In this document: piece by piece, positions 1-64,000 of the stretch
Layout of the letters: every line of letters begins with the position of its first letter
Position numbering within the stretch: position 1 is the stretch's first letter
NCBI GenBank assembly: GCA_963770895.1
Contig: CAVYRF010000002.1
Span: 2,368,001 to 2,432,000, forward strand
Direction of reading: 5' to 3'
Length of the DNA stretch: 64,000 nucleotides
Origin: an uncultured Acidobacteriota bacterium
GTDB lineage: Bacteria; Acidobacteriota; Thermoanaerobaculia; Multivoradales; UBA5704
The notes under the pieces: generated by a model
Database searches by the model: none
Seen by the model: the letters and a program-made list of their open reading frames with translations, nothing else
What the model was told of the DNA's origin: nothing
Program-made: the position numbers and the translations under genes

Positions 1-1
1 G

Positions 2-1057
2 GGCTACGCGCTGCTCACCAAGAAGGAGCTGCGCCAGGACCGCAACGGCAAGAGCTATCTGGACATGGAGCTGGCCGACTCCAGCGGTTCGATCGTCGCC
101 AAGGTGTGGGCGGACAGCCCGGCGCTGCACGGCCAGTTCGAGCTGCACCGGTTCATCGCCTTCAAGGGCACGGTCAAGAGTTACCGCGAGCAGCTGCAGC
201 TGACCATCGACGACTGCCGCGAAGCGGTCGAAGACGACCGGCGGCTGGGCTTCGACGAAGCGCTGCTGGTGCCTTCGACGCGCGAAAACATCGACGACCT
301 GTGGCTGCGCTTGACGACGCTGCTGGAGGTGGAGGTGGACCGCCCGGTGCTGCGGCGTCTGGCGGCGGAAACGCTGGCGCTGTTCGGCCCCGAGCTGCGC
401 GAGCATCCCGCCGCCAAGTCGATGCATCACGCCTACCGCGGCGGCCTGCTCGAGCACGTGGTGTCGATGGCGGAGCTGGCGGTCGCGGTGTGCCGCCATT
501 ATCGCGACCTGGACCGCGACCTGATTCTGCTGGGCGTGCTGTTCCACGACCTGGGCAAGCTGCGCGAGCTGGGCGCCATGCCGGTCAACGACTACACCCT
601 GGAGGGGCGCCTGATCGGCCACGTGGTCCTGGGGCGCGATCTGCTGCGCGAGCGCTGCGCCGCGATCGCCGACTTCCCCGACGACCTGCGCCTGCTGCTG
701 GAGCACCTGGTGCTGTCGCACCAGGGCAAGAAGGAATTCAGCTCGCCGGTGGAACCGATGACGCTGGAAGCGGTGACGCTGCACTTCATCGACGACCTGG
801 ACGCCAAGCTCAACCAGCTGCGCATCGCCCGCGAAAGCTCGCCGGGAATGCTGTACCACCGAGGTCTGGCGCGCTTCGTCTACCTGCCTTCGCCCGACCG
901 CGAGAGCCCGCCGCCTCCCGATCCGGGCGACGCCGCCGCCGATGGCGCCCCGGCGCCGACCCAGACCGCGCTGTTCAGCGAGGGCGCCGCCGCGGCGCCG
1001 TCGCCGTTACCAGCGGACCTGGTACAGCATCCAGTAAACGACCACACCCGTCACTGA
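2..1057 (+). CDS. yhaM: 3'-5' exoribonuclease YhaM/Cbf1 family (OB-fold + HD domain); 5' end lies outside the window
   Basis: Frame is open from base 2 (GYALLTKKELRQDRNGKSYLDMELADSSG, OB-fold-like). HD motifs: PAAKSMHHAYRGGLLEH, LFHDLGK, LIGHV, LSHQG, HFIDDLDAK. Confidence 0.85.
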   Translation, partial: GYALLTKKELRQDRNGKSYLDMELADSSGSIVAKVWADSPALHGQFELHRFIAFKGTVKSYREQLQLTIDDCREAVEDDRRLGFDEALLVPSTRENIDDLWLRLTTLLEVEVDRPVLRRLAAETLALFGPELREHPAAKSMHHAYRGGLLEHVVSMAELAVAVCRHYRDLDRDLILLGVLFHDLGKLRELGAMPVNDYTLEGRLIGHVVLGRDLLRERCAAIADFPDDLRLLLEHLVLSHQGKKEFSSPVEPMTLEAVTLHFIDDLDAKLNQLRIARESSPGMLYHRGLARFVYLPSPDRESPPPPDPGDAAADGAPAPTQTALFSEGAAAAPSPLPADLVQHPVNDHTRH

Positions 1058-1429
1058 CACGTACATCCAGATCGGCAGCGTCCAGCGGGCGATCCGCCGG
1101 TGCTGGTCGAAGCGCTGGCGCAGCGCGCGGCTGAGGGTGATCAGCGCCAGCACCGGCACCGTCGCGGCCAGCAGCGTGTGGCTGATCAGCACCGTGAAGT
1201 ACAGGGTGCGCCAGCCGCCGGTGCCGGGAAAGTGCACCGACCCCACCTGTGCGTGGTAGATCAGGTACGAGGTCAGAAAGATCGTCGAACAGACCAGCGC
1301 CGCGATCATCACGTTGCGGTGGGCGATCCGGCGACGGTTGCGGATCAGCAGGAAGCCGGTGGCGAGCAGGACGGCGGCGATGGCGTTGAGCGTGGCGTTG
1401 AGCGCCGGCAGATCGTGCAGGTGGAGCAT
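1007..1429 (-). CDS. DUF420 (CtaM/YozB-like) membrane protein, oxidase assembly
   Basis: Four TM segments; LPALNATLN, HRNVM, FLTSYLIYH, LISHTLLA, HRRIARWTLPIWMYVSVTGVVVY. Next to SCO and ctaB. Confidence 0.9.
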   Translation of the reverse strand: MLHLHDLPALNATLNAIAAVLLATGFLLIRNRRRIAHRNVMIAALVCSTIFLTSYLIYHAQVGSVHFPGTGGWRTLYFTVLISHTLLAATVPVLALITLSRALRQRFDQHRRIARWTLPIWMYVSVTGVVVYWMLYQVRW

Positions 1430-1493
1430 GGCTGGTTTCGGCGGGTGCCTTTTCGCTGGTCTGGGATCGGTGGCGTCGGGGCCGGCGCCTTGC

Positions 1494-2177
1494 TCAGGCC
1501 GGCGGCGGCGCTGTGGCGGCGAGCGCCTGCGCGTCGGCGGTCAGGCGGGCGAGCGATGGCGCATCGAGCCCTTGATAGTAGCCGCGGACGATGCCCCCGG
1601 CATCCACCAGCACGAAGCGGGTGCTGTGCAGGACGGCTTCCGCGGGCGCCGCCATGCCGCCGCCACCGCCGGGCTCCAGGGCCAGCTTGAATCCATCGCG
1701 CGACAGGCTCTGCATCGTCCGCGGCGGTCCGGTCAGAAAGAGCCAGCGCGGGCTGGCGCCAAAGGACCGCGCATAGGCGGCCAGCACCGGCGCCGTGTCG
1801 TAGGCCGGATCGACGCTGAACGACACCAGGCGGATGCCTGGCTTTGCCTGGCTTGCCGGTTGCGCCGTGCCGGCCGCCGCCGCCGGCAGCGCGCGGTCCA
1901 GGCGCGCCATCTGGGCGCTGAGCAGCGGGCACGACGAGCCGCAGCGGGTGAAGACAAAATCGGCGATCCAGGGCGCCCCGGCCAGGTCGGCCAAGCGAAC
2001 CGTGGTGCCGTCGCGGTTGGTCAGCGCGAAATCCGGCACGCGCCCCAGCCGGGGCAGCGCCGCCGCCGCAGCGCCCGCGTCGCGCGCGCGCTGTTGGTAG
2101 ACCGCGGCGACGCCCACGCCGGCGAGCACCGCCAGCAGCAGGCCCCACAGCGCAAGCCGCAGCCAGCCGCGCGACAC
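1494..2177 (-). CDS. SCO1/SenC family copper chaperone
   Basis: N-terminal TM anchor, FVFTRCGSSCP (CxxxC), SVDPAYDT, LHSTRFVLVD. Confidence 0.92.
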   Translation of the reverse strand: MSRGWLRLALWGLLLAVLAGVGVAAVYQQRARDAGAAAAALPRLGRVPDFALTNRDGTTVRLADLAGAPWIADFVFTRCGSSCPLLSAQMARLDRALPAAAAGTAQPASQAKPGIRLVSFSVDPAYDTAPVLAAYARSFGASPRWLFLTGPPRTMQSLSRDGFKLALEPGGGGGMAAPAEAVLHSTRFVLVDAGGIVRGYYQGLDAPSLARLTADAQALAATAPPPA

Positions 2178-2181
2178 CGGC

Positions 2182-3165
2182 TTATCCCACCAGGCGCTCG
2201 ACCAGCATGACGCCCAGCAGCGCCGGCAGGTAGAGCAGCGAGGCGAGCATCAGGCGCCGGGCGCGCACCGTCGAGCGCTGGCGGGCGAAGGCCAGGGCAA
2301 AGCCCAGGTAGGCCACCCCGAGCGCCAGGGCGCCGGCGAAATAGATGCGCCCGGTCAGGTTGAGCAGCGACGGCAGCAGGCTCACCGGCACCAGGGCGGC
2401 GCCGTAGAGCACGCTCTGCCGCCCGGTCCAGGTGCCGTCCGGATCGACCACCGGCAGCATGGGGAAGCCGCCGCGCGCGTAGTCTTCCCGGCACAGCCAG
2501 GCGATCGCCAGGAAGTGCGGCATCTGCCAGAAGAACAGGATGCCGAAAAGCGCCCAGGCACCCAGGTCCACCTGCCCGCGCACCGCGCACCAGCCCATCA
2601 TCGGCGGCAGCGCGCCCGGCACCGCGCCCACCACGGTCGCCAGCGAGCTGATCTTTTTGAGCGGCGTGTACACGAAGACGTAGCCGGCGAGCGCCACGGC
2701 GCCCAGCGCCGCGGTGAGCGCGTTGACCGCCAGGCTCAGCTCGACCAGGCCGGCGACCGCCACCACGACGCCCGCGAGCAGCGCCAGGTCGGCGTCGATG
2801 CGCCCCGCCGGCAGCGGCCGCGCCGCGGTGCGGCGCATGCGCGCGTCCGATTCGCGCTCCCAATACTGGTTGAGCATGGAAGCGCCCGAGGCCACCAGGC
2901 TGATGCCGACCAGGGTGGCGACCAGCTGCCAGGACAGCAGCTTGCCGCCGGCCAGCAGGAAGCCCAGCGCGCCGGTCAGCGCCACCATCAGGGTGATCTC
3001 CGGCTTGGCCATCTCCACCAGGTCGGCGAGCGCCAGCGGGCGGCCGGTCGCCGCCAGGGCCAGGCCCGGCGAGGTCATGGCCGGCATCACCGGCGTCGCC
3101 TGGGCTGCCGCGCCCGCCGCCGGCGAATGGGCGCCTGGCGCACGAGTTGCTTGTGGCTCCACCAT
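2182..3165 (-). CDS. ctaB: Heme o synthase (protoheme IX farnesyltransferase)
   Basis: LNQYWERESDARMRRTAARPLPAG, YTPLKK, GAVPGALPPMMGW, FWQMPHFLAIAW, EDYARGGFPMLPV. Confidence 0.95.
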   Translation of the reverse strand: MVEPQATRAPGAHSPAAGAAAQATPVMPAMTSPGLALAATGRPLALADLVEMAKPEITLMVALTGALGFLLAGGKLLSWQLVATLVGISLVASGASMLNQYWERESDARMRRTAARPLPAGRIDADLALLAGVVVAVAGLVELSLAVNALTAALGAVALAGYVFVYTPLKKISSLATVVGAVPGALPPMMGWCAVRGQVDLGAWALFGILFFWQMPHFLAIAWLCREDYARGGFPMLPVVDPDGTWTGRQSVLYGAALVPVSLLPSLLNLTGRIYFAGALALGVAYLGFALAFARQRSTVRARRLMLASLLYLPALLGVMLVERLVG

Positions 3166-3236
3166 GACGTCCGCGAGTCTAACACCAGCCCGGCGCGGGG
3201 CGGCGGGGCCGGTACAAAAGAGGAGTTGTCGACCGC

Positions 3237-3265
3237 TTGCGCCGGCTCGCGACGCCTGTTAGCAT
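3237..3265 (+). promoter_or_regulatory. Putative sigma70 promoter of the act-cox operon
   Basis: TTGCGC (3237-3242), 17-bp spacer, TAGCAT (3260-3265) with extended -10 TG at 3257-3258. Confidence 0.55.
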
Positions 3266-3272
3266 CCGGCGC

Positions 3273-3290
3273 TTGTGACGAGTTTCACAA
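3273..3290. promoter_or_regulatory. Palindromic operator TTGTGA-N6-TCACAA (Rex-like; also matches the CRP core)
   Basis: TTGTGACGAGTTTCACAA, an AT-rich inverted repeat in a very GC-rich background, just downstream of the predicted -10. Confidence 0.7.
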
Positions 3291-3407
3291 ACTCCCGGCG
3301 GCGGGGCTTACCCGCGGGCGGAGCGGGCGCGTGTGCGCCGCAGCGCCCGACCGGCCAGTTCGGCCGTTAACCGCCTTTACGGTCAGGTCCACAGGGTCAT
3401 CGGAGCC

Positions 3408-4064
3408 ATGCAGACCTTCCACCATAGCGCCAACTCGATCGCCAAGCTCAGCATCGTCGTCGTGGCCGCCGTGGTGGCCGTCCTGGGCTGGCTCGGCCTG
3501 GAGCTGTTCCGCGCGCCCTACACCACGCGTGAGGGCGAGGTTCAGGAGCAGCCGGTGGTGTTCAGCCACGAGCACCACGTCGCCGGGCTGGGCATCGACT
3601 GCCGCTACTGCCACACCTCGGTCGAAAAATCCAACTTCGCCGGGCTGCCGCCGTCGGCCACCTGCATGAACTGCCACCGCCAGATCTGGACCAACGCCGA
3701 TCTGCTGGCGCCGGTGCGCGAGAGCTACGCCACCAACAAGCCGCTGCGCTGGGCGCGCCTCAACGACCTGCCCGATTACGTCTACTTCAATCACAGCATT
3801 CACATCGCCAAGGGCATGGGCTGCGTTTCCTGCCACGGCGAGGTGGACAAGATGCCGTTGATGTACGCCAACGCGCCGCTGACCATGGAGTGGTGCCTGG
3901 ACTGCCACCGCAATCCGGCCAAGAACGTGCGTCCTCGCTCCGAGGTCTTCAATCTGCACTGGCAGCCGCCGGCAGACGGACAACGTGCCGCGGCGCTGCG
4001 TGCCGCGTTGGTCAAGGAGTACAAGATCCAATCTCTCACCAGCTGCTCGACCTGCCACCGCTAG
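3408..4064 (+). CDS. actA: Alternative complex III pentaheme cytochrome c subunit
   Basis: One TM helix, QPVVFSHEHH, five CxxCH (CRYCH, CMNCH, CVSCH, CLDCH, CSTCH). GGAG RBS before ATG 3408. Confidence 0.93.
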   Translation: MQTFHHSANSIAKLSIVVVAAVVAVLGWLGLELFRAPYTTREGEVQEQPVVFSHEHHVAGLGIDCRYCHTSVEKSNFAGLPPSATCMNCHRQIWTNADLLAPVRESYATNKPLRWARLNDLPDYVYFNHSIHIAKGMGCVSCHGEVDKMPLMYANAPLTMEWCLDCHRNPAKNVRPRSEVFNLHWQPPADGQRAAALRAALVKEYKIQSLTSCSTCHR

Positions 4065-4106
4065 CACGGCCGGCCGACAGCACGGGCTTTCCAGAAAGCG
4101 AGAACG

Positions 4107-7100
4107 ATGGACAGCGCCAAAGGTCCTGAAGCGAAATGCGGCGCCGAGCCCTCCCGCCGCGTCGAGGCTGCCAGCCTCGATCTCGCGGCGGTGCGAAGCC
4201 GGCTGCAGGAGGCGCGCGGGCCGCAGTTCTGGCGGAGCCTTGACGAGCTCGCCGGCACGCCGGAGTTCCAGGAGGTGTTGCACCGCGAGTTCCCGCGCCA
4301 GGCGTCGGAGTGGGTGAACACCCCCGGCGTCGATCCGTCGGTGTCGCGGCGCGCCTTCCTGCAGCTTTCCGGCGCCTCGCTGGCGCTCGCCGGGCTGACC
4401 GCCTGCACGCGCCAGCCGGTCGAGCGCATCGTGCCCTACGTCGAGCAGCCAGAACAGGTGATTCCGGGCCGGCCGCTGTTTTTCGCCACCACCCTGACCC
4501 ACGGCGGCTACGGCATGGGCGTGCTGGCGGAGAGCCACGAAGGGCGGCCCACCAAGCTGGAGGGCAACGTCGCCCATCCGGCCAGCCTCGGCGCCACCGA
4601 CACCTTCACCCAGGCCTCGGTGCTCACCCTGTACGACCCGGCGCGCTCGCAGGCGGCGCTGCGCAACGGCGGCGCGGCGATGATCAGCACGTTCCTGGTG
4701 GAAGTCGCCCAGCTGCTGCGCGCCAAGCAGGCCTCCGGCGGCGCCGGCGTGCGGCTGCTGTCGGGGGCGGTCACCTCGCCCACCTTCGCGGCGCAGATCA
4801 AGGAGTTCAGCTCCCGCTACCCCAACGCCCGCTGGCACCGCTGGGAGGCGGCCGGGCCGCTGCAGGCGCGCGCCGCGGCGCAGAAGAGCTTCGGCCGGCC
4901 GGTCGACGCGCGCTACGACCTGACCCACGCCGACGTCATCGTCACCTTCGACTGCGACCTGCTGGCCGCCGGTCCGGGCGCGGTGCCCTGCGCCCGCCAG
5001 TTCGCCGACCGCCGCCGGCTGCGCGAATCGCGCCCCGACCTGGCGCAGACGATGAACCGGCTGTATGCGATCGAAACCTCGCCGTCGAGCACCGGCAGCA
5101 TCGCCGACCACCGCCTGCCGCTCGCGCCGGCGGAGCTGGAAGCGCTGCTGCTGGCCCTGGCGGCCGAGCTTGGCGTGGCGGTCACCGCCGCGCCCAACGG
5201 CCTGGGGGCCAAGGCGAGCGCCTGGCTGCCGGTGCTGGCCGCCGACCTCAAGGCCCACCCCGGCGCATCGCTGGTGGTGGCCGGCGAAACCACCTCGCCC
5301 GCGGCGCAGGTGCTGGCCGCCGCCATCAACGAAAAGCTGGGCAACGCCGGCAAGACGGTGATCTATACCGAGCCGGTGGAGCTCGACGCGGTGGACAACC
5401 TGCAGTCGATCAAGGACCTGGTCGGCGACATGCGCGCCGGACAGGTCGACGTGCTGATCATCCTGGACGGCGTCAACCCGGTGTACACGGCGCCGGTGGA
5501 TCTCGACTTCGCCGCCGCCCTCAAGCAGGTCAAGACGACGATCCATCACGGCCTGTATCTGGACGAAACCGCCGAGTACTGCCACTGGCACCTGCCGGGC
5601 ACCCACGCGCTGGAAGCGTGGGGCGACGCGCGCGCCTTCGACGGCACCGCCAGCCTGACCCAGCCGCTGATCGAGCCGCTGTACGGCGGCAAGAGCGCGA
5701 TCGAAGTGATGGCGATCCTGCTCGGCCACGGCGAGGCGACCGGCTACGACCTGGTGCGCGCCACCTGGAACGGCAAGCTTCCCGGCGGCGGCGACCCCGA
5801 AGTGGCCTGGCGCAAGGCGCTGCACGACGGCGTCATCCCCGGCACCGAGCAGCCGCCGCTGGGCGGCGTCACGGTGGCCGCGGCGGCCGTCTCCGAAGCC
5901 GCCGCCCAGATCACCGCGGCACGCGCCGCCGCCGCCGCCGGCCAGCTCGCCCTGGTCCTGGTGCCCGACTCGACGATCGGCGACGGCAGCTGGGCGCCCA
6001 ACGCGTGGCTCCAGGAGCTGCCCAAGCCGGTGACCAAGCTGACCTGGGACAACGCCGTGCTGATGTCGCCCGCCACCCACCAGCGCCTCAAGCTCGATTG
6101 GGAAGAGCGGGTGCGCGTCAGCTTCGGCGGCCGCACGGTGGACGCCGCGGTGTGGGTGCTGCCGGGGCAGGCGGACGACACGCTGACCCTGTCGCTGGGC
6201 TACGGCCGGCGGCGCGCCGGCGAAGTCGGCACCGGGCTGGGCTTCAACGCCTACCCGCTGCGCACCGCGGCCGGCCTGTGGGGCGGCGCCGGGGCGACGA
6301 TCAAGGGGCTGGGCGAGCGCTACACCTTTGCCTGCACCCAGAACCACCACGCCATGGACCAGGAGCAGGGCATCGACGAAGACCAGCTGGCGGGCGAAAA
6401 GGCGGTGGTGCGGCACGCCATCCGCACCGGCACCGTCGCGGTGTTCCAGGCCGATCCCGACTACGTGCACCGCGACGCCGAAGCGCCGGAGCGCGGCAAC
6501 ACCTTGTACCCCAACAAGAATTACGAAGGGCACGCCTGGGGCATGGCGATCGATCTCAACGTCTGCACCGGCTGCAGCTCGTGCGTCATCGCGTGCCAGG
6601 CGGAGAACAACATCCCCACCGTCGGCAAGGACCAGGTGACGCGGCGCCGCGAAATGCACTGGATCCGCATCGACCGCTACTTCACCGGCGACATGGACGA
6701 TCCGCAGCTGCACAACCAGCCGGTGCCTTGCCAGCAGTGCGAAAACGCCCCTTGCGAGGTGGTCTGCCCGGTCGGCGCCACCAGCCACAGCGACGAAGGG
6801 CTCAACGACATGGTGTACAACCGCTGCGTCGGCACCCGCTACTGCTCCAACAACTGCCCCTACAAGGTCCGCCGCTTCAACTTCCTGCGCTACAGCGACA
6901 ACAAGAGCCCGCTGGCGGCGATGCTGTACAACCCCGACGTGACGGTGCGCATGCGCGGCGTCATGGAAAAGTGCACCTACTGCGTGCAGCGCATCGAGCA
7001 CGCCAAGATCGACTCCAAGGTGAGCGGCCAGCCGATCGCCGAGGAGCGGCTCAAGACCGCCTGCCAGCAGGCGTGCCCGACGCAGGCGATCGTCTTCGGC

Positions 7101-7277
7101 GACCTGAACGCCGAAAAGTCGGGCGGCCCGGCCTGGCAGGTGTCGAGCGTCAAGGCCAGCCCGCTCAACTACGGCCTGCTGGAGGACCTCAATACCCGGC
7201 CGCGCACCACCTACCTGGCGCGCGTCACCAATCCGAACCCGCAGCTGGCAGCAGCGCCTGGCGAGAAGAGGACCTAG
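4107..7277 (+). CDS. actB: Alternative complex III subunit B (molybdopterin-oxidoreductase-like domain fused to an Fe-S domain), Tat lipoprotein
   Basis: FWRSLDEL; SRRAFLQ...GLTAC (twin-Arg + lipobox); EGRPTKLEGN; CTGCSSCVIAC; CQQCENAPCEVVCP; CVGTRYCSNNCPYKVRRFN; EKCTYC. Confidence 0.95.
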   Translation: MDSAKGPEAKCGAEPSRRVEAASLDLAAVRSRLQEARGPQFWRSLDELAGTPEFQEVLHREFPRQASEWVNTPGVDPSVSRRAFLQLSGASLALAGLTACTRQPVERIVPYVEQPEQVIPGRPLFFATTLTHGGYGMGVLAESHEGRPTKLEGNVAHPASLGATDTFTQASVLTLYDPARSQAALRNGGAAMISTFLVEVAQLLRAKQASGGAGVRLLSGAVTSPTFAAQIKEFSSRYPNARWHRWEAAGPLQARAAAQKSFGRPVDARYDLTHADVIVTFDCDLLAAGPGAVPCARQFADRRRLRESRPDLAQTMNRLYAIETSPSSTGSIADHRLPLAPAELEALLLALAAELGVAVTAAPNGLGAKASAWLPVLAADLKAHPGASLVVAGETTSPAAQVLAAAINEKLGNAGKTVIYTEPVELDAVDNLQSIKDLVGDMRAGQVDVLIILDGVNPVYTAPVDLDFAAALKQVKTTIHHGLYLDETAEYCHWHLPGTHALEAWGDARAFDGTASLTQPLIEPLYGGKSAIEVMAILLGHGEATGYDLVRATWNGKLPGGGDPEVAWRKALHDGVIPGTEQPPLGGVTVAAAAVSEAAAQITAARAAAAAGQLALVLVPDSTIGDGSWAPNAWLQELPKPVTKLTWDNAVLMSPATHQRLKLDWEERVRVSFGGRTVDAAVWVLPGQADDTLTLSLGYGRRRAGEVGTGLGFNAYPLRTAAGLWGGAGATIKGLGERYTFACTQNHHAMDQEQGIDEDQLAGEKAVVRHAIRTGTVAVFQADPDYVHRDAEAPERGNTLYPNKNYEGHAWGMAIDLNVCTGCSSCVIACQAENNIPTVGKDQVTRRREMHWIRIDRYFTGDMDDPQLHNQPVPCQQCENAPCEVVCPVGATSHSDEGLNDMVYNRCVGTRYCSNNCPYKVRRFNFLRYSDNKSPLAAMLYNPDVTVRMRGVMEKCTYCVQRIEHAKIDSKVSGQPIAEERLKTACQQACPTQAIVFGDLNAEKSGGPAWQVSSVKASPLNYGLLEDLNTRPRTTYLARVTNPNPQLAAAPGEKRT

Positions 7278-7278
7278 C

Positions 7279-8682
7279 ATGGCCACCCTTGACGTAGACC
7301 GGCGCACCGGGCTCGCGCTGCCACCGCAAAAGGAGGTGGTGATCGATCCGGACTACACCGCCGGCAAGATCACCGACAAGATCACCTCGATCATCACCGG
7401 CGCCACGCCGCGCTGGTGGTATGCCGCCTTCGGCCTGTCGTTCCTGGTTTTGATGATGTTCATGGGCGCCGTCACCTGGCTGTTCTGGAAGGGCGTCGGC
7501 ATCTGGGGCATCAACATCCCCAACGGCTGGGGCTTCGCCATCATCAACTTCGTCTGGTGGATCGGCATCGGCCACGCCGGCACGCTGATCTCGGCGATCC
7601 TGCTGCTGCTGCGCCAGGACTGGCGCACCTCGATCAACCGCTTTGCCGAAGCGATGACCCTGGGCGCCGTGGCCTGCGCCGGCATGTTCCCGATCCTTCA
7701 CCTGGGGCGGCCGTGGCTCGCCTATTGGCTGATGCCCTACCCCAACACCATGGGGCTGTGGCCGCAGTTCCGCAGCCCGCTCATCTGGGACGTGTTCGCG
7801 GTGTCGACCTACGCCACGGTGTCGCTGCTGTTCTGGTACACCGGCCTGGTCCCCGACCTGGGGACCATGCGCGACCGCGCCAAGACCAGGGTGTCGCGCG
7901 TCGTCTACGGCGCCCTGTCGCTGGGCTGGCGCGGCTCGGTCCGGCACTGGAACAACTATGAGAGCGCCTACCTGCTGCTGGCCGGCCTGGCGACGCCGCT
8001 GGTGCTGTCGGTGCACACGGTGGTCAGCTTCGACTTCGCGATCGGCATCATCCCCGGCTGGCACTCGACGATCTTCCCGCCCTACTTCGTCGCCGGCGCG
8101 ATCTTCGACGGCTTCGCCATGGTGTTGACGCTGGTGCTGCCGCTGCGCGCCGCCTTCGGCCTGCACGGCCTGATCACCGAGCGCCACCTGCATGCGATGG
8201 GCAAGGTCATGCTGGCCACCGGCTGGATCGTGTTCTACGGCTACATGATCGAAATCTTCTACGCCTGGTACAGCGCCAACGATTCCGAGTGGTTCATGAT
8301 GAAGAACCGCATGTTCGGGCCCTACCGGTTCTTCTGGATGGCGCTCATCTTCTGCAACGGCCTGGTGCCGCAGCTGCTGTGGAAAAAGAGCGTGCGCTCG
8401 TCGCCGGTCATGCTGTGGTGCATCTCGATGGTCATCAACGCCGGCATGTGGCTGGAGCGCTTCGTCATCGTCATCACCAGCCTGCATCGCGACTTCCTGC
8501 CCTCTTCGTGGGGCATGTATCGCGGCACGGTGTGGGACTGGGCGACCTTCATCGGCACCCTCGGCCTGTTCATGACCCTGATGATGCTGTTCATCCGCTA
8601 CCTGCCGATGATCGCCATGTCGGAGATGCGGACGATGACGCCGGGCGCCAGCGGCACCGGCAAACCGGAGGAGGCATCGTGA
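7279..8682 (+). CDS. actC: Alternative complex III NrfD/PsrC-family quinol-binding membrane subunit
   Basis: NFVWWIGIGHAGTLISAIL, WRTSINRFAEAMT, HLGRPW, SPLIWDVFAVSTY, GWHSTIFPPYFVAGA. Confidence 0.95.
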   Translation: MATLDVDRRTGLALPPQKEVVIDPDYTAGKITDKITSIITGATPRWWYAAFGLSFLVLMMFMGAVTWLFWKGVGIWGINIPNGWGFAIINFVWWIGIGHAGTLISAILLLLRQDWRTSINRFAEAMTLGAVACAGMFPILHLGRPWLAYWLMPYPNTMGLWPQFRSPLIWDVFAVSTYATVSLLFWYTGLVPDLGTMRDRAKTRVSRVVYGALSLGWRGSVRHWNNYESAYLLLAGLATPLVLSVHTVVSFDFAIGIIPGWHSTIFPPYFVAGAIFDGFAMVLTLVLPLRAAFGLHGLITERHLHAMGKVMLATGWIVFYGYMIEIFYAWYSANDSEWFMMKNRMFGPYRFFWMALIFCNGLVPQLLWKKSVRSSPVMLWCISMVINAGMWLERFVIVITSLHRDFLPSSWGMYRGTVWDWATFIGTLGLFMTLMMLFIRYLPMIAMSEMRTMTPGASGTGKPEEAS

Positions 8683-9236
8683 GCTCGCAAGCAAGCGCCA
8701 ACGCTCCGGACGGGGTGTACGGCATGATGGCTGAGTTCGCCACCGCCGACGAGCTGGTGGCGGCGGCGCACGCCGTGCACCATGCCGGTTACCGCAAGGT
8801 GGACGCCTACACGCCCTATCCGATGGAAGCGGTGATGGAAGCGCTGGAGCTGCCGCGCTCCAAGATGCCGCTCATCGTGCTGATCGGCGGCATCATCGGC
8901 GGTCTGACCGGCTTTTTCCTGCAGTACACCACGCAGGTGTTCATCTACCCGTGGAACATCGGCGGCCGCCCCTACAACAGCTGGCCGGCCTTCATCGTGC
9001 CGACGTTTGAATGCACCATCCTGTTTGCCGCCCTGTCGGCGGTGGTCGGCATGATCCTGCTCAACGGTCTGCCGCAGCCGTACCATCCGGTGTGGAACGT
9101 GCCGGCATTCGATCGCGCTTCGGACGACCGCTTCTTCCTGGTGATCGAGGCGACCGACCCCAAGTTCGACCAGGACGAGGCGCGGCGCTTCCTCACCGGC
9201 TTGAATCCCAGCGAGGTGACCGCCGTTGCGCCCTGA
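8679..9236 (+). CDS. actD: Alternative complex III subunit D (DUF3341)
   Basis: GTG overlapping the actC stop, GGAGG RBS; MAEFATADELVAAA, DAYTPYP, NIGGRPYNSWPAFIVPTFECTIL. Confidence 0.92.
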   Translation: MSSQASANAPDGVYGMMAEFATADELVAAAHAVHHAGYRKVDAYTPYPMEAVMEALELPRSKMPLIVLIGGIIGGLTGFFLQYTTQVFIYPWNIGGRPYNSWPAFIVPTFECTILFAALSAVVGMILLNGLPQPYHPVWNVPAFDRASDDRFFLVIEATDPKFDQDEARRFLTGLNPSEVTAVAP

Positions 9237-9918
9237 CCGCTCGCTTCTCCCGCGCTCGCCGTTGGTGCTGGGCTTGGCGCTGGCGCTGCTGCCGCTCGGC
9301 GCCTGCCGCAACAACATGCACAACCAGAACAAGGTGCGCCCGCTGCGCGAAAGCACCTTCTTTGCCGACGGCGCTTCGGCGCGGCCGCTGCCGGCGCACA
9401 CCGTGACCGCCGGCGGTCCGGGCCAGGACGACGTCTTTTCGAGCGGCGTGCAGGATCGCCAGCCGGTGGCGGCGGTGCCCTTCCCGGTGACCCGCGACGT
9501 GCTGCTGCGCGGCGAGCAGCGCTTCAACATCTTCTGCTCGCCCTGCCACGGCCGGCTGGGCGACGGCAACGGCATGATCGTGACGCGCGGCTACAAGCAG
9601 CCGACCTCGTTCCACGACGACCGCCTGCGCAACGCCCAGGTGGGATACTTCTTCAACGTCATGACGCAGGGGTTCGGCATCATGCCGAGCTATGCCAGCC
9701 AGATCCCGGCGGCCGACCGCTGGGCGATCGCGTCCTACATCCGCGCCCTGCAGCTCAGCCAGAACGCCCACCTGGCGGATCTGCCCGAGGCAGTGCAGAA
9801 GACGGTGGCAAACGACCTGGCGCAGCCGCCGTCGTCGCCGTCGCCCCCGCCGGCGCAACCATCGCAACCGCTGCCGTCATCGCAGCCACCGGCGCAGAAG
9901 CCGAGCGAGGTCCCATGA
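9226..9918 (+). CDS. actE: Alternative complex III monoheme cytochrome c lipoprotein
   Basis: Lipobox LGAC, CSPCH, distal MPSYA, RWAIASYIRALQ. Confidence 0.92.
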   Translation: MRPDRSLLPRSPLVLGLALALLPLGACRNNMHNQNKVRPLRESTFFADGASARPLPAHTVTAGGPGQDDVFSSGVQDRQPVAAVPFPVTRDVLLRGEQRFNIFCSPCHGRLGDGNGMIVTRGYKQPTSFHDDRLRNAQVGYFFNVMTQGFGIMPSYASQIPAADRWAIASYIRALQLSQNAHLADLPEAVQKTVANDLAQPPSSPSPPPAQPSQPLPSSQPPAQKPSEVP

Positions 9919-11150
9919 GCGGCAGTTCATCCCACGGCATCCCGATCGTCGCCCGTCTGGACGTGCAGGCGTTCACGCCCGCGCCCCAGGCGGTGGCGGC
10001 GCTGCAACGGCTCGGCGTCATCCTGTGCGCGCTGGGCGTCGCCGGCAGCGTGGCCGCCATCCTGGTGAGCCCCGAATACTTCTTCCGCGCCTACCTGGTG
10101 GGCTGGGTGTTCTGCGTCGGCATCGCCTTCGGCTGCACCGCGCTGACCATGCTCAACCACCTGGTCGGCGGCGGCTTCCTGCTGGTGGTGCGACGGGTGC
10201 TTGAAGCCGGCACCCGCACCATCCCGGTCCTGGCGCTGGCGGCGGTGCCGCTGCTGTTCAACCTGGAGCGCATCTACCCCTGGGCCGACCCGGCCAAGGT
10301 GAAGGTCGACGCGGTGCTGCGCTGGAAGGCGCCGTACCTGAACAGCGGCTTCTTCTTCGGCCGCATGGTCGTCTACTTCGCCATCGTCGGCACGCTGGCG
10401 TTCGTGCTCAACCGCATGTCGCTCGAGCAGGACCGCACCGGCAATCCCGATCTGGCGCGCCGCATGCGCATGGTGTCGGGTCCGGGCATCATCCTGTACT
10501 GCCTGGTGGCGACCTTCGCCTCCGTCGACTGGCTGATGTCGATCGAAACCCACTGGTCGTCGACGATGTACGGTTTCTACCTGATCGTCAGCCAGGCGCT
10601 GGCGGCGCTCACCTTCACCATCGTCATCGCCTTCTTCCTGCTGGCGCGCACCGAGCCGATGGCGCCGCTGATGCGCAAGAAGCACTTCCACGACTACGGC
10701 AAGCTGTTCCTGGCGCTGACCATGTTGTGGACGTACCTGTGCTTCTCGCAGTTCCTGATCATCTGGGCCGGCAACCTGCCCGAAGAGATCGCCTGGTACC
10801 GGCATCGCATCCTGAGCGGCTGGGGCCTGGTGGCGGCGGTGGTGATCTACTTCCACTTCGCCTTCCCGTTCGCCATCCTGCTGTCGCGCGACTTCAAGGA
10901 GAAGCCGCGCTGGCTCGCCAGGCTGGCCGTCTGGGTGCTGCTGATGCGCCTGGTGGACATCTTCTGGCAGGTGGAGCCGGGCTTCAAAGTCGAGCAGGCG
11001 GCGCTCTACTGGGCGTACCTGGCGGTGCCGGCGGCGCTGTTCGGCGGCTGGCTGTGGCTGTTCGGCCGCCAGCTCAAGCAGCGGTCGCTGCTGCCGGTGC
11101 ACGACCCGCAGGTGTCCGAGGTGGCCCGCAAGGAGGTGGTTGTCGCATGA
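9915..11150 (+). CDS. actF: Alternative complex III subunit F (membrane)
   Basis: About 10 TM segments; VDWLMSIETHWSSTMYG, HDYGKL, YLCFSQFLIIWAGNLPEEIAWY. Confidence 0.92.
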   Translation: MSGSSSHGIPIVARLDVQAFTPAPQAVAALQRLGVILCALGVAGSVAAILVSPEYFFRAYLVGWVFCVGIAFGCTALTMLNHLVGGGFLLVVRRVLEAGTRTIPVLALAAVPLLFNLERIYPWADPAKVKVDAVLRWKAPYLNSGFFFGRMVVYFAIVGTLAFVLNRMSLEQDRTGNPDLARRMRMVSGPGIILYCLVATFASVDWLMSIETHWSSTMYGFYLIVSQALAALTFTIVIAFFLLARTEPMAPLMRKKHFHDYGKLFLALTMLWTYLCFSQFLIIWAGNLPEEIAWYRHRILSGWGLVAAVVIYFHFAFPFAILLSRDFKEKPRWLARLAVWVLLMRLVDIFWQVEPGFKVEQAALYWAYLAVPAALFGGWLWLFGRQLKQRSLLPVHDPQVSEVARKEVVVA

Positions 11151-11836
11151 CCAACGTCCACGCCAGTGCGGGCGAGCCCGCCGTCGACCACCCGACGTCC
11201 TCCGAGCAGTTCGACCGCGAGCTCGACATCCGCCGCATCCTGTGGGTGAGCGGCGGAGTTGCGGCCATCACCCTGGTTTCCGTCGTCCTGATGTGGGCCC
11301 TGCTGGCCGGCTTCAACGCCTTCGACAACCGGCACGCGCCGGCGCCGCCGCCGATGCCCGCGGCGGCACAGGAGGTGCCGCCGACGGAGCCGCGGCTGCA
11401 GCCTTCACCGCCGGCGGACATGGACGCCATGCGCGTCTCCGAAGACCAGGTCCTGCAGCACGCGGCATGGATCGACCGCGCCAAGGGCACGGTGCGCCTG
11501 CCGATCGACGTGGCGATCGACGTGATCGCCGCCGGTGGGATGCCGACCGTCACCACGCCGTCGCTCTCCACCATGACGGCGCAGGGCTCGATGTCGAGCA
11601 ACGGCCGGCCGCCGACCGACCAGCCCAGCCCCGGCACGTTGCTGCCGGCGCCGGGCATGGGCATCGGCAGCATCGGTCCGCCCTCGGCCGGTGCCGGCCA
11701 GGTGCGCGGCGCGGCCATGCCGGACAGCCCCGCCGCGGCTCCCGCGACGGCGGCTCCGGCTCCGACAACGCCGGCCACGCCGCCGGCGCATCCGCTGGTG
11801 ATGCCGCCGCCGCCCCCGCCGGGAGGCATGCCCTGA
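11147..11836 (+). CDS. actG: ActG-like small membrane subunit with a Pro/Ala-rich C-terminal tail
   Basis: ATGA overlap with actF; single TM; PEPRLQ-like and WID..KGTVRLPIDVAI motifs; position between actF and SCO. Confidence 0.7.
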   Translation: MTNVHASAGEPAVDHPTSSEQFDRELDIRRILWVSGGVAAITLVSVVLMWALLAGFNAFDNRHAPAPPPMPAAAQEVPPTEPRLQPSPPADMDAMRVSEDQVLQHAAWIDRAKGTVRLPIDVAIDVIAAGGMPTVTTPSLSTMTAQGSMSSNGRPPTDQPSPGTLLPAPGMGIGSIGPPSAGAGQVRGAAMPDSPAAAPATAAPAPTTPATPPAHPLVMPPPPPPGGMP

Positions 11837-12750
11837 TGCGTCGTCGCTCGACAGGCGCTGGCGCCACTGCCGCAACTGCCGCCACCGCGGCGATCATCGC
11901 CGGCCTTGCCGGCCTGTGGCTGCTCGCGGCCGCCGCCGGCGCCGGTGCGCAATCGGTGGCGCCGCTGCAGTACGCTCCCAATTCGGGCGAGGCGGCGTTG
12001 CCGGGCGGCATGCCGACGCCGTTCCAACGCCTGGGCTTCGACCAGCGCGTGGGGCAGAAGGTGCCGGCAGACCTGGCTTTCCGCGACGAGACCGGACGGC
12101 AGGTTGCGATCGGCGACTACTACGGCAAGCGGCCGCTGGTGCTGGCGCTGGTGTACTTCCGCTGCCCGATGCTCTGTCCGCTGACGCTCAACGGTCTGAC
12201 CCGCAGCCTCAAGGGCATGAACTTCGACGTCGGGCGCGAATACGACGTGCTGGTGGTCAGCTTCGATCCCCACGACACCGCGGCCCAGGCGGCCACCGCC
12301 AAGCGCGAGGCCGTGGCCCGCTACGGCCGTCCCGAAACCGCCGACGGCTGGCATTTCCTGACCGGCGGCCAGGAGCCCATCCGCCGCCTCACCCAGGCGG
12401 TCGGGTTCCGCTATTTCTACGACGAGCACGCGGGCCAGTTCGCGCACGCCGCGGGCATCGTGCTGCTGACGCCGCAGGGGGCGGCCTCGCGCTACCTCTA
12501 CGGCATCGAATTCCCGCCGCGCAACGTGCGGCTGGGCCTGGTCGAAGCGTCCAACAATCGCATCGGCACGCCGGTCGACCAGGTGCTGCTCTACTGCTTC
12601 CACTACGACCCGGTTGCGGGTCGCTACAGCCGCGTGACCCTCAACATCGTCCGCCTCAGCGCGCTTCTGTGCGTGGTGGGCCTGGGCCTGATGATCGTGC
12701 TGTTCAAACGGCGCGAGCACCAAGACCACAACCCCTTAGGAACCGTCTGA
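11836..12750 (+). CDS. SCO family protein of the act/cox operon
   Basis: TGATG overlap; signal peptide; YFRCPMLC; QFAHAAG; LLYCFHYDP; C-terminal TM. Confidence 0.9.
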   Translation: MRRRSTGAGATAATAATAAIIAGLAGLWLLAAAAGAGAQSVAPLQYAPNSGEAALPGGMPTPFQRLGFDQRVGQKVPADLAFRDETGRQVAIGDYYGKRPLVLALVYFRCPMLCPLTLNGLTRSLKGMNFDVGREYDVLVVSFDPHDTAAQAATAKREAVARYGRPETADGWHFLTGGQEPIRRLTQAVGFRYFYDEHAGQFAHAAGIVLLTPQGAASRYLYGIEFPPRNVRLGLVEASNNRIGTPVDQVLLYCFHYDPVAGRYSRVTLNIVRLSALLCVVGLGLMIVLFKRREHQDHNPLGTV

Positions 12751-12751
12751 T

Positions 12752-13795
12752 ATGCGGTCGTTCACCGTCCCGTTTTTCCCTGAGGAGGCCACCCGCGCGG
12801 CCCGCGAGGTGGACGCGATGTTCGGGGTGTGGCTGGCGATCAGCCTGTTCTTCACCGTCCTGATCGCGGCCCTGGTGGTGGTCTTCATGGTGCGCTACCG
12901 CCGCCGCTCCCCCGACGAGGTGGGCAAGAGCGAACACGCCGGTCCCTGGCTGGAGATCATCTGGTCGGCGGTGCCGCTGTTCATCATGCTGGGGATGTTC
13001 GCCTGGGGCGCCCGCCTCTTCTTCGTGCAGCACCGCGCCCCCCAGGACGCGGTGGAGTACTGGGCGACCGGCAAGCAGTGGATGTGGAAGTTCCAGCATC
13101 CCAACGGCAACCGCGAGGTCAACCACCTGCACCTGCCGGTCGGCCAGACCGTCAAGCTGACCATGACGTCGGAAGACGTGATCCACAGCTTCGGCGTGCC
13201 GGCGTTCCGCCTCAAGCAGGACGTCAACCCCGGCGCTTACACCTCGATGTGGTTCAAGCCCGACCGGGTGGGCACCTACCACCTGTTCTGCGACCAGTAC
13301 TGCGGCGTCGAGCATTCGCGCATGGTGGGCAGCGTCATCGTCATGTCGCCCGAAGACTACGCCGCCTGGCTGGCCGGCGGCCCGGCGCCCGGGCAGTCGC
13401 CGGCGGCGGCCGGGGCGCAGCTGTTCCAAAGCTTTGCCTGCTACACCTGCCACGAATCGGGGCCGGGTTGGATGGCGCGCGGGCCGAGCCTGCAGGGGGT
13501 CTACGGCCACCAGGTGCCGCTCGACAGCGGCAGCACCGTGCTGGCCGACGAAGGCTATCTGCGCGAGTCGATCCTGCTGCCGGCGGCAAAGGTGGTCAAG
13601 GGATGGCAGCCGATCATGCCGACCTACCAGGGGCAGGTCAGTGAAGAGCAGCTCATCGACCTGATCGCCTACATCAAGTCGCTGGGAACCGCGCCCGCGA
13701 TGGGCACCGGCGCGGTCAACCCGCCAGGGACGTCGAGCCCGCAGAACGGCGGTCCGGCCGGCTCCATGCCTGCCACCGCGGGATCGACCAAGTGA
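12752..13795 (+). CDS. coxB: Cytochrome c oxidase subunit II with fused cytochrome c (caa3 type)
   Basis: LEIIWS, KQWMW, DVIHSF, CuA motif [13 protein letters not shown]-terminal CYTCH...MPTY. Confidence 0.95.
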
Positions 13796-13802
13796 AAGGC
13801 GC

Positions 13803-15444
<1,642 letters not shown>

Positions 15445-15452
<8 letters not shown>

Positions 15453-16113
15453 CAGTCACGCGATGCTCCAGCATCACTTCGACGACCTCGATCAGCAGCG
15501 CGAGGCGTCGACGCTCGGCATGTGGGTGTTCCTGTGCACCGAGGTCCTGTTCTTCGGCGGGTTGTTCACCACCTACGTGGTGTACCGCACCCGCTTTCAC
15601 GGCGTCTTCGCGCAGGCCAGCCACCACCTCAACGTGACGCTGGGCGCGACCAACACGCTGGTGCTGATCTGCAGCAGCTTGACCATGGCGATGGCGATCT
15701 GGTCGTCGCACATCAACAAGCGCAAGATGATCGTGTTCTTCCTGATCCTGACGATGCTTTTGGGATCGACGTTCCTGGTGATCAAGTACTTCGAGTACGC
15801 CGAAAAGTTCCACCACCACCTGGTGCCGGGTCCCAACTTCCACTACGTCTGCCCGGCGGGCGAAGAGTGCCACCCGCAGGAAGCGTCGATCTACTTCGCG
15901 CTGTACTTCTGCATGACAGGGTTGCACGCGCTGCACATGATCGTCGGCCTGGGGCTGTTGACCTATCTGCTGGTGCCGTCGTGGCAGGGGAAGTTCACCG
16001 CCGAATGGCACAACCCCCTGGAGTGCGTCGGCCTGTACTGGCACTTCGTGGACATCGTGTGGATCTTTCTGTTCCCGTTGCTCTACCTGATCGGGGCCCA
16101 CGGTCCCGCCTGA
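15445..16113 (+). CDS. coxC: Cytochrome c oxidase subunit III
   Basis: [45 protein letters not shown]. Confidence 0.95.
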
Positions 16114-16159
16114 CGGGGACCGCGACGGAACCTGGCGGACCTTGGCGGAGATAGCTGAC

Positions 16160-16504
16160 ATGTCGCAGACCGAATACAACGGCGGACACGAAGACGGGGA
16201 GCAGCACCATGCTCCGTCCAGGAAGCCCTACTTCCTCACCTTCGGCTTCCTGATCGTCATGACTCTGATCACGGTGGTGGTGGCCAAGTTCGAGCTGGGG
16301 CCGCTCAACGACATCGTGGCCATGGCGATCGCGGTCGCCAAGGGGACCGCGGTCATCCTCTTCTTCATGCACGTCCGCCACAGCTCAACCCTGACCAAGC
16401 TGACGGTCGCCTCGGGTTTCGTGTGGCTGGCGATCATGATCTTCGTCACCATGTCGGACTATTGGACGCGCGGCTGGCTGGATACCTTCGCGTCCAACCG
16501 GTAG
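16160..16504 (+). CDS. coxD: Cytochrome c oxidase subunit IV
   Basis: Three TM segments; IAVAKGTAVILFFMHVR; DYWTR. Confidence 0.9.
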   Translation: MSQTEYNGGHEDGEQHHAPSRKPYFLTFGFLIVMTLITVVVAKFELGPLNDIVAMAIAVAKGTAVILFFMHVRHSSTLTKLTVASGFVWLAIMIFVTMSDYWTRGWLDTFASNR

Positions 16505-16508
16505 CGGT

Positions 16509-17066
16509 TTGCGCCCCAACCAAAACCTGCTGGAAGTTTTCCTCGAACTGCAGGTCCTGGACCGCATCCCGCGCAGCGGCTACGTGCTGCGCGGGGTCGC
16601 CGATCCCGAGAGCATCACCGAGCACTGCTGGCACGTCCTGTTCATGGTGTGGACCCTGGGCGCCCAGGTGCCGGGCCTGGACGTGACGCGGGCGGTGGAG
16701 ATCGCCCTGGTCCACGACCTGGCCGAGGTGCGGGTGGGCGACCTGCCGCGCACCGCCAGCCGCTATTTCCCCGCCGGCGCCAAGCAGGCCGCCGAATCGG
16801 CGGTGCTGGCGGAGGTGCTGGCGCCCCTGCCGGCGCGGACGCTCGACCTGCACGCCGAATACAGCCGCGGCGAAAGCCTGGAGGCGCGCCTGGTCAAGGC
16901 GTGCGACAAGCTGCAGCTGATGCTCAAGGTGGCGGTGTACGAAAGCTGGGGCAGCGGCAACCTGGCCGAGTTCTGGGACAACCCCGACAACTTCCCCGCC
17001 TCGGGGATCGCGCCGGTCGACGAGCTGTTCGCCGCGCTGCGCGCGCGCCGCATCAACAAATCTTAA
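16509..17066 (+). CDS. HD-domain hydrolase (YfbR/HDDC2 5'-deoxynucleotidase-like)
   Basis: LDRIPRSGY, ESITEH, LVHDLAE..GD, VKACDKL; TTG start 4 bp after coxD. Confidence 0.8.
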   Translation: MRPNQNLLEVFLELQVLDRIPRSGYVLRGVADPESITEHCWHVLFMVWTLGAQVPGLDVTRAVEIALVHDLAEVRVGDLPRTASRYFPAGAKQAAESAVLAEVLAPLPARTLDLHAEYSRGESLEARLVKACDKLQLMLKVAVYESWGSGNLAEFWDNPDNFPASGIAPVDELFAALRARRINKS

Positions 17067-17239
17067 TCAGGCTTGCAAAGTCCTGCGCCGGCGCAGATGC
17101 TATGTGCATCGCGTGACGGAAGAGCCCTGCGCCGGGCTTTGGCAGCATGTGACGCCGCGGCGGCAGACTTGTTACAGCAAGGTGGCGCGGTCGGGTGGTT
17201 TAACAATCGCCGATCGTCCGATCGCTGAAAGGGAGCGGC

Positions 17240-18412
17240 ATGTTGCAGCGGAAACCGAAGCCGGGCAGGCATCCGGCGGCCATTGCGCCGATTGAAATGA
17301 TGGCGCTGGCCGCGGCGATCGGGTTGATGGCGGCGCTCGCCGGCGGCTGCGGCGGCGCCGGCAAGAGCGACGCGGACGGCGAAGCGGCGCCGGCCTTCCA
17401 GCGCCGCCAAGGCAACATCGTCTTCGTGCCGGCGACGTCGCCGCTGCGGGCGCAGCTGCGCACCGAACCGGTGCGGGCGGAAACGGCGCGGCGGACGCTC
17501 ACCACGCCGGCGGTGGTGGAGGCGGTGCCCGGCCTGACCGCGCGCATCTTCCCGCCGGTTTCAGGCCACCTGGTCAACCTGTCGGCGCAGCTGGGCGACC
17601 GCGTCCAGCGCGGCACGGTGCTGGCCACCATCAGCTCGCCCGACTACATGTCGGCACAGAGCGATTACGTGCGCGCCAAGAGCGCTCTCGACCTGACCGA
17701 ACGCGCCCTGCGGCGGGAAAAAGAGCTGCTCGACGCCAAGATCGCGGCGCGGCGCGAAGTCGAGCAGGCGCAAAACGATTACGACTCGGCCAAGAGCTCG
17801 CTGGTGGCCGCCGAAGGCAGGCTGCGCACCTACGGCATCGACCCTCAGCGCGACAAGCCCGGCGACCCGCTGGTGCTGCGTTCGCCGGTGTCGGGACGGG
17901 TGATCGACGTCGCCGCGGGCGTCGGCGAGTTCCGCAGCGACACCACGGCGCCGCTGATGACCATCGCCGACCTGTCGACCGTCTGGCTGACCGCCAGCGT
18001 CCAGGAAAAAGACATTCGCTTCGTCAACAAGGGCCAGGAGGTCAAGGCGGTGCTGGCGGCATTTCCCGGTGAAGAGGTCACCGGCCGGGTGATGGCGGTG
18101 GGCGAGATCCTCGATCCCGACACCCGTTCGACCAAGGCGCGCATCGCGCTGGCCAATCCCGACGGCCGTTACCGGCCCGGCATGTACGCCACCGTAACCT
18201 TTTTCGGCTTTCCTGAAACCCGCGTCTCGGTGCCGACGTCCGCCCTGGTGCAGATCGGCGCCTCGGCCTTTGTCTTTTGCCAGATCGCGCCGGACACCTA
18301 TCAGCCGGTGGCGGTCGAGCCGGGCTCGCAGAGCGGCGGCCGCACCGAGATCCACAGCGGTCTGGCGCCGGGCACGGTGATCATCGCCGCCAACGGAGTG
18401 CTGCTGCAGTGA
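17240..18412 (+). CDS. RND efflux periplasmic adaptor (CzcB/CusB-like); exact start uncertain
   Basis: Lipobox-like AGGC, hairpin coiled coil, LRSPVSGRV, IADLSTVW, DPDTRSTKARI, RPGMYA. Confidence 0.9.
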   Translation: MLQRKPKPGRHPAAIAPIEMMALAAAIGLMAALAGGCGGAGKSDADGEAAPAFQRRQGNIVFVPATSPLRAQLRTEPVRAETARRTLTTPAVVEAVPGLTARIFPPVSGHLVNLSAQLGDRVQRGTVLATISSPDYMSAQSDYVRAKSALDLTERALRREKELLDAKIAARREVEQAQNDYDSAKSSLVAAEGRLRTYGIDPQRDKPGDPLVLRSPVSGRVIDVAAGVGEFRSDTTAPLMTIADLSTVWLTASVQEKDIRFVNKGQEVKAVLAAFPGEEVTGRVMAVGEILDPDTRSTKARIALANPDGRYRPGMYATVTFFGFPETRVSVPTSALVQIGASAFVFCQIAPDTYQPVAVEPGSQSGGRTEIHSGLAPGTVIIAANGVLLQ

Positions 18413-21400
18413 TCGGCCGCGCCGTCGCCTTCTGCCTGCAGCGCCGCTGGCTGGTGCTGGCGGTGCTGGTCGCCATCGCGGCGTTCGGCCTGTATTCGGT
18501 GCGCAGCCTGGACGTGGACGCCTATCCCGACATCGGCGACGTGACCGCGCAGGTGATCACGCAATATCCCGGACACGCCGCCGAAGAGGTCGAGCAGCAG
18601 ATCACGATCCCGCTGGAGCGCGAGCTCAACGGCACGCCCGGGCTGCACGTCATGCGTTCCAAGAGCACCTTCGGCCTGTCGTTGATCACCCTGGTGTTCG
18701 AAGACGGCACCGAAGATTATTTTGAGCGCCAGCGCATCCTGGAACGGATCGGCAACGTCACCCTGCCGCCCAACGTGCAGGCCGGCCTGGACTCCGTGAC
18801 GTCGCCCACCGGCGAGATCTATCGCTACACGGTCGTCTCCCACCTGCGCGACGCGCGGGCGCTGCGCGACATCGAAAACTGGACCATCATCCCGCAGCTC
18901 AAGCAGGTGCCGGGGGTGGTGGACGTCAATCCGTTCGGCGGCGAAAACTACCAGTTTCAGGTCTACGTCGATCCCGAGCGCCTGGTCAAGTACGGCCTCA
19001 GCCTGACTCAGGTCACCGACGCCATCGCCGCCAACAACGTCAACGCCGGCGGCAGCCTGATCGTGCGCGGCCAGCAGAGCATCGTGGTGCGGGGCCTGGG
19101 TGCGATCGCCAAGCTGGGCGACCTGGAGACCATCGTCATCGCGCAGAAGGGCGGCACGCCGGTGTTCGTGCGCGACATCGGGCGCGTCGAGCTGGGCGCC
19201 CTGGAGCGCCAGGGCATCCTGGGCAAGGACGACAACGACGACGCGGTGTCGGGCATCGTCCTGCTGCTGCGCGGCGTCAACCCCTCGCGGGTGCTCGACG
19301 GCATTCACCGCAAGGTGCGCGAGCTCAACACCAAGGTGCTGCCGTCCGACGTCAAGGTGGTGCCCTACCTGGATCGCACGCAACTGGTGCAGACCACGCT
19401 GAACACGGTCTCCCGGACGCTCGCCGAAGGCATGATCCTGGTGGTGCTGGTGCTGATCTTCTTTTTGGGCAACTGGCGCGGCGCGCTGCTGGTGGCGCTG
19501 ACCATCCCGTTCGCGCTGCTGTTCGCCTTCATGTTGATGCACTTCACCAACGTGCCGGCCAACCTGCTGTCGTTGGGCGCCATCGACTTCGGCATCATCG
19601 TCGACGGCGCGATCGTGCTGATGGAGGTGATCCTGCGGCGGCGCGAAAAGCACTCCGAGCGGCCGCTGCGCGAAGCCGAGGCGCGCGATGCGGCGCTGGA
19701 GGTGGCCAAGCCGATCTTCTTTGCCACGTTGATCATCATCACCGCCTACCTGCCGCTGTTCGCCTTCGAGCGGGTGGAACGCAAGCTGTTCACGCCGATG
19801 GCGTTCACCATCGGCTACGCGCTCATCGGCGCCCTGCTCTTCGCGCTGGCCGCGGTGCCGGCGCTGGCCTACCTGGCGTACCGCAAGCCGGGCAAGGGCT
19901 TCCGCAACCCGGCGATCGAATGGCTGGGCCGCCACTACGACAGCTATCTGCAGCACGTGGTCCGCCACCCGCGCCGCATCCTGATCGCGGCAGGGGCGGT
20001 CGGCGTGCTGACGGTGGTGCTGGCGCTGTCGGTGGGGCGGGAGTTTCTGCCCTACCTGGACGAAGGGTCGATCTGGATGCAGATCGACCTGCCGCCCGGC
20101 ATCTCGATCGCCAAGGCCACGGAGATGGCGCGCAGCTATCGCAAGGTCATGGGCAGCTTCAAGGAGGTGTCCTACGTCGTGACCCAGACCGGGCGCAACG
20201 ACGAGGCGACCGATCCGTGGACCTTTTCGCACATCGAAAGCTCCGTCGGCCTCAAACCCTACAAGCAGTGGGGGGGCGACAAGCAGGCGCTGATCGACCG
20301 CATGACCCGGAAGCTGCACGCGGTGCTGCCCGGCATGGAGTTCGGCTTCTCGCAGCCGATGATCGACGGCGTCAACGACAAGATCGCCGGCGCCCACTCG
20401 GAGATCGTCATCAAGGTCTACGGCGACGACTTCGCCGAGGCGCGGCGCATCAGCACCGCCATCGCCGGCGTGGTGTCCGGCATCCAGGGCGCGGTGGACG
20501 TCGCCATCGACCAGGAGCCGCCGCTGCCGCAGCTGCAGATCAAGATCAACCGCCAGGCCGCGGCGCGCTTCGGCATCAACGTCGCCGACATCGCCAACCT
20601 GATCGAAACGGCGATCGGCGGCAAGGCGGTGACCAGCGTCTACCTGGGCGAGCGCAGCTACAACGTCGGCGTGCGCTTCATCGAATCGGTGCGCGGCAAT
20701 CCCGAGGCGATCGCCAACCTGACCGTGCCGTCGTCGACCGGCGCGCGCATCCCGCTGTCGCAGGTCTCCGACATCCAGATCGGCGCCGGCGAAAGCACCA
20801 TCACGCGCGAGATGGGGCGCCGCCACATGACCGTCAAGGTCGACCTGCGCGGGCGCGACCTGGCGTCGTTCATCGCCGAGGCGCAGCGCAAGATCGATCA
20901 GACCGTGCACTACGATCACGAAAAATACGAGATCGGCTGGGGCGGCCAGTTCGAGAACCAGCAGCGCGCCCAGGGGCGCCTGCTGGTGATCGTCCCCGGC
21001 GCCCTGGCGCTCATCTTCCTGCTGCTCTATGCCGGCTTCGGCGACGTGCGCCACGCGGCGCTGATCCTGCTGGTCGTGCCGCTGGCGCTGTTCGGCGGTC
21101 TGTCGGCGCTGCTGCTGCGCGGCATGACGCTCAACGTGTCCAGCGCCGTGGGTTTCATCGCGCTCTTCGGCGTGGCGGTGCAGAACGGCGTCATCATGGT
21201 CGCCAACCTCAACCAGCGGCGGAGCACCGGCGGCTCGCTCGAAGAGTCGCTGCGGCGGGGCGCCGGCGTGCGGCTGCGCCCGGTGCTGATGACGGCGACG
21301 GTGGCGATCCTGGGGCTGCTGCCGGCCGCCACCAAGCACGGCGTCGGCAGCGACGTCCAGCGGCCCCTGGCGACGGTCATCGTCGGCGGCCTGATCGGCG

Positions 21401-21516
21401 CCACCGTGCTGACCCTGCTCATCCTGCCCGCCGCCTATTACACCCTGGAGCGCTGGACCGAAGCCCGGGCGGCGCGTGCCGCCGCCCGCCACGCGGCGGC
21501 GCCGGAGCACTCGTGA
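18409..21516 (+). CDS. czcA: CzcA/CusA family heavy-metal RND permease
   Basis: GTGA overlap; DAYPDI, AEEVEQQIT, SLGAIDFGIIVDGA, LFTPMAFT, RLRPVLMTA, GSDVQRPLATV. Confidence 0.92.
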   Translation: MIGRAVAFCLQRRWLVLAVLVAIAAFGLYSVRSLDVDAYPDIGDVTAQVITQYPGHAAEEVEQQITIPLERELNGTPGLHVMRSKSTFGLSLITLVFEDGTEDYFERQRILERIGNVTLPPNVQAGLDSVTSPTGEIYRYTVVSHLRDARALRDIENWTIIPQLKQVPGVVDVNPFGGENYQFQVYVDPERLVKYGLSLTQVTDAIAANNVNAGGSLIVRGQQSIVVRGLGAIAKLGDLETIVIAQKGGTPVFVRDIGRVELGALERQGILGKDDNDDAVSGIVLLLRGVNPSRVLDGIHRKVRELNTKVLPSDVKVVPYLDRTQLVQTTLNTVSRTLAEGMILVVLVLIFFLGNWRGALLVALTIPFALLFAFMLMHFTNVPANLLSLGAIDFGIIVDGAIVLMEVILRRREKHSERPLREAEARDAALEVAKPIFFATLIIITAYLPLFAFERVERKLFTPMAFTIGYALIGALLFALAAVPALAYLAYRKPGKGFRNPAIEWLGRHYDSYLQHVVRHPRRILIAAGAVGVLTVVLALSVGREFLPYLDEGSIWMQIDLPPGISIAKATEMARSYRKVMGSFKEVSYVVTQTGRNDEATDPWTFSHIESSVGLKPYKQWGGDKQALIDRMTRKLHAVLPGMEFGFSQPMIDGVNDKIAGAHSEIVIKVYGDDFAEARRISTAIAGVVSGIQGAVDVAIDQEPPLPQLQIKINRQAAARFGINVADIANLIETAIGGKAVTSVYLGERSYNVGVRFIESVRGNPEAIANLTVPSSTGARIPLSQVSDIQIGAGESTITREMGRRHMTVKVDLRGRDLASFIAEAQRKIDQTVHYDHEKYEIGWGGQFENQQRAQGRLLVIVPGALALIFLLLYAGFGDVRHAALILLVVPLALFGGLSALLLRGMTLNVSSAVGFIALFGVAVQNGVIMVANLNQRRSTGGSLEESLRRGAGVRLRPVLMTATVAILGLLPAATKHGVGSDVQRPLATVIVGGLIGATVLTLLILPAAYYTLERWTEARAARAAARHAAAPEHS

Positions 21517-21539
21517 CCGGACCTTCGAAGGGGGCGCGC

Positions 21540-22910
21540 ATGGATTTTGCCAAGCTGCTTTCCGCGCCGGTCCGGCTGCTGCTCGTCGGCGCCTGCTGCG
21601 CCCTGCCGGTCGTCGCCGCGGTGGCGCAGACCGCGCCGCCGGCGTCGGCGGCGGCCCCGGCCGGCAAGCAGGCCCTGGCGGCGGTCGCGGTGGCGGGGCC
21701 CGACGAACCGATCACGTTCCGGGCGTTCCTGGCCGAGGTGGCGGCTTCCAACCTGGACTACGCCGCCGCGCGCTACAACGTTTCGATCGCCCAGGCGCAG
21801 GTGCTGGCGGCGCAGGTTTCGCCCAACCCGTCGGTGACCGCCGGCAGGTCGGGGCAGGACGTCACCGACCAGGGCGACCAGCGGGAGCCGGCCAACAACG
21901 ATCTCAGCCTGTCGCAGACCATCGAGCTGGGCGGCAAGCGCGGCAAGCGGGTGGCGGTCGCCAAGGCCAACCTGGCGCAGGCCGCCGCCACCGCCGAAGA
22001 TTTTTTCCGCACCCTGCGCGGCAACGCCGCGACCGCCTACATTGATGCCTTGACCAAGCGCCGCGAAGCCGCAGAAAAGCAGCGCTCCGCCGGCAGTCTG
22101 GACGAGCTGGTGGCGGCCAACCGCAAGCGCCTTGAGGTGGGCGACATCGGCGAGATCGACCTGACCCAATCGCGCGTCGACGCCCTGCAGGCGCGCGGCG
22201 ACTACCTCGCCGCCGAGTCCGACGCCAGGGTGGCGGTCATCGGCCTGGAGCAGCTGCTGGGCCGCAAGCGCCCGCTGGGCGTCCTGGTGCCGGCGGGCAT
22301 CCTGGACGGGCCGCCGCGCACCTTCGACCAGGACGCCCTGCTGGCAGCCGCCCTGGAGCACCGGCCCGACGTCATCGCCGCCCGCCACGCCCTCGCCTCG
22401 GCGCGTGCCAACGTCGAAGTCGCGCGGGCGATGGCCATCCCCGACGTCACCGTCGACCTCACCTACCAGGACAACGAAGCCTCGATGAACCGCGTCGCTC
22501 CGGCCCCCGCCTTTTCTTCCATCGGTCTGTCGCTGTCGCTGCCGCTGCCGATCTTCAACCGCTACCGCGGCGAGCTGGAATCGGCTCGCCAGACCGCCGA
22601 GCAGAGCGAAACCACCCTGCGCTCGACCGAGCTGGGCGCCCGGGTCGCCGTCATGCAAGCCCTGGCCCGCTACCAGCTGGCCAACGCGCGCGCCGAGCAG
22701 TACCGCGGCGGCGCCATCGACGACGCCGCCGCCGTCCTCAAGGCGAAGCTCTTCAGCTACGCCCACGGCGCCTCCACCCTGCTCGACGTCCTCAACGCCC
22801 AGACCGCCGAAAACCAGGTCCGCCTGGCCTACCTCGACGCCCTCGACGAACGCGCCAAAGCACTGGTCGGCCTGGAAGAAGCCGCCGGCATCTGGGACGT
22901 CGATTTCTAG
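21540..22910 (+). CDS. TolC/CzcC family outer membrane efflux protein
   Basis: Signal peptide; PNPS; IELGGKRGKR; RPDV; LPLPIFNRYRGE; GASTLLDVLNAQ. Confidence 0.9.
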   Translation: MDFAKLLSAPVRLLLVGACCALPVVAAVAQTAPPASAAAPAGKQALAAVAVAGPDEPITFRAFLAEVAASNLDYAAARYNVSIAQAQVLAAQVSPNPSVTAGRSGQDVTDQGDQREPANNDLSLSQTIELGGKRGKRVAVAKANLAQAAATAEDFFRTLRGNAATAYIDALTKRREAAEKQRSAGSLDELVAANRKRLEVGDIGEIDLTQSRVDALQARGDYLAAESDARVAVIGLEQLLGRKRPLGVLVPAGILDGPPRTFDQDALLAAALEHRPDVIAARHALASARANVEVARAMAIPDVTVDLTYQDNEASMNRVAPAPAFSSIGLSLSLPLPIFNRYRGELESARQTAEQSETTLRSTELGARVAVMQALARYQLANARAEQYRGGAIDDAAAVLKAKLFSYAHGASTLLDVLNAQTAENQVRLAYLDALDERAKALVGLEEAAGIWDVDF

Positions 22911-22922
22911 GGCTGGCCGCGC

Positions 22923-23768
22923 TCAGACGTGGCGGCGGAGCCAGGTCTGAGTGGCGTTCAGGGCCTGGATGAGCGCGGGGGTGGGGCCGGCGAAGGGGTG
23001 GCGGGCGCCGAAGGTGTGGTTACCGCCGGTGACCAGCAGCAGGTCGTGGGGACCGGTGGCGTGTTGGGCAAGGGTGGCGGCTTCGGCCGGCGGCACGGTT
23101 TCATCGTCGGCGCCGTGGACGATCAGCCAGGGGGCGGTGACGCGCGCGGCGGCGGCCGGGATGTTCAGGCTGGTGCCGGCGTTGCGCTCGACGTCGGCAA
23201 AGTATTGCGGGCCCAGGGCCAGCCGCTGGCCGGTGCGGGTGTTGACGACCGGCAGCTCGCCGCTGTCGCGGGCGCGGCGCTTGTCGTCGGCGCTGTAGCG
23301 CTCGACGGTCGAGATCGCGGCCCAGGTGACCAGGGCGCGGCAGCGGCTGCGCCAGGGCTCCACGGCGGCGGCCAGGACGGCGGCGGCGCCGCCGCGGCTG
23401 TGGCCCACCAGGGCAAGGCGCTCGCGGTCCACGCGGTCGGGCGCGACCTCGGTGCCGGCGGCGGCCAGCACGCGCAGCAGGTCGCCCAGCTCGGCGCTGT
23501 GGGTATTGGCCCTGAACGCCTGCGGGTCGGTCACCCGCTCGTCGCCCGGCTGCATGCCGGTGCCCGACAGGTTGAAGCGGATCGCGACAAACCCGCGCTC
23601 GGCCAGCAGCGACGCCAGCGACGGAAAGAACGCCCACTCCATGAAGCCTTTGAATCCATGGCAGATCACCACCGCCGGCCGCTGCCCCGGCGCGTCGGGC
23701 AAATCCACCAGGCCGTGCAGCACGCCGCCTTCCGGCCGCGTCAAGGTGAAAGGCTGAGGCGCGCTCAC
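22923..23768 (-). CDS. Alpha/beta hydrolase
   Basis: CHGFKGFMEW, GHSRGG nucleophile elbow, HGADDETV, GNHTFG. Confidence 0.88.
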   Translation of the reverse strand: MSAPQPFTLTRPEGGVLHGLVDLPDAPGQRPAVVICHGFKGFMEWAFFPSLASLLAERGFVAIRFNLSGTGMQPGDERVTDPQAFRANTHSAELGDLLRVLAAAGTEVAPDRVDRERLALVGHSRGGAAAVLAAAVEPWRSRCRALVTWAAISTVERYSADDKRRARDSGELPVVNTRTGQRLALGPQYFADVERNAGTSLNIPAAAARVTAPWLIVHGADDETVPPAEAATLAQHATGPHDLLLVTGGNHTFGARHPFAGPTPALIQALNATQTWLRRHV

Positions 23769-23783
23769 GGCGGTGATTTTAGA

Positions 23784-25691
23784 CTAGTGCTTCGCGTTCG
23801 CGGCGCACATGCGCGACGTCCCGAACGTCCCGAACGTCGCGGCGCGCCGGCGGGTCGCGTCGATGCCGGCCGGTGGCTTGGGAGCGAAGAAGGCGATCCA
23901 CGTGCCGGTGGCCGGATAGCCGTCGACGCCGGGCCACGTCCAGGTCACGCTGCCGTTGACGATGCTGTAACCATCGGCGGACAGCTGGCCTGTATAGACC
24001 GCCGTCATGCCCGCCGAGGTGCTGTCGGAAGTGTCCGTGCGGTGCAGCACCACCGACTGTGGCGTAAACGTCTGCACCGTCAGCTCCGCGGCGGCGCCGT
24101 TGTCCCACTCGGCTTCGTACTGGCCTTCATTCAAGATCCAGGTGCCGGAAAAAGGGCCTTCTATTTCTTTGATCTCGAACGGCAAGCCAAGGCTGCACAA
24201 TCCCGTGGAGGAGTTGCAGGTGCTCCCGGACTCCAGCGCGCAGGGTGCGACCTGGCACTTGGGGGTCGAGGTCGGTAACGTGTTCAGAATCGAGGCGACG
24301 GAGCAGATGAAGCAGTCGCTAGTCGTTTCGCATTGATCTTCCAGGGCCTCTGGAAGAACCTGGGCACAGGTCGTGAACAGCGGCCCGTCGCAGGGCGTTG
24401 CCCGGGAGCTCGGATCGAAGTAGCAACCATTTGGCACGCAGTTGGTCAGGTAGCAGCTGTCGTGCGCTGCGCAGGCCGCGTTGAGCTCGGCGCTTGGAAT
24501 GAGTAAGGACAGGTATCCATGCTGGCCGTCGCAGCTATTGCCCGGGCCGCAGTACTGGCAGCCCGGTCCCGCCGACCGCGGCGCAGACTGCGGCGCCGAA
24601 GAGCCGGCAAGGCTGCAGCCTTCCAGGGCCATGAAACGATTCATCAGCAGGTTGAAGTCCGCGCCGAAAGGATCGGTCAGTCCCTGGGCGCTGGTCTGGG
24701 TCGCCTGCTTCACCTGTTGCACCGTGAGACTCTTGGAATCACAGGAGGGCAGGCAGGCGGCCAGGGCGGAGGTATCCTGCAGCGGCGCAAAGGCCGTGTT
24801 CTGGGGATTCCTGTAGGTGCGGGTGAGCCCGGTGATCGCGTCCGTGACCTCCAGGCTCACCGCGACGTTGGTCAACCCCGCGGCAAAGACCCAGAATTGC
24901 TGGTTGACGCCGCAGCCGTCCAGCACCTTTACCACCACCTCGACGCTGCTGGCGTCGAAGAACCAGAAATAGCCGGTGTCGGACGTGATCGACACCGCCT
25001 GGCCCGCGCCGCTGCTGCCGGTCGGCGTTTCCCACAGCGCCCGCACGCTGAAGCGGTCGGCGTTCAGGCACAGCGTCGTGCCATCGCTGGGATCGCAGGC
25101 GGAAGGAGCGCCGGCGGCCCTGGCCGCGGCTCGCTCATGTTTCCATTCCCGCGGGGCGCCGGCGCCGGCGGCAGGCGCCGCGCCTGCCGGCGTCGCATCT
25201 GCTGCCGTCCGATGCGGGGCCGCGCCGCATGCAAAGGCGGTGGTGTCCTGGACGGGAGCAAAGGGGTTTCCCTGGCGATTCCTGTAGCTGACCAGCGCCC
25301 CAGTCGCCGTATCCGTCACCGTGAGCACGACTTGCACGTTGGTAAGGCCGGCGGCAAAAACCCAATAGTGTCCATTGACGCTGCATCCATCGACGACCTT
25401 GGCGACGGCTTCGACGTTGGTCGAATCGAAAAACCAGAAATACCCCGTATCGTCGGTCAGCCCGACCGCCTGGCCGCCGCCGCTGCTCGGCGCCGTGGTC
25501 GTCCAAACCGCGCTCACCCGAAACCGCGATCCGTCCAGGCACAGGTGGGTTTCATCCGCGACGCAAGGAGCCGTGGCTTGGGCACCGCCCAGGCTGGTCG
25601 CGGGGCCGGCCACACCTGCCGGTCCGAGCTCCGCGGCCACGGCACCGGACGACATCAGCACCACGCAGGCAAGAATCGACGCAATCCTCAT
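23784..25691 (-). CDS. Secreted protein: two ~110-aa repeat modules, a Cys-rich phospholipase-A2-like domain and a C-terminal beta domain
   Basis: GGAGG RBS before ATG 25691 (MRIASILACVVL, signal peptide); duplicated CL..RF.V...W...DTGYFWFFD...VE...KV.DGC.VN..WVFAAGLTNV module; YCGPG and ACAAHDSCY motifs. Confidence 0.75.
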   Translation of the reverse strand: MRIASILACVVLMSSGAVAAELGPAGVAGPATSLGGAQATAPCVADETHLCLDGSRFRVSAVWTTTAPSSGGGQAVGLTDDTGYFWFFDSTNVEAVAKVVDGCSVNGHYWVFAAGLTNVQVVLTVTDTATGALVSYRNRQGNPFAPVQDTTAFACGAAPHRTAADATPAGAAPAAGAGAPREWKHERAAARAAGAPSACDPSDGTTLCLNADRFSVRALWETPTGSSGAGQAVSITSDTGYFWFFDASSVEVVVKVLDGCGVNQQFWVFAAGLTNVAVSLEVTDAITGLTRTYRNPQNTAFAPLQDTSALAACLPSCDSKSLTVQQVKQATQTSAQGLTDPFGADFNLLMNRFMALEGCSLAGSSAPQSAPRSAGPGCQYCGPGNSCDGQHGYLSLLIPSAELNAACAAHDSCYLTNCVPNGCYFDPSSRATPCDGPLFTTCAQVLPEALEDQCETTSDCFICSVASILNTLPTSTPKCQVAPCALESGSTCNSSTGLCSLGLPFEIKEIEGPFSGTWILNEGQYEAEWDNGAAAELTVQTFTPQSVVLHRTDTSDSTSAGMTAVYTGQLSADGYSIVNGSVTWTWPGVDGYPATGTWIAFFAPKPPAGIDATRRRAATFGTFGTSRMCAANAKH

Positions 25692-25860
25692 CAAGATCCC
25701 CTCCACTCCACAGAAAGCTTCCAGCCCCAGCCAAACTGGCGCTGCGCTGCCCAGGCCAGGCTGAGAAAGTTCGGGTTGCAGCCAAATCAGCGCCGCCCAG
25801 GCAAGACTGAGCCGGAGCCTCGCCAGGGATAGACCCGCCGCCTCAGAAACAAGGTGAGTC

Positions 25861-26155
25861 GCCCGCCCGCGCCCTTTGCCGCCCCTCCCGCCCACCCCTC
25901 TCATCCCTTCATCCCTCCGCCTCTCCTTTCGCCTCGACTCCTCCGCCCCCTCGACCCTTCCACCCTTTGCCCTCCTGCGCCTCGCACCTCGCACCTCGCC
26001 GACTCCGCCCCCCTGACCCTGCCCCCCTCCCGGCCCCTCGCCTTTCGCCCATCCGCCCCTCTTACCCTTCCCGCCCCCGCTTTCCGCTCCTCCCGCTGCC
26101 GCCCTCCCTGCCCCCCGGCCCCTCCCGCCTCCTCGCACCCCACTTGTCCCGCCAC
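25861..26155. other. ~300-bp intergenic pyrimidine (C)-rich low-complexity tract
   Basis: The + strand is almost all C/T runs, with few G or A, between two divergent genes. Confidence 0.8.
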
Positions 26156-26169
26156 GGTAGACTGTGGGT

Positions 26170-27375
26170 ATGGACGGATCGACGAGCAGCAAGGTGATAG
26201 CGGCGGAGGTGCGGGGGCTCAGGGAGGGGTGCGGGCTGGTGGAGCGGAGCTGGGTCGAGTGCCTGGAGCTTCGCGGCGCCGACCGCCAGCGGTTTCTGAA
26301 TGCGTACGTGACCTGCGACGTCAAGGGGCTGAAGGCGGGGGAGGGGGTGTATGGGTTCCTGACCAATCCGCAGGGTCGGGTGCTCGCGGACCTGGAGGTG
26401 CTGGCTGCCGCGGATTGGCTTTGGGCCGTCCTGCCGGCAGGGCAGGTGCAGGCGGTGAACGAGCACCTGCGGCGGTACGTGATCGCGGATCGCGTCGAGT
26501 TTGTCCGCCGCGACCCCGCCGCAGCGGCGGCCGATGCGGCGGCGCCTTTGGTGGCGCTGACGCTGGCCGGACCGCGGGCGGACGCGGCGATGGCGGAGCT
26601 GGCGCCGGGAGTGGCGCTGCCGGTGGCGGTGTGGCATCACGTAGGTGCCACGGTGGCGGACGTCCAGGTGGTGGTGGAGCGGACCGGGCGGCTGGGGGTG
26701 CCGGCGGTGACGCTGTGGACGCCTGGCCCGGAGGCGGCGCGGCTGCGGGATGCCCTGCTGGCGTGCCAGGGCGTCTCGCCGGTGAGCCGCGAAGCGTGCG
26801 AGGTGGTCAGGGTCGAAGCGGGGATCGCCCGGTTCGGTCAGGACTTTGGGCCGCAGAACTTCCCGCAGGAGACCGGTGCCGCAGACGCGGTGAGCTACAC
26901 CAAGGGGTGCTACCTGGGGCAGGAGGTGGTGGCCCGCATCCACTACCGGGGCGGCGTGCAAAAGATGCTATGCGGCCTGCTCTTCGACGAGACCCCGCGG
27001 GGTGGGGACGCCAGTGGCGCGCCGGCCAGCCCATCGGCCAACCTGGAAGGCGGGACACCGGAACATGGCACTCCGCTGCTGTACGAGGGGCGGGAGGCGG
27101 GGCGGGTTGGCACCGCGGTGCGCTCGCCGGCTTCGGGCAGGTCGATCGGCCTTGCCATCCTGCACCGCCGCGCGGCCGAGCCGGGGACTCGCCTGGACGT
27201 GGCTGTGGCGGTCCCCGCCGGTGGCGGTGAGGTGGCAGCCGCGGCGGCCGTGACGGGCGAAGGAGCTGCGCCCGCCGCCGCTGGCGGCCAGACTGCACCC
27301 GGCGGCGAGCCACCTGCCGGCCACGGTTGGCGCGGCAGCGCCCAGGTGTGTGCGCTGCCGTTTGGCCCTGCCTGA
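26170..27375 (+). CDS. YgfZ/GcvT-family folate-binding protein
   Basis: GADRQRFLN..TCDV, LTNPQGRV, RVEAGIARFG, FPQE, VSYTKGCYLGQEVVAR. Confidence 0.9.
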   Translation: MDGSTSSKVIAAEVRGLREGCGLVERSWVECLELRGADRQRFLNAYVTCDVKGLKAGEGVYGFLTNPQGRVLADLEVLAAADWLWAVLPAGQVQAVNEHLRRYVIADRVEFVRRDPAAAAADAAAPLVALTLAGPRADAAMAELAPGVALPVAVWHHVGATVADVQVVVERTGRLGVPAVTLWTPGPEAARLRDALLACQGVSPVSREACEVVRVEAGIARFGQDFGPQNFPQETGAADAVSYTKGCYLGQEVVARIHYRGGVQKMLCGLLFDETPRGGDASGAPASPSANLEGGTPEHGTPLLYEGREAGRVGTAVRSPASGRSIGLAILHRRAAEPGTRLDVAVAVPAGGGEVAAAAAVTGEGAAPAAAGGQTAPGGEPPAGHGWRGSAQVCALPFGPA

Positions 27376-27394
27376 GACGGTTCTAGAGGACGGG

Positions 27395-27434
27395 GACAAA
27401 AACCAAGCGGCCCGCTTGCCGAGCGGACCGCTTG
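27395..27434 (-). terminator. Intrinsic terminator downstream of the iscA-like gene
   Basis: Minus strand reads CAAGCGGTCCGCT-CGGCA-AGCGGGCCGCTTG followed by GTTTTTGT. Confidence 0.75.
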
Positions 27435-27507
27435 TCAGCCTGGTGCGTGAGGCCGCGTTGGTCACCAGATTGCGCCGGATTGCTCCCGGCGGCGTGGTGG
27501 TCGCGGG

Positions 27508-27900
27508 TCAGACCGCGAACGAAGAGCCGCAGCCGCAGGTGCCGGTGGCGCGCGGATTGTTGAACTTGAAGCCCGCGCCGCTCATGCCGAGCACGTAGTC
27601 GACGGTGGTGCCTTCGAGGTACCGGGCGCTCACCGGGTCCACGAAGAGCGTGAGCCCGTGCTGCTGGTAGACGTAGTCGTTTTCCCGCGGCTCGCTCTCG
27701 AAGTCGAGCGCGTATTCAAAGCCGCTACAGCCACCGCCGCGCACCGCCACGCGCAGACCGTGGCTGGGATCGATACTCTCTTGATCGCGGGTGATCTTCA
27801 CCATATCGACCGCCTTGGCGGTCATGAGCACCGGCGTGTCCTCAAGCTCCGAGGACGGCCCAGGCGCTTCCGGCGCCGGCTGATTCTGTAGGGATTCCAT
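27508..27900 (-). CDS. iscA: HesB/IscA/ErpA A-type Fe-S carrier
   Basis: LRVAVRGGGCSGFEY, GFKFNNP, TCGCGSSF; AAGGAG RBS before ATG 27900. Confidence 0.93.
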   Translation of the reverse strand: MESLQNQPAPEAPGPSSELEDTPVLMTAKAVDMVKITRDQESIDPSHGLRVAVRGGGCSGFEYALDFESEPRENDYVYQQHGLTLFVDPVSARYLEGTTVDYVLGMSGAGFKFNNPRATGTCGCGSSFAV

Positions 27901-27927
27901 GCGGTTCTCCTTCCCTTCGCGGTTTCC

Positions 27928-27956
27928 AAGATAGCCCTCCACCCCTCCAATGTCAA
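27928..27956 (-). promoter_or_regulatory. Sigma70 promoter of the iscA-like gene
   Basis: Minus strand: TTGACA, 17 bp, TATCTT. Confidence 0.75.
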
Positions 27957-27975
27957 ACAGCTGCCGGCCTGCGAT

Positions 27976-28458
27976 TTATGCCTGCGGCGGCGGGATTGGG
28001 GTGGTGGTGACCTTTTCGCTGTTGATTCCAACCTTGACGAACTTGCCGATCGACGGCACCCGGAAGATGTACTGCGGCTCCTCGGTGGCAGGGTGCGTGA
28101 CCTGCCAGCGCACGGTCGTCGCGGTGATGTCGCCGATGTAGCCGGCCTGGTTCTTGATCGCTGCCGCACGGATGATGCCGAAACGCAGCGGCAGCGGGAT
28201 CGGATCTGACTCCAGGAAGATGTCGTGCACCAGCTGCGGAGCGGTGAATTGAAAGTTCTTGCTGTACAGGAACACGGTTTCGGCCCGCCGCGGCGGGTCC
28301 GCCGGGATGCCGTACACCAGCCGCCAGTCGTAGGTGTCCGCGCCCTGCACCCAGGGCGAGTCGGCCTCCAGAAACACCGCGCTGGGATAGGCACCTTGGA
28401 CGATGCGGGTGCCGTTGTTGAGCACCACGAAAAACGGATCGACGATCTGCTCGCTCAT
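27976..28458 (-). CDS. Hypothetical protein (160 aa, probably beta-rich, no recognised family)
   Basis: Protein-like composition, GC-ending codons and an AGGA RBS; lies directly downstream of the small peptide gene. Confidence 0.75.
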   Translation of the reverse strand: MSEQIVDPFFVVLNNGTRIVQGAYPSAVFLEADSPWVQGADTYDWRLVYGIPADPPRRAETVFLYSKNFQFTAPQLVHDIFLESDPIPLPLRFGIIRAAAIKNQAGYIGDITATTVRWQVTHPATEEPQYIFRVPSIGKFVKVGINSEKVTTTPIPPPQA

Positions 28459-28512
28459 CCTTGCCAGTTCCTTCTGCCGGCAGGGCGCCCCTCCGTGGGG
28501 ACGCCTCGCTTG

Positions 28513-28671
28513 CTAGCGTTTGGGTGCAACCGGCGGCGCGCACTCGGGGCAGGTGTAAAACGCCGGCACCGAGAAATGGCCTCCCAGGACGTTGCCCAGG
28601 CTGCCATCCTGGAGCGCGGCGATCGTTTCAGCGTGCAGCGAAAGCTTCAGGTACGAGGCGTTCTTTTTCAT
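28513..28671 (-). CDS. 52-aa RiPP-precursor-like peptide with a double-glycine leader (below the ORF-track cutoff)
   Basis: Hand translation: MKKNASYLKLSLHAETIAALQDGSLGNVLGG|HFSVPAFYTCPECAPPVAPKR*. GGGAG RBS upstream, hairpin downstream. Confidence 0.75.
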   Translation of the reverse strand: MKKNASYLKLSLHAETIAALQDGSLGNVLGGHFSVPAFYTCPECAPPVAPKR

Positions 28672-28824
28672 GAGTTGTTCTCCCTTTCAGGCTTGTCCTA
28701 CAAGAGAAGGTGTGGGCCGAACCCGAAGGCGGGACCCCGCCAAGCCGAGACCGGACCTTGCGGATGAGACGCTGGCGGGGCTGGGGGCGGCCAGGGGGCT
28801 TGGGGTTGGCGGTATGATGCGCCG

Positions 28825-29517
28825 GTGATCCGGGCGATCCTGTTTGACTTCAACGGCATCCTGGTCGACGACGAGCCCATCCATCTGGAGATGTTTCAGC
28901 GAGTGCTGGCGGAGGAGGGGATCGAGCTGACGGCCGCGGCATATTACGAGCGGTACCTGGGATTCGACGACCGGGGCTGTTTTGCGGCGGTGCTGGAAGG
29001 TGCTGGCGAGGTGCCTTCGGTGCCGCGGTTGATGCGGCTGAGCGCGCGCAAGGCGGCTTACTACCAGGAGCGCATTCGCGGCGGCGGATACCCGCTGTTT
29101 CCCGGCGCTTTCGAGCTGGTGCGGGCGGCGGCCGGCGCCGGGCTGATGCTGGGGGTGGTGAGCGGCGCGCTGCGTGAAGAGGTGGAGGGGGCCCTGCGCC
29201 AGGCGGGGGTGGCGGACTTCTTCAAGGCGCTGGTCACGGCGGACGACGTGGAGCGGGGCAAGCCCGACCCCGAAGGGTACCGGCGGGCTCTCGAAGCGCT
29301 CAACGGACTGCCGCCGCTGCCGGAACGGCTGCTGCATCCGCACGAAGTGGTGGCGATCGAGGACAGCCCCGCCGGGCTGGCGGCGGCGGCGGAGGTCGGC
29401 CTGACAACGCTGGGCATCGCCCATACCTACCCGGTGGCCACGCTCAGCAGCGCCGATGCCGTGGTCGAGAGCCTGCAGGGGCTCGATCTGGCGGGGCTTG
29501 CGGCGCTGTTCGGCTGA
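28825..29517 (+). CDS. HAD family phosphatase (beta-PGM/CbbY-like)
   Basis: LFDFNGILVDDE, VVSGA, GKPDPEGY, AIEDSPAG. Confidence 0.9.
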   Translation: MIRAILFDFNGILVDDEPIHLEMFQRVLAEEGIELTAAAYYERYLGFDDRGCFAAVLEGAGEVPSVPRLMRLSARKAAYYQERIRGGGYPLFPGAFELVRAAAGAGLMLGVVSGALREEVEGALRQAGVADFFKALVTADDVERGKPDPEGYRRALEALNGLPPLPERLLHPHEVVAIEDSPAGLAAAAEVGLTTLGIAHTYPVATLSSADAVVESLQGLDLAGLAALFG

Positions 29518-29545
29518 TCCGCCCCTCAGCTCATCGTGCAGCTCA

Positions 29546-29905
29546 TCAATTGATGGGGATGCGGCCGCCGAAGCCTTCTTCGTAGGTGTGAAAGAAGGCG
29601 ACGGTCTCTTCGGGAAAGCGCCAGCAGTAGTAGCCGTCGCCGCTGTCCCAATCCACCAGCCACAGGCCCTTGACGTGGCAGCCGACGGAGGTGATCTCCC
29701 GCGCCCAGGCGCGCACGATCTCTTCGCAGGCGGCTTCCAGCTCCTGCCGCCGGGATTCCATCTCTTCGCGGCTGGCCAGGGAGGTCATCACCGCTTCGAC
29801 GCGGCGCACCGCCGACGCCGTAAGGTCGCGGACGGCGGGAAAGGTGGCCAGCGCCTCGTCGTAGGAGAAGACGCGACCGCCCTGACGCTGGCGGGGTTCG
29901 CTCAT
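29546..29905 (-). CDS. DUF2203 family protein
   Basis: FSYDEALATFPAV, GCHVKGLWLVDW, YYCWRFPEETVAFFHTYEEGFGGRIPI. Confidence 0.8.
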   Translation of the reverse strand: MSEPRQRQGGRVFSYDEALATFPAVRDLTASAVRRVEAVMTSLASREEMESRRQELEAACEEIVRAWAREITSVGCHVKGLWLVDWDSGDGYYCWRFPEETVAFFHTYEEGFGGRIPIN

Positions 29906-29972
29906 CGCCGCCAACGATATCAGAGCGCGCCGGCGCGGGTTTTGGCGCGGTGGCAGGGGGCTTGGCGCGCGA

Positions 29973-30419
29973 TCAGAACGCTTTGCCGGTGGCGCCGGGA
30001 AACGGGATGGGCTGGTTGCCGGCGTCGACGTGCACGTAGACCACTTCTGCTTCGGTGACCTTGACCCTGCCGCTGCCGCGATTGCCGCGGGCGGCCTCGA
30101 CGCCGCGGTCCGCGGCGACCGTGACCTTGACGGTGACCGAGGTCCGGCCCAGCCGCAGGGTTTCGGTATAGAAGCTGACCAGGTCGCCGACGAAGACGGG
30201 CGCATGAAACACCACTTCGCGCATGGCGACGGTCACCAGTCGTCCGGCGCCATGGCGATGTCCCTCCACCGCCCCCGCCTGGTCGATGTAGGACAGGATG
30301 ATGCCGCCGAAGATGGTGCCCAGGGCATTGGTGTCCTTGGGCATGAGGATCACCCGGATGGCGGGCTGCAGCGGACCGCTGCCGTGCGGCGTCGGATTGG
30401 ACACGTCGGTTGCGGCCAT
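29973..30419 (-). CDS. Acyl-CoA thioesterase (hotdog fold, YciA-like)
   Basis: [40 protein letters not shown]. Confidence 0.92.
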
Positions 30420-30514
30420 CGATGGGCGCCCCTTTCGGCGGCAGGCATTTGCGGCGGCCCGAGGGTGGCGGCCGTCATGGTATCGTGGCGAAAAATCGTC
30501 CCCAGATCGCGGGA

Positions 30515-31126
30515 ATGGATCCTACCTCATCTCAGACCGCCCCCTGGGCGCAGCTGTCCGACGCGGCCCTGCTGCGGCACATCGGCGAGCGGCAGCCGGA
30601 AGCCCTCGACCAGCTGTACGACCGCTTCGCGCCCACCCTGCTGGCGCTCATCAACCGCATCCTGCGCGGCAGCGCCGACGCCGAGGACGTGCTGCAGGAG
30701 GTGTTCGTCCAGGTGTGGAACCGCGGCGGCCTCTACGATCCGGCGCGCTCTTCGGTCGGCACCTGGCTGGTGCTGATCGCCCGCAGCCGCGCCATCGACC
30801 GTTTGCGCAGCCGCAAGGTGATCGAACGGGTGCATGACGCCACCGCCCAATCCCAGGGGTCGCTGGCAGGCGTTGGGCCGTATACATCCTCCGAGGCAGT
30901 GGAGAACGTATTGATCCAGGAACGTCGTGAGCGGGTGCGGCGTGAACTGGAGGAGTTGCCCGAAGAGCAGCGCCAGGTATTGGAAATGGCATTCTATCAA
31001 GGACTTACGCAGAGCGAGATCGCTTCGACGACGGGCCTGCCGCTGGGCACGGTCAAGACCCGCACCCTGCTCGCCATGCGCAAGCTGCGCAACGGTCTGC
31101 GCGCCGAGATCCGCGAGCTGCTATGA
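30515..31126 (+). CDS. ECF sigma factor (SigK-like)
   Basis: [50 protein letters not shown]. Confidence 0.92.
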
Positions 31127-32247
31127 ACGTCTCCGCCACCTCGGAAGAGCAGGCGCTGCTGGCGGTGCTGACCGCTCTCGAAGCAGCCGAAGGGAGCGAC
31201 GTGCGGCTCGCCGCCCTGCCGGCCAGCCTGGCCGGTGCCGCCGCCGCCGCCGAGCAGGCCGGCGACGCGACGACCGAAACGTTGACGCGCCTGTTCCAGG
31301 AGCTGCTGGGGTTGGTGCCGTTCGCCTTGCCGCCGCTCTCTCCCAGCCCCAAGGTGAAGCGCCGCCTGCTGGCGGCCATCGCGCAGACGGAAGTCGCGGC
31401 GCTGCCGGTGCAGGCCGCGTCAGCGGCGCCGGACATGGCCGCCGCGGCGGTGGCGCCAGGGGGGCCGGCTGGTTCGGCGCCCGTGGCGCAGCTGGCGCCC
31501 CCGGCAGGCCCCGCAGCCGCGGCGCCCCCGGCGGTCCAGAAGACCGCGGCGACCGCGGCGACGATCCTGGCGACCCCTACGACCCCGCGGACCCCGCCCC
31601 CGGCGACCCCGGAAATCGGCGTGGCGCCCATCGCCGCCCAGGCCCCACTCGCGTTTCCCGCCGCTGCCGCGCGCTCTCCCCGCCGATGGAACCCGCCGCT
31701 GGCAATGGCCGCGGGGCTCATCCTGGCGCTGCTGGGCGCCTGCGCCTGGCTCTACCACGGCCTGCAGACCCAGGGTGAGACCATCGCGCGCCTGAACGCC
31801 GAGCGCAATCAGGCGCTCCAGCACCTGGACCAGATGGAGTCCCGCATGTCGCGCTTGACCACCGAGGTCAGCGACATGCGCTCCAACTTCTCGGTGGTCA
31901 CCTCGCCCGCGGTGGAGGTCTGCTCGATGCGTCCGGTCGCCCAGGGCATGGGCGACGTGCACGGCATCCTGTTCGTCGCCGCCGACCACCAGCACTGGTA
32001 CATGTCGCTGCGCGGGCTGCCGCCGGCCGGGGCCGGCAGGGTCTACCAGCTGTGGTTCATCGGCGACCAGGGGCCGGTCAGCGCCGGCACCTTCGGCGCC
32101 CCCGCCGGGGCGGCGTGGGACGTCGGCGCCGAGCACATGCCGGCGGGCACCAAGGAAGTCCGCGTGACCCTGGAAGCCGGCGCCGGCGCGACCACCCCGG
32201 CCGGCCCCGAGGTCCTGCGCAACTCCGATCCCTTCCGCACGCTGTAG
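31123..32247 (+). CDS. Anti-sigma factor (RskA-like)
   Basis: ATGA overlap with the sigma gene; TM, coiled coil, then GLPP...VYQLW...PVSAG...VTLE C-terminal domain. Confidence 0.82.
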   Translation: MNVSATSEEQALLAVLTALEAAEGSDVRLAALPASLAGAAAAAEQAGDATTETLTRLFQELLGLVPFALPPLSPSPKVKRRLLAAIAQTEVAALPVQAASAAPDMAAAAVAPGGPAGSAPVAQLAPPAGPAAAAPPAVQKTAATAATILATPTTPRTPPPATPEIGVAPIAAQAPLAFPAAAARSPRRWNPPLAMAAGLILALLGACAWLYHGLQTQGETIARLNAERNQALQHLDQMESRMSRLTTEVSDMRSNFSVVTSPAVEVCSMRPVAQGMGDVHGILFVAADHQHWYMSLRGLPPAGAGRVYQLWFIGDQGPVSAGTFGAPAGAAWDVGAEHMPAGTKEVRVTLEAGAGATTPAGPEVLRNSDPFRTL

Positions 32248-32254
32248 CATCTCA

Positions 32255-32315
32255 GCGGCCCTGGCGGCCCTGGCGGCCCTGGCAGCCCTGCGGCCCTGGC
32301 AGCCCTGCGGCCCTA
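32255..32315. repeat. Tandem 8-9 bp repeat (GCGGCCCTG-like, about 7 copies) between convergent genes
   Basis: gcggccctg x3, gcagccctg, cggccctg, gcagccctg, cggcccta. Confidence 0.85.
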
Positions 32316-33128
32316 GCGGCGCGGTGGCCGGGTCGGGCGCATCTCCACCAGGCTGGGTAGCGCCCGCTCCGGGTAGCTCAGCAGGTGCAGCACCATTGCC
32401 GCCACGTCCTGCGGCGCCAACATCCACGAGCGGTCGTCGCGGCGGGCGGAGTCCCCGAAGCCGGTGTCGACGCTGCCGGGCAGGATCGCCGCCACCTTGA
32501 TCCCGGCCTGGCGCAGGTCCAGCATGGCGGCCTCCGACAGGCCGATGAGGCCGAACTTGCTGGCGTTGTAGGCGGCCCCGCCGGCCATCGCGTTCCTGCC
32601 GGCCAGCGAACCGATGTTGAAGATCCAGCCGCCGCCCTGCCGGCGCATCGCCGGCGCCACCGCCTGGATGCAATAGAACGGGCCGCTCAAGTTGGTTTCG
32701 ATCACCTCCTGCCACTGCTCGGCGGAGAGGGCGTCGACGGCGGCGAAGCGCCCCAGACCGGCGTTGTTGACCAGGCAGTCGACGCGGCCGGCGGCGGCGA
32801 GCGACTCTTCGACGAAGCTCGCGACCTGCGCCTGCCGGCGCACGTCCACCGCCCGTCCGGTGACACTCGCGGCACCGAACCGGGCGCGCAGATCGGTTTC
32901 GGCGCGGCTCACGGAATCGGCGCTCCTGCTGCAGAAAAACACCCGCCAGCCGCCGCTCAGCAGCGCTTCGACGACGGCCAGGCCGATGCCGCGGCTGCCG
33001 CCGGTGACCAGGGCGACCTGGGGGGCCGGCCGCTCGCCGGGCGCCGGTTTGGGTGAGGCGTCTGGGGAGGGGGCGCTGGCTGCGGCTGCTGCGGCCGCTG
33101 AATGCTGCGAAGCGTCGTCACTGGCCAT
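32313..33128 (-). CDS. SDR family oxidoreductase
   Basis: TGGSRGIG, LVNNAG, YNASKFG, PGSVDT. Confidence 0.93.
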   Translation of the reverse strand: MASDDASQHSAAAAAAASAPSPDASPKPAPGERPAPQVALVTGGSRGIGLAVVEALLSGGWRVFFCSRSADSVSRAETDLRARFGAASVTGRAVDVRRQAQVASFVEESLAAAGRVDCLVNNAGLGRFAAVDALSAEQWQEVIETNLSGPFYCIQAVAPAMRRQGGGWIFNIGSLAGRNAMAGGAAYNASKFGLIGLSEAAMLDLRQAGIKVAAILPGSVDTGFGDSARRDDRSWMLAPQDVAAMVLHLLSYPERALPSLVEMRPTRPPRR

Positions 33129-33248
33129 GCCTTAGTGTAGTGCCGTCCGCCGCGGGGACGCACGCGGCATCTCCTCCCGCTCCTCCCGCGCAGGCTGGCG
33201 CTGAAATGCCGCAGGGCGGCGTGCTGTTGTAGCGAGCAAGGAGGCGGT

Positions 33249-33959
33249 ATGCCGTACTTCGGCTTTTACAACTTCGGCTACCTGATCTTCATTCTGCCGG
33301 GCCTGGCGCTTTCGCTGTGGGCGACGTGGCGCACGCGCTCTGCGTTCAGTAAATATTCGCGCGTGCGCAGCGCACGCGGCTTGACCGGGGCGCAGGCGGC
33401 GCAGGCGCTGTTGCACGCCGCCGGCATCGCCGACGTCACCGTGGTGCCGGTCAGCGGCAACCTGACCGATCATTACAACCCCGCCAGCAAGCAGCTGGCG
33501 CTTTCCGAAGGTGTTTTCGGTTCGACTTCGATCGCCGCGGTCGGCGTCGCCTGTCACGAGGCGGGTCACGCGGTGCAGCACGCCCGCGCCTACCGGCCGC
33601 TGTGGCTGCGCTCGATGCTGGTGCCCACGGCCAACATCGGTTCGTCGCTCGGCTACATCGTGATGCTCGTCGGCCTGCTGCTGTTGCACTCGCCGCAGGT
33701 GGTGCTGCTGGGCGCGATCCTGTTTTCGGCGGTGCTGGTGTTCCAGGTGGTCACCCTGCCGGTCGAATTCGACGCTTCCGCCCGCGCCAAGCGCTTGGCG
33801 GTCGACAACGGCATCGTGATGCCACAGGAGCGGCAAGGGATGGACCGCGTGCTCAACGCCGCGGCCCTCACCTACGTCGCCGCGGTGGTGTCGACGCTGC
33901 TGACCCTGGTTTACTACCTGCTGGAAGCGGGCCTGCTGGGCGGCCGCCGGCGCGGCTGA
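33249..33959 (+). CDS. Zinc metallopeptidase (YugP / Zn_peptidase_2 family)
   Basis: LTDHYNP, ACHEAGHAVQH, TLPVEFDASARA, VLNAAALTYVA; AGGAGG RBS. Confidence 0.92.
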   Translation: MPYFGFYNFGYLIFILPGLALSLWATWRTRSAFSKYSRVRSARGLTGAQAAQALLHAAGIADVTVVPVSGNLTDHYNPASKQLALSEGVFGSTSIAAVGVACHEAGHAVQHARAYRPLWLRSMLVPTANIGSSLGYIVMLVGLLLLHSPQVVLLGAILFSAVLVFQVVTLPVEFDASARAKRLAVDNGIVMPQERQGMDRVLNAAALTYVAAVVSTLLTLVYYLLEAGLLGGRRRG

Positions 33960-33963
33960 GCCG

Positions 33964-34136
33964 GCTTTCGCCGGCCCCAGCTGCGGCCTCGCCGCCTCAG
34001 CTTTCGCCGGCCCAGTTGCGGCCTCGCCGCCTCAGCTTTCGCCGGCCCAGTTGCGGCCTCGCCGCCTCAGCTTTCGCCGCACCGCCCTGGCTCTCGCCGC
34101 CGGCGCCGCACCGCCCTGGCTCTCGCCGCCGGCGCC
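33964..34136. repeat. Intergenic tandem repeats: 35-bp unit x3.3, then 29-bp unit x2
   Basis: GCTTTCGCCGGCCCAGTTGCGGCCTCGCCGCCTCA repeated head-to-tail, then CACCGCCCTGGCTCTCGCCGCCGGCGCC twice. Confidence 0.9.
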
Positions 34137-34220
34137 ACTCCCCGCCGGCCTTGCCGCAGCCTGCCGGCGGCGGTTTCGTCTTTCCAGTGCCCTAGTACCC
34201 TTCCTGGCCGCCCCCCTGCC

Positions 34221-35585
34221 CTAATGCGACGCCGGGGTGCCGAGGAGGCCGCTGATCTCTTTTTGCCGGCTTTCCAGCTGCTCGGGGGTTTTTGCCTCCA
34301 CCACCAGCCGCAGGAAGGGTTCGGTGTTGGAGGGGCGGACGTTGGCCCACCAGTCGGTATAGCTGATCGTGATGCCGTCCAGGTAGTCGATCTGGGCGTC
34401 GGCGTAGCGCGTCGCCAGCATCGCGATCTTGCCCTGCTTGTCGTCCACGACGAAGTTGATCTCAGGGCTCTTGCTGTAGCGCCTGAGCGGCGCCACCAGG
34501 TGTGACAGCGGCGCGCCGGACTGCCGCACCAGGTTGAGCACCTCGACCATCGCCAGCACCGCGCAGTCGGCGTAGTAATGGTCGCGGAAGTAGTAGTGGC
34601 CGGCAAGCTCGCCGCCGAAGATGCCGTCGCGCTGGCGCAGGGTGGCCTTCATGAACGAATGGCCGACGCGATCGCGCACCGGTATGCCGCCGTGCTCCGT
34701 GATGTATTCGGCGACGGCGCGCGACGACCGCAGGTCGTAGACGATCGCCTTGCCCGGTTCGCGCGCCAGCAGCTCGCCGGCGATCAAGCCGGTCATCAGG
34801 TCGTTGCTGACCACGTTCCCCTGCTCGTCGATGAATCCGACCCGGTCGGCGTCGCCGTCGAAGGCGGCGCCAAAGTCGGCGCCGGTCTGGCGCACCTTCC
34901 GCATGAGGTCGTGCAGGTTTTTTTCCTCCAGCGGGTTGGGCTCGTGATTGGGAAAGTTGCCGTCGAGCTCGAAATACAGGGGAATGAGCTCGATGCCCAT
35001 GGCTTCCAGGATCGGCCGATCGATGGTGACCATACCGTTGGCGGCGTCCACCACGACTTTCAACCGGCGGCTGCCCGCCGCGGGCGCCTGCAGAAACGAC
35101 AGGCAGTGGGTGCGGTAGGCGTCGGTGACGTCGCCGTGACGGACCGTGCCGGGCGTTTCGGCGATGGGCAGGTCGCCTTGGGCGATCTTGCTTTCCATCA
35201 GCGCGATGCCGTGATCGCCGGACACCGGGCGAGCGCCGTGGCGGCTCAGCTTGAAGCCGTTGTACTGCGCCGGGTTGTGGCTGGCGGTGACCTGGATGCC
35301 GCCGGCGGCGCCGGTGTGGCCGATGGCGAAGTAGTTCATCGGCGTCGAGGCCAGGCCGATATCGATCACGTCGAAGCCGGCGGCGGTGATGCCGTCGATC
35401 AAGGCGGTGGCCAGCACCGGGCTGCTGTTGCGCATGTCGCGGCTGACCACGACGCTCTTGCCGTGCTTGCGGTCTGCGTCGTCCAGGACGTGTTGAAAAG
35501 CCAGGCCGATCTGCCGCGCGATGGGCGCCGACAGCTCGGTCGGGTAGATGCCGCGGATGTCGTAAGCTTTGTAAATACCTGACAT
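34221..35585 (-). CDS. Phosphomannomutase/phosphoglucomutase
   Basis: KAYDIRG, TASHNP, FDGDADR, GGELAGHYYF, NVRPSNTEP. Confidence 0.95.
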   Translation of the reverse strand: MSGIYKAYDIRGIYPTELSAPIARQIGLAFQHVLDDADRKHGKSVVVSRDMRNSSPVLATALIDGITAAGFDVIDIGLASTPMNYFAIGHTGAAGGIQVTASHNPAQYNGFKLSRHGARPVSGDHGIALMESKIAQGDLPIAETPGTVRHGDVTDAYRTHCLSFLQAPAAGSRRLKVVVDAANGMVTIDRPILEAMGIELIPLYFELDGNFPNHEPNPLEEKNLHDLMRKVRQTGADFGAAFDGDADRVGFIDEQGNVVSNDLMTGLIAGELLAREPGKAIVYDLRSSRAVAEYITEHGGIPVRDRVGHSFMKATLRQRDGIFGGELAGHYYFRDHYYADCAVLAMVEVLNLVRQSGAPLSHLVAPLRRYSKSPEINFVVDDKQGKIAMLATRYADAQIDYLDGITISYTDWWANVRPSNTEPFLRLVVEAKTPEQLESRQKEISGLLGTPASH

Positions 35586-35643
35586 GGCTGCGTTTGTCTC
35601 CCTCAGGTCGGCCGGGACAGGGGTCTCGGCGTGCCGCGGCGAT

Positions 35644-36618
35644 TCAGGCCGGCAGCCCGAGCAGGAAGCTGCCCAGGGCTTGGCTGAACGCCAGCGGTTG
35701 CTCGGCGTGCGGCAGCCCGCGACTTCCGGCGAAGTATTCGATGTGCGACCCTGCCGGCAGCAGAGCCAGCTGGTCGGCAAGCCGCTGTGCCGACGGCGCC
35801 GCGCCGCCCCAGGCGATCCACGCCGGCACGGTGAGCCCCGCGAGGTCGGCTTCTGGCTGCAGATCGCCGCGCCAGTAGGCGGCAAGGGCCCGGCGGTGGG
35901 CTGCCAGGTGGCTGAGCCGGTAGTGGTGCTCGATCAGCGCCGCGTCCACCCGCTCCGGCGCGGCAAAGGCGCGGCGCCGCAGGTAGCGGCCCAGCGCGGC
36001 GCGGCTGGTCATCGCATCGAGCACCGGATCGCGCAGCAGCGGCACCCGCAGCAGCGGCTCCAGGGCGCGGGCGACGGTGCGGCCGCTGCCCTGGCCGGCG
36101 AGCGGCAGGCCGAGCGGCGCGACCAGCGCCAGCGCCCGCACGCGGCCGGGATGCTCGGCGGCGAGGCGCACCGCATAGGCCGCGGCGAGGCCCGCCGCGA
36201 TCAGCACCGCCCGTTCGCGCACGACCCCCTGCAGGAACTCGGCGAGCGCCGCCAGGTAGAGGCTGGGCCGGGGCTCGCCGGGAGCCGAGCGGCCCCAGCC
36301 CGGCAGATCGGGGGCGAAGACGTGGAAGTGTGGCGCCAGCGCTTCGGCGGCGCCGCGCCACTGCTCGCAGTCGAAGCCGGGCCCGAAGCCGTGCAGCATC
36401 ACCACCGCCGGACCGCTGCCCAGCTCGCGGAACACCAGCGGGCCGACGTGGCCGGCAAAGCGATGCGTGCGGCCCCAGCGCGGCGCCTCGGGAGCGCGCA
36501 GGCGGCGGCGGATCAGCATGTGCGCGACGATGGGCGCGGCGATCAGCCCTCCCGCCAGGGCAAGGCCGCCGAGGCGCCGCGAGCGGCGCGAACGTGCGGG
36601 GTGGGCTGTGGGTTTCAT
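35644..36618 (-). CDS. Alpha/beta hydrolase-fold protein with N-terminal TM; nucleophile Ser apparently absent
   Basis: VVMLHG, APDLPGWGRS, elbow position reads IAAGLAA, C-terminal LPHAEQP. Confidence 0.75.
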   Translation of the reverse strand: MKPTAHPARSRRSRRLGGLALAGGLIAAPIVAHMLIRRRLRAPEAPRWGRTHRFAGHVGPLVFRELGSGPAVVMLHGFGPGFDCEQWRGAAEALAPHFHVFAPDLPGWGRSAPGEPRPSLYLAALAEFLQGVVRERAVLIAAGLAAAYAVRLAAEHPGRVRALALVAPLGLPLAGQGSGRTVARALEPLLRVPLLRDPVLDAMTSRAALGRYLRRRAFAAPERVDAALIEHHYRLSHLAAHRRALAAYWRGDLQPEADLAGLTVPAWIAWGGAAPSAQRLADQLALLPAGSHIEYFAGSRGLPHAEQPLAFSQALGSFLLGLPA

Positions 36619-36757
36619 GGCGCCAACGATACCAGACCGATCGGACCGCCGGGGGCGCCGGAGCGGCTGGGGAGCAGCGGCGCGGCGGCCGGGCGCGGGC
36701 CGGGCGCGGAGGGGGAAGCGCGCGTTATACTGCCGTTGTTTGGCAGGATTGCCCGCC

Positions 36758-37474
36758 ATGCCCGTGCTCCCCATCGTCCGCCTCGGTCACCCCGCCCTGC
36801 GCACCGTCGGGCAGCCGTTGGCGCCCGACCTGCTGCGCGATCCGCACATCCAGCAGCTGATCGACGACATGGTGGAAACCATGCGCAGTGCCCACGGCAT
36901 CGGCCTGGCAGCGCCGCAGGTGGGTGTCGCGCTGCAGCTCTTCGTCTACGGCCAGGTCGACGGCGACAGCACGCGCGAGCCGGCCATCCCGCTGCGCGTC
37001 GTGGTCAACCCGATGCTCACGCCGCAGGGTGGCGAGCTGATCTACGACTGGGAAGGGTGCCTGTCCATTCCCGACCTGCGCGGCCTGGTGCCGCGCCATC
37101 CGGCGGTGCGCGTGCGCTGCCTGGACCGCGACGGCCAGCCTCTCGATTATCTTGCGGCGGACTTCGAAGCGCGGGTCGTGCAGCACGAGTTCGACCACCT
37201 CAACGGCGTCGTGTTTCTGGACCGCATGCGGGACTTCAAATCGCTCGCCTACCTCGACGAATGGGAGCAGTATCTGGCGGGCCACGACCAAGCCGCAGCG
37301 GCCGACCCATCCCAGCCAGCCGATCCGTCCGCTAAGGCCGATCCGGTCGGCGCGTCGCCGGCACCGGCGACACCTGCCGCCGCGGGCGATGCACGCCAGC
37401 AAGGCGATGCCGGGCATGGCGGCAACGACGGCGCCGGGCGCCGCGAAGCGCCGCCAGATCCCGTCAACCACTAG
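36758..37474 (+). CDS. def: Peptide deformylase
   Basis: GIGLAAPQVG, EGCLS, QHEFDHLNG. Confidence 0.96.
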   Translation: MPVLPIVRLGHPALRTVGQPLAPDLLRDPHIQQLIDDMVETMRSAHGIGLAAPQVGVALQLFVYGQVDGDSTREPAIPLRVVVNPMLTPQGGELIYDWEGCLSIPDLRGLVPRHPAVRVRCLDRDGQPLDYLAADFEARVVQHEFDHLNGVVFLDRMRDFKSLAYLDEWEQYLAGHDQAAAADPSQPADPSAKADPVGASPAPATPAAAGDARQQGDAGHGGNDGAGRREAPPDPVNH

Positions 37475-37492
37475 GCGTAGGCGCCGCCGCCA

Positions 37493-37990
37493 GTGCCGCG
37501 AGGGCTCAAAGGCTCGGGCCGCGAGCTGGCGGTGGTTTGGGCCGGGCGCCACCAGCGATCCAACTGGGAAGAGCTATGCGCATCGTATCGGCAGCGGATC
37601 GAGCGCCTGGCCGTGGTGCGCGACGTGCCGGTGCGCGCCCGCGTCGCGCCTGACGATCCCCAGCGCCGGAACGCCGAGATGCTGGCGCTGCTCGAAGCGG
37701 TGCCGCCGTCCTCGTACTGCGTCGCGCTCGACAGTCGCGGCGAGGCGCTGGCGTCCAGTGCCCTTGCCGGGCGCTTGAACCGCCTCCGTGGCGAATGGCC
37801 GCACCCCATCGCCTTTCTGATCGGCTCCGACCTGGGCCTGCACCCCGAGCTGGTGGCGCAGGCGCGATGGGTGCTTTCGTTCGGGCCGATGACGCTGTCT
37901 CACGAGTTGGCACGGGTCGTGCTGTACGAGCAGCTCTACCGCGCGCTCTCTATCGAGGCCGGAATGAGCTATCATCGCGAGCCGCCATAA
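37493..37990 (+). CDS. rlmH: 23S rRNA (pseudouridine1915-N3) methyltransferase
   Basis: ALDSRG, FLIGSDLG, LSFGPMTLSHELARVVLYEQLYRA, YHR. Confidence 0.9.
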   Translation: MPRGLKGSGRELAVVWAGRHQRSNWEELCASYRQRIERLAVVRDVPVRARVAPDDPQRRNAEMLALLEAVPPSSYCVALDSRGEALASSALAGRLNRLRGEWPHPIAFLIGSDLGLHPELVAQARWVLSFGPMTLSHELARVVLYEQLYRALSIEAGMSYHREPP

Positions 37991-38040
37991 GCCAGTTCTT
38001 GTGGAAGCGGGCAGGTTCGAGCTGAAAGGAGACAGCCAGC

Positions 38041-38448
38041 GTGGCCAGGAAACAGACCGCCAAACCGGCTCCTGAGGTGGGCAACGAGCGCTTCGACGCC
38101 TTGCGGGAGCGCCTTTTGCAGCAGAAGCAAGAGATCCTGGACATGTACAACCAGGATCTGAAAGCTGGCCAGGAATCCGCCGATGACGGTACCGACGACC
38201 TGGTGGATCGCGCCAACGCCGCGTACAACCGGGAGCTGATGTTCTCCCTTTCCGATAGCGAGCGGACGATGCTGCTGCAGATCGAGGAGGCCCTGCACCG
38301 CATGCGCGAAAGCGCGTACGGCCGCTGCGCCAACTGCGGCCAGACGATCGCGCCGCTACGGCTGGAGGCGGTGCCGTGGGCGCGTTTCTGCATCGACTGC
38401 CAGGAGCTGGCTGAAAAGGGCATGCTCAACGAAGTGGACCTGGGATAG
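38041..38448 (+). CDS. dksA: DksA/TraR C4 zinc-finger protein
   Basis: Coiled coil with DxxDxA tip (DLVDRA), CANC...RLEAVPWARFCIDC. Confidence 0.8.
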   Translation: MARKQTAKPAPEVGNERFDALRERLLQQKQEILDMYNQDLKAGQESADDGTDDLVDRANAAYNRELMFSLSDSERTMLLQIEEALHRMRESAYGRCANCGQTIAPLRLEAVPWARFCIDCQELAEKGMLNEVDLG

Positions 38449-38609
38449 CTCCCGGCGCCCGCCCGCGAGCCCGCGCCGGCCGCCGGCAGCCGGCATTGGC
38501 GCCACCGCCTGCCTTGTCGGCACCGCCGGTATCCGTGCGACACCGGCGGCGCCAGCAATGAAATGAGCACGGTGCGAAGGCGGGTTTTCCCGCACGGCGA
38601 CCAGGGCGT

Positions 38610-40232
38610 ATGACCGACCCCGTTCAACAGCTGCTCGCTGCGTCGCGGCAGGCCGCCGCGCCGCAGATCTTCCTGGTGCGTGGCGACCTGGTGGTGGCCG
38701 AGCCGGTCGCGGCGCGCTTCGCCACGGCCCTGGCCGCGGAGCACGGCGGCCAGGTGGAATCGCATCGCCGTCCCGCCTCGCTGGCCCCGCTTCTGCACGA
38801 CCTGCGCACCTTTTCGCTGTTCGCCTCCGCCAAGGTGATCCTTGCCGTCGATACTTCGCTCTTTGCCGATCGCGCCGCCGCCGCCGACCTGATCGACGAC
38901 GCGGAAGAGGCGCTCCCCGCGGCGGGCGGGCGCGGCGACGCGGGCGGGGATGGGGGAGCGGTGGCGGGGGCCGCGGGGCGGCGCCGGAGCGGTGGCACGG
39001 CCGCCGCCATGGCTGCCTCGCCCGGCGAAGAAGGCGAGGCGCGTCCAAAGATGGGAGCGCGCGAGCGGCTGGCCGCGTCGCGCCTGCTGCAAGTGCTGCG
39101 GCTGTTTGAGATTCCCATCGGCAGCGCGCCGGCGGCAGACGTCGTGGACCAGCTGCCGGCCTGGGTCCTCGAAGGTGGCGCCGCGAGCCGCCGCGCCAGG
39201 GGTGGCCGCGGGCGCGGCAAGCGCCAGGTGGAGGACCTGCGGACCGGCCTGACCGCGCTCTTCGAGCGCGCGCGCGCCGAGGGCGTCGAGGCGGGGGTGG
39301 AAGGCGACCTGTCAGACCTCTCCGCGGCGATCACCGGCGGGCTTCCGGCAGGGCACGCGCTGGTCTTCGCCGAGCGCCAGGTGGCTGCCGAGCATCCGCT
39401 GGTGCGCCTGCTGCAAGAGCGCGGCGCGGTGGCGGCGGTCGGTGAGGTGGAATCCACCCGCGGCGCAGCCTGGCAGGGAGTCGAGCACCTGGTCACCGAG
39501 CTGGCCGAGGAGACCGGCGTCGGCATCACCGGCGAAGCGTTGGCCGAGCTGGCCCGGCGGACCCTGCGCAAGGCCGGAGACCCGCGGCGCGGCGGCGGCG
39601 ATGCGGCGCAGGGCTCGGCGACCGGCGATTCCACGGCTCGCCTTGCCGCGGAATACCGCAAGCTCGCCAACCTGACCCGCGCCGGGGGCCAACCGGGCGC
39701 ACGGATCGAGCGCGGCATGGTCCAGCAAGAGGTGGAAGACCGCGGCGAAGAGGACGTCTGGAAGCTGCTGGACGCGATCGGCGCCGGCCACGGCGGCGAA
39801 GCGATGGATCGGTTCCGGCGTCTGCTGGCTTCCGCCGACGATCCCATGGCAGCCCGGCTGTCGCTGTTCGCCCTGCTCGCAACCTTCTGCCGGCGCCTGA
39901 CCGCGATCCGGGGCATGATGCGCGTGGCGCGGGTTCCAGCCGGCGAAGCCAACTACGGCCGCTTCGCCGCGCGTCTGGCTCCCGCCCTCCAGGGAGACCT
40001 CGCGGGCGGCAAGAACCCCCTCGCCGGCGTCAACGCCTACGCCCTCCACCGCGCCTACCTCGCCGCCGGCCGCATCCCCGAAGCCGTCGCCGCCCGCCTG
40101 CCCTGGGAAGTCCTGGAAACCGAGCTGCGCATCAAAGGCGACAGCGCCGAAGCCGACACCGCCTTCGCCCGCCTGATCCTTCGCCTGAGCACCGCCATCA
40201 GTACCCAGCCCGCCCGGCCAGGCAGGCGCTAA
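38610..40232 (+). CDS. holA: DNA polymerase III delta subunit-like protein with insertions
   Basis: LRTFSLFASAKVIL, LAAEYRKL, EEDVWKLLDAI, C-terminal ETELRIKG. Confidence 0.6.
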   Translation: MTDPVQQLLAASRQAAAPQIFLVRGDLVVAEPVAARFATALAAEHGGQVESHRRPASLAPLLHDLRTFSLFASAKVILAVDTSLFADRAAAADLIDDAEEALPAAGGRGDAGGDGGAVAGAAGRRRSGGTAAAMAASPGEEGEARPKMGARERLAASRLLQVLRLFEIPIGSAPAADVVDQLPAWVLEGGAASRRARGGRGRGKRQVEDLRTGLTALFERARAEGVEAGVEGDLSDLSAAITGGLPAGHALVFAERQVAAEHPLVRLLQERGAVAAVGEVESTRGAAWQGVEHLVTELAEETGVGITGEALAELARRTLRKAGDPRRGGGDAAQGSATGDSTARLAAEYRKLANLTRAGGQPGARIERGMVQQEVEDRGEEDVWKLLDAIGAGHGGEAMDRFRRLLASADDPMAARLSLFALLATFCRRLTAIRGMMRVARVPAGEANYGRFAARLAPALQGDLAGGKNPLAGVNAYALHRAYLAAGRIPEAVAARLPWEVLETELRIKGDSAEADTAFARLILRLSTAISTQPARPGRR

Positions 40233-40495
40233 GACCAGCCGCCCGTCAAGGCGCCGGCGCCGCGGGCCCGGCAGAGATCGGCCTGCCTGTCGATCCGCTT
40301 GAACGCCGCCGCCAGTTGCGGCCCTGCCCGGCCAGGAAAGCGCCAATGATGCGGTCTATCGAGGCGCCGGCGCCGCGGTCCGAGAGGGCTTCGCCCGTGT
40401 GCCGATCCGCCCGAGCACCGCCCGCCGGTTCCGAGCCTGCCCGTCCAGGAAAGTGCGCCTGACCGAGCCACTCGTCAAGGCGCCGGTGCTGCTGA
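40208..40495. repeat. Degenerate ~113-bp tandem repeat, about 2.5 copies
   Basis: Units start near 40208, 40321 and 40435 and share GCCCG.CCAGG, AGGCGCCGG and (first two units) CGATCCGC. Confidence 0.75.
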
Positions 40496-40544
40496 CGCGC
40501 AGCACATTCACTCCCCGGTTGAAGAGGGCCAGGGTTGGGCGGGC

Positions 40545-40626
40545 TTGACAGATCGGCGCGAATCGGGCGTAATTGTGCCTCCTCCCTATTGACATTTCCG
40601 GCCGGATAGCGAAAATAAGGCGTAAT
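40545..40626 (+). promoter_or_regulatory. Duplicated TTGACA...GCGAA...GGCGTAAT promoter/operator modules
   Basis: TTGACA at 40545 and 40589; each is followed by GCGAA and then GGCGTAAT; the second module overlaps ATG 40625. Confidence 0.55.
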
Positions 40627-41560
40627 GAACGCTCTGGCATCTGCTTCCGCGCTGCCGTCCCTTCCCCGGTTCCCGCGCCTGGATCGCGTCAGCGATCTCC
40701 TCGGCTCGCTTGGCTCTGCGGACGCCGCCTTGTCACCCGGCACGATGGAATCCATCGGTGCGGCCGAGCAGGTCGGCGTCGGTGCTCCCCTGCATGCGCC
40801 CGCATCCGCGCCCACGATCGTGCGCCGCAAGGCGGTGGTTCGGCCGCGGCGTGCGCTGTGGTGGGCCGGTGCCGGCAGGCGGACGGCGGGGGGGCTGCCG
40901 TATCGGCCGTGCGGCGGCTGCCAGCGCGCCGGAGCGTGGTGCGCGGCGGGAATGCCGGTCGCCGCGGCGGACCTGACGGCTTTCTCTGCGGCGTCCGGGG
41001 GTTGGGCCCTGCCGGGCCAGATCGCAATCGGCAGCATGGCGGATCCCTACCCGGCCGAAGAGCGGACCGCGTTCAAGACCCGCGGCCTGCTGGCGGCGTT
41101 GGCTCAGGCCCCCGGCACGCGCGGGCTGCACATCTCGCTCTTCACCCGCTCCCCGCTCCTGCTGCGGGATCTCGATCTCCTGATGGAGCTGGACCAGCAC
41201 CACGCGGTCACGGTCGGCGTGCTGCTTCCCGCCGTGGATCCGGCGTTGCGCCGGCGGTTGGAGCCCCACTCACCTGGCGATGCGATGCCACCGGAAGAGC
41301 TGATCCGCACCCTGTCCGCCGAGGGCATCGCCGTGCGGGTGATCTGCAGCCCCATCCAGGCAGGACTGAACAATGCGGCCGCGCCGCTGCGGCGCCTCTT
41401 CGCCTTTGCCCACCAGGCCGGCGCCATCGACGTTCTCGCCGCCCCGCGCCACCCGACCGACGCCCCCACTCCAGCCGAATCGCAGGGCCTGCTGGCACTC
41501 TTCGATCGCCTCCGCCTCCAGCACGGATTCCCAAATCAAGGAGGCCCCGGCCGCGGTTAA
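40625..41560 (+). CDS. SPL/Rv2578c-family radical-SAM-like protein with a non-canonical Cys motif
   Basis: IAIGSMADPYPAEER...TRGLL, FTRSPLLLRDLDLL, RRRLEP, PIQAGLN; Cys cluster PYRPCGGCQRAGAWC. Confidence 0.65.
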   Translation: MNALASASALPSLPRFPRLDRVSDLLGSLGSADAALSPGTMESIGAAEQVGVGAPLHAPASAPTIVRRKAVVRPRRALWWAGAGRRTAGGLPYRPCGGCQRAGAWCAAGMPVAAADLTAFSAASGGWALPGQIAIGSMADPYPAEERTAFKTRGLLAALAQAPGTRGLHISLFTRSPLLLRDLDLLMELDQHHAVTVGVLLPAVDPALRRRLEPHSPGDAMPPEELIRTLSAEGIAVRVICSPIQAGLNNAAAPLRRLFAFAHQAGAIDVLAAPRHPTDAPTPAESQGLLALFDRLRLQHGFPNQGGPGRG

Positions 41561-41683
41561 GACCCCCATAGCTTCCCCCCATCCCTGGCTGTCCGATAGC
41601 GGCCTGCCGTGCGGGGATAAAGGGTGGCCAGTGTGGCGGTCGGCCACTCCGCGTCGCTAGCAAGGAGCTGCGCCTTCATCGAA

Positions 41684-42505
41684 TCAGCGCTGGCAGTGGG
41701 GACAGTAGAAGGTGCTGCGGCCCGACTGAAGGAGGCGGCGGATGGGGGTCGTGCAGCGGGGACAGGGCAGGCCTTCGCGGCCGTAGGCGGCAAGGGAGAC
41801 TTGAAAATAGCCGCTGCGGCCTTCGCCGTCGGCGAAGTCGTTGAGGGTGGTACCGCCCTCGGTGATGGCGTGCTCCAGAACGGCGACTGCCGACTCGGCC
41901 AGGCGATTCCAGGTGGGCGAGGCGATACGGCCCACGGAACGGGTGGGGTGAACTCGGGCGGCAAACAGGGTTTCGGTGGCGTAGATGTTGCCAATGCCCA
42001 CGACGATGCGGGCGTCCATCAGAAAGGCCTTCACCGGTCCGCGCCGTCCGCTTGCCGCCTGTCTCAGTATGTCGCCCGAAAAGCCGCGATCCAGAGGCTC
42101 GACGCCCAGGTCCGCAAAGTGCGGATCGATTGTCAGGGCGGACGTCGGCACGCGCAGCACCAGGCCGAAGCGCCGCGGATCGCGCAGCCGCAGCCGGCGT
42201 CCCGACTGTAGCTGGAACGACACGTGCTCGTGCGGCTCGAGGGGCTCGCCGGCCGGCACCAGGGTGAGGCGACCGCTCATGCCCAGGTGGATCGCCACCG
42301 TCGAGCCGCCCGTAACGTCGATGAGCAGGTACTTGGACCGCCGCCGCAGCGCCTGGATGCGCTCCCCGACCACTCGCCCCAGATCGCGCGTCTTGACCCG
42401 TTCGCGCAGGCCAGTGTGATGCACCGTGATCCCCGCGATCACGTCCCCCGGCAGCAGCGGCTGCAAGCTCCGCCGCAACACCTCGATCTCAGGCAACTCA
42501 GGCAT
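41684..42505 (-). CDS. mutM: Formamidopyrimidine-DNA glycosylase
   Basis: MPELPEIE, HLGMSG, DPRRFG, GIGNIY, CPRC...CPHCQ zinc finger. Confidence 0.97.
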   Translation of the reverse strand: MPELPEIEVLRRSLQPLLPGDVIAGITVHHTGLRERVKTRDLGRVVGERIQALRRRSKYLLIDVTGGSTVAIHLGMSGRLTLVPAGEPLEPHEHVSFQLQSGRRLRLRDPRRFGLVLRVPTSALTIDPHFADLGVEPLDRGFSGDILRQAASGRRGPVKAFLMDARIVVGIGNIYATETLFAARVHPTRSVGRIASPTWNRLAESAVAVLEHAITEGGTTLNDFADGEGRSGYFQVSLAAYGREGLPCPRCTTPIRRLLQSGRSTFYCPHCQR

Positions 42506-42751
42506 CCCGGCATTCTACCGGGGACCCGATCGATTCAATAAAATGGATCGCCTGGGGCCGTGAGGCCTCCCCCGCCTCGGGTCACCGCTGCGAGCCGTTC
42601 CCACCTCCGGCGATTCGGCTCCTGAACGAATGACACCAGCGCGCTCACCCAGTGTGCCAGCCGCTGGTGGGTGGTGGGAGATCCCCCTGCCCCTGCTGGC
42701 GGGGCGGTGGACTGGCGGGGTGGCTGGTGGATCCGCTGTTACAATCGCCGG

Positions 42752-43453
42752 ATGTCTGTCGTGCCGGGTGCTCCCAGGCAGATTCTGATCGAGCCGGAGG
42801 CGGTGCTGGATCCGCTGCGGACCAGCTCGGGGCGGAAGCCTTGCATTCTGGGGGTGGCGGGCGGGACGGGCGCGGGGAAGAGCACGATCGTGCGCTCGAT
42901 TCTGGACGCCGCGGGGCCTGACCGGGTGGAGTTCATCGAGCACGACAGCTACTACCGCGATATCGCCTGGCGCAGCGAAGGCGACCTGCTGCTGTACAAC
43001 TTCGATCACCCTTCGGCGCTGGACACGTCGCTCCTGGTGGCGCACCTGGCGGCGCTCAAGGCCGGCCATCCGGTCGAGGTGCCGGTCTATGACTTTGTGC
43101 GCCACCGCCGGACGCAGCGCAGCCGCCGCGTGCGGCCGTTGCCGGTGGTGATTTTGGAGGGCATCTTGATCTTCGTCGAACCGGACCTGCGGGAGCTGCT
43201 CGACCTGAAGATCTTTGTCGACACCGACGCGGACGTGCGGCTGATCCGCCGGCTGGGCCGCGACATGGCGGAACGGGGCCGCAGCGTGCAGGACGTGCTG
43301 CGCCAGTACCTGCAGACGGTGCGGCCCATGCACCTGGAGTTCGTGGAGCCGTCGAAGCGCTGGGCGGACGTGATCATCCCCGCCGGCGGCGACAACCAGG
43401 TGGCGCTGGACATGGTTCTGGCGCGGGTGGAAAAGCTGCTGGAGGGGGCCTGA
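42752..43453 (+). CDS. udk: Uridine kinase
   Basis: GVAGGTGAGKST, DSYY, NFDHPSA, ILEGIL, EFVEPSKRWADVIIP. Confidence 0.95.
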   Translation: MSVVPGAPRQILIEPEAVLDPLRTSSGRKPCILGVAGGTGAGKSTIVRSILDAAGPDRVEFIEHDSYYRDIAWRSEGDLLLYNFDHPSALDTSLLVAHLAALKAGHPVEVPVYDFVRHRRTQRSRRVRPLPVVILEGILIFVEPDLRELLDLKIFVDTDADVRLIRRLGRDMAERGRSVQDVLRQYLQTVRPMHLEFVEPSKRWADVIIPAGGDNQVALDMVLARVEKLLEGA

Positions 43454-43455
43454 CC

Positions 43456-43836
43456 ATGGCCTACCTGGTGCGCGTGCGCTCCCGCTTCGAGGCGGCGCAC
43501 CACCTGACCTCGTACCACGGCGCCGCCGAGCCGGTGCACGGTCATTCCTGGCAGGTCGAAGCGGTGCTGGCGGCGGCGGAGCTGGATGCCGAGGGGATGG
43601 CCTGCGATTTTGTCATGGTGCGGGCGGCGCTTGCGGCCCTGGCCGCATCGCTGGACCATCGCGACCTCAACGGGATTCCGCCGTTCGACCGGCTCAGCCC
43701 GACGACCGAACGGCTGGCCCGCTGGTTTTTTGACAGCCTGGCGGAGCCGCTGGCGGCGGCGCCCGCCAAGTTGCTGGAAGTTTCCGTCTGGGAGGGCCCG
43801 GATTGCTCGGCAACCTATCGTCCGCCGGCGCCTTGA
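43456..43836 (+). CDS. 6-pyruvoyl-tetrahydropterin synthase family (COG0720), ExxHGH (PTPS-III-type) variant
   Basis: FEAAH, EPVHGHSW, LDHRDLN, PTTERLA, VWEGP. Confidence 0.85.
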   Translation: MAYLVRVRSRFEAAHHLTSYHGAAEPVHGHSWQVEAVLAAAELDAEGMACDFVMVRAALAALAASLDHRDLNGIPPFDRLSPTTERLARWFFDSLAEPLAAAPAKLLEVSVWEGPDCSATYRPPAP

Positions 43837-43871
43837 CACCAGGCTCGGCCCCTGACTATGGTCTTTCCCTC

Positions 43872-44795
43872 ATGATGAAAAGAACCTTTGCGCTCTCTCT
43901 CGTCGCCGCCCTGGCCTGCGTCCTGGGCTGTAAGCACGAGGCGCCGGCCATCGGCCGCCTCGACATCCAGCCGCATACCGTGTCGCTCGGCTACCCCGAG
44001 CTGACCATGGCGCACGTCACGTTTTCGCCGTCCGGCGGGCCCGACGCCGAGGCGCTGGCGCCCGCCGACGGCTCGCGGGCGTTGCTCTTTGTGCACCTGC
44101 TGGATGCCCAGGGTGCGGTGTTGCGCACCTTCGATCGGCCGCTGCGCCGCAGCGAAGACGTCAGGCTCTACCAGTCGGCTCTGGCGCCGCCGCTCGATCC
44201 CGGCAAGTACCGCTTGAGCGTCGGCATCTACGACCATAACGGCAAGCGCTATCCGCTCGAAGGCCTCGGCAAGCCGATCGGCCGCAGCGAATACGTGGCG
44301 GCCGAGATCGACGTGCCGCCCCAGGCGGCCGGTCCGCGCTTTTCCTTCTCCTCGGCGTGGGAGCCGATCGAAGCCGGCACCGACAAGCAGGTGGTGGCTC
44401 GCCGCTGGCTGGCGGACCAGCCGGGGGAGGTCCACGTGGATGCCATCCCCGGAGCGGGAAGCCTGTGGCTGCGGTTCCGCATCCCAGCCGGCAACGCCGC
44501 CGGCGAAAAGCTGGTGCTGCACGATCCCGCCGCCAACAGCCCCGCCGTGGTGGTCGGCGGCACCTGCGGCACCGTCGAAGCCAGCTTTTCGGGGCCGGGT
44601 TATCACGCGGTCGAGATCCCGGTCGACGCCGCGACGGCACAGAAGGGCTGCCTGATCTCGTTGGCGCCCAACTTCCACGTCATTTCGACCAACCGCCCCG
44701 AGCTGCGTTCGCTGACCCTGGACGTCGCGGCATGGATCCCCGCCGGCTCACGCGCCGCCTCAGCCAGCCCCGACGGCGACAAGAACGAACCTTAG
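43872..44795 (+). CDS. Hypothetical lipoprotein (beta-sandwich-like)
   Basis: MMKRTFALSLVAALACVLGC lipobox; FVHLLD...; PGKYRLSVGIYD. Confidence 0.75.
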   Translation: MMKRTFALSLVAALACVLGCKHEAPAIGRLDIQPHTVSLGYPELTMAHVTFSPSGGPDAEALAPADGSRALLFVHLLDAQGAVLRTFDRPLRRSEDVRLYQSALAPPLDPGKYRLSVGIYDHNGKRYPLEGLGKPIGRSEYVAAEIDVPPQAAGPRFSFSSAWEPIEAGTDKQVVARRWLADQPGEVHVDAIPGAGSLWLRFRIPAGNAAGEKLVLHDPAANSPAVVVGGTCGTVEASFSGPGYHAVEIPVDAATAQKGCLISLAPNFHVISTNRPELRSLTLDVAAWIPAGSRAASASPDGDKNEP

Positions 44796-45497
44796 ATGAA
44801 ACAAGGCATCGGCAAGATCCTCCGCCCCGGCCAGGAGGTATACCTGGAACGCCTGCTGCCGCCGCGTTCGGCGATCCTGGCCGAGATGGAGGAGCGGGCG
44901 CGCCAGGGCGACGTGCCGGTCTCGGACCCTGAAACGGGGCGCCTGCTGACCATCCTTGCCCGCTCGACCGGCGCCCGCCGTATCCTGGAGATCGGCACTG
45001 CCATCGGCTACGGCGTCCTCTGCCTGGCGAGCGGCGCCCCCGACGCCCACATCGTCTCGATCGACGTGGATGCCGAGCGCCTGGCCACGGCTCGCGCCTA
45101 CCTGGAGCGCGCCGGCGTCGCCGAGCGCGTGGAGCTGCTGCAGGGCGCGGCGCTGGACTTGCTGCCGCGCCTGGAAGGCCCCTTCGACCTGGTGTACATC
45201 GATGCGGTCAAGCGCGAGTATCGGCGCTACCTGGACCTGGTCCTGCCGCGCCTGCGCGTCGGCGGCATGATCGTCGCCGACAACCTGCTGTGGCGGGGCG
45301 AGGTCGCCGAGCCCTCCGACTCCGACTCCGACCCCGATGACCCTGAGGAGCGGGCGCAGGCTGACGCTCTGCGCGCCTTCAACGGCTACCTGATGATGCA
45401 CCCGCAGCTGCAGGCGCTGGTCCTGAGCCTGGGCGACGGCGTCGGCATCGCCACCAAGACCCGCCCCCTGCGCAGCGAGATCGACGGGCCGTTCTAA
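44796..45497 (+). CDS. O-methyltransferase (Methyltransf_3 family)
   Basis: ILEIGTAIGYG, FDLVYIDAVK, IVADNLLW, GDGV. Confidence 0.9.
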   Translation: MKQGIGKILRPGQEVYLERLLPPRSAILAEMEERARQGDVPVSDPETGRLLTILARSTGARRILEIGTAIGYGVLCLASGAPDAHIVSIDVDAERLATARAYLERAGVAERVELLQGAALDLLPRLEGPFDLVYIDAVKREYRRYLDLVLPRLRVGGMIVADNLLWRGEVAEPSDSDSDPDDPEERAQADALRAFNGYLMMHPQLQALVLSLGDGVGIATKTRPLRSEIDGPF

Positions 45498-45578
45498 ATC
45501 CAGCGCCGGATCGCTGGCTGGCGGACGGCACCCACCTTTCCGCGGAAACGTTCTGCCGGCTGGCCGCGATTCGGCACG

Positions 45579-48335
45579 CTACACCGCCAGCTTGCGGCGG
45601 GCCTCGGTCAGCATCTGCTTGAGCTCCAGGGCGCTGGCGGGGCGCCGGGCTACCGTGCGGTGCAGGGCGCGGCGGAAAAAATCGGCCAGAGCGGAGTCGT
45701 ACTCGGGGCAGACCTGGGCGAAGTCGGGCACCCGGCCCAGGCGGATGCGGGTGGTGATCTGGCGGACGTCGCCGCCGGTGAACACCTTGCGGCCCAGCAG
45801 GCATTCGTACAGGACGATCGCCAGGCTCCACAGGTCGAACGAAGCGTCGGCGCGCTGGCCGTTGAGCGCCTCGGGGGAGAGGTACGACAGGGTGCCGGCA
45901 AACTGCCGCGACAGGTCGAGCGAAGTGGCGGTCTGGTCCAGGATGGAAGTCGGCCGCAGAAACGACGAAGCGTCGTCGTCGGGCGTGCCGACGTCCTCCA
46001 CCCTGCCGTCGCGGCGCAGGTCGAACATGACGCGGGCGATGCCGAAGTCCATCAGCTTGGGCATGCCGTCGCGGTTGAAGCCGATGTTGCTGGGCTTGAC
46101 GTCGCGGTGCAGGATGTCGGCGGAATGCAGGTGCGCCAGTGCTTCGGCAATGGCGATGCCCAAGTCCAGCGTGGCCGCCGGCGTCAGACGCTGGCGTTCG
46201 ATGCGATCCGCCAGCGTGCCGCCGTCGAGCAGCTCCAGGATGAGCATGGGCGTGCCCTGCCAGGTCTCGATGCCGTAGATCGACGCCAGGTGGGGGTGGG
46301 ATACCGCCGCCGCCGTGCGCGCCTCCCGCCGCAGCCGCATCGCATCGTCGGGTGAAACGCGGCGCAGGGTCTTGACCGCCACCGGCCTGCCCAGGGCGAG
46401 GTCGGCGCCGCCGTAGACGACCCCCATGCCGCCGGCGCCGATGCGCCGCTCGAAGCGGAACCTGCCGGGCAGCACGAAGGGCACGTGGGCGGCGTCGAGC
46501 CGCCGGCTGCAGGTGCCGCAAAACACCGTGTAGGGCTGGTACAGGGTGCCGCAGGCCATGCACTCCTTGGCCACCTCGGTGACCGGCAGCGGTTCGGACG
46601 GCAGCAGGGTCTCCAGCGCCGGGATGCGCGTGCCGCTGGTGCGCGGTGTCGCGGTGCGGCTGTGATCCAGCTCCAGCACCCAGGCGGCGCTGCTGGCGAT
46701 GGCGTGCAGCAGCTGGCGGTCTTCTTTCAGGAAGGGCAGGCCGCTCTTCCTGTCGCCCAGGCACATGATCCCCAGCAGCGACCCGTCGCGGGCGAGGATC
46801 GGCACCAACAGGCGGAAGCGGCTTTCCGTCAGCCACTGGCGGTCCTTTTCGGGCAGGCGGACGACCGGCGACCGCGGGTCCGCCAGGTCGACGGTCAAGG
46901 GCTCCGAGCCGCTCGACACCAGGACCGCCAGCGGCGACGAGCCGTCCAGGCGTCGCGTCCGGTCGTTGGGGTCCTTGAGCATGCCGGTGCGCGGCTCGAG
47001 GATGAGCATGGTGCTGCCGGCCAGGTGCAGCGCGAAGTCGACCTCGCGGCTGATCACCTTGGCCAGGTCGGCCCCCTCGCGGATGGCTCGCACCCGCTCG
47101 ATCAGCATGCTCAGGATCCGGCGCGCGTCGTACTGCTCGCGGAAAAAGCGCCGGTCGATCCAGTCGAGCAGCCCATCGCGATAGGACAGCGCCGCCATCC
47201 CCAGCGCTGCGACCGCCAGCAGCACCACCGGCGCCTGGCTGGCCGAAAACAGCTCGGACAGCGACCGGCCGCGATTCTCATAGAAATAGAGCACCACCAC
47301 GGCGAGCGGCACCGTGGCCAAAGCCACCACCGAGCCGCGGGCGAGCGCATATTGCAGCGCCCGCCGCGCCGTCAGGCGGACGTCGAGAACGCGCTGCACC
47401 AGGACCAGGTAGATGGTCGACAGCGGGATACCCAGCGCGAACAGGCTGGCGGTGATGGTCAGCGGCCGGCTGACCTCGGGATGCTGCTGCATGTACGGCA
47501 GGTAGCCGCGGATCACCACGGCGCACAGCCAGTAGGCGGTGACCGGCGCCAGGCCGAGCAGCAGGGAGTTGACGAAAACCCGCGCTCGCCGCCGCCCCTC
47601 GCCCGTCGCCAGGCGCGCCTTGTAGGCGAGGACCGGCAGCGCCAGCGCGATCAGCAGGTATTCGATGGCGCCGAACAGGCTGTTGAGGGGCTTTTCGGGC
47701 AGGGCCCGCAACGCTTCGGCGGCGCCGTTCGCGACGCTTGCGGTGACCGCGCCACTCGCGGCGCTCGCAGTGCTCGCGGTGATCGCGGGGTTGCCGCCGG
47801 CTGCCGGCGAGGACGCCTGGCCGGCGATCGCCAGCAGCACGGCGTTGACCAGGTAGAAGGTGAGCAGCGCCAGCGCGGCAAGGCCCGACGTGCGCAGTCC
47901 CAGGTCGACCAGGCGCCGCAGTCGCATGGTGGTGGGAGGCTGCGGAAAATCGTGGACGAATTTCCACAGGAAGAGCGGCATCAAGATGTCGAGCCGCATG
48001 CTGTCAAAGCTGTAGCCGACGTCGGCCAGCGCCCCACTGCCGTGCAGGATGAGCTGCGCCGTCAGAGGGTCGCAGAAGCCGTCGGCCATGAACAGGAAGA
48101 ACCCGCCGAGCCAGACGGCGCGCGCATCGCTGTGGCCGGCGACCACCAGGAAGATGGCGGCGATGCCGTAGGCGGCCAGTTGCAGGTAGTCGAACGGCGC
48201 CGGCGGTCCGAAGGGGTGATCCGCGGGCAGCGCCCTATGCAGCAGCGAGAACGCGGCGACGACGGCTCCCAGCTTGACGCAGCCGAACAGCAGGGCGATG
48301 CGGGTCCAGGCTGGTATGCGTAAGGCCGTCGGCAT
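45579..48335 (-). CDS. Polytopic membrane Ser/Thr protein kinase with GAF-like and zinc-ribbon domains
   Basis: Many N-terminal TM segments; IDRRFFREQYDA; LLVPI...LLGIMCLG (GAF-like); CMAC-x9-CGTC; IGAGGMG, VAVK, HRDVKPSN, DFG, GTLSYLSPE. Confidence 0.92.
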   Translation of the reverse strand: MPTALRIPAWTRIALLFGCVKLGAVVAAFSLLHRALPADHPFGPPAPFDYLQLAAYGIAAIFLVVAGHSDARAVWLGGFFLFMADGFCDPLTAQLILHGSGALADVGYSFDSMRLDILMPLFLWKFVHDFPQPPTTMRLRRLVDLGLRTSGLAALALLTFYLVNAVLLAIAGQASSPAAGGNPAITASTASAASGAVTASVANGAAEALRALPEKPLNSLFGAIEYLLIALALPVLAYKARLATGEGRRRARVFVNSLLLGLAPVTAYWLCAVVIRGYLPYMQQHPEVSRPLTITASLFALGIPLSTIYLVLVQRVLDVRLTARRALQYALARGSVVALATVPLAVVVLYFYENRGRSLSELFSASQAPVVLLAVAALGMAALSYRDGLLDWIDRRFFREQYDARRILSMLIERVRAIREGADLAKVISREVDFALHLAGSTMLILEPRTGMLKDPNDRTRRLDGSSPLAVLVSSGSEPLTVDLADPRSPVVRLPEKDRQWLTESRFRLLVPILARDGSLLGIMCLGDRKSGLPFLKEDRQLLHAIASSAAWVLELDHSRTATPRTSGTRIPALETLLPSEPLPVTEVAKECMACGTLYQPYTVFCGTCSRRLDAAHVPFVLPGRFRFERRIGAGGMGVVYGGADLALGRPVAVKTLRRVSPDDAMRLRREARTAAAVSHPHLASIYGIETWQGTPMLILELLDGGTLADRIERQRLTPAATLDLGIAIAEALAHLHSADILHRDVKPSNIGFNRDGMPKLMDFGIARVMFDLRRDGRVEDVGTPDDDASSFLRPTSILDQTATSLDLSRQFAGTLSYLSPEALNGQRADASFDLWSLAIVLYECLLGRKVFTGGDVRQITTRIRLGRVPDFAQVCPEYDSALADFFRRALHRTVARRPASALELKQMLTEARRKLAV

Positions 48336-48541
48336 GTTCCCCTCGCCGGATCTCCCGCTCGGGGCCCCTGAGGAGACTACACATCATAGGTATTGCAGGA
48401 TCACTTCGCGTTGCGAGGGGTGAAAGTTTAGGCCCGCCAGAGCAGGCGGTCAAGCGGGAATTGCAATCGGGAGGGAAGGAAGTGCCCGCGGACGCCGGCC
48501 GGCTGGGGGTCGCCGGCCGGCGCCGCGCAGGGGAGCTGCGA

Positions 48542-49144
48542 TCAGTACTTGACGCTGCAGCCGTAGGGCTTGGTGGATGCAGGGTCGGGCTTGGCGCCGC
48601 TCTTTTCGGCGTTCAGGCCGTTGCCGACGTAGCTGACCCGCTCGGCCTTGGCCTTGCGCCCGCTGGGGTCGTCGTCGATCGCGCCGTTGTAGGCGATCTT
48701 GCCCGAGGCGTCGATGATGTACATGTGGGGCGTGGTCTTGGCGCCGTACGAGTGGCCGACCGTGCCCGATTCGTCATAGAGCACGGGGTAGGCGATGCCG
48801 TTCTGCTGCAGGTAGGTCTTGTATTCGGCGGCCGGCTCGAAGTCGCCGCTGCTGGCGTTGGTGCTGTTGATGCCCAGCCACACCGCGTCGCCATGCTGCC
48901 TGGCCAGCTCGGTCATGGTCTTTTCGCGCGCGTGGCGGTCGGAGAAGGGGCACTTGGGGTTCACCCATTCCAGCACCACGACCTTGCCCTTGAACTGGTC
49001 GAGGGAGTAGGTCTTGCCGTCCACGCCCTTGAGGTGAAAGTCGGGTGCCGCGGTTCCCACCTCGCCGGTGGCGAAAGCCGCGGTGGCGGCCAGCAGCAGG
49101 AGTGCGGCGGCGGATGCGGCCGCGGTGAGAAGACGATTGCGCAT
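48542..49144 (-). CDS. Exported AhpC/TSA (redoxin) family protein
   Basis: Signal peptide; APDFHL; VVLEWVNPKCPF; YGAKTTPH; YNGAIDD; YGCSVKY. Confidence 0.9.
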   Translation of the reverse strand: MRNRLLTAAASAAALLLLAATAAFATGEVGTAAPDFHLKGVDGKTYSLDQFKGKVVVLEWVNPKCPFSDRHAREKTMTELARQHGDAVWLGINSTNASSGDFEPAAEYKTYLQQNGIAYPVLYDESGTVGHSYGAKTTPHMYIIDASGKIAYNGAIDDDPSGRKAKAERVSYVGNGLNAEKSGAKPDPASTKPYGCSVKY

Positions 49145-49204
49145 GCGTTACCTCCTATCGATCGGGTTGCGGGTGATGTCGGTGCCTGGGGCCGGTCGCA
49201 GCGG

Positions 49205-50671
49205 TCAAGGTTGGGAGCGCCGCATTCTGAAGGCGCCGCGCCGCCGGAGCCAGATCAGCAGCGCCATGCCGAGCAAGGCCAGCTCCACCCCGGCCAGGCG
49301 CTCGGCGCTCACTTCCAGGGAGAGCGTATAGAGCAGGCCGAGAGCGAGCAAGAGGGCGACAAAGCCCAGGGCCACGCGGCCGGCCGCGGGCGCGCCGTGC
49401 GGTGCCGCCGGCGGGCTTGCCGGCGATCCGGCGGCCAAGGTCGGCGCGCGCAACAGGCCCCACAACGCCAACGCCATCAGCGCTGCGATCGCCGCGGCTG
49501 CCGCCACCAGCCTGGGGTCGAAAGCGGCAAGTGTGGCGCGCGGGCCGTCCAGCGCCGCACCTGCCTGCGCCGCTGTCGCACCGGACGATGCCGTGGCCGC
49601 ACCGGGCGCCGCCGTGGCTGCACCCGGCGCCGCGGTGGCGTCGGCTGGCGCCGCAGCCGCGCCGGATGCCGCGGGCGCGCCGGTCGGCGCTGCCGCCGTA
49701 CTGGAGGGCGCCGCGGCTGCCAGCGCAGGCGAGGCTGGCGGCTGGATCGCGAGCTGCTGGCTGGCGCTGAGCGCCAGCGGCCTGCCGGCCTGCATCAGGC
49801 CGGTTGCCGCCCAGGCCAGGGTAGCGGTCCTGGGCAGCGGCGCCGAGCTGTCGGTGCGCGTCAGCGGCACGTCGAAGATCAAGCCCTGCGCGGTGGATCG
49901 CACCCGCGGCCGGCCGACCTGGAACGTCGATTGCGGCTCGAAGAAGATGTCGGCGCCGCCGGCGGCGGCGCTCACCCCGTCCAGGCGGATCTGGAGCTGC
50001 TGGCCGGAGATGCTCCCGGTCGCGGCGACGCCCGGCTGCCGGTCGGCCGGCAGAGGCACCTGGGCAAACCAGCGATCGAGCAGCGGCGAGGTCGCCGGGT
50101 CAGGCTGGGCCGTATCGCCCAGCGGCTGGTCGAGCGCCAGCGTATAGCGGTGCGGCACGCAGTCGACCTGGCAGACCAGGTAGTCGACGTCCGCGGTGAG
50201 CCGCACCTGGCTGGCGCTGGTGCTGAGGGTCGCCCGCACCGGGTAGACCGCTTCGCCCTCGTAGCCGAAGGCTTCCAGCCCCCCGGCCAGTTCGAACCGA
50301 TGCGGTGCGGGCCACAGCATCTCGGGATAGGACAGCCCCGGCACGCGGCCGAACGCGACGACCGGCGCGAAGCCCGCGTCGCCCGAATTTTTCCAGTACA
50401 CGTGCCAGCTCGGCGGCAGCCGGAACTGGATGCCCAGGCGCAGCTCTCCCTGCCGCGGCGCCACCCGATACGCGGTGATCAGGCGCACCTGCGACTGCGG
50501 ATTGACCGCCCAATCCGATGCCGCGGCCGCCGCCGGCCGGCCCGCCGCGGCTCCCAGGCCGCACAGCGCCGCGACCAGCACGGCGCGGGCGACAGCGCCA
50601 CGCCGCCGCCGGCCCTGGCTCCGCCCTCCCCGCCCGGAATCGTCGTGCTCGCGCGCCGTCTCAGCCCCCAT
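49205..50671 (-). CDS. DsbD/ScsB N-terminal-domain protein with a reduced membrane part
   Basis: WHVYWKNSGDAG, WPAP, FGYEG, LVCQVDCVP; Ala-rich linker; only about 3 TM segments. Confidence 0.78.
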   Translation of the reverse strand: MGAETAREHDDSGRGGRSQGRRRRGAVARAVLVAALCGLGAAAGRPAAAAASDWAVNPQSQVRLITAYRVAPRQGELRLGIQFRLPPSWHVYWKNSGDAGFAPVVAFGRVPGLSYPEMLWPAPHRFELAGGLEAFGYEGEAVYPVRATLSTSASQVRLTADVDYLVCQVDCVPHRYTLALDQPLGDTAQPDPATSPLLDRWFAQVPLPADRQPGVAATGSISGQQLQIRLDGVSAAAGGADIFFEPQSTFQVGRPRVRSTAQGLIFDVPLTRTDSSAPLPRTATLAWAATGLMQAGRPLALSASQQLAIQPPASPALAAAAPSSTAAAPTGAPAASGAAAAPADATAAPGAATAAPGAATASSGATAAQAGAALDGPRATLAAFDPRLVAAAAAIAALMALALWGLLRAPTLAAGSPASPPAAPHGAPAAGRVALGFVALLLALGLLYTLSLEVSAERLAGVELALLGMALLIWLRRRGAFRMRRSQP

Positions 50672-50823
50672 CCAGGATCAAAACACGTGCCGCCGGTTGG
50701 TCATTCCGCGGAGCAGGGGGAGCGCGCGGGTCGGGCGGTCCTCCGCGGGGGTGCTCCGACAGCCCCGGCATGGCTCGCATCCGTTCGTCCCAAGCGGCTG
50801 GACGCAGCTAGAATCGTGCGGTC

Positions 50824-52299
50824 ATGCGGGTTTTTTTCACCAACCTGGGATGCAAGCTCAACCAGGCCGAAAACGATCGGCTGGCTGGGCAGTTCCTGAC
50901 CGCCGGCCATCAGCTGGCGAGGTCGCTGGCCGAAGCGGACCTGCATGTCGTCAATTCGTGCACGGTCACCGCCAACGCCGCCCGCACGTCGCGCAAGGCG
51001 GCGCGGGCCGGCGCACGGGCTGCCGCCACGGCCGGCGACGGCGGGGGCGGCGGCCGGCAGCTTGGGGACGCGGCGCCGCCTTTGCGCACGGTGCTGACGG
51101 GGTGCTACGCCACGGCTGCGCCGGAGGAGGCGGCCGGGCTGGCCGGCGTCGACCTGGTGATCGCCAACGCCGACAAGGATCGCCTGATGGAGCGGGTGAC
51201 CAGCAGCTTTTCGCCGGCACCCCAGGCCCCGTCTGGAGCGGGCGACCTGACCGGCGCCAGCCTCGGCCTCGGCCCCGGTCGCCCGCTCCCCCCTCTCTTT
51301 GCGCCGCCCTCGCCGGGCAATACGCGGGCGCTGGTCAAGGTGGAGGACGGCTGCGACATGGGGTGCTCCTTCTGCATCATCCCGCGGACGCGCGGCAGCC
51401 AGCACAGCCGGCCGGCGGCGGAAATAGTGGCAGAGGTGCGCGGATTGCTGGCCGCGGGCTACCGCGAGATCGTGGTGACCGGCGTGCAGATCTCGGCGTG
51501 GCGCGGCCGCCTCGATGGCACCCAGGACCGCGACCACCGTCACGCGGGGCGCCTGGCGGACCTGGTGCGGCAGCTGCTGGCGACACTGCCGGCGACGACG
51601 GCAACGACCGCGACGACGGCGACGACGGCAGCCACGGCGGCCTCGGTGGATGCGGCGGGCGGCGCGCCGGCGGCGCGTCTGCGGCTGACCTCGATCGCTC
51701 CCTGGCAGCTCGCGGAGGAGCTGCTTGAGCTGTGGGCCGATCCTCGCCTCTGCCGGCACCTCCACCTGTCGCTGCAGAGCGGCGCCACCGCCACGCTGCG
51801 GCGGATGCGGCGCCCCTACTCGGCGGAATCGTACGTCCGCAAGGTCGAGGCGGTGCGCTCCGCGATCCCCGGAGTCGCCGTCACCACCGACGTGATCGTC
51901 GGCTTCCCCGGCGAGTCGGACGCCGAGTTCGACGAGAGCCTGGCGACGGTGGCGCGGCTCGGGTTTGCCAAGGTGCACGTGTTTCCGTTTTCGTCGCGTC
52001 CGGGCACGGCGGCGGCAGCGCTGCCGGGGGTGGTGGCGCCTGCCCTTCTGCGGCAGCGCATGGGCCGGATGCAGGTGGTGGCGGAACGTGCGGCGCGGGC
52101 CTTCCAGGAGGCGCAGCTGGGCCGCCGTGCGACGGTGCTGTGGGAGGGGCCGCAGGCGGGCCGCGGCCAGGGCCTGACCGACAACTACGTGCGGGTGTTC
52201 AGCCCCCAGGCCGAGCACCGGTGGAACCAGATGACCGAGGTCGAGCTGCTGGCGGTGACCGACGGCGGCGTCACCGGTCGCCTGATCCCCGCCGGGTAG
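50824..52299 (+). CDS. mtaB: MiaB/RimO-family radical SAM methylthiotransferase (MtaB-like)
   Basis: LGCKLNQAE, VNSCTVT, TGCYA, EDGCDMGCSFCIIP, DVIVGFPGE, HVFPFSSRPGT, GLTDNYVRV. Confidence 0.88.
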   Translation: MRVFFTNLGCKLNQAENDRLAGQFLTAGHQLARSLAEADLHVVNSCTVTANAARTSRKAARAGARAAATAGDGGGGGRQLGDAAPPLRTVLTGCYATAAPEEAAGLAGVDLVIANADKDRLMERVTSSFSPAPQAPSGAGDLTGASLGLGPGRPLPPLFAPPSPGNTRALVKVEDGCDMGCSFCIIPRTRGSQHSRPAAEIVAEVRGLLAAGYREIVVTGVQISAWRGRLDGTQDRDHRHAGRLADLVRQLLATLPATTATTATTATTAATAASVDAAGGAPAARLRLTSIAPWQLAEELLELWADPRLCRHLHLSLQSGATATLRRMRRPYSAESYVRKVEAVRSAIPGVAVTTDVIVGFPGESDAEFDESLATVARLGFAKVHVFPFSSRPGTAAAALPGVVAPALLRQRMGRMQVVAERAARAFQEAQLGRRATVLWEGPQAGRGQGLTDNYVRVFSPQAEHRWNQMTEVELLAVTDGGVTGRLIPAG

Positions 52300-53719
52300 G
52301 GCGCGCGACGCCGGTGACGCGCTCGACGATCTGGTAGAGGCCGAACTTGGGCAGCCGCATGAAGCCTGACCAGGCCGCGGCGGCCAGGGTGCCTTCGGCC
52401 ATCCATTCCGCCAGCCAGTCGCCGGCGTGCTGCGGCTCGCGCTGCTTGAGGCCGGCGCCGTTTTCGATCGCCCAGCGGCGGTTGTAGCGCTCGTGGATGC
52501 CCACCGGCTGCGAGAACACCAGCGGAATGCCGAGCGCCGCGAAGAAGGTCATTTCGCTGGGTTTGGTCCACAGGATGTCGGTCTGGGCGAGCAGCTGGTT
52601 GAAACCGGCGAAGTAGCCGGCCAGGTCGCCGGCCAGGAAGATCTGCACGCCGGCCCCCAGGCTGCCGCCCAGGCCGGCATCGCGCACCCAGCGCTCGAAC
52701 CGCGCGGCGACTTCAGGCCGGGTGCCGGCCGCCAGGGTGAGGCGCAGCCGGCCGTCCTGGATCAGCGGCGCCAGGCTGTGCACGAGCGGCTGCGCCAGCT
52801 CGGCCTGGGCGCCGGCGCCGCCGACGGTGAAGGTGAGGCGCGGCGGCTGGCGCTCCTCCGATTCGGGCAGCTCGACGTCCAGAAAATGGCGGATCTCGCG
52901 CTCGGCCTGCTGCCGGAACGCCCCCTCGGGATCGAGCCGCACCAGCCGCCCGGCGAGGTTGTGCCGCAGGACCGGCAGCTCGGGGCCGCCCAGCAGCTCG
53001 GGCGGCAGCGGAAAGCCGGTGAACTCGATCTGGCCGGGCGGCACGCCGTAGGCGCGCAGCCGCTCCAGCGCCCGCCGGCTGGGCGTGAGGTAGACGATGC
53101 TGTTGCCGTGCGGATCGATGGGCACCCAGACGCGGTTCAGATCCACGTCGGTCACCACGCAGTAGATTGGCGCGCAGCCGTGATGCTGGGCGACGATCGC
53201 CGGCGCGAAATAGGTGGTGACCAGCGGCGAGCCGGTGGCGCGCAGCCGCTCGACCAGCCCGGCGCCCAACCCCTTTTCCACCAGGCGAAAGAGCGAGCGC
53301 GCCTGGAGCGTGGGCCGCGACAGGTCGCGCTTGGGGTAGAGGTGGGGGATCGACGTCAGGCTGTCGAGCAGCGCGCGCAGCGGGCCGCCGATGACCGGCA
53401 GCTGCGAGGCGCGCGCCGTGGCTTCGTACAGCCGGCGCGCCGAGCGCCACAGGCGCTGCTCTTCGGCGCCGGCCAGGAGCGGGCTTTCCACCTGCAGCAG
53501 CTCGACCCCGAGGGCGGTCGCCAGCGCCGCAGCGGCTCGCAGATGGCCGTAGCCCATCTCGGCCGCGGCGACGATCGGCGGCGCCGCCGGCGCGCTCGCC
53601 GGGGCGGCACCCGTCAAGGCCGGGTCCGATGCCGTCGTTACCGCCGGCGAGCCCGCGGGCGCGGTGGCAGCGCCGACGGGCACCAGGCCGGGAGCGATCG
53701 CGATGGCGGGAGCGGACAC
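52271..53719 (-). CDS. Putative GT-B glycosyltransferase (MGDG synthase/UgtP-like); start uncertain
   Basis: MGYGHLRAA, CVVTD.D.NRVW, TGFPLP, VGGAG, DILWTKP. Confidence 0.6.
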   Translation of the reverse strand: MSAPAIAIAPGLVPVGAATAPAGSPAVTTASDPALTGAAPASAPAAPPIVAAAEMGYGHLRAAAALATALGVELLQVESPLLAGAEEQRLWRSARRLYEATARASQLPVIGGPLRALLDSLTSIPHLYPKRDLSRPTLQARSLFRLVEKGLGAGLVERLRATGSPLVTTYFAPAIVAQHHGCAPIYCVVTDVDLNRVWVPIDPHGNSIVYLTPSRRALERLRAYGVPPGQIEFTGFPLPPELLGGPELPVLRHNLAGRLVRLDPEGAFRQQAEREIRHFLDVELPESEERQPPRLTFTVGGAGAQAELAQPLVHSLAPLIQDGRLRLTLAAGTRPEVAARFERWVRDAGLGGSLGAGVQIFLAGDLAGYFAGFNQLLAQTDILWTKPSEMTFFAALGIPLVFSQPVGIHERYNRRWAIENGAGLKQREPQHAGDWLAEWMAEGTLAAAAWSGFMRLPKFGLYQIVERVTGVARPTRRGSGDR

Positions 53720-53853
53720 AGGGTGGGGGTGTGGTGGTCGAGGGGGCTTGGTCCGCTTCCGGGTTCCGCAGGCGTGCCCGGCGAGGCCGGCCGCACAGCA
53801 GCGCGGGGGGTGATCTCCGGGGGCTCCGGGGCTCCGGGCGCCGAAGCGCCGGT

Positions 53854-54459
53854 TCAACCGCCGAAACGCAATGGAATCAGCGTCAGACCAGCGTAACCCA
53901 GGAAGGCGAGCAGATGGTAGCAGCCTTCGACCAGCAGGCGGGCGGTGAAGCCCGAAGCGGCGCCGACCAGCACGCCCGCCGCCACGTCCAGCGGGTAGTG
54001 GGCGCCCAGGTAGACGCGCGAGATGGCGATGCCGAACGCCAGGGTGAGGGTGAGCAGCGCGATACCGCTGCCCTGGCCGGCGAGCGCCGCGGCGACGCCG
54101 AAGGCCGCCGCCGTGTGGCCGGAGGGGAAGGAGAAGCAGTCCGGCACCTTGACCAGGGCGGCGAAGCCGCCGATGCCGGTCGCCGGCCGCGGCCGGCAGA
54201 TCGTGCGCTTGAGCACCTGCGAGCCGGCCACCGCCAGGCCCGCACCGGTGCCCAGCAGCCAGGCGAGGTGAGGGCCCGACACCGCTCCCACGGTCAGTCC
54301 CACCACCACCCAGGCCGCGGGATCGCCCATGCGCGTCAGCATGCGCATGAGCCGCGTCATCATCGCCGATTCCCATCGGCGAACGGCAAGGAGGATCGCC
54401 AGATCGACCGAGACGACGCGCTTCCACGTCGCCTGGCTGGCGGTGCGCAGGTAGCTCAC
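53854..54459 (-). CDS. PAP2 family membrane phosphatase
   Basis: [28 protein letters not shown]; GTGA overlap with the upstream gene. Confidence 0.92.
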
Positions 54460-55850
54460 GCCAGGGCCTCCAGGCTGGAGACCGCTTCGGCGTCGACGGC
54501 GGTGAGGACGCTTCCCGCGCCGATGCGCAAGCGGTTCTCTCGCCAATAGATGGTGGTGCGGAAGGCGCCCGCCAGCCAGACCGCGGCGATCAGCAGGTCC
54601 TTGCAGGGGATGAGGGCGAGCGAGCGCAGCGGCAGGCGGCTGCCGCGCAGCTGGCGGGCGAGCACGGCGTCCGCCGTCACCTTGACGGTGAGCCCGACGC
54701 CGGCGGCGATCGCCGCGACGGTGAGCGTGCCCGACCCGCGCCGCGCCGCGACAGCCAGCAGGGCAAGCAGCCAGGGCAGCGGGTTGAGCAGCGGCTCGGC
54801 AAAGAAGGCCGGCGACAGGCGCCGCCGCATTTGCGCCCAGCGCAGGTGGCGGCCGAGGAACTCGCGCACCGAACGGTGCTGATGCATGACCGGCAGGATA
54901 TGCGAGGAAAGGGCCACGGTGAGGCCGGCGGCGGCGAAGCGGCATCCGAGCACGTAGTCTTCTGCAAGCACATCCCGTACCCCTTCGAATCCGCCCACCG
55001 CCTCCAGGTCGCCGCGCCGGAACAGCATCGACTTGCCGACGACGCACGGAAAGCCCAGGGTCTGCGCGCCGCATACCGATCCGGCGACGAAGGAGTTGAG
55101 GTGCAGATTTTCCAGCCGGGCGCCCAGGCTGGCCTCGCCGGTGCCGGCCAGGACCGAGGAGACCAGGCGGGCGCCGCGCCGCGTGTGGGCGGCAAGGGCG
55201 CGCAGGTAGCCGGGGTGGGCGCGGACGTTCGAGTCGGAGATCAGCAGCAGCTCGTGCCGGGCGTGGCCGGCCAGCGAGGCCAGGTTGGTGACCTTCGGGT
55301 TGTAGCCCAGGGGCGCGGCGCCGGCGACGACGGTGATCGCCACGTCGGGATACTGGTCGCGCAGCCGCGCCGCCACCGCCAGGGCCGGGTCGTCAGGGTC
55401 CTCGGTCCCCAGGACCAGCTGGAAGCTGGGGTAGTCCTGCGCCGCCAGCGAAGCAAGGTTGGCGAACAGGCCCTCCTCCAGCCCCTTGAGCGGCTTGAGC
55501 ACCGAGATGGCCGGCAGGTCGGTGGCGGCGGCGAGGACGGCGGCGGCGTCCGCTGCGCCGGATGCCGAGCGGCCGGCGGCCCTGTCGCGGTCTCCCGCCA
55601 GAGCGCCGGGCGGCGCCACGGCTCCCGGCGGCGGCGCCTGGCCCACCGTCCAGCGCAGCACGCGGCGCAGCAGCAGGTTGAACCAGGCAAAGGGGAGCGG
55701 CCCGGACTGGCGGCCGGCATCGCGGGTCAGGGTGCTCAGGGCGCGTGCGACGCTGCTGACGGTCGCCAGCAAGGACACCGCCGCGGCGAGCGCCAGCAAG
55801 TCGAGCAACGTGGCGAGGGTGTTCAAAGTCGTACTTTCCTCTACCGGCAA
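54456..55850 (-). CDS. Ceramide glucosyltransferase / HpnI-like glycosyltransferase; start uncertain
   Basis: [44 protein letters not shown]. Confidence 0.85.
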
Positions 55851-55924
55851 GATCCCATTGTGGGGTTACGGGCTCGTGGCATCGCGGTCACGTGCCGGTC
55901 AGGAGTGTGCTACAAGAGTACCGC

Positions 55925-56773
55925 ATGTCCACCAGATTCGTCGCCGCGGCGGTCCAGCTGACCTCCACCTCGGACGAAGAGGCCAACTGGAGCGCCGCCC
56001 GCGACCTGATCGAACAGGCCGCCGGGCGGGGGGCCGCACTGGTCGCCACGCCCGAAAACACCAACTTCCTGGGCCCCCACGATGAGAAGGTGCGGCGGGC
56101 CGAGCCGCTGGACGGACCGACGGTCGGCCGCTTCGCCGACCTGGCCCGCCGCCTGGGCATCCACCTGCTGCTCGGCTCGTTCAACGAGCGCAGCGACGAG
56201 CCGCAGCGCTGCCACAATACCAGCGTCCTGCTCGGCCCCGACGGCCAGGTGCTGGCGGCCTACCGCAAGCTGCACATGTTCGACGTCGACATCCCCGGCG
56301 GCGTGCGCTTCCTGGAGTCGACGACGTGCAAGCCCGGCGACGCCGCGCAGCCGCCGGCCGACCCAGCCCGCCCCGGCCTGGTGGTGGCGGCGACGCCGCT
56401 CGCCCGCCTGGGGCTGACGATCTGCTACGACCTGCGGTTCGGCGAGATGTACCGCCGGCTGGCCGACCTGGGGGCGGAAGTGATCGCCGTGCCGTCGGCC
56501 TTCACCCTGGCGACCGGCAAGGACCATTGGGAGCCGCTGCTGCGCGCCCGCGCCATTGAAACCCAGTGCTACGTGGTGGCGCCGGCCCAATTCGGTCACC
56601 ACGACGACGGCGGCCTGCGCGACAGCTACGGCCACGCGATGATCGTCGACCCATGGGGGCTGCCGGTCGCCGTCGCCTCCGATGGGCCGGGCCTGGCGAT
56701 CGCCGAAATCGACCTGGCGCGGGTCGAGCGCGTCCGCCGCGCCATCCCGGTGCGCCAGCACCGCCGGCTGTAA
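55925..56773 (+). CDS. Carbon-nitrogen hydrolase (Nit1-like)
   Basis: E-K-C triad: [20 protein letters not shown]; also SAFT..TG..HW and [12 protein letters not shown]. Confidence 0.93.
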
Positions 56774-56897
56774 CCGGCGCCTCGGAGTGGCCGAGCCCGG
56801 CCGGGCCGGCGAAGGCCGGGCAACGCGGCGCCGGTATGCACGGCCGACCCGGCTCCGGCGGCGGAATGGCGCGCCGCGGAAAGGTGTTGGGATCGAC

Positions 56898-61565
<4,668 letters not shown>

Positions 61566-61654
61566 ACTGTCCATTCCCTTGCACCTTGCAGGGAGTCCTC
61601 AAGCGGGCTAAGGTAAAGAAGGGTAGACAAATGGTACAGAAAGAAAGAACCGCG

Positions 61655-61903
61655 ATGAGCCTCAACGTCAAGGACCCCGAGGTCCACCGGCTTGCCCAAG
61701 CCATCGCTCAGGCCACCGGAGAGACCATGACCACCGCCGTCAAGGAAGCCCTGAGGGAGCGCTACGAACGGATCCAGAAGCGCGATCCAGAGGCGCTCGC
61801 CGCCGACCTCCGGGCAATCGCCAAGCGCGCCGCCGCTCATGTGAAGGGTTCTTACCTCGACCACGCCGAACTGCTCTACGACGAACGCGGGCTTCCCAAA
61901 TGA
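61655..61903 (+). CDS. vapB: Type II antitoxin VapB (Rv0623-like RHH)
   Basis: MSLNVKDPEVHRLA...TGETMTTAVKEALRER...LYDERGLPK; ATGA overlap with the PIN gene. Confidence 0.88.
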   Translation: MSLNVKDPEVHRLAQAIAQATGETMTTAVKEALRERYERIQKRDPEALAADLRAIAKRAAAHVKGSYLDHAELLYDERGLPK

Positions 61904-62289
61904 TCCTGGATTGTTCGCCGCTCGTGGCCATCCTTGCGGGGGAGCCGGATGCGGAACTGTACATCCAGGCCATCAGCCGCGCCCCGCGGTGCCGCATTTC
62001 CGCGGGAAACTTCATCGAGCTCTCGATTGTCGTCGAGAGCCAATTCCCCATTGAAGTACTGCGGCAATGCGACGCGCTGTTTCGCCGGGTGGGCATCGTG
62101 ATCGAACCGGTGACCGTCGAGCACGCGCAGCTCGCGCGCCAAGCCTTCCACGACTTTGGCAAAGGCCGCCACCCGGCGGGACTGAATTTTGGCGACTGCT
62201 TCGCCTATGCGCTCGCCAGGCACACTGGCGAGCCGCTCCTGTTCAAGGGGAACGACTTCAGTAAGACCGACATTGTCTCCGCGCTATGA
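61900..62289 (+). CDS. vapC: Type II toxin VapC (PIN domain)
   Basis: MILDCSPLVAIL..E, FGKGRHPAGLNFGDCFAYALA, LLFKGNDF. Confidence 0.93.
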   Translation: MILDCSPLVAILAGEPDAELYIQAISRAPRCRISAGNFIELSIVVESQFPIEVLRQCDALFRRVGIVIEPVTVEHAQLARQAFHDFGKGRHPAGLNFGDCFAYALARHTGEPLLFKGNDFSKTDIVSAL

Positions 62290-62344
62290 CGTGCAACCGT
62301 TCCTGACCGCCATCCGAGCACCTGCAAGAGCAGGCGCGGGCGGG

Positions 62345-63271
62345 CTACGAATGTCCCGGCTGCGGTGTCGGGGCGGTGGTGGGGACGCCCAGGGCGGTGA
62401 GGGTGTCGGCTAGCTTGGCGTCGAAGAGGGCGGGTGCGGTGAGCATGGGGAAGTGGCCCAGCTGGAGGGGCGCCAGGTCGAGGATGGCGAAGTCGGCGTG
62501 GTGGCGCTGGCCGGCGGCGGCGTCGCTGGTGAGGGAGGTGTTGATCGCACGGATGGGCACGTGCACGCGTGCGAAGGCGGCGGCGGTGTCGTAGTCGAAC
62601 ATGGTGCGCAGAAGCGCCAGGGCTATGTCGCGGTCGGCCGCCGCAAACTGCGCCTGCAGGCGGTCGCGGATCGCGGCGTCGCACTGGCTGGGCAGCAGCG
62701 AATCGACGAACAGCTTGCTGGTGGCGGCGTAGTCGTTCTGCCAGCGCGCGATCAGGGCGTCGGTCTGCGCGGTGGTCGCGTGGCGCTCGACGTTGTGGAA
62801 GGTGTCGACGCCGATCACGGCGATGACCCGGTCCGGCATCGTGCTGGCCGCTTCCAGCGCCACCGGACCGCCCATCGAATGCCCGATCAGCACCGCGCGC
62901 CGCACGTCCAGGGCGACCAGCACGGCGCGCACGTCTTCACCCAGCGAGGCCAGCGTCCAGTCCTTGCGCTCCTTGCCCGAATCGCCGTGGCCGGCGAGGT
63001 CGAGGGTGATGACTTCGCGCTGGGTGCTGAAGCGCTGCACCTGCTCGTCCCAGTGGTGGCGGTCGCACGACCAGCCGTGGATGAAGACCAGCGCCGGCTC
63101 GCCGCGCCCTTCGGCGTGATAGCGGATCGGCACCCCGTCGCTCGATGCCACCATCGCGTCGGCAGCGTCGTGGGCGATCGGCCGCGGCATCGGCGGCGCT
63201 GCGGGCGGCGGCGTGACGGGCTGGCAGGCGATTGCGGCCAGCCCCACAAAGACGACGGTGGTCAGACGCAT
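62345..63271 (-). CDS. Alpha/beta hydrolase lipoprotein
   Basis: Lipobox AIAC; FIHGWSCD; DLAGHGDS; GHSMGG; GHFPM. Confidence 0.88.
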   Translation of the reverse strand: MRLTTVVFVGLAAIACQPVTPPPAAPPMPRPIAHDAADAMVASSDGVPIRYHAEGRGEPALVFIHGWSCDRHHWDEQVQRFSTQREVITLDLAGHGDSGKERKDWTLASLGEDVRAVLVALDVRRAVLIGHSMGGPVALEAASTMPDRVIAVIGVDTFHNVERHATTAQTDALIARWQNDYAATSKLFVDSLLPSQCDAAIRDRLQAQFAAADRDIALALLRTMFDYDTAAAFARVHVPIRAINTSLTSDAAAGQRHHADFAILDLAPLQLGHFPMLTAPALFDAKLADTLTALGVPTTAPTPQPGHS

Positions 63272-63453
63272 GGCGGTCACTCCCGGTCGACGGCCCAGAA
63301 GGTGCCAACGATAGCGCAGCGCCGCCCACGCGGGCCAGCGATGCCTGGCCGTCGTCGCGGGTGGTGCGCTTCGGCGCACGAATCCTTGGGGGCGTGGCGA
63401 AGAGTAGAATCCGACGTGGAGCCGCCGCTGGCGAGCGCGGCAAGGAGGTTGTC

Positions 63454-64000
63454 ATGAGGTTGGCTTGGATGCCGGCGATGGTGATCGCGGCTGGCGGATT
63501 GCTGGTGGCGGGCGGCGCGGCGGGTGCGGCGGCGGCGGGTGCGACGGCGGAAGCGACGGCGGTGTCGGCGTCATCGGCGGCATCGGCGACGTCGGCGATG
63601 GACGCGAGCGCGCCCGTTTCCCCCGAGGCTTACCGCAAGGAGATCGAAGCCTGGCGGGCAGAGCGGCTGGCTGGTCTGCGGAATCCCGAAGGCTGGCTGA
63701 CCCTGGTGGGGCTGTTCTGGCTGGACGAGGGCCAGAACCGCTTCGGCACCGACCCCGCCAACCGGGTGGTGCTGCCGGCCGGCAGGGGGCCGGCGGTGGC
63801 CGGGACCCTGGAGCGGCACGGCGACACGGTGACGCTCAAGGCCGCGCCCGGCGTGGGCGTCCAGATCGACGGCGCGCCGGTGAGCGAGCGGACCTTGCAT
63901 TTCGAGCCCAAAAAAGAGCCGGTGATCGTGCGCTTGGGCTCGGTGAGCTTCTTCCTGATTCAGCGCGGCGACAAGCTGGGGGTGCGGATGCGGGACAGCC
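63454..64000 (+). CDS. DUF1684-like exported protein; runs off the window end
   Basis: AGGAGG RBS and ATG 63454; signal peptide; IEAWRAERLAGLRNPEGWLTLVGLFWL; no stop before 64000. Confidence 0.8.
   Translation, partial: MRLAWMPAMVIAAGGLLVAGGAAGAAAAGATAEATAVSASSAASATSAMDASAPVSPEAYRKEIEAWRAERLAGLRNPEGWLTLVGLFWLDEGQNRFGTDPANRVVLPAGRGPAVAGTLERHGDTVTLKAAPGVGVQIDGAPVSERTLHFEPKKEPVIVRLGSVSFFLIQRGDKLGVRMRDS

Follow-up and report, generated by a model that had tools for sequence, protein, structure and literature searches.

A small orphan gene of an uncultured Thermoanaerobaculia bacterium encodes a predicted lanthipeptide-type precursor of a large, dispersed leader family

Introduction

Class I lanthipeptide precursors (LanAs) of Bacteroidetes carry, as described in the passages of Walker et al. 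2020 (PMC7268733) that treat them, an LxLxKx5L leader ending in Gly-Gly, and their clusters encode C39 proteases; pinensin is included there in the same LanA family. A different arrangement is found in marine cyanobacteria, where, according to PMC7268733 and PMC9872173 on prochlorosins/ProcM and SyncA/SyncM, one promiscuous synthetase acts on tens of dispersed precursors. Within the class Thermoanaerobaculia, the portions of PMC13083261 dealing with ThaA and TheA describe precursors that are clustered with a LanM and a thiazole-forming GMC oxidoreductase and that need a Gly-Cys motif. No orphan-precursor expansion in Acidobacteria was found described in the literature searched, which left subscription journals and supplements outside its scope.

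We analyzed a 64-kb stretch of DNA (the window; C2:2368001-2432000) of the 8.16-Mb, three-contig genome of an uncultured bacterium of this class, and report on a 52-residue peptide encoded in it that shares some traits with each of these systems and differs from each in others.

Results

A 52-codon gene with a class I lanthipeptide-type leader

The peptide gene is a minus-strand ORF of 52 codons followed by a TAG stop codon, located in DNA of approximately 70% G+C, and encodes MKKNASYLKLSLHAETIAALQDGSLGNVLGGHFSVPAFYTCPECAPPVAPKR. Its coordinates and those of the surrounding features are given in Table 1. The preliminary description of this DNA, which was made from the letters alone, was exact as to the position and sequence of this ORF; the GGGAG ribosome binding site that it reported corresponds to the Shine-Dalgarno sequence of Table 1, and the GC stem-loop that it placed after the stop codon is present at that place. 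It also called the gene hidden, which it is not: NCBI/ENA contains an identical 52-aa protein, JGI/IMG lists it as 'hypothetical protein', and a 53-aa ortholog from a congener, HLX06237.1, is named 'class I lanthipeptide [Thermoanaerobaculia bacterium]' in NCBI.

Table 1. Coordinates of the peptide gene and of neighboring features in the window.
Feature	Position	Strand	Evidence or remark
Precursor peptide gene	28513..28671	-	NF038153 match; orthologs in 4/9 congeners; core pN 0.00-0.10 vs pS 0.30-0.70
Leader, residues 1-31, Gly-Gly at end	28579-28671	-	
Predicted core, residues 32-52 (21 residues)	28516-28578	-	
Shine-Dalgarno GGGAGA, 7 nt 5' of ATG	28679..28684	-	GGAGA invariant in 5/5 orthologous genes aligned
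Conserved 5' region, ~60 bp	28672..28730	-	Block upstream of ATG, kept across 5 orthologs
G+C hairpin, 8-bp stem, 6-nt loop	28484..28505	-	Between peptide stop codon and ATG of 160-aa gene
160-aa gene, 54 nt downstream of peptide gene	27976..28458	-	No Pfam/NCBIfam family
Promoter-like TTGACA-17-TATCTT before ErpA-type gene	27956-27928	-	-35 box conserved in four congeners aligned
IscA/ErpA-type Fe-S insertion protein gene	27508..27942	-	Family searches; start uncertain
HAD-IA hydrolase gene, divergent from peptide gene	28825..29517	+	Family searches
ErpA-HAD spacer	27843..28808	.	965 bp; edges are the ends of blocks alignable with congeners, so that it reaches slightly into both flanking genes

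The 52-aa peptide had no Pfam match, and no match to the Nif11/NHLP leader models at E ≤ 10. The sole model returned was NF038153 (lant_leader_L1a, class I lanthipeptide, NCBIfam), with 28.6 bits against a cut-off of 22 (E = 1.2e-6; 28.5 bits when the whole genome was searched), peptide residues 1-31 aligning with model positions 1-32. No match above the cut-off was obtained in any of 14 control genomes, and the leader match therefore exceeds chance. Since the leader falls in a curated class I lanthipeptide family, its earlier reading as RiPP-precursor-like with a double-Gly leader holds, the leader being of the type described in the pertinent passages of Walker et al. 2020. That the peptide belongs to the NF038153-type leader family we regard as very probable. 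To a family that annotation pipelines already recognise, the gene contributes one more predicted precursor of lanthipeptide type, still uncharacterised.

The leader motif reads Leu11-x-Leu13-x-Ala15-x5-Leu21, with the three Leu in register and Ala at the Lys position. That position is occupied by Ala, Arg, Val and Thr in four orthologs (see below) and by Arg in most paralogs. Gly30-Gly31 closes the leader and is kept in all five orthologs. The core contains only two Cys, one Ser and one Thr, and these residues (Ser3, Thr9, Cys10 and Cys13 of the core) are likewise invariant in the five. The conserved block upstream of the ATG is probably a 5' UTR or promoter, judging from the alignment; it stays with the peptide gene despite the changed genomic context described in the next section.

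The core is conserved among congeners while the gene changes its address

Orthologs with the core H-[FY]-S-[VI]-P-A-F-[YF]-T-C-P-E-C-A-P were found in four of nine congeners (G001, G003, G006 and G009). When 92 genomes of the family were searched at the protein level, only three further matches came up, all weak, from two genomes (G082 and G089) of another genus. Two of these three were inspected and rejected as core orthologs outside the genus: they are paralog-type genes with other cores. On these searches the CPEC-core ortholog group is genus-restricted.

Among the five orthologs (10 pairs), the first 15 core codons showed a pS of 0.30-0.70 and a pN of 0.00-0.10, and the last 24 leader codons a pS of 0.10-0.60 and a pN of 0.06-0.33, corresponding to pN/pS ratios of approximately 0-0.2 for the core and 0.35-0.85 for the leader. 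The low pN of the core relative to its pS indicates that the frame is translated and that the core is its constrained part. By this measure the core is under strong purifying selection, and the ORF is almost certainly a real translated gene.

The five loci are homologous only across 190-239 bp, which comprise the ORF and short flanking stretches, and the context of the gene differs in each of the five genomes: it lies by a methyltransferase beside an NRPS in G003, at the 3' end of an orthologous NRPS in G001, between an S1-like protein and an M28-type peptidase (both read by eye) in G009, and in yet another context in G006.

The position directly 3' of the orthologous giant NRPS is occupied by the CPEC-core gene in G001 (L056:542-703). 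In the genome under study the counterpart slot (C1:1830288-1830614) holds a different family member with another core, as if these small genes were exchangeable cassettes.

The genome encodes about a hundred paralogs with similar leaders

A search of the whole genome with NF038153 gave 43 matches at E ≤ 10, three of them above the cut-off. A leader HMM built from 83 ORFs of the same genome, which were picked by regular expression and match by construction, identified 99 ORFs at a score of at least 17.5 bits. The preliminary description had proposed a search for small ORFs with such a leader and Gly-Gly; homologs thus exist, both as these approximately 99 paralogs and as the orthologs in four of the nine congeners. 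All 99 leaders follow the pattern MKK..KLxLxRETLxxL...(A/G)G, and the cores that follow them are 12-49 residues long. A four-nucleotide Shine-Dalgarno core was present at -18 to -4 in 88/99 paralogs, against 11% of 20,000 random ATGs.

The CPEC peptide scored 29.6 bits with this HMM, approximately rank 82 of 99, and is hence a divergent member of the family. In sequence it is atypical on three counts: few Cys, Ser and Thr, Ala at the K/R position of the motif, and the low leader score. Cys, Thr and Ser make up 15.8%, 14.6% and 8.0% of the residues of the family cores, and the median number of Cys per core is four; only 13 of 98 cores, including that of the peptide, have two or fewer. Every Cys could be assigned its own upstream Ser or Thr in 91/98 cores, against a mean of 38.6 for shuffled cores (sd 4.4; maximum of 54 in 1000 shuffles), and the peptide core passes this test. 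Such an order across the family is, as read from the predicted cores, the polarity of lanthionine rings.

Most copies are located far from candidate enzymes: for 85/99 no LanB, LanC-like or C39 match was found within 15 kb. A LanC-like match occurs within 4 kb of 7/99 copies; none of the 99 has a LanB match within 15 kb, the nearest copy lying approximately 17 kb from one. When the ORFs up to 4 kb away from each of the 99 copies were compared by all-against-all BLAST, no dominant family of shared neighbors emerged, the largest clusters (NRPS modules, permease-like and LanC-like proteins) touching 10-13 loci.

Three copies (C2:2707932-2709298, C1:1579909-1581279 and C2:5020190-5020498) form a leader sub-type, ..K(K/R)(L/M)RI(N/A)(K/S)ETLLPL(A/G)SR... 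Two of the three are located 93-97 bp from a stand-alone LanC-like gene; their cores have at most one Cys, an odd trait in the partner of a cyclase.

Candidate maturation and export enzymes are encoded elsewhere in the genome

As had been stated in the preliminary description, the window itself contains no gene for a LanB, LanC-like, C39, LanM (DUF4135) or YcaO protein; searches of the whole genome placed none there. One full-length LanB of 1177 aa is encoded at C2:5180050-5183583 (Lant_dehydr_N, 550 bits; Lant_dehydr_C, 236 bits), convergent with a LanC of 536 aa (112 bits; C2:5178405-5180015). The pair lies on the same contig as the peptide gene, 2.8 Mb away, and no precursor gene adjoins it. 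The second LanB-like match in the genome was weak. The genome further contains two LanM (DUF4135 + LanC), approximately 14 LanC-like matches, one YcaO and nine C39 matches, none of the latter within 15 kb of the peptide gene. An NHLP-type peptidase-ABC exporter pair is encoded at C1:1782768-1787967, both members scoring above their curated cut-offs (TIGR03796, 1073 bits vs 853; TIGR03797, 919 vs 709).

Several features of these loci were observed in addition. Upstream of the LanB gene lies one for a secreted Gly/Asn-rich protein, and the DNA near the LanB at C2:5184600-5184900 is A+T-rich (45-49% G+C). No NHLP/Nif11-type precursor was seen near the exporter pair, which is a candidate general exporter for orphan peptides. 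At C2:4303987-4310992 a class II LanM is followed by an ABC transporter, and an L1a-leader gene with a core of approximately 41 residues, 10 of them Cys, is found 3.5 kb away on the opposite strand; this leader type may thus also serve class II enzymes.

Since LanB and LanC are encoded elsewhere in the genome, maturation in trans is possible. An orphan matured in trans was one of the two alternatives offered in the preliminary description, which proposed to look for trans-encoded LanBC, LanM or PCAT genes, and it is the one favored here. The LanB/LanC pair, the two LanM and the exporter pair fit that expectation, as does the co-occurrence of the leader family with LanB described below.

The leader family co-occurs with LanB in related genomes

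The presence of leader matches (E ≤ 0.1) and of LanB (E ≤ 1e-100) was compared in 61 genomes, namely the genome under study and 60 relatives. LanB was found in 30/33 genomes with leader matches and in 2/28 without (G017 and G041), counts that overstate the case since the relatives are not independent of each other. Genomes with both the leader family and LanB and genomes with neither occur within each of four genera (g5, g6, g7 and g8), and these contrasts soften the problem of kinship but do not remove it.

The three genomes with leader matches that fell outside the rule were G005 (1.9e-67, 84% complete), G020 (LanB in two adjacent pieces) and G024, in which 15 leader matches were accompanied by a weak LanB match only (5e-30). 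Among the genomes without leader matches, LanB reached 3.3e-95 in G056. The association with the leader family is looser for LanM than for LanB in these searches: LanM was found in 23/33 genomes with leader matches and in 5/28 without, and no LanM match was obtained in five genomes with 11-26 leader matches (G008, G018, G022, G027 and G034).

In relatives with few copies, leader genes were found clustered with LanB, at a distance of 1.2-5.6 kb: at two loci in G039 and in G026, G032, G002, G036 and G029.

Proposed maturation and alternative products

The reading towards which we lean is that the gene encodes a real NF038153-type precursor, one of approximately 99 dispersed paralogs, which is matured in trans by LanB and LanC and cut after Gly-Gly. 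The 31-residue leader would recruit enzymes encoded elsewhere, most likely the only full-length LanB and its neighboring LanC. LanB would dehydrate Ser3 and Thr9 of the core; addition of Cys10 and Cys13 to these residues by LanC would form up to two overlapping thioether rings (Ser3-Cys10 and Thr9-Cys13); and a C39 peptidase-ABC exporter, for which the TIGR03796/TIGR03797 pair on C1 is the clearest candidate, would cut after Gly31 and export the 21-residue peptide. We infer each chemical step, the acting enzyme, the export and the activity of the peptide from the genes, and whether this LanB and LanC make the peptide into a lanthipeptide we consider evenly balanced.

The product could instead be an unmodified or disulfide-bonded double-glycine-leader peptide, bacteriocin-like or signalling, that is cut and exported by a C39 enzyme and has no thioether rings. 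The Gly-Gly end of the leader, the NHLP-type exporter pair and the nine C39 matches of the genome would suit such a peptide, as would the absence of a maturase nearby and a core with one Ser and one Thr whose Cys-Pro-Glu-Cys could form a disulfide or bind metal. However, the leader family tracks LanB and is clustered with it at seven loci of relatives, the order of Ser/Thr and Cys in the family cores is far from that of the shuffled cores, and the core Ser and Thr are invariant in the five orthologs. We regard this alternative as unlikely.

Rather improbable, in our judgment, is a RiPP precursor matured by a different enzyme: a LanM, a stand-alone LanC-like protein with a partner, a radical SAM enzyme or a GMC-family oxidoreductase. 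The genome does encode two DUF4135 + LanC proteins, with an ABC transporter between one of them and a family member, as well as the LanC-like and YcaO proteins listed above; and in Thermoanaerobaculia, ThaM/ThaO and TheO act on Cys-rich cores, as reported in the relevant portions of PMC13083261. Against this, LanM follows the leader family less closely than LanB does and is missing from five leader-rich genomes, and the thiazole-forming enzyme, according to the same portions of that source, requires a Gly-Cys motif, which the peptide core lacks.

The peptide gene and the 160-aa gene lie in additional DNA between two conserved neighbors

The ErpA-type and HAD genes are direct neighbors in all nine congeners, with a spacer of 246-563 bp there vs 965 bp here, a length measured between the ends of congener-aligned blocks. 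The extra DNA of approximately 400-720 bp carries the peptide gene and the 160-aa gene. The conserved promoter-like box of the ErpA-type gene marks its left border, which falls immediately upstream of that box. No flanking repeats were seen around the extra spacer DNA, and on the right side the congeners differ too much from each other for a border to be placed; clean insertion borders were accordingly rejected.

The coverage of the region was drawn from Logan contigs, among which DNA contigs may stem from the source sample and are thus not independent support. The only RNA-library contig on the region (X8, from a soil metatranscriptome; 215 nt, 8 differences) covers positions 27838-28052; it runs from the 3' end of the 160-aa gene into the 5' region of the ErpA-type gene and does not reach the peptide gene. 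With its 8 differences it points to a relative with the same gene junction in the sample of another study.

The 66-nt stretch that includes the hairpin folds with -27.7 kcal/mol (z = -1.88), and nine of 200 shuffled sequences fold at least as well; its stability is moderately unusual only. The hairpin has no U tract, the terminator scan makes no call, and it is not conserved at the orthologous loci, where homology stops at the stop codon in the alignment of the five orthologous genes. On these three grounds an intrinsic terminator was rejected.

Elsewhere in the window, the translation of a long minus-strand ORF at 23784-26366 reads as a probable secreted protein whose C-terminal part is rich in Cys and in which a segment of some 100-150 residues, itself containing Cys, is internally duplicated in two similar copies.

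Searches with the 160-aa protein retrieved 55 representatives at E ≤ 1e-3 among 1.84 billion proteins. The protein models as a two-domain α/β fold (pLDDT 95.1, pTM 0.88). The solved structure that best matched the model was the putative lipoprotein 4exr (E 4.3e-4, TM 0.56-0.58), and the YpeB C-terminal domain 5boi ranked seventh among the structure matches. We take the two α/β domains to be PepSY-like.

The second possibility raised in the preliminary description was that the peptide is the substrate of this neighboring protein. More broadly, the peptide might be its substrate, cargo or partner: both genes are on the same strand with a gap of 54 nt, which contains the hairpin without a U tract, and both lie in the spacer DNA missing from congeners. 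But the protein was found in none of the nine congeners, four of which carry the peptide, in 1/60 relatives by sequence and in 4/400 other genomes of the class by profile. The proposed check of synteny between the two genes turned out negative as well: they do not co-occur in the congeners, and no leader-like ORF was found within approximately 1.5 kb of four other loci with a homolog of the 160-aa protein (best score, 6.4 bits). Furthermore, its small fold belongs to no recognisable catalytic family, and it has no paralog in the genome and thus none beside the other 98 peptides. Absent where such peptides occur elsewhere, the protein is unlikely to be a maturase or an obligate partner. The lack of co-occurrence largely refutes the pairing, which we hold to be very unlikely; judged from this distribution the protein is probably not the maturase of the peptide, and its gene is taken to be an unrelated passenger.

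Finally, a chance ORF or a decaying copy without function, for which one could invoke the many spurious ORFs of a 70% G+C genome and the low leader score within the family, is contradicted by the substitution pattern of the core, the four congener orthologs, the curated HMM cut-off passed and the conserved Shine-Dalgarno site and 5' region, and can be practically discounted.

Discussion

The peptide is an uncharacterised member of a known precursor type and not a new system. As in the LanAs described in those passages of Walker et al. 2020, its leader scores above the NF038153 cut-off, has three Leu in register and ends in Gly-Gly, its core contains Ser, Thr and Cys, and the genome encodes LanB, LanC and C39 exporters. 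It differs from those LanAs in its origin (Acidobacteriota, class Thermoanaerobaculia), in the Ala at the Lys position, in a core with only two Cys, and in a gene that is unclustered, with the enzymes megabases away.

The similarity to the prochlorosins is one of organization. Approximately 99 precursors share a leader and have hypervariable cores rich in Cys, Ser and Thr; most of them are encoded at a distance from every synthetase gene, and one LanB/LanC pair stands without an adjacent precursor. The prochlorosin system, however, uses a class II LanM and leaders of the Nif11/NHLP type, whereas the leader here is L1a and the candidate enzymes are a class I LanB and LanC. The family works alike on paper, but since the peptide has no match to the Nif11/NHLP leader models and the leader family co-occurs less well with LanM than with LanB, it is not a member of the prochlorosin type.

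With the substrates of C39 PCATs the peptide shares the Gly-Gly at the end of a leader of approximately 30 residues, and a complete exporter pair above the curated cut-offs is present in the genome; in contrast to NHLP-type PCAT substrates, the candidate exporter lies on another contig and the leader has no match to the NHLP/Nif11 models. ThaA and TheA, as presented in those portions of PMC13083261, come from the same bacterial class and likewise have a leader followed by a Cys-containing core, a likeness of layout; through them it has been proven by experiment that peptides of this kind are genuine RiPP substrates in the lineage. The peptide differs from them in being unclustered with enzymes and in having a core without Gly-Cys.

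We tentatively propose, as a conjecture that may well prove wrong, that the approximately 99 L1a-leader genes and the single precursor-less LanB/LanC constitute the class I counterpart, in Acidobacteria, of a prochlorosin library, that the genes move between unrelated loci as units of approximately 200-240 bp comprising the 5' region and the ORF, and that the CPEC peptide is a conserved product whose invariant N-terminal His and Cys-Pro-Glu-Cys would mark a specific target and not library noise.

The wider pattern is more useful than the single gene: genomes of soil Thermoanaerobaculia with about a hundred orphan precursors each, in tight co-occurrence with a single full-length LanB, and small precursor genes that change address between close relatives. 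The CPEC-core group is a convenient test case, being short, conserved and limited to at most two rings. If one LanB/LanC pair serves all of these precursors, this would amount to a class I system that is promiscuous by nature, of interest for peptide engineers, and the family would represent a large untapped set of soil peptides.
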